In this document: positions 1 through 64,000 of the stretch, piece after piece | Position numbering within the stretch: the stretch's first letter is position 1 | How the letters are laid out: each line of letters opens with the position of its first letter | Virus record (IMG/VR): IMGVR_UViG_2718218135_000001 | Span: 49,251 to 113,250 of that record | DNA: 64,000 bases | Reading direction: 5' to 3' (one strand) | From: a virus | Lineage: Duplodnaviria; Heunggongvirae; Uroviricota; Caudoviricetes | Translations under genes and position numbers: made by a program | The notes under the pieces: generated by a model | Databases searched by the model: none | Told to the model about the DNA's origin: nothing | What the model saw: the letters and a program-made list of their open reading frames with translations, nothing else

Positions 1-7
1 TATTTCT

Positions 8-904
8 ATGAATCTGTGGCAAATGCTTATGGCCCGTCGTGGCCTGATGGATGTAGCCGAAGCGCATGAGCGCGGCGGCGCTGGTGGCGGTGCTCCTGCT
101 GGAGACAATGAGCAGAGCATTCAAGACCCAGGCAAACAGGGCGAGCAAAAAGAGCAACCGAAGGGTGACGACGACGAGTATGCCGGTATGACTCAGGAAG
201 AGTTGCTGGCAGAACTGCGTAAGTCTAAGAAAGCCGGTGCTGATCTGTTGAAAGAGAATATGAAGCGCAAGGAGAAAGAGCGCACATTGGCCGATCAGCT
301 GGCTCAGTACGGTGATATTGACCCGACGCGTGCTCGTCAGCTTCTCGAAGCTGAACAAGCCGCAGAAACCGCACGTCGGGAGGCGGAGCAGGCTGAACTG
401 GAACGTCGTGGTGAGTTCGATGCTGTGAAAAAGCAGATGATCGAAGCACACCAGACTGAACTGGCACAGCGCGACGAACGCTACGCCGCTCTGGAGAGCG
501 AGAACGCCGCACTGAAGGCTCAACTGGTCGAAATGACTGTTGGTGTTTCCTTCAGCAGTTCTGCTTTCCTGCGTGACAAAGTTCTGATGACTCCGGCTAA
601 GGCACGCGTTATCTACGGCTCTCATTTCGAAGTGGGTGAAGACGGTAGTGTTGTGGGCTTTGATAAGCCAGCCGGTCAGAAAGAACGTGCAGTTCTGGTT
701 GACGGTGAAGGCAAGCCGTTACCGTTCGAATCCGCGATTGAGCGCATTCTGCGTGCAGATCCGGAAGCTGACGCACTGTTGCGTAGCGAAGCCAAGCAGG
801 GTGCTGGTTCCAATAGCAAACCGCCCCACAAAGTAAGCCAGCCGAAGAGCAAGTCGACTATGGATAAGTTGACCTCCGGTCTGGGAAAAATCGGACTCAA
901 GTAA
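8..904 (+). CDS. putative capsid scaffolding protein (possibly 5'-truncated by window edge)
   Basis: Directly upstream of capsid gene; Glu/Ala/Gln-rich with heptad-like coiled-coil segment (ELERRGEFDAVKKQMIEAHQTELAQRDERYAALESENAALKAQL); frame is open to position 2 so the true start may lie left of the window. Confidence 0.45.
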   Translation: MNLWQMLMARRGLMDVAEAHERGGAGGGAPAGDNEQSIQDPGKQGEQKEQPKGDDDEYAGMTQEELLAELRKSKKAGADLLKENMKRKEKERTLADQLAQYGDIDPTRARQLLEAEQAAETARREAEQAELERRGEFDAVKKQMIEAHQTELAQRDERYAALESENAALKAQLVEMTVGVSFSSSAFLRDKVLMTPAKARVIYGSHFEVGEDGSVVGFDKPAGQKERAVLVDGEGKPLPFESAIERILRADPEADALLRSEAKQGAGSNSKPPHKVSQPKSKSTMDKLTSGLGKIGLK

Positions 905-930
905 CATCTTAAATCATAGGGAAATGAAAG

Positions 931-1806
931 ATGCCATTACTGCGTGATGAAGCTGAAAAGCTGTCTAATAACGAACTTGAGCAGGGTGTGATCGAGACCA
1001 TCATCGATCGCGATGATCTGTTCGCTATTCTGCCTTTCATGAAGATTAATTCTAAGGCATACCTTTACAACCGCGAAGCTACCCTGAGCGAAGCTACCTT
1101 CATTGATGTGAACGACACCATCACTGAAGGCGCAGCAACCTTCAGCGAACACGTTGCGAAGCTACGTATCCTGGCAGGCGACGTAGACGTCGACAAATTC
1201 CTGGCGACCACTATGTCCGACACCAACAACCAGCTGGCAATCCAGGTTCGTCAGAAGGTGAAAGGTCTGGCTCGCGCATTCCGCCGCAACCTGATTCTGG
1301 GCGACTCCAGCACCAACACCAAAGCGTTCGACGGTATTCCGAAACTGATGCACGACGATCAGAAGATCGACATCGAAGGCGCTTCCATGACCTTCTCCAT
1401 GTTCGACGAACTGGTCGACGCGGTGAAAGATCTGGGTGCGGACTGCATCATGATGCGCTCCGAGCATCTGCGTGCTTATCGCGCTCTGCTGCGTACCGTT
1501 AATATCGGCCCGTCCGAAATTATGATGGAAAACTTCGGTCGACCGATGTTGTGCCACAACGGTGTACCTTTCATCGTGAACGACTTCATCCCGACTGACG
1601 CGGGCAAAGCAAGCATCTATTGTCTGCACCTGTCCGAAGAGAACGGTGTGACCGGTCTGTATGGCGGTGAAAACGCTGGTATCGTTGTTGAGAACATCGG
1701 TACTGTTCAGAACAAAGACGCAACCCGTACCCGCGTTAAGTGGTACTGCTCTCTGGCGAACAAGCACGACAAAGCTATCGCCGCGCTGACCAATGTAAAA
1801 ATTTGA
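931..1806 (+). CDS. major capsid protein (HK97-fold type)
   Basis: 291-aa ORF with RBS GGGAAATGAAAG before ATG; position after scaffold and before decoration/tail genes; followed by strong intrinsic terminator. Confidence 0.65.
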   Translation: MPLLRDEAEKLSNNELEQGVIETIIDRDDLFAILPFMKINSKAYLYNREATLSEATFIDVNDTITEGAATFSEHVAKLRILAGDVDVDKFLATTMSDTNNQLAIQVRQKVKGLARAFRRNLILGDSSTNTKAFDGIPKLMHDDQKIDIEGASMTFSMFDELVDAVKDLGADCIMMRSEHLRAYRALLRTVNIGPSEIMMENFGRPMLCHNGVPFIVNDFIPTDAGKASIYCLHLSEENGVTGLYGGENAGIVVENIGTVQNKDATRTRVKWYCSLANKHDKAIAALTNVKI

Positions 1807-1816
1807 TCAGAATACT

Positions 1817-1840
1817 AGGTAAGTAGTTATCTACTTAATA
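1817..1840. promoter_or_regulatory. conserved intergenic motif A copy (AGGTAAGTAGTTATCTACTTAATA)
   Basis: Near-palindromic TAAGTA...TACTTA element recurring in many intergenic regions of this window. Confidence 0.5.
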
Positions 1841-1841
1841 T

Positions 1842-1867
1842 GGGTGGGCTATACGCCCACCTTTTTT
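1842..1867 (+). terminator. rho-independent terminator-like hairpin after capsid gene
   Basis: GGGTGGGC-TATAC-GCCCACC stem-loop followed by TTTTTT. Confidence 0.6.
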
Positions 1868-1880
1868 GTAGGAGCGATAA

Positions 1881-2309
1881 ATGCCAGAACAAAAGATGAA
1901 AATCATGGAGGAGACGTTTGCGGATTTCACAGGGCATATGTGCCGTGCCGGATTCACCAACTCCGTCTCCAACGAGCCTCTGAGCGAGCGCCAGCAGAAC
2001 CATCTTGCGGCTTGCTTCCGGACAGTTCCGTTCACGCAGTCTGTCAGCGTGGAGTCTGTTGCTCTGACTCCTGATTCTGTCTCTGTTGAGAAGGGGAAGT
2101 CAGTCAAATTGCGAGTTGATGTGCAACCGTCAAACGCAACCAATCAAAAAGTCACCTGGACTTCTCAAAATAGCGACAAAGCGACCGTGGATCAGAACGG
2201 TAACGTAGTTGGCGTAGCCGTTGGTACGGCAACCATTGAAGTGGCTTCACATGATGGCAGTCACAAAGCGACTGCGACCGTTGAAGTGACCGCAGCACCG
2301 GCTGCGTAA
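1881..2309 (+). CDS. Big_2 (bacterial Ig-like) domain protein, putative head decoration protein
   Basis: C-terminal region VSVEKGKSVKLRVDVQPSNATNQKVTWTSQNSDKATVDQNGNVVGVAVGTATIEVASHDGSHKATATVEV matches Big_2 domain pattern; RBS GGAGCGATAA. Confidence 0.55.
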   Translation: MPEQKMKIMEETFADFTGHMCRAGFTNSVSNEPLSERQQNHLAACFRTVPFTQSVSVESVALTPDSVSVEKGKSVKLRVDVQPSNATNQKVTWTSQNSDKATVDQNGNVVGVAVGTATIEVASHDGSHKATATVEVTAAPAA

Positions 2310-2352
2310 CCAACATATGGGCAGCATAGCTGTCCATTAAGTGAGAAGAAAA

Positions 2353-2787
2353 ATGAAACCAGCAAAAATTCGTTTATTGGAGCCTCAATTTTTGGGGTAC
2401 ACGGGGATTCTCTGCGGTATCAAGTTTGTAGACGGTATCTCAGTTGCTGAACTGCCATTCGTCGATCAGCAGCGGATTTGTGCTTCCATGCGTGCGACTA
2501 CCGTTGAAGGTAAAAATGTATCTCCTTCTGCCGCGTACAGTAGCCGCAATAACTTGACTGCGGAAGACATTGTCGAGACGCCAGCCCCGGATATTGTGCC
2601 AATGAAACGTGGTGCGGCTGAAACAAAGCCCAAACCGGTACAGCGCTTTACTCGTGAAGAACTGGAGTCGATTGCGGACTGTGAAGGTATTGCGGGTCTT
2701 CGTCAGATCGGCAACCAAATTGGCGTGAAAGCCAAAGGCATCGTTGAAATGATCGAGGGTATCCTGAAAGCACAGGGCGGTGAGTAA
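2353..2787 (+). CDS. hypothetical structural protein (head-tail joining region)
   Basis: ORF in same-strand structural operon; ATG at 2353 preferred over GTG at 2341. Confidence 0.35.
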   Translation: MKPAKIRLLEPQFLGYTGILCGIKFVDGISVAELPFVDQQRICASMRATTVEGKNVSPSAAYSSRNNLTAEDIVETPAPDIVPMKRGAAETKPKPVQRFTREELESIADCEGIAGLRQIGNQIGVKAKGIVEMIEGILKAQGGE

Positions 2788-3620
2788 TGGCACAGATCGA
2801 CACGTACCGTAGCGGGGAAGCCGTTTCCCTGTCGTTTGCATTTAACGTTCTGGATATTGAGTCGGCAACGTATACCGTCAGAGATGGCGCGGGTTCGATC
2901 ATCGTTGATAACGAACCTCTCGATATTACTGAGGGGCAGATGTCCATTCCGGTTGTCGTGTCGGCCGAACACAACCTGCTTGCCGACAAAGAGCGCGATC
3001 TGCGTTACGTCCTCGTCAAAGCGGTGGCATCCGGTCTGACGCATGAAGAGCGCAAGATGTACGTTCTGCTAAATAGCTTCGAGCTGTCTATCCCAGGCCA
3101 GTCATTCGCAACGGTCGCAGACGCCCAGATGCAAGCCATCGACATGCTGAACGGCGACACTCTGTTGGCTGATGGTGACGGGCTGATGCGCAAACGTCTC
3201 ATTGAGGCCACCAGACGCGTCAAAACGCTGCCGTTTTCAATCCGCAAAGTCCTTCGTATCGATTTCGATCGGTACGACCGTCCACAAAACATGCTGAACG
3301 TATATGACGTACCGTGGGGTGCTGACGGGGCATATCGTCACGATCTGATTGATTGGGAGAAGATGACGCAGGATAAATTCGACGAATTCCCTGACTACTT
3401 CAAACAGACATTAATGCTGGCCGTGGTTAATGAAGCCTGCGAAATCGCTAACGGCAATGACGTAGCGGCAGCTCGCGAGGACGGCATCCTGTCTGAATCC
3501 ATTGGTGAAACGACAAATATGTACCGCACCGGCAAAGCGGCAAATTTACATGTGGCTCGCAGTACCTGGAGACTGCTGGTCAGCTACATCAACAACCGCA
3601 TGATTGTTCGCCGTGCGTAA
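2787..3620 (+). CDS. hypothetical structural protein
   Basis: 277-aa ORF, ATG overlaps upstream stop (TAATG); between capsid and tail genes. Confidence 0.35.
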   Translation: MAQIDTYRSGEAVSLSFAFNVLDIESATYTVRDGAGSIIVDNEPLDITEGQMSIPVVVSAEHNLLADKERDLRYVLVKAVASGLTHEERKMYVLLNSFELSIPGQSFATVADAQMQAIDMLNGDTLLADGDGLMRKRLIEATRRVKTLPFSIRKVLRIDFDRYDRPQNMLNVYDVPWGADGAYRHDLIDWEKMTQDKFDEFPDYFKQTLMLAVVNEACEIANGNDVAAAREDGILSESIGETTNMYRTGKAANLHVARSTWRLLVSYINNRMIVRRA

Positions 3621-3717
3621 CGCCAGTCGCATTATTTACTTCTGGTCGAAAGGCTCAAGACGCACAATCGCGCCTTCGCCTGGTAATGCGTGCGGATGCC
3701 AACCACAGGGAGAGTGC

Positions 3718-4062
3718 ATGAACATTTCATGGCAAGCAGAGATGGCGATTTACCGTCTGGGTTCGAAGAATGTCTACGGTGAAGCGCAATTGCAGTTCGT
3801 CAGGAAGACGAACGTCGGTGTCGTTAAGTTTGAACAAAGTAATGAGAAGTCATCGGTACGTGCGGACAGCTCCGGCAGTCGCGGAAAAGCCAATATGGAA
3901 TTGTTCGATGTCGTTCTGGTGGTCCCACTTGAGGCCGCAGTGCAACTTGATGACGTTCTTATTCTGGAGGGGCTAAAGCTGAAGGTATCCAGTGTGCATC
4001 GTCGTTGGGGGTTACGTGGACGCCCTGGTCATCTGGAAGTAGGGGCAAACATATGGGCCTGA
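3718..4062 (+). CDS. hypothetical head-tail joining protein
   Basis: RBS AGGGAGAG before ATG at 3718 (internal start of track ORF 3604..4062); stop overlaps next start (ATGGGCCTGA). Confidence 0.35.
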   Translation: MNISWQAEMAIYRLGSKNVYGEAQLQFVRKTNVGVVKFEQSNEKSSVRADSSGSRGKANMELFDVVLVVPLEAAVQLDDVLILEGLKLKVSSVHRRWGLRGRPGHLEVGANIWA

Positions 4063-4526
4063 AGTATGACTCGCATCAGTTTAAGCGTGCTGGCGACAGA
4101 CTCAATAACAGCCAGAAAGCCTTTAAGCGTTATCTCATTCGTGACATGGAGAAGCTGGCGCGTCTGGTTGAGCGTCTGGCGCGGGCAATGGCTCCGCTGG
4201 AGACTGGCTCACTCGAAAGCGCGATTTTCGCGAGAGTTGTCAAAGAGGGCTATACGGGGCTGCGTATTGAGTTATCGGTGTCTGGGGCTAAACCGCGCGA
4301 AGGGAACCCTGGTGTTGAGGTTGGCGATTATGCGGAGTACATGGAGTTGGGCAAGTATCGTCTCGGCTATCTCTCCCGCATGAAGAGCGTCACCAACCCG
4401 CCAGTTGCTGGTGTGAAGCCACGCGTTGGGCCTTTGTTCCTTGAAAGAGCGGCACAGGTCAGTGAGAAACAGTTCGCTCAGACGATAGCTGAAGCAGCAA
4501 GGAAAGCAGGTTTTACGAGAGGTTGA
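4053..4526 (+). CDS. hypothetical head-tail joining protein
   Basis: ATG at 4053 with GGGGCAAAC upstream; translationally coupled to flanking genes. Confidence 0.35.
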   Translation: MGLKYDSHQFKRAGDRLNNSQKAFKRYLIRDMEKLARLVERLARAMAPLETGSLESAIFARVVKEGYTGLRIELSVSGAKPREGNPGVEVGDYAEYMELGKYRLGYLSRMKSVTNPPVAGVKPRVGPLFLERAAQVSEKQFAQTIAEAARKAGFTRG

Positions 4527-4527
4527 T

Positions 4528-4911
4528 GTGTTTATTGAAGCATTTGCGAGCCTGATGCAGAAGGCGAAGATCGGCACACTCGGCACTGACATTTTCTGTC
4601 ACTACATGCCAGCCAATGTGAAGTCCGGCATCCTGTTGGTTACTCCCAATACGGGGATCGCCATTGACCATGAGTTAAAAGGTTTTTATCACGACTCTTT
4701 TACCGTCATCGTGCGTAATGCGACGATCACAAAGGCGGTGGCGAAAGCCAATAAGATCATGGACATGTTTCCGGTCGAGGAAACCGTGTCAGATGGCGTT
4801 TACTTCCGGTTGGTACGACCAATGTCGATGCCGATAACTTATCCAAAAAACGAAGGCTCGTTGATTGAAGCGGGCATCCCGATTGAATTTGCGGGCTATT
4901 TGTTGAATTAA
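4528..4911 (+). CDS. hypothetical tail completion/terminator-like protein
   Basis: GTG start 2 nt after upstream stop; position immediately before major tail protein gene. Confidence 0.3.
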   Translation: MFIEAFASLMQKAKIGTLGTDIFCHYMPANVKSGILLVTPNTGIAIDHELKGFYHDSFTVIVRNATITKAVAKANKIMDMFPVEETVSDGVYFRLVRPMSMPITYPKNEGSLIEAGIPIEFAGYLLN

Positions 4912-4914
4912 CAA

Positions 4915-4939
4915 AATAAGTAAATATATACTTACTATT
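4915..4939. promoter_or_regulatory. conserved intergenic motif A copy (AATAAGTAAATATATACTTACTATT)
   Basis: TAAGTA / TACTTA inverted arms; about 45 bp upstream of major tail protein start. Confidence 0.5.
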
Positions 4940-4985
4940 GGCGCCATGAAGGTGCTGATTTAACGGAAAAAGGAGTTTTCCAACA

Positions 4986-5732
4986 ATGTCCAATACCCAT
5001 GTAAAAAACATCAAACTTGGCGCCTGCAAAGTGTCGTTTGGTGGTGTTGATCTGGGTTACACCAAAGGCGGTGTTCAGGTTGAGGTTGCGACCGAAACTC
5101 TGAAAGTTACCGTAGACCAGCTAGGGCAAACCACCATCTCCGAGCTGGTACAGGGCCGTAACATCACTATCACTGCGCCGCTGGCCGAGTCTGTGTTGCA
5201 GAATATGGTCGATCTGATGCCGGGTTCTACCCTGAGTGAAGAAGATAACTCTGTGACCATCACTTCCGCACAGGGCGTCAACCTGATCGACGTAGCTAAA
5301 GAGCTGGTTCTGACCCCGCAGGATACCACCGACTACGTTCTGACCATCCCGAAAGCTGCGACCGCAGGTAACTTCACCATGACCTACCAGTCTGATGATG
5401 TTCGCGTGTTCTCGGTTCAGTTCACCGCTTACCCGGATGACGACGGTATTCTGGGGAAAATGAGCGGCCCAAAGCCGGTTAAATCCGTCTCTATCTCTCC
5501 GGATTCTCCGGAAGTTAAAGCCGGTGAGAGCGTGCAGCTGGCAGCCCAGATCACACCTGCAGATGCCGGCGACAAAACCGGTGTGTGGGAGTCCGACAAT
5601 CAGGAGAAGGCTACCGTTGATCAGACTGGTCTGGTTCGCGGAGTAGCTGAAGGTTCGGCAAATATCTCCTTCACCAGCAATAGCGGCGGCAAGAAAGCGA
5701 CCAAAGCTGTAACGGTTAATTCTGCCGAATAA
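4986..5732 (+). CDS. major tail protein with C-terminal Big_2 domain (lambda gpV-like architecture)
   Basis: RBS AAAGGAG; C-terminal VKSVSISPDSPEVKAGESVQLAAQITPADAGDKTGVWESDNQEKATVDQTGLVRGVAEGSANISF is Big_2-like; followed by G/T-like chaperones and tape measure. Confidence 0.6.
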   Translation: MSNTHVKNIKLGACKVSFGGVDLGYTKGGVQVEVATETLKVTVDQLGQTTISELVQGRNITITAPLAESVLQNMVDLMPGSTLSEEDNSVTITSAQGVNLIDVAKELVLTPQDTTDYVLTIPKAATAGNFTMTYQSDDVRVFSVQFTAYPDDDGILGKMSGPKPVKSVSISPDSPEVKAGESVQLAAQITPADAGDKTGVWESDNQEKATVDQTGLVRGVAEGSANISFTSNSGGKKATKAVTVNSAE

Positions 5733-5749
5733 TCGTGACGTGACTAAGC

Positions 5750-5775
5750 AGAGGCTCAGGAAGAGCCTCTCTTTT
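5750..5775 (+). terminator. terminator-like hairpin after major tail gene
   Basis: AGAGGCTC-AGGAA-GAGCCTCT stem-loop followed by CTTTT. Confidence 0.5.
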
Positions 5776-5791
5776 AAAAGGATTTTAACCA

Positions 5792-6109
5792 ATGACCAAA
5801 TTACTCGATCTCGACTCCATTCTACCTCCGAAGAAAAGTATCAAGTTCGGCGGTCAGGAATACCCCATCGTTGAAATGACAGTTGGTCTGTTCGTCTCCA
5901 TCAAGCAGATGGAAGGCAAAGATCTTCAGAACATGTCTCCTGTAGAGCAGGTTACTGCTTACGCCGACCTGGTTCGCAAGGTCATCCCATCCGTGCCGGA
6001 CGCTGTACTGGAAAAACTGACTGTTCCGCAGCTTCAGCAAATCTTCACCTTCGCTATGGAAGTGATTGATGAAGAGAACGAAAAAGCGGCTGGTGAAGGG
6101 GCAAAGTAA
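5792..6109 (+). CDS. tail assembly chaperone (gpG-like)
   Basis: 105-aa acidic protein between major tail and tape measure genes; RBS AAAGGA. Confidence 0.45.
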   Translation: MTKLLDLDSILPPKKSIKFGGQEYPIVEMTVGLFVSIKQMEGKDLQNMSPVEQVTAYADLVRKVIPSVPDAVLEKLTVPQLQQIFTFAMEVIDEENEKAAGEGAK

Positions 6110-6189
6110 TTTCCCGCGATGAATCCGGGGTAAAGACCGTATCGATAGATCTCGGATTCTATTTCAGTCGTGTAGTTGCTCACTACGCC

Positions 6190-6459
6190 GTGTCGCCATT
6201 AGAGCTGCTGGGCGTCCCTCTAACGATGTTCTGGATGCTCAGTCGCAACATCGACCGTCTACGTGCGGAAGAGGATGTCCGCAACCTGCAAGTCGCTCGC
6301 GCTGCCCAGGCAGATGGCGAGGGCGTGAAGGCGTTCATGGAGGGTTTGCAACTCAGGATTGGAAGACCAGTCGTAACCGATAAAGTCTACGATCCGCGCA
6401 AGGATAAGGCAGACCCTGACGCCAAAGAGCAACTGATGCAAATTTTTGGCAGAGGATGA
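6190..6459 (+). CDS. tail assembly chaperone T-like segment (possibly expressed as G-T fusion by -1 frameshift)
   Basis: Frame is -1 relative to 5792..6109 and open from 6097; ends just before tape measure start. Confidence 0.3.
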   Translation: MSPLELLGVPLTMFWMLSRNIDRLRAEEDVRNLQVARAAQADGEGVKAFMEGLQLRIGRPVVTDKVYDPRKDKADPDAKEQLMQIFGRG

Positions 6460-6466
6460 CAAGGGA

Positions 6467-9400
6467 ATGTCACAAAACGTAGAGTTTGTCCTGTCGCTGG
6501 AAGACAAGCAGTTTACAGCGTCAATCGACCGGGCGGGTAAGCTACTTACCAGATTCGGGGAGCAGGCCACAAAACCAGCTCAGAAAATTAACAATCTGGA
6601 ACGCTCGTTGGGTTCGGTCTCCCGCATCATCGGCGTTCTGGAGTCCAAGCTCGATGCCACGGCAGACAAACTACAGGATGTAGCTGCCGGCTTCGAACTT
6701 GTGTCTGATGTTTCGCGCAAGACGCGAGGCAACATTACCAGCCTCAATTCAGGTCTCAAAACCCTGATTGAGCGCGTCGACACAACCACCTCTTCCGTTA
6801 ATAAGCTCACCACATCGTTGCGCAAGGTTCAGTCTGAACTCAATGAGTTTTCCGATTGGGCAACGTTCGCTGGTAAGAGCGCCAGCCGCTTCGGTACGGA
6901 GGTAAAAGAAGCCTCTACATCTGTGAGTGGTATGAATACGCGCCTTAACACCACGACGAAGCGTCTCAGTAATTGGGGTGTCACAACGAACCAGGCTGCC
7001 GAGGGGCTGAAGAAAGTCCGCGATCAGATGGATGCGGTGATTGGCCGCCAGCAGCTGATCAGCAAGCCGGTGCGTGTGCGCACCAGCGGCTACGGTGAGG
7101 GCGGTGGTAATGGCGGTGGCGGTCGACACAGCGGTTCCTATGGCCACGGCGGGCGCGGTGCTGAAAATGGCGTGTTCTCTGGTCTGCGCGGCAATATTTT
7201 CCTGCTGGGCGAGATTGGTGATGCGGCAAGAACGGTAACTGACATCCTGTTCGGCTGGCAGAAGCCAATCGTCGAAGCTGCCTCCAAAATGGAGCGTATG
7301 TGCGTCATGTTGCGCGGGCTGAACAAGGACAAGGCCAACCCTGGCAAAGCAGCCGCAGAGGATATGCAGTACATCGTGGATATGGCGCAAAACGCCCCGT
7401 TTGCGATGCAGGCGCTGACCGATTCCTTCGTTAAATTCCGCTCGGCAGGTCTCGATCCTACTGACGGATCGCTGAAAGCATTGGTGGACTCTGTTGCACG
7501 CTTCGGCGGCGATAGTGAACTGCTAAAACGCGCAGCAGTGGCCGTCCAGCAGATGTCCGGTAAGGGCGTCGTTTCGATGGAAGAACTGCGTCAGCAATTA
7601 GGTGAAGCCGTTCCTAACGCGATGAAAGCGATGGCAGACGCTGCCGGCATTACTATGGGGGAACTGACCAAAGCAGTCTCCAGCGGTACTGTGGAAGCGA
7701 AACAGGCGTTATCGCTGATGTTCGTTGGTCTGCGTGCAGAGAACGAAAACGCCGCCAAAGACATGATGCAAACCTACACCGGTGCGCTGGCGCAACTACA
7801 AACCTCCTTTACGTTGTTCGCCGATCGTGTCGGTCAGACGGGCTATCTGGATTCTCTCTCTAAGGGAATGAAAGAACTAGCCTCCATCATGAATAGCGCA
7901 GAAGGGATTTCGTTTGCTAATTCTTTAGGTTCGGGGTTAACGACGGCAATCGATGGGTTGCGTCAGCTTGCTCAATGGTTAGCAAAGAACCAAGAGCTGG
8001 TAATTAATCTTGGTAAGGTCGTGGCCGCGATGGTTGCGTTCAAACTGATGCGAGCAGGGATCATGGGGGTAGTTGGCGCTGGGAGCCAGATGGTTAGCAC
8101 CTTTGCCACGATGGCGACCGCCATACAGACTCCATTTAACCTCGGCGCTACAGCAGTAACTCGATTCAATCGTGCGGCACGTATGGGGCTGGCTCCGATC
8201 CCCTCTCTTATTTTCGCCATCCGTGGGGCGATTACGGGGCTTAAAGGCGCTTTTGCTGGATTAACGGCGTTCATTGCAGCAAATCCAATTGGCGCTGCGT
8301 TTACCGTGGCAACCGTGGCCGTGGCCGGGTTGATCACGTATATGACCATGCTTCGCAGCGAAACGTCAAAAGTCGTTGACGAGATTAGGAAAATACCAGA
8401 GGCGATGACGGCGGCCAAACGTGCACAAATGGCGGAGTATAAAGCGCGTCTTGAGCAACAAATCACGCAAAAGGAACAAGAGTTAAAATCTGGCGAAAAG
8501 GTGGTTTATGGGCCGGGTATGGCCGGAACTGCAGTAAAGATTAATCAGGATGAACGTAAGCGTATAGAAAATGAGCTAAATGACCTTCGTGAGAAACGCG
8601 ATAAAACTACTGGGGCAATTGAACGCGGAGACACTGCTGTAGCCAAACGTCTTGCAAAAGATGCGGCAGAATCACAGATAGAGAAAATACGGGAAGAGAA
8701 TAGAGACTTTGCGGCAACATTCGCTAAAGCTCGTCAAGAGGCTCTGGAGAAGATCCAAAAAATCAATGATGACGATTCACTTTCTGATGACGAAAAGAAC
8801 AAACTATTGGCACCGTTACGTGAAACGGTAAACAAAAGCTATCTGGAGCCTGCGCAAAAACTGGTTGATTCACTTTCTTCTCGTAAGAATGCGACCGAGA
8901 AGCAAATCGCGACTCTTAATGATCAGCTTGAAAAAGCCAAAAAAGATGGCAATACCGAGCAGATCCAGAAACTGCAAGGCAGTATTCGTGGTTATCAGGA
9001 GCATTTGGAAGCCGTTGCTCAGGAGCTGACTCAGGCAGAGTTCGAGAGAGATAATGCGGCCAAAACTGGTAAGGGCGTAATGTCAAACCAGGGGACTGTT
9101 CTTGGGTTAGGTACAACTGATAAAGCTGCTCAGAAGGCGCTGGCGCAATATATGCGAAACCAGATGGATTCTGCGACTTATCAGCGTACTTTGCCTGACG
9201 GCACTCCGATGATGGACTTCGAAGGTAAGCCGATTATTGGGCCTAAACAACTCAAGACGCAGCTTAATTTGCAGAAAGCATCCAGTGCCAGCTCTCTGGA
9301 GAAAATGAGCGATGCGGAACGCGCCGCAGCCATTGCAGCGCTGACCAAAGCGCGCGAACAGGATGCCGCAGCAGCGGAAAAAGCCGGGCGACGTACAGCC

Positions 9401-11038
9401 AATGCTTCTCAGCGTGCGGCCAAGAAAGAACAGGCAGCGCAACAGAAACTGGCGGCCGGATATCAGAAGGCTCTGGATAAAGCCGATCAGCTTATGGGGC
9501 AAATGGGTGAAAGCTCTAAGGCTACGGTATCGTTTGATCAGTCTCTTCGCGATACAACGAAATCGCTGACTGATTTGGCTAATGCGGTTCCTAACGAGTT
9601 CATCACTCAAGAGATGATCGACAAGGCGAAAAAACGTCTTGAAGACCTTAAAAATGCGACACCTGAATATCGCGAGATGTTTAATCGCCGCAATGTTGAG
9701 CAGATGATCTCCACTTGGGCACCGGAGGCGGATTCCATTATTAGTGCTGGCTATACGCCGTCTCGCGAAGAGAAAGTTGCTGATTTCGAAGACACCTACA
9801 ACCGCAATCTCAAAGCGTTGATAGAACTTCGTGATAAGGCGTCTGATCCTAAAGTTGTGGCGCTTTATACAAAGAAAATCAATCAACTGATTGCTGCTGG
9901 CAATACCGCGCTTATTAAAGAGACGGGGACTGCGACGCAGAAGTTGGCACTGGAATACGAAAACCTGGCAGAGCAGATCGAAAGCACCTGGACTGATTTG
10001 TTTAGTGGCTTAACTGATGTTCTGACTGATTTCGTTATTAACGGGAAGATGAGCTTCTCCAGCCTGTCCCAGTCCATTTTGAAAGATATCACCAATATGG
10101 TCGTGAAGTCGCAGATCACGCTGCCTCTAATGAACATGTTGGGGATGGGAACCACCGCAGTTGGTAGTTCACAGAGTGGTAATTTGCTCACCGGGGTTGC
10201 TTCCGCAGTTGCCAATCAAGGTGTGCGCATAAGCAACACTGTTAATGGCGACAAGTCGGTAGGAGAAGCCACGAAGGAGACGTCCAGTTCGGTAACTGGA
10301 TTGGGGCAAACGACACAGCAGACCACCAGCGCAATTGGCACAGCAACAAATGCGATTGGTAGCTGGGTATCAGGGCTATTTGATAGCACCGAAGCCAAAG
10401 ATGCTGAGACAAAAGCAGTGAAGGATTCCATCTTCTCGATGCAGAACCTCAGCTCTGTTACCGGTGCTCTGTCTGCCGCGTTCGCAATGCTTGGAGCTAA
10501 TGCTTCCGGCTCTGGTAATAAGTGGTTGAATTTCGGCGCGACAGTTGCATCTGGGTTGGTTTCAGTATGGGCAGGTGGTGGTTTCGACAGCGCGACATCA
10601 AACTCTGCTAAAACCGCAACCAGCAGTGTGGCTGACGGAACTAAAGGCATTCCTGCAATCCCGAAGTTTGCAAATGGAGGAATATTCGGAAAAGACGGCG
10701 TGATCCCGCTCCGGGCATACCAGAAAGGCGGTATTGCTAACTCGCCTCAATTAGCGTTGTTTGGGGAAGGTTCTATGAATGAGGCGTATGTTCCATTGCC
10801 TGATGGTCGAACAATCCCTGTAACGCTCAGTACCGATGGTATGAGTGGAGGAGGAAATGTTCTTTCTCCGGTATCAATTGAGATCAACGTCCATAGTGAC
10901 GGTAGCACAACTGAATCCGGCGATACAGAAAGCATATGGAACAATGCCGCTCAACGGATGAAAGCAATCGCGCTTGAGACTATCGCTCAAGAGAAACGCC
11001 CTGGCGGATCACTCAACCCAAACACTCAACGTAACTAA
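6467..11038 (+). CDS. tail tape measure protein
   Basis: About 1520-aa ORF with long helical/coiled-coil content, Gly-rich tract and hydrophobic segments; ATG at 6467 with AAGGGA RBS (track TTG at 6446). Confidence 0.7.
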   Translation: MSQNVEFVLSLEDKQFTASIDRAGKLLTRFGEQATKPAQKINNLERSLGSVSRIIGVLESKLDATADKLQDVAAGFELVSDVSRKTRGNITSLNSGLKTLIERVDTTTSSVNKLTTSLRKVQSELNEFSDWATFAGKSASRFGTEVKEASTSVSGMNTRLNTTTKRLSNWGVTTNQAAEGLKKVRDQMDAVIGRQQLISKPVRVRTSGYGEGGGNGGGGRHSGSYGHGGRGAENGVFSGLRGNIFLLGEIGDAARTVTDILFGWQKPIVEAASKMERMCVMLRGLNKDKANPGKAAAEDMQYIVDMAQNAPFAMQALTDSFVKFRSAGLDPTDGSLKALVDSVARFGGDSELLKRAAVAVQQMSGKGVVSMEELRQQLGEAVPNAMKAMADAAGITMGELTKAVSSGTVEAKQALSLMFVGLRAENENAAKDMMQTYTGALAQLQTSFTLFADRVGQTGYLDSLSKGMKELASIMNSAEGISFANSLGSGLTTAIDGLRQLAQWLAKNQELVINLGKVVAAMVAFKLMRAGIMGVVGAGSQMVSTFATMATAIQTPFNLGATAVTRFNRAARMGLAPIPSLIFAIRGAITGLKGAFAGLTAFIAANPIGAAFTVATVAVAGLITYMTMLRSETSKVVDEIRKIPEAMTAAKRAQMAEYKARLEQQITQKEQELKSGEKVVYGPGMAGTAVKINQDERKRIENELNDLREKRDKTTGAIERGDTAVAKRLAKDAAESQIEKIREENRDFAATFAKARQEALEKIQKINDDDSLSDDEKNKLLAPLRETVNKSYLEPAQKLVDSLSSRKNATEKQIATLNDQLEKAKKDGNTEQIQKLQGSIRGYQEHLEAVAQELTQAEFERDNAAKTGKGVMSNQGTVLGLGTTDKAAQKALAQYMRNQMDSATYQRTLPDGTPMMDFEGKPIIGPKQLKTQLNLQKASSASSLEKMSDAERAAAIAALTKAREQDAAAAEKAGRRTANASQRAAKKEQAAQQKLAAGYQKALDKADQLMGQMGESSKATVSFDQSLRDTTKSLTDLANAVPNEFITQEMIDKAKKRLEDLKNATPEYREMFNRRNVEQMISTWAPEADSIISAGYTPSREEKVADFEDTYNRNLKALIELRDKASDPKVVALYTKKINQLIAAGNTALIKETGTATQKLALEYENLAEQIESTWTDLFSGLTDVLTDFVINGKMSFSSLSQSILKDITNMVVKSQITLPLMNMLGMGTTAVGSSQSGNLLTGVASAVANQGVRISNTVNGDKSVGEATKETSSSVTGLGQTTQQTTSAIGTATNAIGSWVSGLFDSTEAKDAETKAVKDSIFSMQNLSSVTGALSAAFAMLGANASGSGNKWLNFGATVASGLVSVWAGGGFDSATSNSAKTATSSVADGTKGIPAIPKFANGGIFGKDGVIPLRAYQKGGIANSPQLALFGEGSMNEAYVPLPDGRTIPVTLSTDGMSGGGNVLSPVSIEINVHSDGSTTESGDTESIWNNAAQRMKAIALETIAQEKRPGGSLNPNTQRN

Positions 11039-11080
11039 CTATCGACTGCCCCGACCGGGGCAGTCTCACAAGGATGTGAG

Positions 11081-11416
11081 ATGGAAAGACAAACGTTTAA
11101 TTGGTATCCAGATTACGAATCTGAAAAAAGCGTAAAACCGAATGTAACGGTACTTAATTTTGGTGATGACTACGAGCAGCGACAGGCTCAAGGTCTTAAT
11201 CGTATTAAAGAAGAATGGTCGTTAACCTTTACCAGATCATACAACGAAATTAATGCAATCGATGACTTCCTGACTGAGCGATCAGGCGTTGAATCGTTCT
11301 ATTGGGTTAATCCAAGAGGCAAGCAGATTGTAGTTGTATGTGACAGTCATACGGTCAAGCGATATCAGGGGTACTGTGTCTTAACTGCTACATTCAGACA
11401 AGTATTTGAGGCTTAA
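11081..11416 (+). CDS. minor tail protein (gpM-like by position)
   Basis: 111-aa ORF immediately after tape measure. Confidence 0.45.
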   Translation: MERQTFNWYPDYESEKSVKPNVTVLNFGDDYEQRQAQGLNRIKEEWSLTFTRSYNEINAIDDFLTERSGVESFYWVNPRGKQIVVVCDSHTVKRYQGYCVLTATFRQVFEA

Positions 11417-11423
11417 GTATCTG

Positions 11424-11448
11424 GATAAGTAAGTACTAATTTACTATC
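11424..11448. promoter_or_regulatory. conserved intergenic motif A copy (GATAAGTAAGTACTAATTTACTATC)
   Basis: Same TAAGTAAGTA core as other copies; about 50 bp upstream of next start. Confidence 0.5.
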
Positions 11449-11498
11449 ATTGTGGCGCTGACAGGATGTTGGCGCCTTTTTATTTCAAGGAAGAAACA

Positions 11499-12200
11499 AT
11501 GGGTATTAAAGCTGATATTCAGAGCTTGTCGCCCTCCGCGCTCATTGAACTGTTCGAACTTGATATGTCGAACACCACCTCTGGAGGCAAGCTATATTTC
11601 CACGCTGGTACAAACGAGCTGATGGAGCCGGTTGTTTGGCAAGGCGTGTCCTACGAACCGTGGCCAATCAAAGCGTCAGGCTTTGATAAGACTGGTCAGG
11701 GTACTTTGCCTCGTCCAAAAATCCAGGTCTCCAACTTTGCCGGAACTGTCTCCGCTGAAGTTCAGGCAAACGACGATCTGGTAGGTTGCCGCATCATCCG
11801 CAAGATGACACTGGCGCGTTTTCTCGACGAGGCCAACTTCAAAGACGGTAATCCAACCGCAGATCCAAATCAGCACTTCCCGGATGAGATGTGGTTCATC
11901 GAACAGAAGACTCTCGAAACCCATGAGGTCGTCGAGTTTGAGCTGTCGAGTGTGTTCGATCTGATGGGCGTGCAGCTGCCGTACCGCCAGATCATCAAAA
12001 ACACCTGCCCGTGGAAATACCGCGGCCCAGAGTGCGGCTACACCGGCCCATATTTCGACAAAAACAACCAGCAAACCACCATGTCTGGCGCGGATTACTG
12101 CACGAAACGCTACGACTCATGCAACGCACGGCGCAACTACTTTGCCAATGGCGTAATCCACTTTGGCGGGTTCATTGGGGCAACGCGTTATGGGCAATAG
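11499..12200 (+). CDS. minor tail protein (gpL-like) with C-terminal Cys cluster
   Basis: ATG at 11499 with AAGGAAG RBS; C-terminal CPWKYRGPECGYTGPYFDKNNQQTTMSGADYCTKRYDSCNARRNYF cysteine motif as in lambda L-type proteins. Confidence 0.55.
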   Translation: MGIKADIQSLSPSALIELFELDMSNTTSGGKLYFHAGTNELMEPVVWQGVSYEPWPIKASGFDKTGQGTLPRPKIQVSNFAGTVSAEVQANDDLVGCRIIRKMTLARFLDEANFKDGNPTADPNQHFPDEMWFIEQKTLETHEVVEFELSSVFDLMGVQLPYRQIIKNTCPWKYRGPECGYTGPYFDKNNQQTTMSGADYCTKRYDSCNARRNYFANGVIHFGGFIGATRYGQ

Positions 12201-12987
12201 AGTATTCCCGGAGCTTGGTTCGGACGTTATGCAGGAAATCTATCTGACAGCCATTAAACGTTACCCGAACGAAGCGTGTGGCTTTCTGGTGCGTACCACT
12301 GGCGAGAAATATCGCTTCATTGAAGCCCGGAACGTGTCGGAGCACCCGGAAAACACGTTTGTTATGCACGCTGACGACATTATCACTGCGGAAGATGCGG
12401 GAGACGTGGTTGCCATCTGGCACTCCCATACTGACGAATCTGCTGATGCGTCAGACGCCGACCGCGCCGGATGTGAGGCAACGGAAGTTCCGTGGCTGAT
12501 TCTGGCTGTTCGCAAGAACATCGAGGGCGATGCGCCATTTCACTTCAGTGAAATGAATGTGATCACCCCAGACGGCTTTGAGATGCCTTATCTGGGCCGA
12601 CCCTATGTGTTCGGCGTCTTCGACTGCTGGATGCTTTGTCGCGACTATCTGAAACGAGAGTTTGGTGTCGAGCTGAACCCGAATGCGCATCTGCATATTC
12701 CGTTATGGTACACGGGTGATGATGACATTCTCGACCATAACTATCGAAATGAAGGGCTTGTGCGTCTTGCGCCAGGGACGGAGCCGCAGCGCGGCGATGT
12801 CTTCTTCATCCAGTACGGGAAAATGCCTGATCACTGCGCGGTGTATATCGGAGACGGCATGATCCTGCATCACCAAATCGACCGCCTGAGTTGTCGCGCT
12901 TATTACGGCGGCATGTACCAGAAACATACGACGCACCATCTGCGTCACAGAGACTTACTCAAGGGTGATGAAAAGTGTCTGAGTTAG
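12190..12987 (+). CDS. tail assembly protein (gpK-like; MPN/JAMM plus NlpC/P60-like motifs)
   Basis: HSHTDE (JAMM-like) then FDCWMLCRDY ... DHCAVYIGDGMILHH (Cys/His papain-like); ATG at 12190 overlapping upstream stop. Confidence 0.55.
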   Translation: MGNRVFPELGSDVMQEIYLTAIKRYPNEACGFLVRTTGEKYRFIEARNVSEHPENTFVMHADDIITAEDAGDVVAIWHSHTDESADASDADRAGCEATEVPWLILAVRKNIEGDAPFHFSEMNVITPDGFEMPYLGRPYVFGVFDCWMLCRDYLKREFGVELNPNAHLHIPLWYTGDDDILDHNYRNEGLVRLAPGTEPQRGDVFFIQYGKMPDHCAVYIGDGMILHHQIDRLSCRAYYGGMYQKHTTHHLRHRDLLKGDEKCLS

Positions 12988-13568
12988 TTCATGTGCAACT
13001 TGGCGGCCCTATGGCCAAACATTTTGGTCGTCACTGGCATTTGAAAGTTCGCAACACCAAGCAGGCTCTGGATTTGATTGAGGCTAATCGCCCCGGATTC
13101 AAAGCCTGGATGAAGCGAAATCTCAAAACCTACGACAAATACCACATCCAGATCACCAATAAACAGGGCTACAAGTGGTCTGTGGACGAGAGTGAATATC
13201 AGATGATGGGGCAGTCTGACAACATAGCCAAAATCCGCATTACCCCTGTTCCGCGAGGAAGCGGCGGTTCTGCTTTTGGGTGGTTTCAGACGGTAGTAGG
13301 AGCCGCTTTGTTGGTTGTATCGGCGGTAATGATGCCTGCTTTAGCACCTCTCGGTTTGTCACTGATGATGGGCGGTATAGCGCAAATCATATCTCCGCAA
13401 GCCACTAACGAAAGTGTAAGACAGGCAGATAACTCCGACTCGTTCTATTTCGACGGCCCTCAAAATACAGAAAACCAGGGCAACCCAGTACAACTTATCT
13501 ATGGCGAGGAAATTCTGGTTGGCTCACAGGTTGTGAGTTCTTCAATCACGATTGACCAGCTAATGTAA
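12975..13568 (+). CDS. tail assembly protein (gpI-like)
   Basis: 197-aa ORF with hydrophobic segment, between K-like and J-like genes; GTG start. Confidence 0.45.
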   Translation: MSELVHVQLGGPMAKHFGRHWHLKVRNTKQALDLIEANRPGFKAWMKRNLKTYDKYHIQITNKQGYKWSVDESEYQMMGQSDNIAKIRITPVPRGSGGSAFGWFQTVVGAALLVVSAVMMPALAPLGLSLMMGGIAQIISPQATNESVRQADNSDSFYFDGPQNTENQGNPVQLIYGEEILVGSQVVSSSITIDQLM

Positions 13569-13585
13569 ACAAGGATTTTTTGAAC

Positions 13586-16500
13586 ATGGAACAGTTCAAG
13601 AAGAAAAAGTTACCGCTGTTTATTGCCGGTGCGGGTGGTAAAAAAAGTAGCAAAAGCTCCAGCCGTACACCGGTTGAAGCCGACGATACCGTAAATTCTC
13701 GTGCAATGGCCGCTATCCTCGATCTTCTTGGGGAAGGGGTAATTGGCGGCTTAGTAAATGGCGCAAGATCTATTTTTATCGACGATCTGCCGATTGTAAA
13801 TGAAGACGGTTCCTCCAACTTCAGCGGAATCACATGGGATTTTCGCGACGGTTCACAAGACCAGACTCCAATGTCTGGCTTTGATTTCGTTGAAACGCCT
13901 AAATCCGTCAATATCCAGTTAAAAAAAACGCATTATGTAACGGTTTCAATCGATAACGATGAAGCTGATCGGGTTCGTGTCATCATGAAGTTTCCTTCTT
14001 TGCGAAGCATAGATAAAAAAACTGGTGACACGAACGGTACGACTGTTGAGTACAAGTTCCAGATAGCAAATGGCGACTCAACATTTGTAGATGTGGTCGC
14101 GGAAGGTGAAAAAAGCGTTGGCATTAAGCTAACAGCAAAGAAGACCGGCGTTTATTACCGTAGCTATGAGCTGAAGCTGCCTAAGCCTGGACGAGCATAC
14201 AAGGTTCGTGTAGTCCGTATTACCGATGATAACAGTAGCCAGTATCTCTATAACGATACATGGGTGGATTCAATCGGGGAAATTGTCGATACACCGATGA
14301 ACTATCCAAACTCTGTTTTGGTTGGATTGAAGGTAAACTCTGAGCAATTCGGCAGCACCATGCCATCTCGCTCTTATCTGGTGCGTGGCCTAAAAATTCG
14401 AGTACCTTCAAACTATAACGAGTCCAGTAACACTTACGCTGGGGTATGGGATGGCACTTTTAAGCTGTTGTCTTCTTCGAACCCCGCGTGGATTCTCTTT
14501 GATTTGCTGACCAATGCTCGATATGGCCTTGGTCAGTATGTGTCGGAATCTATGATTGACCTTGGCCAGTTGTACCAGATTGGTCGATATTGTGACGAAG
14601 AGGTCGATGATGGCTTTGGTGGCAAAGAGAAACGCTTTGCAATCAATACGCAGATCACCAGTCGACAGGACGCATACCGGCTAATTCAGGATATTGCTGG
14701 AGCATTCCGCGGCATGGTGTTTTGGGCTGGTGGGATGGTTAACATCATGCAGGATAGCCCATCAGATCCGGTAATGATGTTTACCAACTCTAACGTCAAA
14801 GATGGATTGTTTACCTATAAAGGTTCTGCGCGTAAAGATCGCCCATCCGTTGCGCTCGTAACCTACAACAACAAGGAGGACGGTTATAAGCAAAACATCG
14901 AGTACGTTGAAGATCAGGACGCAATGCGCCGTTATGGTGAGCGTAAGACAGAAGTCGTAGCATTTGGCTGTACAAGCCGAGGGCAGGCTCACCGAGTTGG
15001 TTTGTGGCTTTTGTATACCGCCAGAATGGAGTCGGATGTAATTACATTTACTGCCGGCTTAGACGCGTCATTTTTGATGCCTGGTGAAACCGTTCTGATT
15101 CAGAACAAATATCGCGCAGGCAAACGTAACTCAGGTCGAATTGTGGCGTTTACCAAAAACAGCGTCACACTCGATGCGCCTGTGTCGTTAGCCAAAGGCG
15201 GCTGCTTTATTCGAATACTGAATCAGGAAGGCAAAATCGTTGAACGCGATGCTCTTGAAACTGGCGAAAATATAACAAAAGTTACGTTTTCAAAAGCCCT
15301 GTCGTCAGCGGAAACGCCTGTTTTGAACGGTGTCTGGACAATTACAGAACCAGATCTCGAACCTATGCGCGTTCGCATCGTTAACATCGCTCAGGGGGAA
15401 ACGTCGGGTAGCTTTGACATCACCGCTGTTGAAAACAATCCGTCTAAATATGAGGCGATCGACAATGGTGCAACGCTTATCCCGCAGAATACGACGGTAT
15501 TGGACCCGACTTACTCCAAGCCGTCTAATTTGCAAATCACTGAAGGGACTTATCTCTCAAGCCCGGGCAACCTGTCAGTAAAACTGACTGCAACATGGGA
15601 AGGGAAATCTCCAGAGTATTGGATCAGTTGGCGACGTTCTGATGCAAACAATGTATCGAACTGGCAATCGACGCGTGTAACCGAAGAGCAATACGAAATC
15701 GTTAATGTCGCGGAGAATGGACGCTACGACTTCCAACTGTATGCGGTTTCATTCAACGGTAAAAAAACAGAAATTATCAGCACCGTCTACAAAGTTCAGG
15801 GGACGATGACGCCGCCGGATGCACCGACTGCACTGACGGCCGTGGGCGACTACCGCAACGTGATTCTGAATTGGGTTAACCCGGACTCAATCGACCTCGA
15901 TCACATCAACGTGTATGCATCCCGGACCAACAACCTGGACACTGCAAAACTAATTGCCGAAGCAGCCAGTACCACCTTTACGCACGCAGGTCTTGGAGAT
16001 AGCGAAACTTGGTTCTATTGGGTTCGTGCAGCAAACAAACGCGGAATGTTGAGCCAGCCGAACTCCAATTTGGGCACTGAGGCGATGACGAAAGATGTTC
16101 TGTCTTTCCTGACCGGGAAGATCACTTCTTCGGAATTGGGGCAGGAACTGCTTGAGGAAATCGACACCAAAGCCTCGCAGGAAGCCGTCGACGCAATCAA
16201 CAAGCAGATGGAAGAAAGCCTGAAAAGCCTTGATGACAAATTTACTGAGACCGATCAACGGATTGAAGAAGCCCAAAACGTTCTTAGAACGGAAGTTTCT
16301 AATACTGCCAGCAAGGTGGAAGAGGCTCTTAAGGAGGTTGAAAACTCAAATGCCGCATTAATTCAGTTGAAGGAAACTGTTTCAGAGCAGGACAAGGTCG
16401 TTGCTGGAGCGGTTGAGGCCGCGAATGCAGCACTGGACAATTCATCGGCTTTAGTTGCGGAGGAACGTGAGGCACGAGTCGAAGGCGACTTGGCGAACGC

Positions 16501-18163
16501 GAAAGAAATCGAGGCAATGAAGTCAACTGTAGATAGCAGTTTGGCCACCATTGAAGAGATGAAAAAAACCGTGGCTGAAGTCGAGCACTCCAGTGCCGAA
16601 GTGACGACAAACATTGAGGCATTGGCTAAAACAAACATCGATTTAGCTTTGCGTCAGGATGAAGACCAGCACAAACAGATGGTGAGCAATTCCAGGATCG
16701 CCACAACTCAGAAGGCTTTTGCAGATGATATGTCCGCAATGGCTACGAAAATGGAAGAGATTAGAGCTGAAATAAATGAGGATATCAGAGCTTCAATCAC
16801 TGAAGAGACTACGGCTCGTGTAGATGCGGATAATGCTATTGGAAGCAGAATCACCAAACTTGAATCAAAGATTAACGATGACATTTCTGCCGCAATTGTG
16901 AGTGAACAAGAGGCGCGAGCCAGTGCCGATGAAGCACTTTCAAAAGAAGTCCTATCGTTACAAGCCAAAGTTGAAGGCGATATTAGTGCCGCTATATCTG
17001 AAGAAAAAAACGCCCGAGCAACTGCCGACGAATCTTTGGCACAACAGATAACTACATTGAAGAGTCAAACGGGCAAGGATATTAAGGCGGCTGTAGCTGA
17101 AGAGACGAAAGCCAGAACTGATGCTGATTCCGCTTTGGCTTCTAATATCACTAATCTACAGGCTCAAACGAGCAAAGATATTCATGCTGCGATTACATCT
17201 GAAGCGACTGCGCGTACAAGCTCCGACAATGCACTAAGTGGGAGAGTTGACACCTTAAAAGCATCAGTAGATGGAAATACAGCAACAATTCAACAACAGG
17301 CCACAGCTATTGCTGATACGAACAAGAAGGTATCAACAGCCTGGACGCTGAAAATGGAAACCTCCACCAGCGGAGGCCAAAAATATGTTGCCGGCATAGC
17401 GTTGGGCATCGACACAACAGGTCTATCGCAGTTTTTGGTGCAGGCAGATCGCTTTGGTTTGGTGAACTCCGTTAATGGGAAAATTACAACGCCATTCGTT
17501 ATTGATGCCGGTGTGGCTTATATGAACGGAGCTTATATCAAGAACGGCACCATTGATAACGCCAAAATAGGCAACTTTATTCAGTCCAACGATTACTCAA
17601 GCGGGATGACGGGGTGGCATATTAATAAAAACGGGAACTCAGAGTTTAACAATGTAACTGTTAGAGGCACCGTTTACGCAACGAATGGCAAATTCACAGG
17701 AGAAATACAGGCTACCAGCGGAACATTCAGAGGCACGGTACAAGCAGATCACTTCGTAGGCGATGTCGCTAACATGTATGTGGGCAATGACTTCTCAGTT
17801 CGTTACAGCGGCACATATACAATGACATATACAGACTCTTCTTCGTCTGCATTGCCCAAAAATATTTATGTGGCAATAAATGTATATACGGGGGGCGTCG
17901 GCCCTGTTGCAGCCCAATTTACCTGCAATGGAGTGACGAAGACCGCAACCACTGGTAAGGGGGCAACATACAGAGACCCTGATCTTAATTCAACAAGATC
18001 TACAGGCGTCGGTGGCACTCTTTACGCTGCTTTTAACAATGTTACCTCAAGAACTGTTGCTGTTACGGTAAAAGTGACCAGTTCATCACAGACACATATT
18101 TATTCGCCCGTGATGCTAATCAGCCGTGGAAGTGGCGCATTTTCCATGTCGGGCATCAGTTAA
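13586..18163 (+). CDS. host specificity / central tail fibre protein (lambda gpJ-like)
   Basis: About 1525 aa; N-terminal GAGGKKSSKSSSRTPVEADDTVNSRAMAAILDLLGEGVIGG region typical of J-type proteins; internal periodic about 26-aa repeats; ATG at 13586 with AAGGA RBS. Confidence 0.7.
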   Translation: MEQFKKKKLPLFIAGAGGKKSSKSSSRTPVEADDTVNSRAMAAILDLLGEGVIGGLVNGARSIFIDDLPIVNEDGSSNFSGITWDFRDGSQDQTPMSGFDFVETPKSVNIQLKKTHYVTVSIDNDEADRVRVIMKFPSLRSIDKKTGDTNGTTVEYKFQIANGDSTFVDVVAEGEKSVGIKLTAKKTGVYYRSYELKLPKPGRAYKVRVVRITDDNSSQYLYNDTWVDSIGEIVDTPMNYPNSVLVGLKVNSEQFGSTMPSRSYLVRGLKIRVPSNYNESSNTYAGVWDGTFKLLSSSNPAWILFDLLTNARYGLGQYVSESMIDLGQLYQIGRYCDEEVDDGFGGKEKRFAINTQITSRQDAYRLIQDIAGAFRGMVFWAGGMVNIMQDSPSDPVMMFTNSNVKDGLFTYKGSARKDRPSVALVTYNNKEDGYKQNIEYVEDQDAMRRYGERKTEVVAFGCTSRGQAHRVGLWLLYTARMESDVITFTAGLDASFLMPGETVLIQNKYRAGKRNSGRIVAFTKNSVTLDAPVSLAKGGCFIRILNQEGKIVERDALETGENITKVTFSKALSSAETPVLNGVWTITEPDLEPMRVRIVNIAQGETSGSFDITAVENNPSKYEAIDNGATLIPQNTTVLDPTYSKPSNLQITEGTYLSSPGNLSVKLTATWEGKSPEYWISWRRSDANNVSNWQSTRVTEEQYEIVNVAENGRYDFQLYAVSFNGKKTEIISTVYKVQGTMTPPDAPTALTAVGDYRNVILNWVNPDSIDLDHINVYASRTNNLDTAKLIAEAASTTFTHAGLGDSETWFYWVRAANKRGMLSQPNSNLGTEAMTKDVLSFLTGKITSSELGQELLEEIDTKASQEAVDAINKQMEESLKSLDDKFTETDQRIEEAQNVLRTEVSNTASKVEEALKEVENSNAALIQLKETVSEQDKVVAGAVEAANAALDNSSALVAEEREARVEGDLANAKEIEAMKSTVDSSLATIEEMKKTVAEVEHSSAEVTTNIEALAKTNIDLALRQDEDQHKQMVSNSRIATTQKAFADDMSAMATKMEEIRAEINEDIRASITEETTARVDADNAIGSRITKLESKINDDISAAIVSEQEARASADEALSKEVLSLQAKVEGDISAAISEEKNARATADESLAQQITTLKSQTGKDIKAAVAEETKARTDADSALASNITNLQAQTSKDIHAAITSEATARTSSDNALSGRVDTLKASVDGNTATIQQQATAIADTNKKVSTAWTLKMETSTSGGQKYVAGIALGIDTTGLSQFLVQADRFGLVNSVNGKITTPFVIDAGVAYMNGAYIKNGTIDNAKIGNFIQSNDYSSGMTGWHINKNGNSEFNNVTVRGTVYATNGKFTGEIQATSGTFRGTVQADHFVGDVANMYVGNDFSVRYSGTYTMTYTDSSSSALPKNIYVAINVYTGGVGPVAAQFTCNGVTKTATTGKGATYRDPDLNSTRSTGVGGTLYAAFNNVTSRTVAVTVKVTSSSQTHIYSPVMLISRGSGAFSMSGIS

Positions 18164-18231
18164 TTGATAGGAATAATGAGCAGCAATGTATATAGCGTGT
18201 TTTCTTAGTGCAAAAGGATTTTGTATCATGG

Positions 18232-18255
18232 ATAATAAGTAAGTATATACCTATT
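18232..18255. promoter_or_regulatory. conserved intergenic motif A copy (ATAATAAGTAAGTATATACCTATT)
   Basis: About 45 bp upstream of side tail fibre start. Confidence 0.5.
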
Positions 18256-18256
18256 T

Positions 18257-18278
18257 GTGTGGGCAGGGACGCCCACAC
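18257..18278 (+). other. GC-rich hairpin in 5' leader of tail fibre gene
   Basis: GTGTGGGC-AGGGAC-GCCCACAC perfect inverted repeat, no U-tract, immediately followed by AAGGAG RBS. Confidence 0.45.
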
Positions 18279-18298
18279 TTCAAGGAGTGAAAAAGAAC

Positions 18299-21200
18299 AT
18301 GTGGTACAGGGAAGGCACTGTTACATTTACAAAAGGAAGCGACACAATATCAGGCATCGGAACACGTTGGAATTTGACCGAAAACGGCGTGTTACCGGGC
18401 ATGATTGTCATTGGTCCTGACAATAAGTTGTATGAGGTCAAGCGCGTAACCAGTGATAAGGTCATTGTTCTCTCAGAACCTTATACCGGCGAAACTCAAT
18501 CTAAAGTTCCGTGCCGAATCATTACGACCTATGAAGGCGACTTAACTCAGTTTAGTGCGCGCTTTACTGCACTAATGTCGCGTATGTCGGCTGATTCCAA
18601 GTCCATGCGCAGTTGGTTGACCGCTCTGGATGATGTGACAATCGAGCGTGAAGACGGTACAGAAGTGACCGTTAAGCCGCTAATGCAGATCGTCAACGAG
18701 CATAACGAAAACGTTGAGTGGTATAAAAATAACACCGATGCGATTGAGGCCGCTGGAGACAAAGCTCGGGAGGCGGCGGCCAGTGCTGTCGCTGCGGCAG
18801 AAAGTGCCAACACTGCTGTAGAAAAAGCCTCTCAGGCATCTCAAAGTGCATCCGCTGCGGTATCTTCACAAAGTGCGGCGAGTGAGAGTGCAGCTGCTGC
18901 GGAAAAATCTGAAACAAACGCAGAAGCGGCAAAAGAAGCGGCAGCAGAATCAGCATCTGTGGCGTCGACTAAAGCATCGGAGGCAGCCACATCAGCGTCC
19001 AGTGCCTCTGCATCTAAGGATGCGGCTAAATTATCAGAGACTAACGCTTCATCGAGTGCAAACGCGGCAGCATCATCAGCTACAGAAGCTGCAAATTCAT
19101 GTAAGGCAGCAAAAGCATCAGAGACAAACGCAAAAGCGTCTGAAGCTGCTGCCGAACAGAGTGCATTGTCTGCAAACAGTTCGAAATCTGCGGCAGAAAC
19201 GTCAGCGAGCGCGGCCTCAGTAAGCGCGGATAGTGCTTCATCAAGTGCAACGTCGGCAGAAAAGTCTGCGGAAAGCGCTTCGTTATCTGCGGCAAATGCC
19301 ACCGCTAAAGCGACAGAGGCGACGAAACAGGCAACAGCTGCGGAAAAGTCAGCAGAGGCGGCAAAATCTTCTGAAACCAATGCAAAGACTTCAGAAGACA
19401 ATGCCGCTGCTTCTAAGGAGACAGCAGCCGAATCTGCAAGCTCTGCCTCTGTTTCAGCTTCCTCGGCGTCATCTTCAAAAGATGAGGCCGCTCGCCAGGC
19501 GTCAGCGGCAGCAGAGAGTGCGACAACGGCATCAACGAAGGCGACGGAAGCGGCAGACAGTGCGACGGAGGCTGCGCAGAGCAAAAATGCGGCAGAATCC
19601 GCGGCAACACGCTCTGAGACAGCGGCAAAACGAGCTGAGGATATTGCATCCGCCGTGGCGCTTGAGGATGCGAGCACGACGAAAAAGGGGGTAGTACAGC
19701 TCAGCAGTGCGACCAACAGCACGTCTGAAACGCTGGCGGCAACGCCAAAAGCCGTTAAGGCCGCGTATGACCTGGCTAACGGGAAATACACCGCACAGGA
19801 TGCAACGACAGCACAGAAAGGGATAATCCAGCTAAGCAGCGCGACCAACAGCACGTCTGAAACGCTTGCCGCGACACCAAAGGCAGTAAAAGCAGCCAAT
19901 GACAATGCTGAGAAACGTCTGCAGAAAGATCAGAACGGTGCGGATATCCCTGGCAAAGATACCTTTACGAAAAATATTGGTGCCTGCCGTGCCTTCGGTG
20001 GGTCAGTAAGCACAACAACAGGAAACTGGACGACTGCACAGTTTATCGAGTGGCTGGATTCTCAGGGAGCATTTAACCATCCATACTGGATGTGCAAGGG
20101 TTCCTGGTCTTATGGCAATAATAAAATCATTACTGATACTGACTGCGGTAATATTCATCTCGCCGGAGCTGTCATTGAAGTAATGGGGATAAAGTCAGCG
20201 ATGACGATCCGCATTACCACACCGACCACCTCCACTGGTGGTGGAACAACTAACGCCCAGTTTACCTATATTAATCACGGAACAGATTATTCACCTGGCT
20301 GGCGAAGGGACTATAACTCCAGAAATAAGCCAACGGCATCAGAGATCGGGGCGTTACCGTCAGGTGGAACAGCAGTATCATCAGTTAATCTGGCTTCAAA
20401 AGGTCGGGTAACCGCGCTGACAGACAATACGCAGGGGGCAGCAGGTCTTGAGTTATACGAGGTGTATAACAACGGATATCCAACAGCGTATGGAAATATC
20501 ATTCACCTGAAAGGGATGACAGCCGTTGGCGAAGGTGAGTTACTCATCGGCTGGAGTGGTACAAGCGGTGCTCATGCTCCGGCATTTATTCGTTCACGAC
20601 GGGATACGACCGACGCAAACTGGTCGCCGTGGGCGCAGCTTTACACCTCGGCTCATCCTCCTGCAGAGTTTTATCCAGTCGGTGCACCAATCCCGTGGCC
20701 ATCAGATACCGTTCCGTCTGGCTATGCCCTGATGCAGGGGCAGACTTTTGACAAATCTGCATACCCGAAACTTGCAGTTGCTTATCCGTCAGGCGTGATC
20801 CCTGATATGCGTGGCTGGACGATTAAGGGCAAGCCCGCCAGTGGTCGGGCCGTATTATCTCAGGAACAGGACGGCATTAAATCGCACACCCACAGCGCCA
20901 GCGCATCCAGTACGGATTTGGGGACGAAAACCACATCGTCGTTTGATTACGGAACCAAATCCACGAATAACACCGGGGCGCATACCCATAGTATTAGCGG
21001 GACCGCAAATAGTGCCGGTGCGCACCAACACAAGAGTTCCGGTGCATTTGGTGGCACGAACACGAGCATTTTCCCTAATGGTTATACCGCGATTTCAAAT
21101 CTAAGCGCGGGGATTATGAGCACAACAAGCGGTAGTGGCCAGACTCGTAATGCAGGGAAGACATCATCAGATGGTGCTCATACCCACTCGCTGTCCGGCA

Positions 21201-21364
21201 CAGCTGCATCTGCAGGTGCACACGCACATACTGTCGGTATTGGTGCTCATACGCACTCGGTTGCGATTGGCTCACATGGACACACCATCACCGTTAACGC
21301 TGCTGGTAACGCGGAAAACACCGTCAAAAACATCGCATTTAACTATATTGTGAGGCTTGCATAA
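18299..21364 (+). CDS. side tail fibre protein
   Basis: Long Ala/Ser/Glu-rich low-complexity stalk, two tandem about 39-aa repeats ([23 protein letters not shown]), His-rich GAHTHS C-terminal repeats and terminal [20 protein letters not shown]. Confidence 0.7.
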
Positions 21365-21945
21365 TGGCATTCAGAATGAGTGAACAACCACGGACCATAA
21401 AAATTTATAATCTGCTGTCCGGAACTAATGAATTTATTGGTGAAGGTGATGCATATATTCCGCCTCATACAGGTCTGCCAGCAAACAGTACCGATATTGC
21501 ACCGCCAGATATTCCGGCAGGCTTCGTGGCTGTTTTCAACAGTGATGAGGCATCGTGGCATCTCGTTGAAGATCATCGGGGAAAAACCGTCTATGACGTG
21601 GCTTCCGGCGACGCGTTATTTATTTCTGAACTCGGTCCGTTACCGGAAAATGTTACCTGGTTATCACCGGATGGGGAATATCAGAAGTGGGACGGCACAT
21701 CCTGGGAGAAGGATGAGGAAACAGAAAAATTGTTTCAGGTACGGGAAGCGGAAGAAACAAAAAAAAGTCTGATGCAGGTAGCCAGCGAGCACATTGCGCC
21801 ACTTCAGGATGCTGTAGATTTGGAGATTGCAACGGAGGAAGAAGCATCGTTGCTGACTGCATGGAAGAAGTATAGAGTTTTATTGAACCGCATTGACACA
21901 TCAACGGCACCGGATATTGACTGGCCAACAATACCAGCAGAGTAA
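21364..21945 (+). CDS. tail fibre assembly protein (Tfa-like)
   Basis: 193-aa ORF translationally coupled (TAATG) to fibre gene; N-terminal region resembles Tfa-type chaperones. Confidence 0.55.
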
Positions 21946-21990
21946 GGGGCAGATTATATCTGCATTATTAACAACGATTAGTTTGCAAGA

Positions 21991-22017
21991 TATATAGTAG
22001 GTAAGTACATACCTACT
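21991..22017. promoter_or_regulatory. conserved intergenic motif A copy (TATATAGTAGGTAAGTACATACCTACT)
   Basis: AGTAGGTA / TACCTACT 8-bp inverted arms; upstream of lysis cassette. Confidence 0.5.
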
Positions 22018-22078
22018 GCAAATGGTTAAAATATGATATAAACACGCCATCCCGATTTGACTTTTCATGGAGGAAAAC

Positions 22079-22402
22079 ATGTCGAACGAGATGGCGGGAG
22101 TCACAACTGAACAGGTTGAGCGCATCGTCTCAATCGTTGCTCGGGAAGTCGTAGGCAAATTAGGTAAAGAAATACGCGAGGAAATTGGTCAGGAGGTCAA
22201 TGACCAGCTCAAAACCTACTTTGGCGATATGACGCCCGCACAACACAGCATTCAGCACTCCAATCTGGACAAACTTCTTAACCGGCTCGACACCATCTCC
22301 AGTGGGTTCTTTGGCGGCATTGTTTCGAAACTAACGTCGTTCATTATTACCGTACTGCTTTTAGGATTGGCCGCGTATGGCGTAAAAAATGGATTGCAAT
22401 AA
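22079..22402 (+). CDS. putative holin-like membrane protein
   Basis: GGAGG RBS; single C-terminal transmembrane segment (LTSFIITVLLLGLAAYGV); first gene of lysis-region operon. Confidence 0.3.
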   Translation: MSNEMAGVTTEQVERIVSIVAREVVGKLGKEIREEIGQEVNDQLKTYFGDMTPAQHSIQHSNLDKLLNRLDTISSGFFGGIVSKLTSFIITVLLLGLAAYGVKNGLQ

Positions 22403-22415
22403 CAGGAGATCAAGG

Positions 22416-23108
22416 ATGAAAACTCCGAGAGGCATTCGTAATAACAACCCCGGTAATCTTGATAAAGGAGCGCCGTGGCAGGGCTTAGTCAACAACTCTT
22501 CAGAACCGCGCTTCTGCACGTTTAAAGACCCCGTGTGGGGGATTCGGGCATTGGCAGTGACACTCATTACTTACCACGACAAGCGCCGCGCAAAAGATGG
22601 CTCCAGCATTGATACGATCCGCGAAGTCATCGAACGCTGGGCGCCTCCACATGAGAACAACACTTTGGCTTATGTGAACGAGGTATCCAAAGCCGTTGGA
22701 GTAGCACCAGATATGATTATCGATCTGCATGACTACGAGACCTTAAGACCGCTGGTAGAGGCGATCATTAGACATGAAAATGGCCGAGGTCCGCTGAAAA
22801 CCCCCAATAGCTGGTATACACCAGAACTTATCGAAGAAGGGCTGCGACGTGCCGGCATTGTCAAACCGGTAAAGGCTGTAAAAGCCGTTCCTGTAACAAA
22901 AGAAACCACAGGTGCTACAGTCACTGCAGGTATTGGCCTTGCACAAATTGCTGACGTTATGCCTCAAGTTTCTGCCGCAATGGATAAAGCGCAAGGCAAT
23001 ATCTCCAGTGGAGATACGGTACGCATCATCTTTGGCGTAGCTACCATTCTTGTGGCAGCATTCATTGCCTGGTCCCAGGTTCGCAAGCACCAGAAAGGAT
23101 TAGTATAA
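22416..23108 (+). CDS. putative endolysin / cell-wall hydrolase (family not recognised)
   Basis: Position between holin-like gene and spanins; conserved-looking GIRNNNPGN motif; C-terminal hydrophobic segment; CAGGAG RBS. Confidence 0.3.
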   Translation: MKTPRGIRNNNPGNLDKGAPWQGLVNNSSEPRFCTFKDPVWGIRALAVTLITYHDKRRAKDGSSIDTIREVIERWAPPHENNTLAYVNEVSKAVGVAPDMIIDLHDYETLRPLVEAIIRHENGRGPLKTPNSWYTPELIEEGLRRAGIVKPVKAVKAVPVTKETTGATVTAGIGLAQIADVMPQVSAAMDKAQGNISSGDTVRIIFGVATILVAAFIAWSQVRKHQKGLV

Positions 23109-23110
23109 GT

Positions 23111-23362
23111 ATGTTCGACGGCCTGTTGTTCAAAATGAAATCCGCTTTGTTCACTCTGGCCGCCGTCATTCTAGTCCTTGTCGGCGCATACTCCTATGGC
23201 GGGTATATGGCCAGACGCAGTATGGAAGAGAAAGAACGGCGGGAAGATAACAAGCGTCTTCAAAGCACAGTGGAAGTGGTGAATGAGACGAACAGTGAAA
23301 TACGTCAGAAAGATGCTTCTGCCATTCATCGTGAGCTGCATGATAAGTGGGTGCGTAATTAA
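23111..23362 (+). CDS. i-spanin (Rz-like)
   Basis: N-terminal TM helix then charged coiled-coil region; lipoprotein ORF embedded in +1 frame. Confidence 0.5.
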   Translation: MFDGLLFKMKSALFTLAAVILVLVGAYSYGGYMARRSMEEKERREDNKRLQSTVEVVNETNSEIRQKDASAIHRELHDKWVRN

Positions 23363-23498
23363 GCCACAGACCACCAGCGTGTTGTTCTGCGATGGCGCTG
23401 AACCTATTTATATCAGCAATGACGATGTAATGACCGAAGAAACCGAACGCCAAATCCTTTTTCACAATACGATGGGAGAGAGAGTTTGCGGTTGGTGA
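23283..23498 (+). CDS. o-spanin (Rz1-like outer-membrane lipoprotein)
   Basis: Lipobox ISGC in signal peptide; starts inside i-spanin gene in alternate frame (true start may be the internal Met at 23313). Confidence 0.5.
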   Translation: MRRTVKYVRKMLLPFIVSCMISGCVIKPQTTSVLFCDGAEPIYISNDDVMTEETERQILFHNTMGERVCGW

Positions 23499-23530
23499 TG
23501 TCGAAGTTCCCCTCAAATGAGGGGGACACA

Positions 23531-24052
23531 TTATTCTTCGAACAATTTTTCGATAGATTTTGTTGGATAGAACAAAGAACGATCGTTGTTACCAACCAGC
23601 TGGATAAAGCCCAAACTTTTATAAAACGCCCTAGCTTTATCGTTCAACGCCTCAACGAAAAGCCCATGAATGCCTACCGCAAGAGATGCATTGTACACAA
23701 CACGCATTGCGTGAGTTACAAGCATTGAGCCAAACCCCTGACCTTGAAGAGATTTGTCCAAAGCCAGTCTGCCTAAAGTGATACTTGGGACATTCCGATA
23801 AGGCACTTTCTTTTGCTGACTCTTTGAAGGTAAGGTTTCTTTCTCAAAGCAGCTGCCTGACAAAGTGTAATAACCTAATACCTTTGGTATTTCTTCTTTA
23901 GTGCAAAGCACATAAGCGCGAAGAATTTTTCCTTCATGCTGTCTTTTTAAGTGGTTGGTCAAAAATGCGTTTAGTGACTCTTCGCCGCAATCAAAACCGT
24001 TTAGATCATAATCTTTCTCTCCAGAGAAAATCTCGATCGTCGTATTGCTCAC
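23531..24052 (-). CDS. GNAT-family acetyltransferase toxin (TacT/ItaT-like)
   Basis: GNAT motifs (QGQGFGSMLV); GTG start 7 nt after upstream DUF1778-type ORF with GGAG RBS. Confidence 0.65.
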   Translation of the reverse strand: MSNTTIEIFSGEKDYDLNGFDCGEESLNAFLTNHLKRQHEGKILRAYVLCTKEEIPKVLGYYTLSGSCFEKETLPSKSQQKKVPYRNVPSITLGRLALDKSLQGQGFGSMLVTHAMRVVYNASLAVGIHGLFVEALNDKARAFYKSLGFIQLVGNNDRSLFYPTKSIEKLFEE

Positions 24053-24059
24053 GAGTAAA

Positions 24060-24329
24060 TTACTCCATGCTTTTCAGACGATTGGCAGCTCGTTTCAGCT
24101 TGTCGTTCGGTGCCGGAGGATTGCTTATAGCATCCATAACCAGATTCCAGGACTCTTCACTTAGAACCAGTCTACGGTGTTGCTCTATCACCTTCACGGC
24201 ACGTTCGGATGCACTGCTAACCATGAACTGGGTAATGCTCTGGTTAGACATTGCGGCAGCTTCCTCGATGATGCTTTTATCGTCATCGGTTAATCTCAAA
24301 TCGATGCGCTGCTTTTTCAGTGCGGACAT
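24060..24329 (-). CDS. DUF1778-type (RHH) antitoxin
   Basis: 89-aa protein MSALKKQRIDLRLTDDDKSIIEEAA... typical of GNAT-toxin partners; upstream of and co-directional with toxin. Confidence 0.65.
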   Translation of the reverse strand: MSALKKQRIDLRLTDDDKSIIEEAAAMSNQSITQFMVSSASERAVKVIEQHRRLVLSEESWNLVMDAISNPPAPNDKLKRAANRLKSME

Positions 24330-24340
24330 GTGTACCCCCT

Positions 24341-24367
24341 GATGGCCGGTGATGTAGGAAGGCCATC
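24341..24367. promoter_or_regulatory. palindrome in toxin-antitoxin promoter region (candidate operator)
   Basis: GATGGCC-N13-GGCCATC inverted repeat 12-38 bp upstream of antitoxin start. Confidence 0.4.
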
Positions 24368-24598
24368 ATTGCTCTCTATTTAAACTGAGTTTTCGACTCA
24401 AAGGTTATTTAACTGGGCTATAGCCCATTGCGTATGTGTCATCAAATTGTGTACGGCAATTTACCGTACTCGTAATATAGAGGTGATTGTCACTTTTTTC
24501 AACAGACAAATGAAAACAGTTACTAGCAATAGGCAATAACAACCTACTAAATAACCTTTACACCGCAGCCGTAGGCATTTAGGCTATATCGCATATAA

Positions 24599-24614
24599 GA
24601 AAACAAGTTGTTTC
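24599..24614. promoter_or_regulatory. conserved intergenic motif B copy (GAAAACAAGTTGTTTC)
   Basis: Palindromic AAACAA-N-TTGTTT element about 35 bp upstream of parA-like start. Confidence 0.5.
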
Positions 24615-24648
24615 ATACGACAATAATTCACGCAAAGGAAACTCACCA

Positions 24649-25314
24649 ATGACCAAGATCATTGTGGTTGGCGGCACAAAAGGCGGCCCAGGCAAATCTA
24701 CCGTTGCCCAGCAAATTGCGGTATGTCTCAAAGTTAAAAAGAAAAAGAAGGTTCACGTCACCGATATCGATATCCAGCGCACCACGACCAGCTGGTGTGA
24801 AGACCGTCGCCAGAACGAAGATCTTGAACTGATCCCGTTCGCTTATGTGCAGGACGACATCGTCAAACATCTTAAATCGCTTCAGGGGCGAACTGATTAT
24901 GTAGTGGTAGATGCTGGTGGCTTTGACTCCGAAATTCAGCGTCTGGCGATGCTTATGGCTGATGTAATCATCATCCCGCTGCGCCCTAAACGTCGTGATT
25001 TGAAATCTCTGCGTGATATCGACCCGATTATCGACAACGTTCGCAATGTGAACGAGAAAGTTAAGATCCGCGCGGTAATAAACCAGTGTCCGTCATTGCC
25101 TTCCCAGGTATCACGTATTCTGGCCGCGAAGGAAATTGTCGAAACTTTCGGCATCGAGGCTGCGCCGGTCAATCTGTACAACCGTAACGTTTATGACGAT
25201 GCGGAAGAGGCAGGTCGTTCTATCTTTGAAATGACTGGCGCTGAACGCGATAAGAAGGCAGAAGCCGAGTTCGAAGAGTTTGTAGATTACATCTTGAGTC
25301 TGGAGGAAGAATAA
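24649..25314 (+). CDS. ParA/ParF-type partition ATPase
   Basis: Deviant Walker A GGTKGGPGKST at N-terminus; 221 aa; followed by small basic protein. Confidence 0.7.
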   Translation: MTKIIVVGGTKGGPGKSTVAQQIAVCLKVKKKKKVHVTDIDIQRTTTSWCEDRRQNEDLELIPFAYVQDDIVKHLKSLQGRTDYVVVDAGGFDSEIQRLAMLMADVIIIPLRPKRRDLKSLRDIDPIIDNVRNVNEKVKIRAVINQCPSLPSQVSRILAAKEIVETFGIEAAPVNLYNRNVYDDAEEAGRSIFEMTGAERDKKAEAEFEEFVDYILSLEEE

Positions 25315-25673
25315 TGTCCATGAGAATGGGAGACCTTGCAAAGCGCAATGAGCCTAAAGAACCGGCCAAAAGCAGCACTCCACTGCGCCAGCCAGTCAGA
25401 CCGCAGGGGCGTCCGACTCGTGGCAAAGAGAAAATTAAAAGTCGCACAATGTCACTGGAGGACGAATACTTCGAACTGCTGGAAATGATGAAGTTCATCC
25501 CTCGTTTCGAGAAGTTCACCCGTTCTGACGTGATTCGCGCCGCCATTTTCCATCTGGCAGAGAAGTCACCGCAGGAAATCGAGGACATCGTGAAACTTAA
25601 CGAGGCGATCACAGCTGCCGATGTCACGATGCGTACCGATGAAATCAAACGAGAGTTGATGAAGAAAGGTTAA
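25314..25673 (+). CDS. putative partition centromere-binding protein (ParG/ParB-like partner)
   Basis: Small basic ORF translationally coupled to ParA-type gene (GGAGG RBS, ATG overlaps stop). Confidence 0.4.
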   Translation: MSMRMGDLAKRNEPKEPAKSSTPLRQPVRPQGRPTRGKEKIKSRTMSLEDEYFELLEMMKFIPRFEKFTRSDVIRAAIFHLAEKSPQEIEDIVKLNEAITAADVTMRTDEIKRELMKKG

Positions 25674-25678
25674 AAATT

Positions 25679-25709
25679 ATGCATTGGCGCAATGTACGCG
25701 CCAATGCAT
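25679..25709. terminator. hairpin between convergent genes (terminator or centromere-like palindrome)
   Basis: ATGCATTGGCGC-AATGTAC-GCGCCAATGCAT perfect 12-bp inverted repeat, A-run on + side. Confidence 0.4.
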
Positions 25710-25725
25710 AAGTACAGTGTCAGCT

Positions 25726-26493
25726 TTATGCCGCGCTAACACTATGTTCATTCCTAACCACCCCAACCTTCACAAAAGGGCTGCCGTAGCTTGGTGGCTT
25801 CTTGATTAATTTGCCTACATACAGTTTTCTAATATGCTCATCGGCTATTCTGCCAACAAATTCATAACGTTTTGTGTCGGGGCCAAGAGCTATATCCCTT
25901 GTAAAGTACTGCTGAGAACCGGCTTTGACCCAGCATTCAATCTGATAAACTTCCATTATCAGGCCCCCATATGTAGCGTAGGCATATTTGAGATTCTCGT
26001 CTCTTGGAACCTTTGCCCATACGCCACGCGTAGCTTCATATAATGCCAGAGCGGACATTCCTGACTTGTAGGTGCTGTTTAGCAGGAAGGCAAGACCGGC
26101 GTGCTCAGGAGCAATTTCAGTTTCCTCTTGCAGCACTAAGTGATGGTAGGCGTCCAGTGATATTCTGCCCATCATGGAACCACTTCCTCGTACCTTATTC
26201 GTAAGCTCTCCGACACCCATAAGGTCGATGCATGTCGCCTCAACAAGTTTGGCTGTGGTTTCATCCATACCATGACGAAGAATATCTATGCCTAATTTTT
26301 TATTAGCCAAAAGTTCTTTGATCCGCATGGATTTGGGAGAGTCATCGGGATACTTGATGTGATCGAGACAACGAGTCGATTTGCCTTTTCCTATGTAAAA
26401 CGGTCTTTTCATCTTGTCTTCTGTATCATAGAGACAGTAAACATAGTATTTAGCCTTATCCAATGATCTCGCGTATACCGATAAATCGTCCAT
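25726..26493 (-). CDS. GIY-YIG domain protein (free-standing nuclease candidate)
   Basis: N-terminal YYVYCLYDTEDKMKRPFYIGKGKSTR resembles GIY-YIG motif; about 150-aa C-terminal domain of unknown type. Confidence 0.45.
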   Translation of the reverse strand: MDDLSVYARSLDKAKYYVYCLYDTEDKMKRPFYIGKGKSTRCLDHIKYPDDSPKSMRIKELLANKKLGIDILRHGMDETTAKLVEATCIDLMGVGELTNKVRGSGSMMGRISLDAYHHLVLQEETEIAPEHAGLAFLLNSTYKSGMSALALYEATRGVWAKVPRDENLKYAYATYGGLIMEVYQIECWVKAGSQQYFTRDIALGPDTKRYEFVGRIADEHIRKLYVGKLIKKPPSYGSPFVKVGVVRNEHSVSAA

Positions 26494-26620
26494 TATTGCA
26501 TCTCTTAGCTACTGACTAATGCGTTCTATTTTACACATAAGTTTTTAATCAATTTTACAGGCTCAAAGTGTAGAGCTTCTGGGTGTCTAAGACGACAAGT
26601 TATGCCTGTTTCTGTATATA

Positions 26621-26648
26621 AATAATAAGTAACTTATTAAATATATAC
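26621..26648. promoter_or_regulatory. conserved intergenic motif A-like palindrome (AATAAGTAACTTATT)
   Basis: AATAAGT-A-ACTTATT perfect inverted repeat in divergent promoter region. Confidence 0.4.
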
Positions 26649-26740
26649 GGAAGCAGGTCTTTTAAAAGACACCCACCAGAACAACTCCCTTCCGTTTCCA
26701 CTTCCCAAAAATATCTCCAGTCGCTATGATTCGCTCACTT

Positions 26741-26763
26741 AGATAAGTAAGTACATACCTATT
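26741..26763. promoter_or_regulatory. conserved intergenic motif A copy (AGATAAGTAAGTACATACCTATT)
   Basis: Matches TAAGTAAGTACATACCTA consensus; upstream of 26776 gene. Confidence 0.5.
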
Positions 26764-26775
26764 AAAGGGAATCAT

Positions 26776-27501
26776 GTGAGCCAGATCTTCTTCAACACTA
26801 TCGACAATGACCAGTACGATTTCATGACAGAGTGGAATACCGCTGTTATGGACAAGTGGGTCGCTGAAAACATTGGTTTGTCGCGCTGTAAAGACGAGGC
26901 TGAACTCTTCGAGACGAAGTGGTTTGATTACCGCGACATGCACCCACTTATGGCCACATGCCTTTTCACTGAGGCATACAAGCGCCAGTACTCATACATC
27001 ATGCTGTCGCATGGTCGTGAACACTATGAGACGGCTCCATTCACAACCGGTCTGAAGCGTGTGCCATATCAGGAGTTGTCGACGGTCAACAAAACGTCGC
27101 TCTGGAAAGCACGCCAGTTTGCTGACCGCTATTGCTGCTCATACGACTACTTTATCTCCACCGTTCTTTCCGCAGCTGCACGACGGCTGTGGGACAAATT
27201 ACCGCGCCCCCAGCATCTCTGGCAGCCCGAGTTGATCGAGATATTCGAAGAGAAGTTAGCCAAACGCGCTGTAACCCGTCTGGATGACTCTCTGGTGAGT
27301 TTTAAGCATCTTGGAGACATGCAGCGTGACCCGATTCAGGAACGCTATTTTGAGTGGATTCTGGAGCGTCTGCGTGGCATTACCCGAGATAAACGCATCC
27401 GTATCATCTTCTCCGCTGTCTGGTTGATGGAAATCGTGCCTGAGCGTGTGATTTACGCGCACTTCCCGGAAGAACTGGAAGAAGCACGGCGATTCTGTTG
27501 A
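26776..27501 (+). CDS. hypothetical protein (replication-region, function unknown)
   Basis: 241-aa ORF, GTG start with AAAGGGA RBS; upstream of helicase. Confidence 0.4.
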   Translation: MSQIFFNTIDNDQYDFMTEWNTAVMDKWVAENIGLSRCKDEAELFETKWFDYRDMHPLMATCLFTEAYKRQYSYIMLSHGREHYETAPFTTGLKRVPYQELSTVNKTSLWKARQFADRYCCSYDYFISTVLSAAARRLWDKLPRPQHLWQPELIEIFEEKLAKRAVTRLDDSLVSFKHLGDMQRDPIQERYFEWILERLRGITRDKRIRIIFSAVWLMEIVPERVIYAHFPEELEEARRFC

Positions 27502-27527
27502 TCCCCTATCTGGCTTTTTTAGTATTA

Positions 27528-27542
27528 GAAAACAAATTGTTT
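27528..27542. promoter_or_regulatory. conserved intergenic motif B copy (GAAAACAAATTGTTT)
   Basis: Identical core to copy at 45164; about 20 bp upstream of helicase start. Confidence 0.5.
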
Positions 27543-27561
27543 AAGCACCAAAGGAAAGCAC

Positions 27562-37687: not shown

Positions 37688-38500
37688 ATGAAAGAAGAAT
37701 TTCAGAAGTTAGTCTGCGACATCATCGACAAATCCGGCGTAGAAATTGATACAGAAGAGCGCCAGAAGATTATCGACGAGGCGATCCAAACTGCGCTGGA
37801 GCATATCGCCACGTCCGTGAGCGCCGCACCTCTTTCGGAAGGCTCGAAATACATGCAGGTCTGGGTTCGTTTTGGAGAGTCCCCGGAGTTGCCAGGTGTT
37901 AAGCAGAAACGCGCGGCACTTGTGGCGTTCTCTCGCGAGATGAAAGACGCAACGGTCGAAGTGAGTACCGGTGCATGGTACGACGGTCGCATTGTCTACA
38001 CTAATCAGACTGTCTACACCAATCAGACTGTGTGCGATGAAGGTGAACGGTTTGAGGATATTGTCGACGCAACTCTTCGCACGCTCAAAGTCAGAGCTGG
38101 TGTGGCGGATGACCCGTCCATCGCGGCGTTCCTGAGTATTGTCGAACAGTCTGAAGTTACCGAGCGCGTAACAGATCTGACAACTCCACCTGGTTTGCTG
38201 GAATTGGTGGTCAGTGGCGATATCAAAAAAGCCGTTGAGCGCATTCGTGAGGTGGAATACGGCATTATCTGCGATATGTGCCGCAGCGACTTAGACCTGG
38301 TGCGCATCATTGTCGACGCGGGTCAGGCATGTGACGGAGTACTCGCCAGTTTTGCAGGGCAAGTGGCTCGTCTGGCCAACGAATTACCCATGATTAAACA
38401 AGAAGCCAAATCCTACGCCGTTCATCGTACCAACGATTTACTGGACCCATACCGGTTCGAAGCTGCTCAGGACAAAATGACTGGCTGGGCGACCTGGTAA
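37688..38500 (+). CDS. hypothetical protein
   Basis: 270-aa acidic ORF with AGGAG RBS; contains 18-bp tandem duplication (VYTNQT x2). Confidence 0.4.
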   Translation: MKEEFQKLVCDIIDKSGVEIDTEERQKIIDEAIQTALEHIATSVSAAPLSEGSKYMQVWVRFGESPELPGVKQKRAALVAFSREMKDATVEVSTGAWYDGRIVYTNQTVYTNQTVCDEGERFEDIVDATLRTLKVRAGVADDPSIAAFLSIVEQSEVTERVTDLTTPPGLLELVVSGDIKKAVERIREVEYGIICDMCRSDLDLVRIIVDAGQACDGVLASFAGQVARLANELPMIKQEAKSYAVHRTNDLLDPYRFEAAQDKMTGWATW

Positions 38501-38517
38501 GCCTCGATAAAACATTT

Positions 38518-38539
38518 AGCCCCCTCGTGGGGCTTCTTT
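38518..38539 (+). terminator. terminator-like hairpin
   Basis: AGCCCC-TCGT-GGGGCT followed by TCTTT. Confidence 0.5.
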
Positions 38540-38550
38540 AAACTGCGATT

Positions 38551-38570
38551 AATAAGTAAGTACAAGATTA
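38551..38570. promoter_or_regulatory. conserved intergenic motif A copy (AATAAGTAAGTACAAGATTA)
   Basis: TAAGTAAGTA core; between terminator and next start. Confidence 0.45.
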
Positions 38571-38581
38571 CGGTTAGAAGC

Positions 38582-39058
38582 ATGTCCACAAGAACAGATT
38601 TGTCGAAAATCCCGTCTATCTCCGGAAACAACGGTTATTCGCTGCGCTGCCCGGAAGTGAAGCTCAACGGCCATGAGGCTCATTGCAGCTATACAGTCTG
38701 CCAACACACGATCCTCGCCTATAAAGAAAAACGTCTCCCGGCTACATCGTTCCAGTCCTGCGCTGCGGCTATTGCTGCTGGTAAATGTCAGGCACTGAAA
38801 ATGATGGTCGAAGAGATCCGCAAAGACGAACAGCTCTACTTCATCGATATGTCTTCACTTATCAAAGAAGTGGAAGAGCAAAACGACCATGCCAGAACGC
38901 TCCCCCGGAAGCGAAACACCGCGACAATTGACAGTCTTATTCATCGCACGAAGAAAACAGAACCTGCTAAATCCGAAACCAAGCCCACCGATTCACTGGC
39001 GCCGGTCACTGACGTGTACGCGGCACTCATTGAAGAAGCAACCAAAGAAAACACATGA
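38582..39058 (+). CDS. hypothetical Cys-rich protein
   Basis: 158-aa ORF; several Cys/His (CPEVKLNGHEAHCSYTVCQH). Confidence 0.35.
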   Translation: MSTRTDLSKIPSISGNNGYSLRCPEVKLNGHEAHCSYTVCQHTILAYKEKRLPATSFQSCAAAIAAGKCQALKMMVEEIRKDEQLYFIDMSSLIKEVEEQNDHARTLPRKRNTATIDSLIHRTKKTEPAKSETKPTDSLAPVTDVYAALIEEATKENT

Positions 39059-39092
39059 AAACTCCCGAGCGACCGATGGAGGTTAAACACTA

Positions 39093-40415
39093 ATGGAAAA
39101 ACTGATCGCCCTAAAGCACAAGCTGGATGCTATTAAAACGATGGGAACCAACGCCAAGAAAGAGGCGCTGGCCAATCTGGATGAATTTGAACAGAGCATG
39201 GTCTCGCTAATGCTCAATCCATTCATTCGATTCGGTGTGAAGAAGTACAAAGTGGCCGAGCCACTCGATACTTCCGTACCCAGCGACCAGAAGGTAGTAG
39301 ATCTGCTGGAGAAGCTGGCAGCGCGCGAACTGACCGGGAACATCGCTATTGCTGCTGTCGAATCACTCGTTGCCTCGATGTGCGCTGACGGGCAGGACGT
39401 GTTTCGTCGCTTCCTGCTGAAAGATCCGAAAGCCGGTGTCGGCATCAGCCTGTGCAACAAGGTGTTCGAAAACCCAATTCCGAAGTTTGAGGTACAGCTG
39501 GCGTCTCCGTACAAGGAGAAAGGCGACAAATACCCATTTAAACCAAATCCAAAGGCCAAGTGGCCAATGATCGGCAGTCTCAAACTCGATGGTCTCCGGG
39601 TTATCTGCGAAGTCATCGTGGACGAGGGTGAGGTCAATTTCCTGACGCGCACCGGCAATCCGATTACGTCACTCGATCACCTTAAACCAGCCATGCTGGA
39701 GCGGAGCAGACTCTCCGGCTTCAATCACATCTTCTTCGATGGAGAGGGCACTGCAGGTACATTCAACCAGTCAGTGTCGGCGCTTCGTAAGAAGAACGTG
39801 AAAGCCATTGGTGCCGTTTACCACATTTTCGATTTCTTCTTACCGGAGTGGCGTGCTCAAGCAAAAAGCAAAGAGTACCTGAAGACCGGTATGAAGCTGA
39901 AAGAGCGCCTGGCTATGCTGGTGGCGTTGTTCCGCAACACTTGCGTGGAAGATTATGCGCAAGATATCCACCTTCATCCGTTCTACATCATCCATAGCCA
40001 CGAAGATTTCATCGAACGTTTCATGAAGCGACTGGACGAGAATGAAGAGGGAGAGATGGGCAAAGATCCGGATTCAGTTTACGAGTTCAAACGTACCCGC
40101 AGCTGGTGGAAGCTGAAAGACGAGGATTCAGAAGACGGTGAAATCATCGACTTCGAGCCTGGCGATCCGGATTCTGGATTTGCGCATACGCTAGGCAAGA
40201 TAGTGATTCGTCTGGAGAACGGCGTCATCGTTCGTGCCAGCGGTATCAAGCATAAATACCTGGATGAAATCTGGAACAATCAGGAGAAGTATCGTGGACG
40301 CATCGTTGAGGTTCACTGCCATGAGAAAACGCCAGATGGTAGCTTGCGTCATCCACGTCTGAAGTGGCCTAAATGTCTTCGAGATACCGAAGATCGTATT
40401 GGAGATAAAGAATGA
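39093..40415 (+). CDS. ATP-dependent DNA ligase
   Basis: Motif I KLDGLR, motif III FFDGE, motif V-like WWKLK; GGAGG RBS. Confidence 0.65.
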   Translation: MEKLIALKHKLDAIKTMGTNAKKEALANLDEFEQSMVSLMLNPFIRFGVKKYKVAEPLDTSVPSDQKVVDLLEKLAARELTGNIAIAAVESLVASMCADGQDVFRRFLLKDPKAGVGISLCNKVFENPIPKFEVQLASPYKEKGDKYPFKPNPKAKWPMIGSLKLDGLRVICEVIVDEGEVNFLTRTGNPITSLDHLKPAMLERSRLSGFNHIFFDGEGTAGTFNQSVSALRKKNVKAIGAVYHIFDFFLPEWRAQAKSKEYLKTGMKLKERLAMLVALFRNTCVEDYAQDIHLHPFYIIHSHEDFIERFMKRLDENEEGEMGKDPDSVYEFKRTRSWWKLKDEDSEDGEIIDFEPGDPDSGFAHTLGKIVIRLENGVIVRASGIKHKYLDEIWNNQEKYRGRIVEVHCHEKTPDGSLRHPRLKWPKCLRDTEDRIGDKE

Positions 40416-40591
40416 TGCTCGGCTGGATGTTTGTATTTTTAGTCGTCGGCATTGTTATCGGAAGTCTGGTTATGTCCAGCTGTATCCACGATTACGTAAA
40501 AGCCGGTGTCATGCAAAGGCGAGGTCGTATTTATCGCATAGTAGATATCACGGACACACTGAAGGAGATTAAGGATGAGCATGTTAAGTAA
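40412..40591 (+). CDS. small membrane protein (59 aa)
   Basis: ATG overlaps ligase stop; one TM helix; C-terminal RIYRIV motif shared with ORF at 40787. Confidence 0.25.
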   Translation: MMLGWMFVFLVVGIVIGSLVMSSCIHDYVKAGVMQRRGRIYRIVDITDTLKEIKDEHVK

Positions 40592-40787
40592 ACGAGAGAA
40601 GGAAACCCTGCGTGAAATCAGCAAGTGGAAGGAGTTCTACGCCAACTGGAAGCCGAAGACCAGAGCCAAACTGGAGCGCATGAATCTTGTCGCCAACGTT
40701 TCTCCAAAGGGATGTATTGAGAACTATCAACTGACTGAAAAAGGTTATTTGTTGTTGCAGCAATTGACTGAGGCGGGGGCATACTGA
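40575..40787 (+). CDS. small hypothetical protein (70 aa)
   Basis: GAAGGAG RBS; overlapping small-gene array. Confidence 0.3.
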   Translation: MSMLSKREKETLREISKWKEFYANWKPKTRAKLERMNLVANVSPKGCIENYQLTEKGYLLLQQLTEAGAY

Positions 40788-40939
40788 TGATTCCATACAT
40801 CATTTTATCATTCACTGGTGGCGTGGGCCTCGGCCTCGCAATCTGCCGCGCCCTGGTCCAGCAGGAACTGAAAACCAAAACACTTCGTGTCGGTAAGCGT
40901 GTGTATCGGGTTGTTCACGAGACGGGAGTGCGAAAATGA
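40787..40939 (+). CDS. small membrane protein (50 aa), paralog-like of 40412 ORF
   Basis: Starts ATGATTCCATAC; TM helix then RVYRVV motif; stop overlaps next start. Confidence 0.2.
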   Translation: MIPYIILSFTGGVGLGLAICRALVQQELKTKTLRVGKRVYRVVHETGVRK

Positions 40940-41241
40940 GCAATTTGACTTCCTTCGACTGGTGGCTGGCAACCTACCTTGTTGCGGCCGGCTTCGGATT
41001 TGCCTTTTACGTTGGTCAGTTAATCGTAAAGCTACTGCTGATAAGATTCGCCAGCGATAAACGCATAGACGACGGTCTGTGGCGTCTGGGGCCCCTGTTA
41101 GAGACGCATTACGGCGAACTCAAGGAAAACGAAACTATCACTATTCAAGCGAAGCGTTTTACCGCCATCATCACGAGAACTTCGGAACAAAAGGGGAGCC
41201 TGATCAAAAAGATAGCAACTAAACGCATCACAGATAGATAA
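40936..41241 (+). CDS. small membrane protein (101 aa)
   Basis: N-terminal TM helix (WWLATYLVAAGFGFAFYVGQLIV). Confidence 0.35.
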   Translation: MSNLTSFDWWLATYLVAAGFGFAFYVGQLIVKLLLIRFASDKRIDDGLWRLGPLLETHYGELKENETITIQAKRFTAIITRTSEQKGSLIKKIATKRITDR

Positions 41242-41258
41242 GTATTTACTTACCTATC
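41233..41258. promoter_or_regulatory. conserved intergenic motif A copy, extended palindrome (GATAGATAAGTATTTACTTACCTATC)
   Basis: 12-bp inverted arms with one mismatch; at the edge of the non-coding tRNA region. Confidence 0.5.
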
Positions 41259-41984
41259 TAATATGTATAAGATCACTTTGTTTTCGTTGAGATGCGACTG
41301 TTTGAACGTTAAATATAACTGCAAACGAAGATGCATACCTGGCAGTAGCCTAAGAAGCCAAACACCAGCGAGGTCAGTTTCCAGCCTCGTCACCAAAATG
41401 GGACACACTGAGCGAGTGTGATTGCAGAACGCAGAATAGGGCATATTGCACCATCCATGCCCTATTCAATGAAGTAACAGAATGGGCGGTTGGTTTCATC
41501 ATTCCATTCACCCATCCCGGTTTCAGCTGACCGTCCATTCTGTTACGTCATTTCCATTACTTATGTCGTTTATACTTGGGTTAAAAGCGGCGACGTAACC
41601 CGGCTGACTTGGTTAGTCAGCACATAACGTTGAGATCACTGATTTTTCTTAAAATCATACAGGCGATTCCACATAGCTGTAGCGACTGATCAATATGTTG
41701 GGTTGAACATTAATCGGTTCAGTGATCTCAACGTTGTGAAAGCAGGATTAATTAACCCTCTAGTGAAAACATTGTTGCCTTTATTGCCCCTGGCTTCACA
41801 ACATGTATGATTCCATACATCTAATAAGATCGAAGAATCTAACGGCAATCAACCACCGAGAAAGATTCCAGATCTTCGCTCATATGAGCGAGCCACATAC
41901 CTTGTCTGGCACTAACGTAAAGTGCAAGTTGCGGGAAAGTTTCTGGCTGCCTGGTTGTCCATAAGCTAGTACCGCCGCGAATAT

Positions 41985-42059
41985 GATGGTGTAGCTCAGT
42001 GGTAGAGCGGTTGACTGTTAATCAACTGGTCGGTGGTTCGAGTCCACCCACCATCGCCA
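41985..42059 (+). tRNA. tRNA-Asn (anticodon GTT)
   Basis: Cloverleaf by hand: acceptor GATGGTG/CACCATC, D-arm GCTC..GAGC, anticodon stem GTTGA/TCAAC with loop CTGTTAA, T-arm GGTGG-TTCGAGT-CCACC, discriminator G, CCA encoded; differs from E. coli tRNA-Asn as I recall it. Confidence 0.75.
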
Positions 42060-42213
42060 ACATAGCGCTGAACGGTTTGGATTCGCCACCACCGTCCGAA
42101 CGAAAGACTCCGCAAATGTCGCCAGACCGTTCAGCGCTGTGATAGACACGGCAGACGTTTTTTAACCATTGCTTCTAAGCATCGTAGCAACACTTTTTTC
42201 AGCGCAAAATCCA

Positions 42214-42235
42214 AAGGGGCTTCGGCCCCTTTTTG
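42214..42235 (+). terminator. rho-independent terminator
   Basis: AGGGGC-TTCG-GCCCCT followed by TTTTT. Confidence 0.6.
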
Positions 42236-42313
42236 CTATCAAGTCGCATATGCAACCAACTTTTTTTAGCTTATAGTTAAGTTCAGTAGTAGAATGCTAC
42301 GCTTCGTCGAGAA

Positions 42314-42829
42314 ATGACGATTATGGAGTCTATCGTGAAATTTAAAATCCAGCATTTGCAGGCAGCAGTGGCACTGGTTCTTGCCAGTATCCAGCCGCAA
42401 CCCAAAGCGGTTGCGTGTCAGCCTACGATTGTAGAACGGGTTTATGAGATGGGCGCTAGAGTCAACAAAACCGACATCAGTGATCTTACAGCTGCTCTCA
42501 ATGAATTGGCTAAAGAACTGCGTTCAAGCCGCGCTGAACTTGCTCGTTATGCTGACACTGACTTCTTTGCTGCTATCAAAGTAGCGGAAGAAATTAAGAA
42601 TCAAACTATTCATGTAGCCGGTATCGCAGAATCTTTTGTTTTGATGTTACCTGAAAAAGACGTCATCATGTCTTACGACAAAAACACTGTTGAGTTTGCG
42701 TTTTTTAAAGCTATTAAAATGGTCAGTATTGCGACCAAAAACTATCTCAATCTGATTGATCAGATTACACACACTTCTGTAGTGCGTGACTCTGGTGTCA
42801 ACCTTTTAGCCATGAACCATTCTAGCTGA
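42314..42829 (+). CDS. hypothetical protein
   Basis: 171-aa ORF after terminator; TAGAAT -10-like element upstream. Confidence 0.4.
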   Translation: MTIMESIVKFKIQHLQAAVALVLASIQPQPKAVACQPTIVERVYEMGARVNKTDISDLTAALNELAKELRSSRAELARYADTDFFAAIKVAEEIKNQTIHVAGIAESFVLMLPEKDVIMSYDKNTVEFAFFKAIKMVSIATKNYLNLIDQITHTSVVRDSGVNLLAMNHSS

Positions 42830-42997
42830 ACTTTAGCGATCGTCATCTTCTTCATCATTCTTTTTCTTCTAACAAATCATTCTCATCAATCTGGCTCAGA
42901 TGGCATTCCAAAGTTGGCGTTATTAGGCGCTTTTTACTATTTAGCGTTTAAGATGGTTTGTCTACATAATTTATTCAGAATTTACGTAAGCTATATA

Positions 42998-43030
42998 AAT
43001 GATTCCATACTTGTAAGGTATGGAATCATT
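42998..43030. repeat. perfect 13-bp inverted repeat (AATGATTCCATAC-N7-GTATGGAATCATT)
   Basis: Exact palindrome about 100 bp upstream of recombinase gene; ATGATTCCATAC core also at 40787 and 41807. Confidence 0.6.
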
Positions 43031-43128
43031 TTCAAAAACAGTCTATTTTACTGTTGATCATACAAAACTTAGGCCTAACATACTGTTTATAAATACAGTA
43101 AAAACAGGCTTCACTCAGTGAGTGGACT

Positions 43129-44232
43129 ATGAAAAACACTTTTGATAAAGCACGCGCAGCAGAAAACACCTCTAGAGAAGCCATCGAGTATCTCGAACGC
43201 GCTTCCGGTTTGTCAGCAGTGTCGACCACCAATTTCGACGGTGACATGTCGTTTTCTTCCGCATTCATGTTATTCACTCGCTTATCTTTGCTGATAACGA
43301 GACGTCGACCTGAAATAGCTGTTCATTGTATTTTGATACATGTAATGCCGCATATCTGTGAAGTAAAAGTAAGTGACATTAGTAGGGTTTTAGTCAACCA
43401 GCTGGTGAACCCATTAATACTTGAGGGCAAGATCGTCCAGGGCAGACGTGTGTTCTCGCTGATGAAGCAGTTTCTCAGTTGGTGTGCATTTCAGGGCTTA
43501 ATTGATACATCCCCATTGAACGATATGTCGCTTAACAGAGTAGCCGGTGGCGCGAAGCCCACGCCGCGCGAGCGCAAACTGACCGACGCAGAGGTCTGGG
43601 TCTTTTGGAATGTATGGGACTACTTCAACGTATGTGAGGGTACAAAGTGGGCGGCCAGATTATGCCTTGTAGCGGCCAGACGACCAGATGAAGTGCTCCG
43701 AGCTAAAAGATCAGAATTCAACCTCGAATATAATTTATGGAATCAAGGAACGAGGAATAAATCGGCTCGCCAGCACTCGTTACCATTAAGCCCGCTAATG
43801 CGCAAATGTGTTGAGGAGCTGATCAAATACGGAAAAGGCAGCCAGTGGCTTGTTCCTTCAAACAAGAAACAGGGTGAGGATGTGCCAATGTCTAAGGTGG
43901 CCATATCACAGGCGTTGAGAAGGATTTTAGAACGTCCAGAGTTGATGGAGCTTGAGCCATTTACTCCCCGAGATTTGCGTCGTACTGCGCGTAGTTACTT
44001 CCCCGCGTTAGGCATAAGTCAGGAGGTATCCCGCAAAATTATGAACCACAGTCTTGAGGGGATAGATCGAGTATACGATCGACACGATTATATAGACGAG
44101 ATGCGAGACGCCTTAAACAGTTTTTCGGCGTACATCGCATCAATCGTAGAGAAACAGGATTTAGAGGAGATAGATCATAAGTTCAAGGGAGATCGACTCG
44201 CTACTGAGCTAATCCGTGTAAATTTCTCATAG
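43129..44232 (+). CDS. tyrosine recombinase / integrase
   Basis: C-terminal catalytic region RDLRRTARSYF ... MNHSLEGIDRVYDRHDY (R..H..R..Y pattern). Confidence 0.65.
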   Translation: MKNTFDKARAAENTSREAIEYLERASGLSAVSTTNFDGDMSFSSAFMLFTRLSLLITRRRPEIAVHCILIHVMPHICEVKVSDISRVLVNQLVNPLILEGKIVQGRRVFSLMKQFLSWCAFQGLIDTSPLNDMSLNRVAGGAKPTPRERKLTDAEVWVFWNVWDYFNVCEGTKWAARLCLVAARRPDEVLRAKRSEFNLEYNLWNQGTRNKSARQHSLPLSPLMRKCVEELIKYGKGSQWLVPSNKKQGEDVPMSKVAISQALRRILERPELMELEPFTPRDLRRTARSYFPALGISQEVSRKIMNHSLEGIDRVYDRHDYIDEMRDALNSFSAYIASIVEKQDLEEIDHKFKGDRLATELIRVNFS

Positions 44233-44616
44233 CGACTTGATTGCCTCAACAACCCGCTCCGACGCACCACGTTGGTCACCGAAACGTCGACGGAAGGCTT
44301 CCAGAACTAGTTTTTCATCTTTAGTCAGAGGGGCTGTGCCTTCGTCGCGAAAAAACTCTAACAGCTCTGGATGACGCTCTTCCAGCACCATTAGCATCAA
44401 TCGGACCGAATCGGCATCCAATGCTTTAGCCAACGCTCTGACCTTGTCGATCGGAAGCGGGATTTTGCCGCTCTTGATAAGTGAAAGATTGTTAGGATTT
44501 TTATAGCCTGCTTCTTTCGCGATGGTCGCCTGGCTTTTCGGAGAAATCGCGATTAAAGCGTCAATGTAAGCAGCGTAGCGACCTACTTTAGCTTCTGTTA
44601 TTTCGTTGGTAGCCAT
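44227..44616 (-). CDS. HTH transcriptional regulator (candidate repressor)
   Basis: HTH-like QATIAKEAGYKNPNNLSLIKSGKIP; divergent from 45198 operon with motif B in the shared region. Confidence 0.45.
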   Translation of the reverse strand: MATNEITEAKVGRYAAYIDALIAISPKSQATIAKEAGYKNPNNLSLIKSGKIPLPIDKVRALAKALDADSVRLMLMVLEERHPELLEFFRDEGTAPLTKDEKLVLEAFRRRFGDQRGASERVVEAIKSL

Positions 44617-44872
44617 AATTATCAACCTGCGTGTTTTGATTTTATATGGTAAGTGCTTACTGATATTACATCAAAGGTTAGTGTTGTAAAGACTTATCTA
44701 TTTTTTTTCGTAGAGTTATTGACCGCAAAAGGCTTCATTAATAGACAACTATCTAAAAAACAACTCATTTAAGAACTTAAAACTAAGTTGTATTTGATAT
44801 ATAAGTATTCCGTATTGATACAATAGGTAGTAGTATTGCAAGGCATTTACGTGTTCAGTTGGATGATATGAA

Positions 44873-45085
44873 ATGAAAAAAATAACTTCTAATTTGATCG
44901 CCCTTGAGGTCGGACATACGGTTTCAATTGACGATGATGGGGCAGCAGCCATACTCACTGAACTGCCAACAAAGTCTTTGTTACTTGACATGAAAGACGC
45001 AACCGCATACATCTTTGAGCTAAAGGGCAAGTGCTTCACTCTCATCAATACCGGCTGCGGTTCAGTAGCCGTCCGCACTATTTAA
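44873..45085 (+). CDS. small hypothetical protein
   Basis: 70-aa ORF in AT-rich divergent region. Confidence 0.2.
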   Translation: MKKITSNLIALEVGHTVSIDDDGAAAILTELPTKSLLLDMKDATAYIFELKGKCFTLINTGCGSVAVRTI

Positions 45086-45163
45086 CACACCCCTCCCATC
45101 CTCTCTAGCGCCTGTACGAACAGATTAGATGCCTGTTCGTACAGTGATAAATTACGCACATCA

Positions 45164-45179
45164 GAAAACAAATTGTTTT
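45164..45179. promoter_or_regulatory. conserved intergenic motif B copy (GAAAACAAATTGTTTT)
   Basis: Palindrome 19 bp upstream of VWA gene ATG at 45198. Confidence 0.5.
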
Positions 45180-45197
45180 AACAACAAGGAAATTCTA

Positions 45198-47426
45198 ATG
45201 TCCAAAAAAACCACCAAAGCTGTACTGAAAGAGGTGCAGGATTTTCGCGACTGTGTAAAACGAGTTGTAGCGATGCTTTCAGGTAAACAGATACCTGTTG
45301 CAGAACGAGGCAATGAAGCATATGTCCGCTATAACCGGCGCGGCGAACCAGTGCTGGTAAACATCCCATCTATACCGGACGACGCGTCGCCAACCCTCAT
45401 GAACGCAGTGCGTGGTTTTCTCGACCATGAGGTGGCCCATATTCTCTTTACTGAACCGAAAGTCGCAATGCAGATGCGCGAAAGAGGAAAGGCTCCGTCT
45501 ACGGGGCTTTGGAATGCGCTGGAAGACGTTTTTATTGAACGCAGAATGGGGCAGGTCTTTAACGGAACCCGGCGTAATTTACTTGCAACACAGAGTCTGG
45601 TTATCGACAAATACTTCAGGAATAAAGTACCAGAAGCGGTTTTAGCCTGTCACGGAGACCAGCGTGAATTGTTTTTGAAATTCTTCCTTTGCCCGGTCGT
45701 CCGCGCCTGGGATGGACAAAGCCCCTTCATCGATTTTATGGAAGAACACTGGCGCCTTATCGAGAGGCCGGTAGCCTTACTAAAGGAGCATGGTATAGAC
45801 GTGGCCGTTCGCAATATGTCGAACACTGAGGATTGCGTGAAGGTCGCTGCTGCTATAGCCCAAATCATGCAGGATATGAAAGACAAGCCAGAGGGCAAAT
45901 TACCAGAACTTAAATCATCTGCCAGAAAGCCGTCGGAGAGCAAAGACGAGTCCGAGGAAACGCCAGAATCAGGTGACGAGCCGTCTCATGGTGACTCTGC
46001 ATCTAAGCCTGCCAAAGGCGAAGGCGATGACAAGGAAGAACGAGAAGATGATGCATCAGAAGAGGAAGATTCTGGGGATTCCGATTTGCCTGATTCGTTA
46101 GATAAGGACTTACCTACACACGTTAAAGATATTAGTGATACAGAAAGTAAATATACAGAAGCAGGCCACGAAGAGTCAGGAGACACCCCAGAATCCGATG
46201 CTATCGGCATGAAATCAAGTGACTCTGACACTGATGGTGATGACGGTGAGGACTCCGATACTGATCGTGGGGAAACTGAAGAAGACGTCGAAGGCAAAAA
46301 AAATAAAGATGGTGCGGAAGTGCCCAAAGACAGTGAGTCTGGCTTTGTTCCTGCGCCGGATGAAATGACTCTGGAGGAGGCGCTAAAGGCGCTCGACGAG
46401 ATGGAAGACGGAATCGGTGAAATGACCGAAGACGCACTGTCGGCCACCATCAGCAAAGAGCTTATGAGCGTCTCACCTTCTGATTATCGGCCATACGATC
46501 GATCATACGACTTTATCGGGTTGATTGATGGAGCCGAAGAGCATGTGAAGCGCACCAGAAAGACGTTCGGTGCAATACCAATGCACTCACCAGTCGACCG
46601 CTACCGTATGGTGCCAGAAGGCAGAAAACTCTTTGAACTGAAAATCGAAAAACATCTGTCTGCAGGCGTTTCTTCGACGCTGGCCAAAGACCTGGAGCGG
46701 GCCATCGCCAGCCGCAACCGAGTTCAGTTTATACCTGGTCAGAGGCGTGGGCGGATACATGGCGCGAGCCTGTATCGTCTGGCAATGAACGACGACCGAG
46801 TGTTCCGCAAGAAGGAAGACCATAGAGCGGTGAACGCGTGTGTCCAGCAGGTCATCGACTTGTCCGGCTCAATGGATGGCGTGAAGATTCAACTGGCCCT
46901 AGCCAGTGCCTATACCATTGCGGATGCTTTAGATCGTATCAATGTCCCCAACATCATCACCGGCTTTACCACGTTCGGTAGCCCAGATTATGAAACCAGG
47001 TCGAAGCGCGGGTTTACACGCTTCGAGGCGCTCATGCTGCCCATTATCAAAAACTGGAATGAGAAAGCAAACTCTCCAGAGATCCGTGCTCGCATGGGAT
47101 GCGTATGTGAGACGTTCCCACTGCTCAATAACGTCGATGGTGAGAGTGTCGCGCAACTGGCTACCCTGTTTGCAGGGCGAATGGAGGACAAAAAGATCAT
47201 GCTGGTTATGAGTGATGGGGAGCCATGTGCTACAGGTAGTGGATTCCATCAGCATTTACGAACCGTCACCAAAGAAATTGAGACCTTGAGCGACATCGAA
47301 CTGATGGCTATCGGCATTCTGACCGACGAACCACGGCGTTACTACAAAAATTACGCACTGGTTAACAGTGTTGAAGAGCTAGGGCCGTCAGTCGTCACTG
47401 AGTTATCTCGTATCATTCTTGGGTAA
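45198..47426 (+). CDS. VWA-domain protein (CobT-like) with long acidic tract
   Basis: MIDAS motif DLSGSMDG; Asp/Glu/Ser-rich region about 45950-46400; ATG at 45198 preferred. Confidence 0.55.
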   Translation: MSKKTTKAVLKEVQDFRDCVKRVVAMLSGKQIPVAERGNEAYVRYNRRGEPVLVNIPSIPDDASPTLMNAVRGFLDHEVAHILFTEPKVAMQMRERGKAPSTGLWNALEDVFIERRMGQVFNGTRRNLLATQSLVIDKYFRNKVPEAVLACHGDQRELFLKFFLCPVVRAWDGQSPFIDFMEEHWRLIERPVALLKEHGIDVAVRNMSNTEDCVKVAAAIAQIMQDMKDKPEGKLPELKSSARKPSESKDESEETPESGDEPSHGDSASKPAKGEGDDKEEREDDASEEEDSGDSDLPDSLDKDLPTHVKDISDTESKYTEAGHEESGDTPESDAIGMKSSDSDTDGDDGEDSDTDRGETEEDVEGKKNKDGAEVPKDSESGFVPAPDEMTLEEALKALDEMEDGIGEMTEDALSATISKELMSVSPSDYRPYDRSYDFIGLIDGAEEHVKRTRKTFGAIPMHSPVDRYRMVPEGRKLFELKIEKHLSAGVSSTLAKDLERAIASRNRVQFIPGQRRGRIHGASLYRLAMNDDRVFRKKEDHRAVNACVQQVIDLSGSMDGVKIQLALASAYTIADALDRINVPNIITGFTTFGSPDYETRSKRGFTRFEALMLPIIKNWNEKANSPEIRARMGCVCETFPLLNNVDGESVAQLATLFAGRMEDKKIMLVMSDGEPCATGSGFHQHLRTVTKEIETLSDIELMAIGILTDEPRRYYKNYALVNSVEELGPSVVTELSRIILG

Positions 47427-47442
47427 TAGCTTTACCCTTAAA

Positions 47443-47465
47443 AATAAGTAACTACTTACTATACA
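47443..47465. promoter_or_regulatory. conserved intergenic motif A copy (AAAATAAGTAACTACTTACTATA)
   Basis: AAGTA / TACTT arms; about 55 bp upstream of AAA+ gene. Confidence 0.5.
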
Positions 47466-47521
47466 GCCTAATATATTTCTATAAGATATACCCCACAAAC
47501 GACAAACAGTAAGGAAAAAAC

Positions 47522-48757
47522 ATGACCGCTACTGCACTACAGCAAGAAGAACATTTGCCGGAAGCCATCGTCTGCAAGTGGTGTGGCAAATCCTTTCATT
47601 ACCTGAAATCCCATATCTCTATGGGCCGTTGCGAGAATATTCCTGAGTCTGCGAAGGGTCTGGACGTGGACGAAGTGGTGAAGATGTACACCTCTGCGTT
47701 TCCAGATGAACCAACGATCTCTCGCACGGCACTGGCCAAACTCAATGAGAAGCGTGCCGAAAAGCATTCAGGCGAAGGAAAAGTAGCGGAGATTAGCGCA
47801 CATCCGGGCTACGCAGGAACGGTCGAATACAAGACCGAACTGGTGGCCGCGCACGAGCTGCTTGGCGTAACGATCAAAGAGCTGGGTACACCACGCGGAA
47901 AACCACTACAGGTGACAGTCAACGTCAACACGCCCTATCCGGAGTTCGTACCTGAAGCGAAGAAAAACTATGTGTATGGCGACTTCGACCTGATCAAGGA
48001 CATCTTTATGATGCTGGAAATCGGAATCCCGGGTTATCTCTGGGGCCATGCAGGAACCGGTAAATCTTCTCTTCCTACGCAGCTATGTGCCCTGCTAAAT
48101 CGACCACTGATCCGCGCCCAGCATACGGCGTCTATGGAGGAAGCGCACGTTACAGGCCAGATCCTCGCTCGCGATGGTTCCACCTATTTCGAACCGGGTT
48201 TACTAGCGCTGGCGATGAAAAATGGTTGGGTTTACCTCGCTGATGAATATGACTTCGCGTTCCCGCAGATTCTGGGTGTGTATCAGCCAGTTCTTGAAGG
48301 AGAGCCGCTGATCATCAAAGAGGCAACTGCGGACTGGCGCCGCATCACCCCGCATAAACGCTTTGCCTTCATTGGCACTGGCAACACTAACGGCTCTGGC
48401 GACGAAACAGGTCTCTATCAAGGCACAAACATCCAGAACGCAGCGAACTTCTCGCGTTTTGGCATTGTTTCAAACGTGAAGTACATGAGTACGAAGGCAG
48501 AAGTCAACATGCTGGCTGAAGCAGGCGTCATCCGCGAATACGCCGAGAAGATGGTGAAGTTCGCGAATCTTATCCGTGAAGGTTATGAAAAGCATCAGAT
48601 TAGCCAGCCAATCGGGCCTCGTGAGCTGCTGCTGTCCGCCAAAATCGGAATGATGCGCGGTGATTTCTCTGCCGGCATCGAAAAGTCGTTTATCAATAAA
48701 CTTCCATCCACGTCTGCACAGGCAGCGCGTGAAGTGGTTCAGAAGATCTTTGGTTAA
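47522..48757 (+). CDS. AAA+ ATPase (MoxR/CobS-like) with N-terminal zinc-ribbon
   Basis: Walker A GHAGTGKS, Walker B VYLADEYD; CKWCGKSFHYLKSHISMGRC zinc motif. Confidence 0.6.
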   Translation: MTATALQQEEHLPEAIVCKWCGKSFHYLKSHISMGRCENIPESAKGLDVDEVVKMYTSAFPDEPTISRTALAKLNEKRAEKHSGEGKVAEISAHPGYAGTVEYKTELVAAHELLGVTIKELGTPRGKPLQVTVNVNTPYPEFVPEAKKNYVYGDFDLIKDIFMMLEIGIPGYLWGHAGTGKSSLPTQLCALLNRPLIRAQHTASMEEAHVTGQILARDGSTYFEPGLLALAMKNGWVYLADEYDFAFPQILGVYQPVLEGEPLIIKEATADWRRITPHKRFAFIGTGNTNGSGDETGLYQGTNIQNAANFSRFGIVSNVKYMSTKAEVNMLAEAGVIREYAEKMVKFANLIREGYEKHQISQPIGPRELLLSAKIGMMRGDFSAGIEKSFINKLPSTSAQAAREVVQKIFG

Positions 48758-48937
48758 TCGTGCGTAAAGGATGTTTCGGCTCTCTTATCGCAGCGTCTGA
48801 AACTGGCAGTGCTTGTTTGGCATGTCCGGATAGACCCGAGTGCCACCAGTCAGCCAAAGAGGTTGCGATTTCGATGTATGGGAAGTTCGTTGGCTTCCCC
48901 AATGACAAAATCAAGAAAACCAGAAAGGTAAAAGCAC

Positions 48938-51900
48938 ATGAAGGCTCTGATGGTCAGAACTGACTTCTCCCTGGGAGAGTCAGCTCTAAAAGCAGAAAAC
49001 GCGGTGAAAATCGCGAGAGACGCTGGCTACACCGCTGTCATTTCCGCTGACAGCATGAACATTGCCAGTGTGATCCCCCTGCAGCGTGCCGCTGGCGACG
49101 ACATGGCGGTTATTTGTGGTGTTAAGCTGAATGTGGTCGACGATCCGACATACGAGCATCGCGCCCGCCTGGCGAAAGAGTCAGGAGGATGTATGGAATC
49201 ATTGGTGCGTGATCGAAGCTACTGCTTCACGGCACTGATAAAGAATGAGCAAGGTTATCGCGACGTGTGCGAACTGATGACCTTAGCCAACAAGCGCGAG
49301 CAATTCTACTTTGTTCCGCGTCTGGCACTTGACCAGCTGGCGGCCGCATATGCCAAAGGCAACATCATCCTGCTGACGTCCGACATTGGCAGTGTATTCC
49401 AGCGCCGGGACTTCGCAAAGATTATCGGGACGCTGGTGACAGCTGGAGGACGCGATAACTTCTACAGCGTGGTTTATCCGCACCCTACCCCATTCTACGA
49501 CCAGATTAACGTCCGGGCGATGAAAGTGGCGAGCGCACTGAAAATAGAGCCAGTGGCGTTCTATCCCGCTTATTACGAAGCGATCGACGACGCTGACATT
49601 AAAGACATTGCGCACATGGTTACGAACAACATCAAAATCGACCAGCCGCATCGTCTGCGCATCCCCCACCAGCGAGATAACGCTGTTAATGGTCGTCGCC
49701 ATCTCCTTGAAGCGCTGAAAGCCTTCTCCGTTCGCATGGGCGTACCGGTAACAGCTGCAATGGTCTCAACAACGCAGGACACCATTATTGAAGCCTGCAC
49801 ATGGCGCTGGCATGAACTGCCACCAGCACTGCCCAAGATGGCAGACGACGAGCCTGCAACGCTGATGAAGCTGGCTGTCGCGGGGCTACGCAAGCGTCTA
49901 ACTACTAAAGAGTTTGGCTACACACCACCGGCTTCTGAGCACCGAGTGTATGTTGAGCGACTGAAGTACGAAATGGACACACTGACCCGTCTGGGCTTCT
50001 GTGGCTACTTCCTGATGGTACGCGATCTGATGAATCACAGCCGTGAAACAGGAATACCGGTTGGGCCAGGTCGTGGTTCCTCTGCCGGTTCTCTGGTGGC
50101 GTGGTGCATAGGCATAACCAACGTCGATCCTATCCGTCACGGTCTTCTGTTTGAGCGTTTCATCAACCCTGAACGTCTTGACTTACCGGATGCGGATCTG
50201 GACTTCAGCCAGGCACGTCGTCATGAGGTGATCGAGTATCTGAATGAACACTATGGCGAAGATTACGTTGCCGGTATTCCAAACTTCACCTATCTGGGCG
50301 CCGCTTCTGCGCTGCGAGACACTGCGCGTATTTACGGTGTCGACGCTGCGGATATGTCGGTATCCAAAGAGTTCAAGAATCTGGAAGACGATAGCCTGTC
50401 TCTGGAAGAGCTGCGCGAGCAACTGGCCAGCCTGGACAAATACGCCACGAAAAACCCGGAAGCGTTCAAAGCGGCGTGTAAGCTGCAAAGCCTGATGCGT
50501 GGTTTTGGTCGTCACGCTGCGGGGATGATCGTCGCTGGCGTTCCACTGGTAGAGCGCACGCCCGTCGAGCTGCGTGGCAACGCTCGCTGTATTGCGTTCG
50601 ATAAACGTTACTGCGAGGCGATGGGGCTGATTAAGCTGGACGTTCTCGGTCTGGCAACGCTCGATCTGCTGGATAGCGCGAAACGCTACATCAAAGAGAG
50701 TACCGGGGAAGACATCAATCTCGATGCTATTCCACTGGACGATCGTAAGGTTCTGGATGGGTTCGCTGCAGGGTACACGCAGGGCGTATTCCAGCTGGAG
50801 TCCGGCCCCATGCGCAAGCTGCTTAAAGATCTGGGCGGTGGCATTGAGCCAATGAGCTTCAAAACCGTTGTCGCCACGACCGCACTCTTCCGACCTGGCC
50901 CGATCCAATCCGGCATGTTGGACGACTATGTCTCCGTGGCCAAAGGCTTCATGGCTCCACATTCAATTCATCCGCGTCTTGAGGAAGTCACCCGGGAGAC
51001 TAATGGTGTTTTGCTCTATCAGGAACAAATCATGCAAAGTTCCCGAGTACTTGCCGGGTTCTCTATGGCCGAAGCAGACGCTCTGCGTTCCGCTATCGGT
51101 AAAAAGAACATGGATAAGATGAAAGCGATCGGCAGCGATTTTGTAGAACGAGCACAAGCAGGCTGGGTGACACTGTCACTCAAAAATGGAGGTACTGTAG
51201 AGGTTCACAAACACGCAAAACTGGATTGCTCAGACGGTAAGCGTAGAAGCTACAGCGAGGCTATTAGTGACGGCATAGACTACGTGGAGATCGTCTCTGA
51301 ACAAGAAGGTCTCAGTAAGGAAAAAGCCCAAGAAATATGGGACGCCTTTGAGAAGTTCGGTGGATATGCCTTCAACAAATCACACAGTGTTGCTTATTCT
51401 TTAATCAGCTATCAGTCTATGTGGTTAAAGACACATTACCCTGCTGAGTTCTTCGCTGCTGCGCTCACCATTCTGGGCGAGGATAAGCACCAGGGGCTGG
51501 TTAAGGATGCGCTGACCTATGGCATTCGCGTATTGCCACCAGACGTTAACGTGTCATCTAACCGAATTGAGATCCGCACGCTGGAAGACGGCAGTCAGGT
51601 TCTGTATGCACCATTCTCTGCTGTGAAAGGCTGCTCTGAGAATGGTTGCCAGGCCATCATGAGAGCGCGTGAGAAAGTTGGCGGCAAATTCGAGTCACTT
51701 GAGCAATTTGAGGAAGCGGTCGAGAAGCGTGCATGTAACAGCCGGGTACGCGAATCACTGCAAAAAGTCGGTGCGTTCGCATCGATTGAGTCTGGCAGTC
51801 TGCCAGCGACAGATCCGGAACGGCTGCGCGACCAGGCAGAGTTGATGGGTAATCTGGTGATCGACGCTGTAAAAGCCTCTCGACCGTTCGAGATGAACCC

Positions 51901-52444
51901 TAAGCGCTCTGCTGAAGTAAATGTACTGATGACGCGCATGGCGGCCGAAATGGGGCTGGGAGACGATCTAATCCGTCCAAGCATTGGTATTAAGCCAAAA
52001 ATCATGGTTATTCTGGACAACGCGAACGGCAATGATGGGCGTACCGGCTACTTCATGGAGAACGGTTACGACGACTTTAAGGCGAAGTTGCTTACTGCAG
52101 GCGATCTGCGTATGGGCGATCTCTACGTCACCGGCGTGTGCAAAAAGGTGAAGGACAAAGAGAAGGACTACACCAAAGACGAGATCGGTCAGTTCACCGA
52201 CTTTATGCGTGAAGAGATCAATCTGGTGCGTCCGACCTATGTACTGACGTGTGGCAGCCGGGCGACGTCGCTCTTCAACAACAAGAGCAAACCATCCGAC
52301 CTGGTTGGACGCAAAGAGTATCTGCCGGAGCTGGATGCGACCGTTTTCTACGGATTTAACCCGAATATCCTTTACTTCCGACCGGAAGAAGGAGAGCGAC
52401 TGGAGGCCATTCTGACTGATATTGCGGAGACGATAAATAAGTAA
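48938..52444 (+). CDS. DNA polymerase III alpha-type (DnaE-like) replicative polymerase
   Basis: GYFLMVRDLMNHSRETGIPVGPGRGSSAGSLVAWCIGITNVDPIRHGLLFERFINPERLDLPDADLDF matches DnaE palm signature; 1168 aa. Confidence 0.8.
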   Translation: MKALMVRTDFSLGESALKAENAVKIARDAGYTAVISADSMNIASVIPLQRAAGDDMAVICGVKLNVVDDPTYEHRARLAKESGGCMESLVRDRSYCFTALIKNEQGYRDVCELMTLANKREQFYFVPRLALDQLAAAYAKGNIILLTSDIGSVFQRRDFAKIIGTLVTAGGRDNFYSVVYPHPTPFYDQINVRAMKVASALKIEPVAFYPAYYEAIDDADIKDIAHMVTNNIKIDQPHRLRIPHQRDNAVNGRRHLLEALKAFSVRMGVPVTAAMVSTTQDTIIEACTWRWHELPPALPKMADDEPATLMKLAVAGLRKRLTTKEFGYTPPASEHRVYVERLKYEMDTLTRLGFCGYFLMVRDLMNHSRETGIPVGPGRGSSAGSLVAWCIGITNVDPIRHGLLFERFINPERLDLPDADLDFSQARRHEVIEYLNEHYGEDYVAGIPNFTYLGAASALRDTARIYGVDAADMSVSKEFKNLEDDSLSLEELREQLASLDKYATKNPEAFKAACKLQSLMRGFGRHAAGMIVAGVPLVERTPVELRGNARCIAFDKRYCEAMGLIKLDVLGLATLDLLDSAKRYIKESTGEDINLDAIPLDDRKVLDGFAAGYTQGVFQLESGPMRKLLKDLGGGIEPMSFKTVVATTALFRPGPIQSGMLDDYVSVAKGFMAPHSIHPRLEEVTRETNGVLLYQEQIMQSSRVLAGFSMAEADALRSAIGKKNMDKMKAIGSDFVERAQAGWVTLSLKNGGTVEVHKHAKLDCSDGKRRSYSEAISDGIDYVEIVSEQEGLSKEKAQEIWDAFEKFGGYAFNKSHSVAYSLISYQSMWLKTHYPAEFFAAALTILGEDKHQGLVKDALTYGIRVLPPDVNVSSNRIEIRTLEDGSQVLYAPFSAVKGCSENGCQAIMRAREKVGGKFESLEQFEEAVEKRACNSRVRESLQKVGAFASIESGSLPATDPERLRDQAELMGNLVIDAVKASRPFEMNPKRSAEVNVLMTRMAAEMGLGDDLIRPSIGIKPKIMVILDNANGNDGRTGYFMENGYDDFKAKLLTAGDLRMGDLYVTGVCKKVKDKEKDYTKDEIGQFTDFMREEINLVRPTYVLTCGSRATSLFNNKSKPSDLVGRKEYLPELDATVFYGFNPNILYFRPEEGERLEAILTDIAETINK

Positions 52445-52454
52445 TAAAGAAAAA

Positions 52455-52475
52455 CCCGCCATTTGGCGGGTTTTA
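52455..52475. terminator. bidirectional rho-independent terminator
   Basis: CCCGCCA-TT-TGGCGGG with flanking A-run and T-run, between convergent genes. Confidence 0.65.
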
Positions 52476-53033
52476 TGCGCAAATTTTTTCGCAGTCTTGC
52501 GAGTGACTGAGTGAGCGAGTAACTCTCTCCACCTCATGAATGTCGCCCAACGATCTTATACGCATGGCAAGATTCCACGTACTCAATGTGCGCGCGTTAC
52601 GCACCAGTTCTTCCCGTGCTTTTTCGTCTTTGCTGTCAAGACGACCGCAGTCGTTCAACCATTTAGCGACTTCCGCCCAGTCCCAGAGTGGAGACTGACC
52701 GCTGATACGCTGAACAGGGCAAGGAAAATCACCTTTGCCACGTAATCCGTCTTTAAGCAGAGTAATAGCCTGGCGCGTTAAGCCAGAGAGTTGAGCAATA
52801 TCGCTCAAGCCTACCAGTGCTGAATCTACCGATTCCACCACTGCGCCAATGCCTGCTGTTTCAATATCAAGGATTGCCGATTCGATTGCTTCATCTAAAG
52901 ATTTAGCTTCTCGGTCAAATTCTACATACACTGAGTTTCCGTAGTAGCAAATGAGCGCATCATCGCAACCGTGGCTATACAGAGCATCTGCGACTACGCA
53001 GTACTGACTACAGGTTATCAGAATTATCCCCAT
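52473..53033 (-). CDS. hypothetical protein with C-terminal HTH-like region
   Basis: 186-aa ORF filling otherwise empty 0.7-kb interval; LSDIAQLSGLTRQAITLLKDG HTH-like. Confidence 0.35.
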   Translation of the reverse strand: MGIILITCSQYCVVADALYSHGCDDALICYYGNSVYVEFDREAKSLDEAIESAILDIETAGIGAVVESVDSALVGLSDIAQLSGLTRQAITLLKDGLRGKGDFPCPVQRISGQSPLWDWAEVAKWLNDCGRLDSKDEKAREELVRNARTLSTWNLAMRIRSLGDIHEVERVTRSLSHSQDCEKICA

Positions 53034-53142
53034 TTACATCAGCTTATCTACGTCAGCCCTCAAGTTCTTCAGCAAGCCAGCTCCACCGCCTGATTCCAAC
53101 ATGATAGAATTGATATACTAAAATAAGTATATAGATAACATT

Positions 53143-53574
53143 ATGAGCACCGATATCTACGAAAAAATCATGTCCGATCTGGAGTTCGACCGCGACAATC
53201 TGGAGGAAGTCTGGCGTCAGCAACCGCGTCTGTTGATGGAGTATGGCTCTAAGCTGGCACGGGCAGAACGTGAGGTTGCAGATGCAAAACTCTCTCTCGA
53301 CGCGATCGAGGCAAAAATCTATGACAACGAGCGTAAGAGCTTGAGTATGAATGGAATTAAGTTTAATGAATCCGTACTGGAAGCGAAGGTTAGAACCAAC
53401 CCGCAATACCTCGCAAAGCGCCAGAAACTCGACGATGCTCGACACATTGCAGACCTGTACAAGCACGCTGTAGCCGCCTTCTCCCACCGCCGCGATATGA
53501 TTGTCCAGGCGTCGAAGATGGCTATCGTAGAGATAGAGCGTCTGGGGGCCGAACGATTCCATTTACCCCGTTAA
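53143..53574 (+). CDS. hypothetical coiled-coil protein
   Basis: 143-aa charged helical ORF; preferred over overlapping antisense ORF. Confidence 0.35.
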   Translation: MSTDIYEKIMSDLEFDRDNLEEVWRQQPRLLMEYGSKLARAEREVADAKLSLDAIEAKIYDNERKSLSMNGIKFNESVLEAKVRTNPQYLAKRQKLDDARHIADLYKHAVAAFSHRRDMIVQASKMAIVEIERLGAERFHLPR

Positions 53575-53583
53575 TTTATGCTA

Positions 53584-53608
53584 GATAGTAAGTAAGCACT
53601 GATCTATC
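53584..53608. promoter_or_regulatory. conserved intergenic motif A copy (GATAGTAAGTAAGCACTGATCTATC)
   Basis: GATAG...CTATC outer arms plus TAAGTAAG core; upstream of SSB-like gene. Confidence 0.45.
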
Positions 53609-53693
53609 ATTCTTCTCGCTCGAAAGAGCCACGAACAAACGAACGCCCAATGCGCATAGCGCCAATGGCCACAATCACAACAAGGAGAAATAC

Positions 53694-54710
53694 ATGTCTA
53701 AGTCATTACTTGATCTGCTTAACAAGACCCGTGGCGATATTGCTTCCAAACGTGGCAATAACATTGATTTGACCCGTCTGAAAGATGGCAATAACTATCT
53801 GCGCATTTTTCCGAACAAGGACGATCCGAATGGCGTGTTCTTCCAGACTTTCGGTATGCACTACGTTAAGCATCAGAATGAGGAAGGCAAAGATGTAACC
53901 ACCGCCTATATCTGCGAACAACACACCCACGGCCACGCTTGCCAGCTGTGTGAGATGGTTATGGAAGGTCGCGCTCGCTTTAAGGGCAACAAAGCGATGG
54001 AAGAGCGCATTAATAGTATGCGTGCTACGCCGCGTTATCTGGTCAACGGTGTTCTGTCTGCGCGTGAAGACTTTGCGGACGCAGAGAAATGCCAGCTGAT
54101 TGAGCTGCCGTCTACGGTCTTCGACGATATCTGCAAAGTGATGTCCGAAGATATTGCGGACGATATTGGCAACCCACTGAGCAAAGAAGAAGGCTATGCG
54201 TTCCTGATTAAACGCACCGGTTCCGGTCGTGACACCAAGTACGACGTATCCCCGAAACGTAAAGTCTACAAAGGCGACATTCCTGAGAAGCTCTGGACTA
54301 CCCAACACGATCTGATCGCATATGCGAACCAGGCTGACGAAACTCGTTTGCTGTCCACGACTCGCACTATGGGTCGTCTGATTGGTATTGCGGCTCCGGC
54401 AGCAACTATGTCCTCACCAGCCATTTCTTCCGCTGCAAAATCAGCCGCAGCTGGACTGCCAGGCTTTGGCTCTATCACTGGTCATACGGAAGGCGCAGCT
54501 GCTGTCGCTACAGCACATACTCCGGCGCCAGAGTCCACCAGCCTGGTTGATGAAGAGATCCTGCGTGCCGCTGAAGCTGAGTTCAAACCGGAAGAAGCGA
54601 AAGCTCCGGAAGCCACCGAAGCCGCAAGTGCTTCAGCATCTGCTGCCGCTGCATCTGTACCAGCTGATGAAGGTCTCGATGACCTGCTGGCTGAACTGGA
54701 CGCTCTGTAA
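53694..54710 (+). CDS. single-stranded DNA-binding protein (T4 gp32-like architecture)
   Basis: His/Cys zinc motif EQHTHGHACQLC, Ala/Ser-rich linker and acidic C-terminal tail DEGLDDLLAELDAL; AAGGAG RBS. Confidence 0.5.
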   Translation: MSKSLLDLLNKTRGDIASKRGNNIDLTRLKDGNNYLRIFPNKDDPNGVFFQTFGMHYVKHQNEEGKDVTTAYICEQHTHGHACQLCEMVMEGRARFKGNKAMEERINSMRATPRYLVNGVLSAREDFADAEKCQLIELPSTVFDDICKVMSEDIADDIGNPLSKEEGYAFLIKRTGSGRDTKYDVSPKRKVYKGDIPEKLWTTQHDLIAYANQADETRLLSTTRTMGRLIGIAAPAATMSSPAISSAAKSAAAGLPGFGSITGHTEGAAAVATAHTPAPESTSLVDEEILRAAEAEFKPEEAKAPEATEAASASASAAAASVPADEGLDDLLAELDAL

Positions 54711-54726
54711 TCCCATAACGTAACCA

Positions 54727-54755
54727 GTAAGGCGTCTGCGGACGCCTTACTTTTT
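54727..54755 (+). terminator. rho-independent terminator
   Basis: GTAAGGCGTC-TGCG-GACGCCTTAC followed by TTTTT. Confidence 0.65.
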
Positions 54756-54770
54756 GGAAGGAGTGTACCG

Positions 54771-55715
54771 GTGAATTATCTCTTTGTGGACGGTAACAGC
54801 CTGGGCTATTACCACCAGCAATCCGACAAATTACACAACGGCGAGATGGAAGTTCAGGCGGTTTTTGGCTTCGTGAAGAACGTTCGTCGTTACGCCTCAA
54901 TTCTCCATGCCCGGCCAATGATCTTGTGGGATGGATTCAGCGACAAACGTCGCGACTTCTACCCGGAGTACAAAGCGAACCGCGACGACGACCCGGACAT
55001 GAAGAAGATGAAAGAAGGCTTTGCCATCCAGAAGCCGTACATCTTGAAAATGATGACCGCGCTGGGCGTTAACCAACTCATTGCAAAGGACGCAGAAGCG
55101 GATGACCTGGCTGGAATGCTGGTCTCTCGTCTGGCTCCGCAGCCGACCGTCGATCACATCTACCTGCTGACTGGCGATGGCGACTGGCTCCAGCTTGTTC
55201 GTGAGAACGTGAGCTGGATAAGCCTGCGTGAAGACGCCAAGCACAAGCAGGTGAACTTCGAACAGTTCGCAGAGCTGACCGGTCTGCCGACCCCACGCGC
55301 GTTTCTGGAAGCGAAAGCGTTGCAGGGCGATAACTCGGACAACATCAAAGGCGTAGGTGGCATTGGTGATGGTGGCGCGAAAGAGCTGCTTCATGAATGG
55401 GGAAGCGTGGCCGCAATGGTACGCGGCATTAACGACGGTTCCATTGTCATCAACAAAGGTCGCTATAAGACGGCATTCAACAAGCTGGCAAAGAACGCCT
55501 TCAACGAGAAGACGGGCTGCCGGATGCTCGAAGCCTTTAAGCGCAACATGATGCTGATGAACCTTATCGACACAAAATTCCCACCCAGCGAAATCGAGTC
55601 GATTAAAGGCGCACGCGATATGAGCGCCTTTGAACAGATGTGTTACGAGCTGAATTTCCGTTCGTTTCTGGAAGATCTGGAAGTGTTTGTTCTGCCGTTT
55701 GAGAGGTATTGCTGA
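54771..55715 (+). CDS. 5'-3' exonuclease / flap endonuclease (FEN, PolI N-terminal-like)
   Basis: N-terminal YLFVDGNSLGYYHQ and H3TH-like KGVGGIGDGGAKELL; GTG start with GGAAGGAG RBS. Confidence 0.7.
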   Translation: MNYLFVDGNSLGYYHQQSDKLHNGEMEVQAVFGFVKNVRRYASILHARPMILWDGFSDKRRDFYPEYKANRDDDPDMKKMKEGFAIQKPYILKMMTALGVNQLIAKDAEADDLAGMLVSRLAPQPTVDHIYLLTGDGDWLQLVRENVSWISLREDAKHKQVNFEQFAELTGLPTPRAFLEAKALQGDNSDNIKGVGGIGDGGAKELLHEWGSVAAMVRGINDGSIVINKGRYKTAFNKLAKNAFNEKTGCRMLEAFKRNMMLMNLIDTKFPPSEIESIKGARDMSAFEQMCYELNFRSFLEDLEVFVLPFERYC

Positions 55716-55981
55716 TGCTGAAATCCATCATTAATGGCGGGGCAACTACGCCAACCATGCTGGCAAAGGAGATTGTTTTCTGCCACGGCGAGCACGCTGT
55801 GGTAGCGCTGCCGAACATTCTGGGCGCTGCTGGCATTTCTGCTACTGAGCGTGAGTTCGCGCTGGTCAGTGAGCAGGTCGTGAAGATCATCGCTCGCGTC
55901 GCCAAACACCTGAACCACGACGCAATCAAGTTTGACGAAGCCGCTGCTTCGAAGCGAATCAACGAATCAAAAGGAGCCTAA
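55715..55981 (+). CDS. hypothetical small protein
   Basis: ATG overlapping FEN stop; 88 aa. Confidence 0.3.
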   Translation: MLKSIINGGATTPTMLAKEIVFCHGEHAVVALPNILGAAGISATEREFALVSEQVVKIIARVAKHLNHDAIKFDEAAASKRINESKGA

Positions 55982-55983
55982 TC

Positions 55984-58323
55984 ATGGCAAAAGGCAAATC
56001 CGCACTGGCACTGGCGCTGAAAAAGAAAATCGGCAGCAATGACGAGATTCAGAAGGTCTCCCACTGGATTGACTCCGGTTTCCCTCCACTGAACAAAGCC
56101 ATTTCCGGACGTTACGACGGTGGTTTTCCGTGTGGGCGTATCGTTGAAGTCTTCGGGCCACCAAGCGCGGGGAAATGTGTTACCGCAGACACCATGCTGC
56201 TGACGGAGCGTGGAATTGTAACAGTGAAAGAACTGTTTGAGATTGAGGGGCACAAAGCAACATGCACTACTCGCGATGTAGAGCATAACGTTGGACTCAT
56301 CAATGAAAATGGCGTGATAGAGAAGACCTCACACCTGACATGGAACAACCGTCGCAAATTCAAGCGCATTAAGCTGGCATCAGGGGGTTACATCGAGGCT
56401 ACGTTCCGTCACCCAATTCGTGTGGTTGACGACTTAGGCAATATCGTCTGGCGGTATGCTGAAAAAATCAGTGTAGGCGACACGATTCCTTCAATGGTTG
56501 GCACACATCAATTCGGCGATCAGCACTTGGATGCCAATATCGCAAAACTGATGGGCTATTTAATTGCTGACGGATACGTGGCCTCTGAAAATTCTGTGCA
56601 TTTTTCTAACACAGATCCATTCATCAAGGATGAGTACTACCGCCTCATTTCGCTGGTATCAGACAAGATGCCAGTTACGAGAAAACATAACGGCTCGGAA
56701 GACCATGTGCTGTTTAGCAAAGAGGTGCGTTCGCTGCTTTTTAAAGAATATGGTCTGGAGTATGAGAAAGCTGCTGGCAAGCAGGTTCCGTTGAGTGTGC
56801 GTCGCGCCAATAGCGAGGCTCAAATTGCATTCCTTCGCGGCTACTTTGAGCTGGAATGCCACGTCAATGATGGTCGCTGCATTGAGGTTGTGAGCGCGAG
56901 TGGGCTGCTGCTACAGCAAATTCGCCTCATGCTCCTGAATCTGGGGATTACGTCAACTATCTCTGAAAAACACGTCGCAGGTTATAAAAACATATATTAC
57001 CGGCTGTCATTCAGTGGCTCTAACTACGACCTTTTCCTGTCAACGATTGGGTTCGAGTCTCCGGCTCGTTTAGCAGTGGCAACCAAACGGGACATTAGTT
57101 TTGACCGCACTTATTTAGGCTACGTTCCGCACATCAGCGGCTTAGTGAAATCACTCTACGAGTCACTCACCAAGACCTCTCGTAAAGACTACGTTCTGGT
57201 AGATCACGTTATTGGCCGCGGCGATCGTGTCGGAATAGACAAACTGCGAGAAATCTATGTCTCCTTCATTGGCAGAAAGAATCGTTTTAACGAGCATCTG
57301 TTTGCACAACTGGCAGCGGTAATTGACTCTAACTTGTTCTACGACGAAGTCGTGGCTATTGAGGAAGGTGAAGCACCAACGTTCGACGTAGCGATGCCGG
57401 AAACACACTCTTTCTGGTCTAACGGGATTATCAGCCACAACACATTCCTCGCGACGGCTGCGATGGTGTCAGCACAAAAACAGGATGGTCTGGCCGTATT
57501 CCTTGACCACGAAAACAGTTTCGACGTTGGTCTGGCGGTAGCGAACGGACTGAACGCCGACGAAGACGACGGTCAGTGGGTCTACAAACAGCCGGATACC
57601 TTCGAAGACTCCGTAGAGCTGATCGGCACAATCCTCAAGCTGGTGCGCGACGAAGAGCTTATTCCGGAAACAGCCCCTATCTGCATCGTAGCCGACTCTC
57701 TGGCGTCGATGGTTCCGAACTCGAAGGCTGAGAAGTTCGACAAGATGGCAGAAGGCACTGCGAAGGACAAAGATCAGCTGAACATGAACGACAACACGGC
57801 GCTGGCGCGCGCGACAAGTGCGAACTTCCCTACTCTGGCGCTTTGGGCGCGTAAGTACAACGCGTGCATCATCTTCTTGAACCAGGTGCGTACCAAAATT
57901 GGTGTGATGTTTGGCGATCCGACTACGTCTCCGGGTGGCGACTCTCCGAAGTTCTACGCGTCGGTGCGCATCCGTCTGGGTGCATCCGTCATGAAGGATG
58001 GCAAAGAGAAGATCGGACAGGACGTTGGCGCCGAGTGCATTAAAAACAAAGTCGCGCCTCCGTTTGGCAAATGCTCATGGAAATTCTACTTCGACCCGAC
58101 TCGCGGGCTGGACGTCGTCGAGTCTCTGGTTGAATACATGCTGGAGGAAGGATACCTGCCCAAGAGCGCCAGCGGGCGTGTGGAAATTGGCGAGAAGAAA
58201 TACACCAAATCACAGATCGTCGAGATGTACCGGGAGAAGCCATTAGCTGAAATCATTGCTGCGTTACAGGCAATAGATGACAGGCGCGAGAAGACATCAC
58301 CGACAGATGAATTAGAAGATTAA
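55984..58323 (+). CDS. RecA-family recombinase (UvsX/Sak4-like) precursor containing an intein
   Basis: Exteins give GPPSAGK|T Walker A, FLDHENSFD, IVADSLASM, PGGDSPKFYASVRIRL RecA-like motifs; AAAAGGAG RBS. Confidence 0.75.
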   Translation: MAKGKSALALALKKKIGSNDEIQKVSHWIDSGFPPLNKAISGRYDGGFPCGRIVEVFGPPSAGKCVTADTMLLTERGIVTVKELFEIEGHKATCTTRDVEHNVGLINENGVIEKTSHLTWNNRRKFKRIKLASGGYIEATFRHPIRVVDDLGNIVWRYAEKISVGDTIPSMVGTHQFGDQHLDANIAKLMGYLIADGYVASENSVHFSNTDPFIKDEYYRLISLVSDKMPVTRKHNGSEDHVLFSKEVRSLLFKEYGLEYEKAAGKQVPLSVRRANSEAQIAFLRGYFELECHVNDGRCIEVVSASGLLLQQIRLMLLNLGITSTISEKHVAGYKNIYYRLSFSGSNYDLFLSTIGFESPARLAVATKRDISFDRTYLGYVPHISGLVKSLYESLTKTSRKDYVLVDHVIGRGDRVGIDKLREIYVSFIGRKNRFNEHLFAQLAAVIDSNLFYDEVVAIEEGEAPTFDVAMPETHSFWSNGIISHNTFLATAAMVSAQKQDGLAVFLDHENSFDVGLAVANGLNADEDDGQWVYKQPDTFEDSVELIGTILKLVRDEELIPETAPICIVADSLASMVPNSKAEKFDKMAEGTAKDKDQLNMNDNTALARATSANFPTLALWARKYNACIIFLNQVRTKIGVMFGDPTTSPGGDSPKFYASVRIRLGASVMKDGKEKIGQDVGAECIKNKVAPPFGKCSWKFYFDPTRGLDVVESLVEYMLEEGYLPKSASGRVEIGEKKYTKSQIVEMYREKPLAEIIAALQAIDDRREKTSPTDELED
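56176..57441 (+). other. intein with LAGLIDADG homing-endonuclease domain, inserted in RecA P-loop
   Basis: Begins with Cys (CVTADTMLL), ends SHN followed by +1 Thr; LAGLIDADG-like blocks LMGYLIADGYV and FLRGYFELECH; length 1266 nt = 422 codons in frame. Confidence 0.7.
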
Positions 58324-58328
58324 TTTTC

Positions 58329-58353
58329 AGGCGTCCGAATGGACGCCTTTATA
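58329..58353 (+). terminator. rho-independent terminator after recombinase gene
   Basis: AGGCGTCC-GAAT-GGACGCCT followed by TTTAT. Confidence 0.6.
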
Positions 58354-58413
58354 CCTTGAAAATATATAATCACTTACTTATCATCTACGCACAATAGCCA
58401 CATAGGAAAACAC

Positions 58414-58614
58414 ATGATCAAACTCTATCTGATGGCAGTGGCTACAGGTATATCTGTAGTTTTCATCTACTGTTTGCTGGTTCCGTCGCTGATCTCGGCT
58501 AAAAGCGATATTGCCGTAATGCTTGGAATCATTGTTGCTTTTGGCGCTCCTGTTATCGGCTTTAATGTTGGTCGTAACTTTCTGAAGTCACTAATTAATT
58601 CGAAGGGGAAGTAA
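58414..58614 (+). CDS. small membrane protein
   Basis: 66 aa, two hydrophobic helices; AGGAAAACAC RBS region. Confidence 0.3.
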   Translation: MIKLYLMAVATGISVVFIYCLLVPSLISAKSDIAVMLGIIVAFGAPVIGFNVGRNFLKSLINSKGK

Positions 58615-58617
58615 GTA

Positions 58618-58809
58618 ATGAAGAAAGGTTTACTGGCAGTGATCGTGGCTGCTGTTTGCACAATGGGTCTTACAGGCTGCGATCGTGTTGAGCCTGGGTA
58701 CGTTGGCATCAAAGTAAACAAATTGGGTGAAGACAAAGGTATCGGTGAAGTTGTCGGCGTTGGCCGTCAGTGGACTGGTCTGAATACCGAGCTGTACACC
58801 TCTCTTTAA
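58618..58809 (+). CDS. small lipoprotein
   Basis: Signal peptide with lipobox LTGC; 63 aa; translationally coupled to upstream small gene. Confidence 0.4.
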   Translation: MKKGLLAVIVAAVCTMGLTGCDRVEPGYVGIKVNKLGEDKGIGEVVGVGRQWTGLNTELYTSL

Positions 58810-58880
58810 GTCATCTTAAATGACTCTGAGGTGTCTGTTAAACCTGTGGCGATTCAGTCTATTAAACCTGTGGCGATTCA
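58797..58880. repeat. inverted copy of IS3-family left terminus (60 bp, 1 mismatch vs 37160-37219) plus 24-bp tandem duplication of the terminal segment
   Basis: CACCTCTCTTTAAGTCATCTTAAATGACTCTGAGGTGTCTGTTAAACCTGTGGCGATTCA is reverse complement of 37160-37219; GTCTATTAAACCTGTGGCGATTCA repeated directly at 58857-58880. Confidence 0.6.
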
Positions 58881-59041
58881 CTTTATGGTGTCATAAACTT
58901 AAATCTAGCGCCGGGTAGAACAAGTTAATCGAACGATGTAGCGGCCATTTAGGCGTTACAGAAAGAACAGAATTTTAAATTTATAGTGAAGCCGTTGCAG
59001 CAACTTTGTGGGGTGCAACCAACACTGAACAGGAAAAGAAA

Positions 59042-61474
59042 ATGGATCATAGTGTACATAACAAGCTCATCTCATTTATATGGAACATTGCCGACGACTG
59101 TTTACGTGATGTGTACGTTCGCGGTAAGTACCGCGATGTGATTTTACCTATGGTGGTATTACGACGTTTAGATACGTTACTTGAACCCACCAAAGAAGCC
59201 GTGCTTGAAGAGGTCAAGTTCCAAAAAGAAGAGATGCAAGCCACGGAGCTTGATGATGAACCATTGAAGGCGGCTAGTGGTTATGTTTTTTACAATACAT
59301 CTAAATGGACCCTGAAATCCCTGTTCAACACCGCAACGAATAACCAACAGATATTACTCGCCAACTTTGAAGAGTACCTGCTTGGCTTTAGCGATAATGT
59401 TAAAGAAATCATTGAATGCTTTAACCTCAAGTCGCAAATTCGTCACATGGCCTCAAAGCAAGTCCTTCTTGATGTCGTCGAAAAGTTTGTTTCCCCTTAC
59501 ATCAACTTAACTCATGAAACGATCGAAGACCCAGATGGCAACAAGATGCCAGCCCTTACTAACCTGGGTATGGGGTACGTGTTCGAAGAGTTGATCCGTA
59601 AGTTCAACGAGGAGAATAACGAAGAAGCCGGTGAGCACTTTACACCTAGGGAAGTGATTGAGCTGATGACACACTTGGTTTTTGACCCAGTGAAAGAGCA
59701 GCTACCATTGACCATGACCGTTTACGACCCTGCGTGTGGTAGCGGTGGTATGCTCACTGAATCTCAAAACTTCATTGAAGAGAAATACCCGAACGACAGC
59801 CGAGATATTTACCTTTACGGCAAAGAGATCAATGACGAGACCTACGCGATTTGTAAATCGGACATGATGATCAAAGGTAACAACCCTGAGAACATCAAGG
59901 TAGGCTCAACCTTGTCTACCGACGAGTTTGCGGCTTCTCGCTTTGACTTTATGTTGTCTAACCCGCCATACGGTAAGAGTTGGGCGTCTGAACAGAAGTA
60001 CATTAAAGACGGCAGTGATGTGATTGACCCGCGTTTTAAGGTTAGCCTGAAAGACTATTGGGGAAATCTCGAAGTGGTGGATGCCACGCCACGTTCGAGT
60101 GATGGCCAGCTGCTTTTCTTAATGGAGATGGTCAACAAGATGAAAGATCCGAGCGTAAGTCCATTAGGCAGCCGGATTGCCTCTGTTCATAACGGCTCAT
60201 CGCTCTTTACCGGCGATGCGGGCGGTGGCGAAAGTAATATTCGTCGCTTCATCATTGAAAACGACATGCTAGATGCCATCGTTCAGTTACCTAATAACCT
60301 GTTCTATAACACTGGCATTACCACTTACATTTGGGTGTTGAACAACAATAAACCTGAGGCGCGTAAAGGTAAGGTGCAATTAATTGATGCCAGCTTGCTC
60401 TACCGTAAGTTGCGCAAGAACTTAGGTAACAAAAACTGCGAATTTGCGCCTGAGCACATCACGGAAATTACCGATACTTACCTCGCGTGTAAGGATGTTG
60501 AAAGAGCACTGGATGCAAACAATGATCCTGTTGGCATCGCCAGTAAGGTATTCAGCAATGACGATTTTGGCTACTACAAAGTCACTATAGAGCGCCCAGA
60601 TCGCCGCAAAGCCAAGTTTACTCAAGACGCAATAGCCCCACTGCGTTTTGATAAGCAACTTAGTGAAGTGATGGAGTACGTGTACGCAGAGCACGGCGAA
60701 CGTGTTTACGAAAAAACTGGCTACGGGTCAGATCAGAAAAAGAGCTTCTTAAAATCCATCGAGAAAGACATTCTTTCTTGGTGTGAAGATAACGACATCA
60801 GTCTCAATGCTAAGGCTAAGGCCAAACTGCTTGATGTGAAACACTGGCTGGCGCTAAAAGCATTGCTTGAAACTGCACAAACGCTGATGGCTGACATCGG
60901 TAGCATTGAATTTGATGACTTCAATAGCTTTAAAACCCAAGTTGATAAATCGCTAAAAGCCCATGCTATTAAGCTTTCAGCACCTGAGAAAAATGCCATT
61001 CTTCACGCGGTGAGCTGGTATGACGAAACCGCCAAGAAAGTGGTTAAAAAGGTAGTTAAATTAACGGGTGATAAATTAAACGACCTGCTGGAGCGCTATG
61101 AGTGTGAAGTCGCTGACTTGCCAGATTTTGGTTATTACCCCGTTCCTTCAGCAGAAGGCGGTAAAAAAGGCGAGTATATCACTTACGAGACCAATTCAGA
61201 CCTGCGAGATACAGAATCTGTTCCATTAAAGCAAAGCATTTACCAGTACTTCCTAGATGAAGTGAAGCCTCATGTCGATGAAGCATGGATAAACCTAGAT
61301 ACGGTAAAAATTGGCTATGAAATCAGCTTCAATAAGTATTTCTACCGTTATAAACCGCTGCGTAGTTTAGAAGAGGTCGCAACCGACATCATCAACCTAG
61401 AACAAAAAGCCGAAGGTCTCATTGCGCAGATATTGGGTGTTAAAGTGGCGGAAGTAAAAAAGGTTCAGGGGTAA
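59042..61474 (+). CDS. type I restriction-modification methyltransferase subunit (HsdM-like, long form)
   Basis: N6-adenine MTase motif IV NPPYG and motif I-like DPACGSGGML; followed by HsdS; ATG at 59042 preferred. Confidence 0.7.
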   Translation: MDHSVHNKLISFIWNIADDCLRDVYVRGKYRDVILPMVVLRRLDTLLEPTKEAVLEEVKFQKEEMQATELDDEPLKAASGYVFYNTSKWTLKSLFNTATNNQQILLANFEEYLLGFSDNVKEIIECFNLKSQIRHMASKQVLLDVVEKFVSPYINLTHETIEDPDGNKMPALTNLGMGYVFEELIRKFNEENNEEAGEHFTPREVIELMTHLVFDPVKEQLPLTMTVYDPACGSGGMLTESQNFIEEKYPNDSRDIYLYGKEINDETYAICKSDMMIKGNNPENIKVGSTLSTDEFAASRFDFMLSNPPYGKSWASEQKYIKDGSDVIDPRFKVSLKDYWGNLEVVDATPRSSDGQLLFLMEMVNKMKDPSVSPLGSRIASVHNGSSLFTGDAGGGESNIRRFIIENDMLDAIVQLPNNLFYNTGITTYIWVLNNNKPEARKGKVQLIDASLLYRKLRKNLGNKNCEFAPEHITEITDTYLACKDVERALDANNDPVGIASKVFSNDDFGYYKVTIERPDRRKAKFTQDAIAPLRFDKQLSEVMEYVYAEHGERVYEKTGYGSDQKKSFLKSIEKDILSWCEDNDISLNAKAKAKLLDVKHWLALKALLETAQTLMADIGSIEFDDFNSFKTQVDKSLKAHAIKLSAPEKNAILHAVSWYDETAKKVVKKVVKLTGDKLNDLLERYECEVADLPDFGYYPVPSAEGGKKGEYITYETNSDLRDTESVPLKQSIYQYFLDEVKPHVDEAWINLDTVKIGYEISFNKYFYRYKPLRSLEEVATDIINLEQKAEGLIAQILGVKVAEVKKVQG

Positions 61475-61480
61475 GTCGTT

Positions 61481-62818
61481 ATGATGAAGATTTCTGAAAT
61501 GCCGAAATATGACGATTATGTAGATTCTGGGGTTGAATGGTTGGGACGAGTTCCTTCTCATTGGCAGATTATAAGATTGAAAAATACGATCAATGGATGC
61601 GTCAATGGCTTATGGGGGGCTGATCCAAATGGTAAAGATGAATTGGTTGTAGTAAGAGTTTCGGATTTTGATGAGCAAAAATTGAATGTTTCTGATGAAA
61701 AACTTACTTATCGTTCCATACCTGAAAACGAACGGAAAAGTCGCCTATTGAAATTTGGTGATTTATTGATAGAAAAATCAGGTGGAGGCGATAAAACTTT
61801 AGTTGGTAGAGTTGTTTTGTTTGATAAAAGCTATACGGCAGTCACGTCAAACTTCGTCGCAAAAATGACTCCAAAAAATTGGGTAAACCACAGTTTTTTA
61901 AAGTATGTATTTTTTAGTTTATATAGTCGAGGTGTCAATTACGTATCTATTAAGCAAACAACAGGTATCCAAAACCTTGATGCGAATTCGTATTTAAATG
62001 AAGTTTTCTGTTTTCCTGATGAATTTGTTCAGGCAGAGGTCGCCAACTTTCTTGACAAGAAAACCGCTCTAATCGACGAAGCGATTTCGATCAAAGAGCA
62101 GCAAATTAGCCTGCTGAAAGAGCGTAAGCAGATCATCATCCAACAGGCGGTGACCCAAGGGCTTGACCCGAATGTGCCAATGAAAGACTCCGGTATGGAT
62201 TGGATTGGGAAGATTCCGCAACACTGGAAATTAAAGCCTAATAAGTGCCTTTTCAAGTTAAAAAAATCATTGGTAGGAAAAAGATCTGGAGACTATGAGC
62301 TTCTATCTCTAACCCTAAAAGGGATAATTAAACGAGATATGGATAACCCAGAGGGGAAATTTCCAGCTGAGTTTAATACGTACCAAGAAGTTAGTGTCGG
62401 TGACTTTGTATTCTGTTTATTCGATGTAGAGGAAACCCCTAGAACTGTTGGTCTTTCTAAATTTAACGGAATGATTACTGGGGCCTATACGGTTTTTGAA
62501 CTTGATGAGAGTGTTAGTAAGGAATTCCTTTATTATTTTTATTTAAATTTAGACTCAAGAAAAATGATGAGACCATTGTATAAGGGTCTAAGAAATACCA
62601 TCTCAAAAGAGACTTTTTTGAGCTTTAAGTCATTTATACCACCTTTGAAAGAGCAAGAAGAGATCGTTGATTTTATTGAATATGAGGTTAATAAGATAGA
62701 TCTCACTATAGATGGGATATCCGAACAAATTGATAAAATAAAGGAATATAAGTCTTGTCTAATAAATGGTTCGGTCACAGGTAAAATTAAAGTTACGTCA
62801 GAAATGGCTGAGCGATAG
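61481..62818 (+). CDS. type I restriction-modification specificity subunit (HsdS)
   Basis: Two target-recognition domains separated by conserved central helical spacer; AT-rich codon usage. Confidence 0.7.
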   Translation: MMKISEMPKYDDYVDSGVEWLGRVPSHWQIIRLKNTINGCVNGLWGADPNGKDELVVVRVSDFDEQKLNVSDEKLTYRSIPENERKSRLLKFGDLLIEKSGGGDKTLVGRVVLFDKSYTAVTSNFVAKMTPKNWVNHSFLKYVFFSLYSRGVNYVSIKQTTGIQNLDANSYLNEVFCFPDEFVQAEVANFLDKKTALIDEAISIKEQQISLLKERKQIIIQQAVTQGLDPNVPMKDSGMDWIGKIPQHWKLKPNKCLFKLKKSLVGKRSGDYELLSLTLKGIIKRDMDNPEGKFPAEFNTYQEVSVGDFVFCLFDVEETPRTVGLSKFNGMITGAYTVFELDESVSKEFLYYFYLNLDSRKMMRPLYKGLRNTISKETFLSFKSFIPPLKEQEEIVDFIEYEVNKIDLTIDGISEQIDKIKEYKSCLINGSVTGKIKVTSEMAER

Positions 62819-62827
62819 GACGCGAGT

Positions 62828-63991
62828 ATGTTCACGGTAAATCATCAGACCAATAGGATTAGTCCGGTTAAGACGAAGAAGTTCAGTGAGTTGGGCTTTA
62901 CTGAGCGCAAGCATCTTCAGGAGTGGTTGGCACACGAACCTTCCGCACTCGGTGAAGAGTTGTTGATTATTCAAAAAGAGTTCGATGGCTTTGATGACAC
63001 CCGTGAACGCTTAGATTTACTGGCACTGGATAAAGATGGCAACTTGGTCATTATTGAAAACAAGCTGGACGACAGTGGCCGCGATGTGGTGTGGCAGGCG
63101 CTTAAATATGCCTCTTACTGTGCCAGTTTAACCAAAGCGCAAATAGTTGAAATTTATCAGCAGTACTTAGACCGCTATGAGCCTGTCACAGGAGAGGTAG
63201 ACCTGTTAAATGCCCCTGCAAGTGCCTCAGCTAGAATATGTGAGTTTTTGGATGCGCCCGATCTGGATGAGTTAAAGCTCAACCTGGGTAACAGCCAGCG
63301 CATCATGTTAGTTGCGGCAAACTTTCGCAAAGAAGTGACCAGCACCGCGCTGTGGTTATTGGGTCAAGGAATTAGCATTGCCTGCTTCAAAATCACGCCT
63401 TATTCACTGGGTGAACAGCTACTGATTAATATTGACCAGATCATCCCAACGCCGGAAGCGAAAGAGTTGATGATCGGCATTAATGCCAAGGAAGCGGAAG
63501 AAAAAACCACCGAAGTGGTACTAAAAAACCGCCATACGGTGCGGCGCGAATACTGGGAGCGTGCCTTAGAGGCGTTTCAGAAAAGCGCTTGCCAACTCTA
63601 TAACAACATTAGCCCAAGCAATGATCATTGGTTATCAGCAGGCTCAGGGTTAAGTGGGTGTCCGTATAACCTGATATTTCTGCAAAAAGAGCTTCGAGTA
63701 GAGCTTTGTATCAGCCGTGGGGTTACCGAAGAGAATAAATACCTTTTTGACTTGTTGAGTCAGTCCAAACAGGACATTGAACATACTTTTGGTGCAGAAC
63801 TTGAGTGGATGAGGCTGGATGAGAAGAAATCTTGCCGTATTCAGTTTTCGACCAAAGCTGATGGGTTTAACAAAGATACGTGGCCCCAAGCGGTTGCGTG
63901 GCACTTAGAGCAGATGACAAAGTTAGAAAAAGCCTTAAAAGGACCGCTGCAAAAAGCGGCTGAGGCAATGAAACAGAAGAATTTTGATTAA
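62828..63991 (+). CDS. PD-(D/E)xK-like nuclease-domain protein associated with RM locus (DUF4268/NucS-like, tentative)
   Basis: N-terminal RERLDLLALDKDGNLVIIENKLDD fits D...ExK nuclease signature; immediately downstream of hsdS. Confidence 0.35.
   Translation: MFTVNHQTNRISPVKTKKFSELGFTERKHLQEWLAHEPSALGEELLIIQKEFDGFDDTRERLDLLALDKDGNLVIIENKLDDSGRDVVWQALKYASYCASLTKAQIVEIYQQYLDRYEPVTGEVDLLNAPASASARICEFLDAPDLDELKLNLGNSQRIMLVAANFRKEVTSTALWLLGQGISIACFKITPYSLGEQLLINIDQIIPTPEAKELMIGINAKEAEEKTTEVVLKNRHTVRREYWERALEAFQKSACQLYNNISPSNDHWLSAGSGLSGCPYNLIFLQKELRVELCISRGVTEENKYLFDLLSQSKQDIEHTFGAELEWMRLDEKKSCRIQFSTKADGFNKDTWPQAVAWHLEQMTKLEKALKGPLQKAAEAMKQKNFD

Positions 63992-64000: not shown

Follow-up and report, generated by a model that had tools for sequence, protein, structure and literature searches.

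A LAGLIDADG intein within the Walker A motif of a RecA-family recombinase from an SSU5-type phage-plasmid of E. coli

The locus described here lies in a stretch of 64,000 nucleotides (the window) that belongs to an E. coli phage-plasmid of the SSU5 type. A single uninterrupted reading frame on the plus strand (55984..58323; 779 amino acids plus stop) codes for the precursor of a RecA-family (UvsX-like) recombinase which contains an intein. An AGGAG ribosome-binding site is located 8 nt upstream of the ATG. The gene is preceded on the same strand by a recombination module spanning 53694..55981 with genes for a gp32-like SSB (53694-54710), a 5'-3' exonuclease (54771-55715) and a small conserved protein (55709-55981). 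Just 3' of the stop codon is a GGCGTCC-GAAT-GGACGCC hairpin (58331-58348); the terminator scan did not report it because the T-tract is too short. The precursor is composed of an N-extein (55984..56175, aa 1-64), the intein (56176..57441, aa 65-486) and a C-extein (57442..58323, aa 487-779), all on the plus strand. The N-extein ends with the first part of the Walker A motif, GPPSAGK (56155-56175), and the +1 Thr at the start of the C-extein completes it. The insert boundaries given in the initial annotation, i.e. Cys at the start and His-Asn followed by Thr at the end, were located to the base: Cys65 is encoded by TGT (56176-56178), His485-Asn486 by CAC AAC (57436-57441) and Thr487 by ACA (57442-57444). 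Thus, the insert comprises exactly 1266 nt or 422 codons (codons 65-486). The exact 779-aa protein has NCBI entries, e.g. APL92956.1, and its 90% cluster has 1496 members.

In-frame removal of 56176-57441 yielded, as had been predicted, a 357-aa protein with a restored P-loop, GPPSAGKT. The initial assignment of this host protein to the RecA family was borne out. The Pfam RecA model matched far above its gathering score (PF00154, 126.9 bits, cut-off 27, E 1.3e-36), and so did phrog_97, 'UvsX-like recombinase', with an E of 2.7e-91. The alignment of the spliced sequence with E. coli RecA (aa 28-271) is gapless through the P-loop, which reads GPESSGKT in E. coli. Walker A and B, the catalytic Glu and loops L1 and L2 of the RecA core ATPase are all present. 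Within the C-extein the alignment to E. coli RecA placed the catalytic Glu in LDHENSFD (57502-57525); Walker B is PICIVADS (57676-57699) and loop L2 is NQVRTKIGVMFGDPTTSPGG (57880-57939; all plus strand). In the TIGR02012 test for RecA equivalogs the spliced sequence scored 156.1 bits, below the cut-off of 325.3. By its sequence it belongs to the phage-type recombinases of the RecA family and is no orthologue of cellular RecA.

The initial annotation had named the absence of blocks A, B, F and G as disproof of an intein; all four were seen, on the plus strand. Block A (CVTADTMLLTERG, 56176..56214) carries the Cys1 nucleophile (Cys65 of the precursor). Block B (GGYIEATFRHPIRV, 56383..56424) has the TxxH motif with Thr76 and His79 (intein numbering) in EATFRHP. 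Both Asp and His are there in block F (PTFDVAMPETHSFW, 57376..57417), and block G, NGIISHN (57421..57441), provides the penultimate His and the terminal Asn ahead of the +1 Thr. The two postulated LAGLIDADG blocks were also found on this strand. Motif 1 (block C, LMGYLIADGYV, 56548..56580) has kept its acidic Asp, and in motif 2 (block E, FLRGYFELECHV, 56830..56865) an acidic Glu stands opposite the Asp of PI-PkoII in the alignment. By an alignment of relatives and comparison with common intein motifs, KQVPLSV (56779..56799) is probably endonuclease block D. Block H (LLQQIRLMLLNLGI, 56908..56949) is the best-conserved stretch among relatives, in which L251, L253, L254, N255 and G257 are invariant or nearly so.

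A check of the insert by HMM, which had been proposed at the outset, gave matches above the curated cut-offs for three intein models and one endonuclease model: PF14890 (Intein_splicing; 44.1 bits, cut-off 35.8, E 2.5e-11), TIGR01445 (35.3 bits, cut-off 24.5, aa 65-147), TIGR01443 (17.8 bits, cut-off 15.6, aa 466-487) and LAGLIDADG_3 (PF14528; 65.8 bits, gathering score 22.5, E 4e-18). Relatives of the intein at 28-45% identity all reside at the same site of RecA proteins, GxxxxGK/C...HN/T (slashes denote junctions), and all have Cys1. The AlphaFold2 model of the intein had a pLDDT of 81 and a pTM of 0.85. With this model Foldseek retrieved TliVMA (7QSS) as the best match (E 1.4e-20, TM 0.71), furthermore PI-PfuI (1DQ3), PI-PkoII (2CW7) and yeast PI-SceI (1VDE) as well as mini-inteins and Hedgehog Hint domains. 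The insert is thus predicted to have a Hint fold. TliVMA, PI-PfuI, PI-PkoII and PI-SceI, the best structural matches of the predicted fold (E 1e-20 to 1e-8), likewise have a double-motif LAGLIDADG endonuclease nested in a Hint domain, and the VMA inteins also reside in an ATPase; however, sequence identities are only 10-22%, and host proteins and organisms are different. Taken together, the models, the predicted structure and the absence of the segment from SSU5 support an assignment of the insert to the class-1 inteins, with a double-motif LAGLIDADG endonuclease nested in it and a position between the Lys and the Thr of Walker A. An intron at the RNA level was set aside in view of the continuous reading frame and the complete protein-level signatures.

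Among 5426 complete E. coli genomes the recombinase gene was present in 119, always on plasmids; a chromosomal copy was found in none of the 5426. About a third of the plasmid records with the recombinase have the intein; the plasmid alleles number roughly 760 in all. An intein-containing allele is present in three isolated phages. In the listed plasmid records the precursor is one annotated CDS. Of the seven intein-carrying alleles sampled, six have kept an intact full-length frame of 779/780 aa; the C-extein of the E. albertii copy (one sampled) is truncated. Intein-less alleles were to be expected in related phages, and SSU5 indeed lacks the segment: its gene product aligned with the spliced sequence without a gap at 96% identity. 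Alleles of this kind also occur in pMT1, Klebsiella, Enterobacter and E. coli. Exactly 422 codons are missing, and the sequence reads GPPSAGK/TFLATAAM. Partial plasmid matches covering 46%, 30% and 19% of the intein were considered as natural mini-inteins, but proved to be remnants truncated by IS elements within cointegrate plasmids. The plasmid NZ_CP122497 is 100% identical, yet downstream it has repA where the window has type I R-M genes. Therefore, the closest overall relatives of the window are other E. coli plasmids.

Thirteen alleles, seven with and six without intein, were compared in detail. The inteins of the window and of K. pneumoniae CP034055 are 99.9% identical and have not a single synonymous difference along their 1266 nt, whereas the exteins are only 83-85% identical with a dS of about 1.2-1.4. 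Across three extein lineages the dS of the intein was 0-0.086 compared to 1.1-2.1 for the exteins. The intein has moved recently between diverged alleles, and the population pattern requires horizontal transfer. The junctions read GCG GGG AAA / ACA TTC in all intein-carrying alleles (7/7); at the +3 position the six intein-less alleles (6/6) have ACC or ACG. Along the entire N-extein and 350 nt into the C-extein, a Klebsiella pair with and without intein differed only at -7, -4 and +3. The S. sonnei allele is of the window type over roughly the first 45-50 nt of its C-extein, beyond which its own lineage resumes. The changed flanks next to the junctions are short tracts of about 10 to 50 nt. 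Judged by these 13 alleles, the intein has spread horizontally into the same site of diverged alleles with co-conversion of the flanks, as in homing. From the allele alignment the presumed homing site consists of two halves which are split by the intein (56155..57465, plus strand). The initial annotation considered the window's allele as a homing target, which needs correction. Homing is directed at intein-less alleles such as those of SSU5, pMT1 and many Klebsiella plasmids; an occupied allele, in which the site is disrupted, serves as donor. Ordinary homologous recombination between mosaic phage-plasmids could in principle move an intein without an endonuclease.

We consider it highly probable that this is a spliced, homing class-1 intein with its endonuclease in the recombinase of SSU5-type phage-plasmids. 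We infer that it is proficient in splicing and that the endonuclease is active. Selection on the N-terminal splicing domain (dN/dS 0.04-0.15) agrees with this reading. A search of the accessible literature retrieved no experiments on splicing or cleavage by this E. coli RecA intein. In the precursor the intein separates Lys64 from Thr487 of Walker A, and therefore the precursor presumably cannot bind ATP normally. According to established intein chemistry Cys65 would initiate splicing by an N-S acyl shift. A branched intermediate would then arise by attack of the Thr487 hydroxyl on the thioester. Cyclisation of Asn486, with help from His485 and from the histidines of blocks F and B, would release the intein, and an O-N shift would generate the Lys-Thr peptide bond, restore GPPSAGKT and yield the active 357-aa recombinase. 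When two phage-plasmids share one cell, the endonuclease of the excised intein most likely cuts the P-loop coding sequence of the intein-less allele. Repair from the occupied allele would copy in the intein together with a few flanking bases.

Possibly the intein splices and the endonuclease is inactive; the patchy distribution would then be due to ordinary homologous recombination and vertical inheritance. We regard this as improbable. Its case is that the recombinase gene is mosaic independently of the intein, e.g. in pRHB17-C18_2, which has no intein, the lineage changes near nt 126 of the C-extein, and that the distant relatives P0011, P0015, P0017 and P0018 have decayed or deleted LAGLIDADG motifs, i.e. 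loss of the endonuclease does occur in this intein family. However, both acidic LAGLIDADG residues are intact in 7/7 intein-carrying alleles, and the dN/dS of the endonuclease domain is 0.13-0.18, which is not neutral. Further, in two independent backgrounds the exchanged tract ends within about 10-50 nt of the insertion point on both sides. Such short tracts are as expected for repair initiated by a break, and not for crossovers at random positions. The absence of synonymous differences in the intein next to an extein dS above 1 also speaks for homing by an active endonuclease.

Even less likely, in our view very unlikely, the intein is a splicing-defective relic and the interrupted recombinase a tolerated pseudogene which host RecA or other functions render dispensable. 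The truncated C-extein in E. albertii and the existence of IS-truncated remnants would agree with this. Yet Cys1, TxxH, the block F Asp and His, His-Asn and Thr+1 are kept in every allele at an intein dS of up to 0.30. The long frame, mostly intact and annotated as one CDS, also argues against decay, and the intein-carrying phages were isolated as viable phages. After the gain of the intein the exteins continued to be constrained: in Cyrano, HH12 and S. sonnei, whose alleles have an older intein lineage in common, their dN/dS is 0-0.03, based on small counts of 10-16 synonymous and 0-1.5 non-synonymous changes. Finally, an ordinary inserted domain or an in-frame fusion of a free-standing homing endonuclease gene without protein splicing, as might be read from the name 'LAGLIDADG family homing endonuclease' of most RefSeq copies, was considered refuted by the Hint-domain models above cut-offs on either side of the endonuclease, a predicted fold that matches whole inteins including their splicing domains, the exact Cys...His-Asn/Thr boundaries, and the restoration of a conserved P-loop when the segment is removed.

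For the spliced, homing intein a regulatory role may be considered. A +1 Thr is a weaker nucleophile than Cys or Ser; therefore, splicing could be slow or conditional. Conditional splicing has been shown for inteins of mycobacterial RecA and DnaB as well as for the Pho RadA intein, which occupies the same site. Because of the slow Thr+1 nucleophile and the location of Cys1 in the ATP-binding loop the intein might, beyond being a selfish homing element, be a conditional switch; we see this as a rather speculative possibility with low odds. Redox state, temperature, DNA damage or ssDNA might then influence splicing. The recombinase would be inactive during plasmid-like carriage and would be freed upon induction of the lytic cycle.

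P-loop insertions between Lys and Thr are a textbook intein hot spot. The intein is almost certainly known already as the published RecA intein 'c2 (65-486)' (Topilina et al., 2015, NAR, PMC4513877, Table 1), which is listed there for E. coli, Enterobacter and Salmonella (e.g. UniProt M8ZI95). Precursor coordinates (aa 65-486), taxa and the P-loop site as tabulated are all equal. That listing has c2 as a bacterial RecA from draft genomes, whereas here the gene is on SSU5-type phage-plasmids; in the accessible part of PMC4513877 c2 is not linked to a phage or a plasmid. A literature search for inteins in connection with SSU5, pHCM2, pMT1 or phage-plasmids returned nothing relevant; a single review match dealt with engineered toxin-inteins. 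The RadA intein of Pyrococcus horikoshii (c1; PDB 4E2T/2LQM) is also inserted between the Walker A Lys and Thr and has a +1 Thr. According to the accessible text of two papers its splicing is controlled by its exteins (PMC4513877, PMC5790916). Similarity to the intein described here is marginal (E 0.1; Foldseek E 9e-5, restricted to the Hint domain), and Topilina et al., as far as accessible, inferred independent invasions of the P-loop site (PMC4513877). In M. tuberculosis (PI-MtuI, site a) and M. leprae (site b) RecA likewise needs splicing and the inteins have a LAGLIDADG-type endonuclease domain. Unlike the present intein they reside in chromosomal recA of actinobacteria, at aa 252 and 206 in the monomer-monomer interface according to the accessible part of PMC4513877, and their similarity to it is distant and at the fold level only (2imz/2in8, E about 2-4e-3). 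The 'classic' P-loop inteins of mycobacteriophage terminases (TerL1-a; Kelley et al., 2016, PMC5050341) differ in host protein (terminase instead of recombinase), host phylum and intein lineage.

Because the intein already has a catalogue entry (PMC4513877) and RefSeq annotation, its value as a discovery is small. New are the location on SSU5-like phage-plasmids, the occupancy, the recent spread and the short flank changes. With about a third of the alleles occupied, the data suggest, again as a rather speculative reading, that the element is now sweeping through phage-plasmids of clinical Enterobacteriaceae; if so, this is a natural gene drive which is open to study in E. coli. A full-length, apparently active intein with a predicted homing endonuclease resides on a transmissible phage-plasmid, its natural hosts are E. 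coli, Klebsiella and Enterobacter, and intein-less target alleles abound in the same species. Homing, co-conversion and conditional splicing of the recombinase could be studied in the best available genetic host. The presence or absence of the intein is also a simple marker of recombination between clinical phage-plasmids. Some RefSeq copies are named 'intein-containing recombinase RecA'; the prevailing endonuclease name conceals the recombinase in many phage-plasmid annotations.

The precursor is encoded on the plus strand by a single uninterrupted frame of 779 codons (55984-58323), preceded by an AGGAG ribosome-binding site 8 nt 5' of the ORF. On the same strand, the insert starts with TGT (Cys, 56176-56178) and ends with CAC AAC (His-Asn, 57436-57441); thus, it comprises 1266 nt or 422 codons. 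ACA (Thr, 57442-57444) follows as the first codon of the C-extein. The boundaries in the initial annotation were exact. In-frame removal, i.e. joining 56175 to 57442, yields the predicted contiguous P-loop protein, 357 residues long and with the Walker A motif GPPSAGKT. This spliced protein aligns without gaps with E. coli RecA across GPESSGKT and onward through the Walker B and L2 regions. Therefore, the insertion is located between the equivalents of Lys72 and Thr73. The Pfam RecA match (E 1.3e-36) is split in two pieces which flank the insert. The spliced protein matched PHROG 97, 'UvsX-like recombinase' (E 2.7e-91), and scored only 156 bits on the bacterial RecA equivalog model (cut-off 325). 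Therefore, the host protein is a phage recombinase of the RecA family and not a cellular RecA.

Every canonical intein block was readable directly in the insert: A (CVTADTMLLTERG), B (GGYIEATFRHPIRV, containing TxxH), C (LMGYLIADGYV), D (KQVPLSV), E (FLRGYFELECHV), H (LLQQIRLMLLNLGI), F (PTFDVAMPETHSFW) and G (NGIISHN, then Thr). Thus, blocks A, B, F and G, which had been singled out as diagnostic, are all present. The Pfam models Intein_splicing (44.1 bits; gathering score 35.8) and LAGLIDADG_3 (E 4e-18) matched, as did the NCBIfam intein N-terminal (35.3 bits, cut-off 24.5, residues 65-147) and C-terminal models (17.8 bits, cut-off 15.6, residues 466-487). An AlphaFold2 model of the intein was built from an 11-sequence alignment (mean pLDDT 81, pTM 0.85). 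The best matches of the predicted fold among solved structures were whole endonuclease-containing inteins, TliVMA (7QSS; E 1.4e-20, TM 0.71), PI-PfuI, PI-PkoII and PI-SceI; mini-inteins and Hedgehog Hint domains ranked after them. Domain models and predicted fold together support the proposed identity as an intein with a homing endonuclease. The G+C content of the intein is 47.9% compared to 53.6-54.1% overall in the exteins, and its GC3 is 53% compared to 65%. Such a difference fits an intein that came from a source foreign to its host gene.

Homologues of the intein with 28-45% identity are all located in RecA-family proteins, all at the GxxxxGK|C...HN|T site. Their hosts include both phage-type recombinases and genuine bacterial RecAs with the RecA C-terminal domain. 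In several of these inteins the LAGLIDADG motifs are lost or degraded. This is the pattern expected of an old intein family specific for one insertion site, which would cycle through invasion, endonuclease decay and loss.

We compared seven intein-carrying alleles (the window, Cyrano, K. pneumoniae CP034055, E. hormaechei CP019891, E. coli pHH12_P1, E. albertii CP043243 and S. sonnei CP034066) with six intein-less ones (SSU5, Y. pestis pMT1, K. pneumoniae CP016924, E. hormaechei CP133340, E. coli p09EL50 and E. coli pRHB17-C18_2). The exteins together with 1.2 kb upstream form three lineages which are mutually only 80-86% identical. Across these lineages the intein is 97-99.9% identical; the E. 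albertii copy, the seventh, is at 92%. By Nei-Gojobori counting, the window and Klebsiella alleles have no synonymous difference in the intein at an extein dS of about 1.2-1.4. Pairwise among the six alleles other than E. albertii, intein dS was at most 0.086 and extein dS 1.1-2.1. The intein is much younger than the recombinase genes which carry it, and it must have moved horizontally and recently.

The flanks of the insertion point bear on how it moved. Over the whole N-extein and nucleotides 1-350 of the C-extein, the occupied Klebsiella allele differs from an empty one only at nucleotides -7, -4 and +3, counted from the insertion point. There the occupied allele has the window-type donor bases, and it has kept the Klebsiella type at -10 and +9. 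In the S. sonnei allele, the C-extein begins with about 45-50 nt of window-type sequence, after which the allele's own lineage resumes. The junction GCG GGG AAA|ACA TTC is present in 7/7 occupied alleles; the empty alleles differ at +3, where 6/6 read ACC or ACG. Break-initiated homing accompanied by co-conversion produces such short tracts around the insertion point; crossovers at random positions should not concentrate there. The intein freed by splicing would act as a LAGLIDADG endonuclease on unoccupied alleles. The initial annotation erred in calling the occupied allele a homing target; it is the donor and is immune. Spread by ordinary recombination with an inactive endonuclease is unlikely. 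Every compared copy retains the two catalytic acidic residues, dN/dS values of 0.13-0.18 indicate purifying selection on the endonuclease domain, and the tract ends are clustered. The recombinase gene is also mosaic independently of the intein. The intein-less pRHB17-C18_2 allele (CP057685.1, 1501-2574) switches type ~126 nt into the C-extein: up to there, N-extein included, it is HH12/O104-type, and from there on window-type (1 difference over about 750 nt). The final ~25 codons also vary from lineage to lineage (...KTSPTDELED, ...ESSPAETEEA, ...KDNPTESVEE).

From established intein chemistry, splicing would start with an N-S acyl shift by Cys65. Trans-esterification by Thr487 would give a branched intermediate, and Asn486 would cyclise, aided by His485 and residues of blocks B and F. 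Finally, an O-N shift would remake the Lys-Thr bond and thus restore the ATP-binding loop. The N-terminal splicing domain is likewise constrained (dN/dS 0.04-0.15). Among the alleles sharing an older intein lineage (Cyrano, HH12, S. sonnei) extein dN/dS was 0-0.03; this ratio, based on small counts, suggests that the recombinase still matters after invasion, hence that splicing works. A splicing-dead relic is highly improbable because the catalytic residues are conserved, the frames are intact and the phages are viable. That the insert is an ordinary domain or an in-frame endonuclease gene can practically be dismissed, considering the matched Hint-domain models, the predicted fold similarity to inteins and the exact boundaries.

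By megablast, the gene belongs to the SSU5 family of phage-plasmids. It is full-length in phages Cyrano, PhiR41_1 and vB_KpnS_p4727; SSU5 and several Klebsiella phages gave two-piece matches skipping the insert. Thus, the intein-less alleles sought for comparison exist: the SSU5 protein, 96% identical to the window exteins, reads GPPSAGK|TFLATAAM and lacks exactly those 422 residues. In a plasmid collection the recombinase is present in about 760 records and the intein in 247. The intein is present in 119 of the 5426 complete E. coli genomes, every copy on a plasmid and none on a chromosome. NCBI contains the exact 779-residue protein; its cluster at 90% identity has 1496 members. One member (P0021) is recorded on a 2.7-Mb contig, which may represent a phage-plasmid integrated into a chromosome or result from an assembly artefact.

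The upstream neighbours, a gp32-like SSB, a 5'-3' exonuclease and a small conserved protein, constitute a phage recombination and replication module. Further upstream is a 1168-residue ORF (48938-52444). Its counterpart in a plasmid with a window-identical recombinase gene carries the annotation DNA polymerase III alpha subunit (dnaE); accordingly, the phage-plasmid encodes its own replicative polymerase beside the SSB, exonuclease and recombinase genes. The SPFH/band-7 gene after the recombinase, 276 residues in SSU5, is reduced to a 63-residue ORF in the window (58618-58809). Next come type I restriction-modification genes, named from near-identical plasmids (hsdM-like, 59006-61474; hsdS-like, 61481-62818), and a further ORF (62828-63991). 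The segment 58618-63991 resembles an insertion of a defence system into the backbone of the phage-plasmid. E. coli pRHB17-C18_2 has the same arrangement.

The intein is an already known feature, and its initial interpretation is otherwise supported. Table 1 of Topilina et al. (2015, NAR, PMC4513877) lists RecA inteins at insertion point 'c2 (65-486)', the coordinates of the window intein, in 8 E. coli, 2 Enterobacter and 1 Salmonella strains; there, the host protein is treated as bacterial RecA. In the searchable literature we found no paper linking the c2 intein to SSU5-type phage-plasmids. Useful additions, which leave its category unchanged, are its location in phage-plasmids and the signature of recent homing in the population data. 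Annotation is inconsistent. RefSeq uses 'intein-containing recombinase RecA' for some copies and 'LAGLIDADG family homing endonuclease' for most others; the same precursor is also called 'recombinase RecA', 'hint domain-containing protein' or 'hypothetical protein', and in PHROGs v4 it forms its own family of unknown function (phrog_9666).

The E. albertii gene (CP043243.1, from locus position 1306), unannotated in its 62-kb plasmid, is a decaying copy. Its intein frame is intact (92% nucleotide identity to the window) and its C-extein is disrupted by a stop at residue 614 and by indels. NZ_CP162200.1 and NZ_CP075717.1 were considered as natural mini-inteins and rejected, being IS truncations bordered by IS3/IS30/IS110 elements. 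These remnants, annotated 'recombinase' or 'hypothetical protein', retain only the 3' intein part and the C-extein and are located in larger IncF-type cointegrate plasmids.
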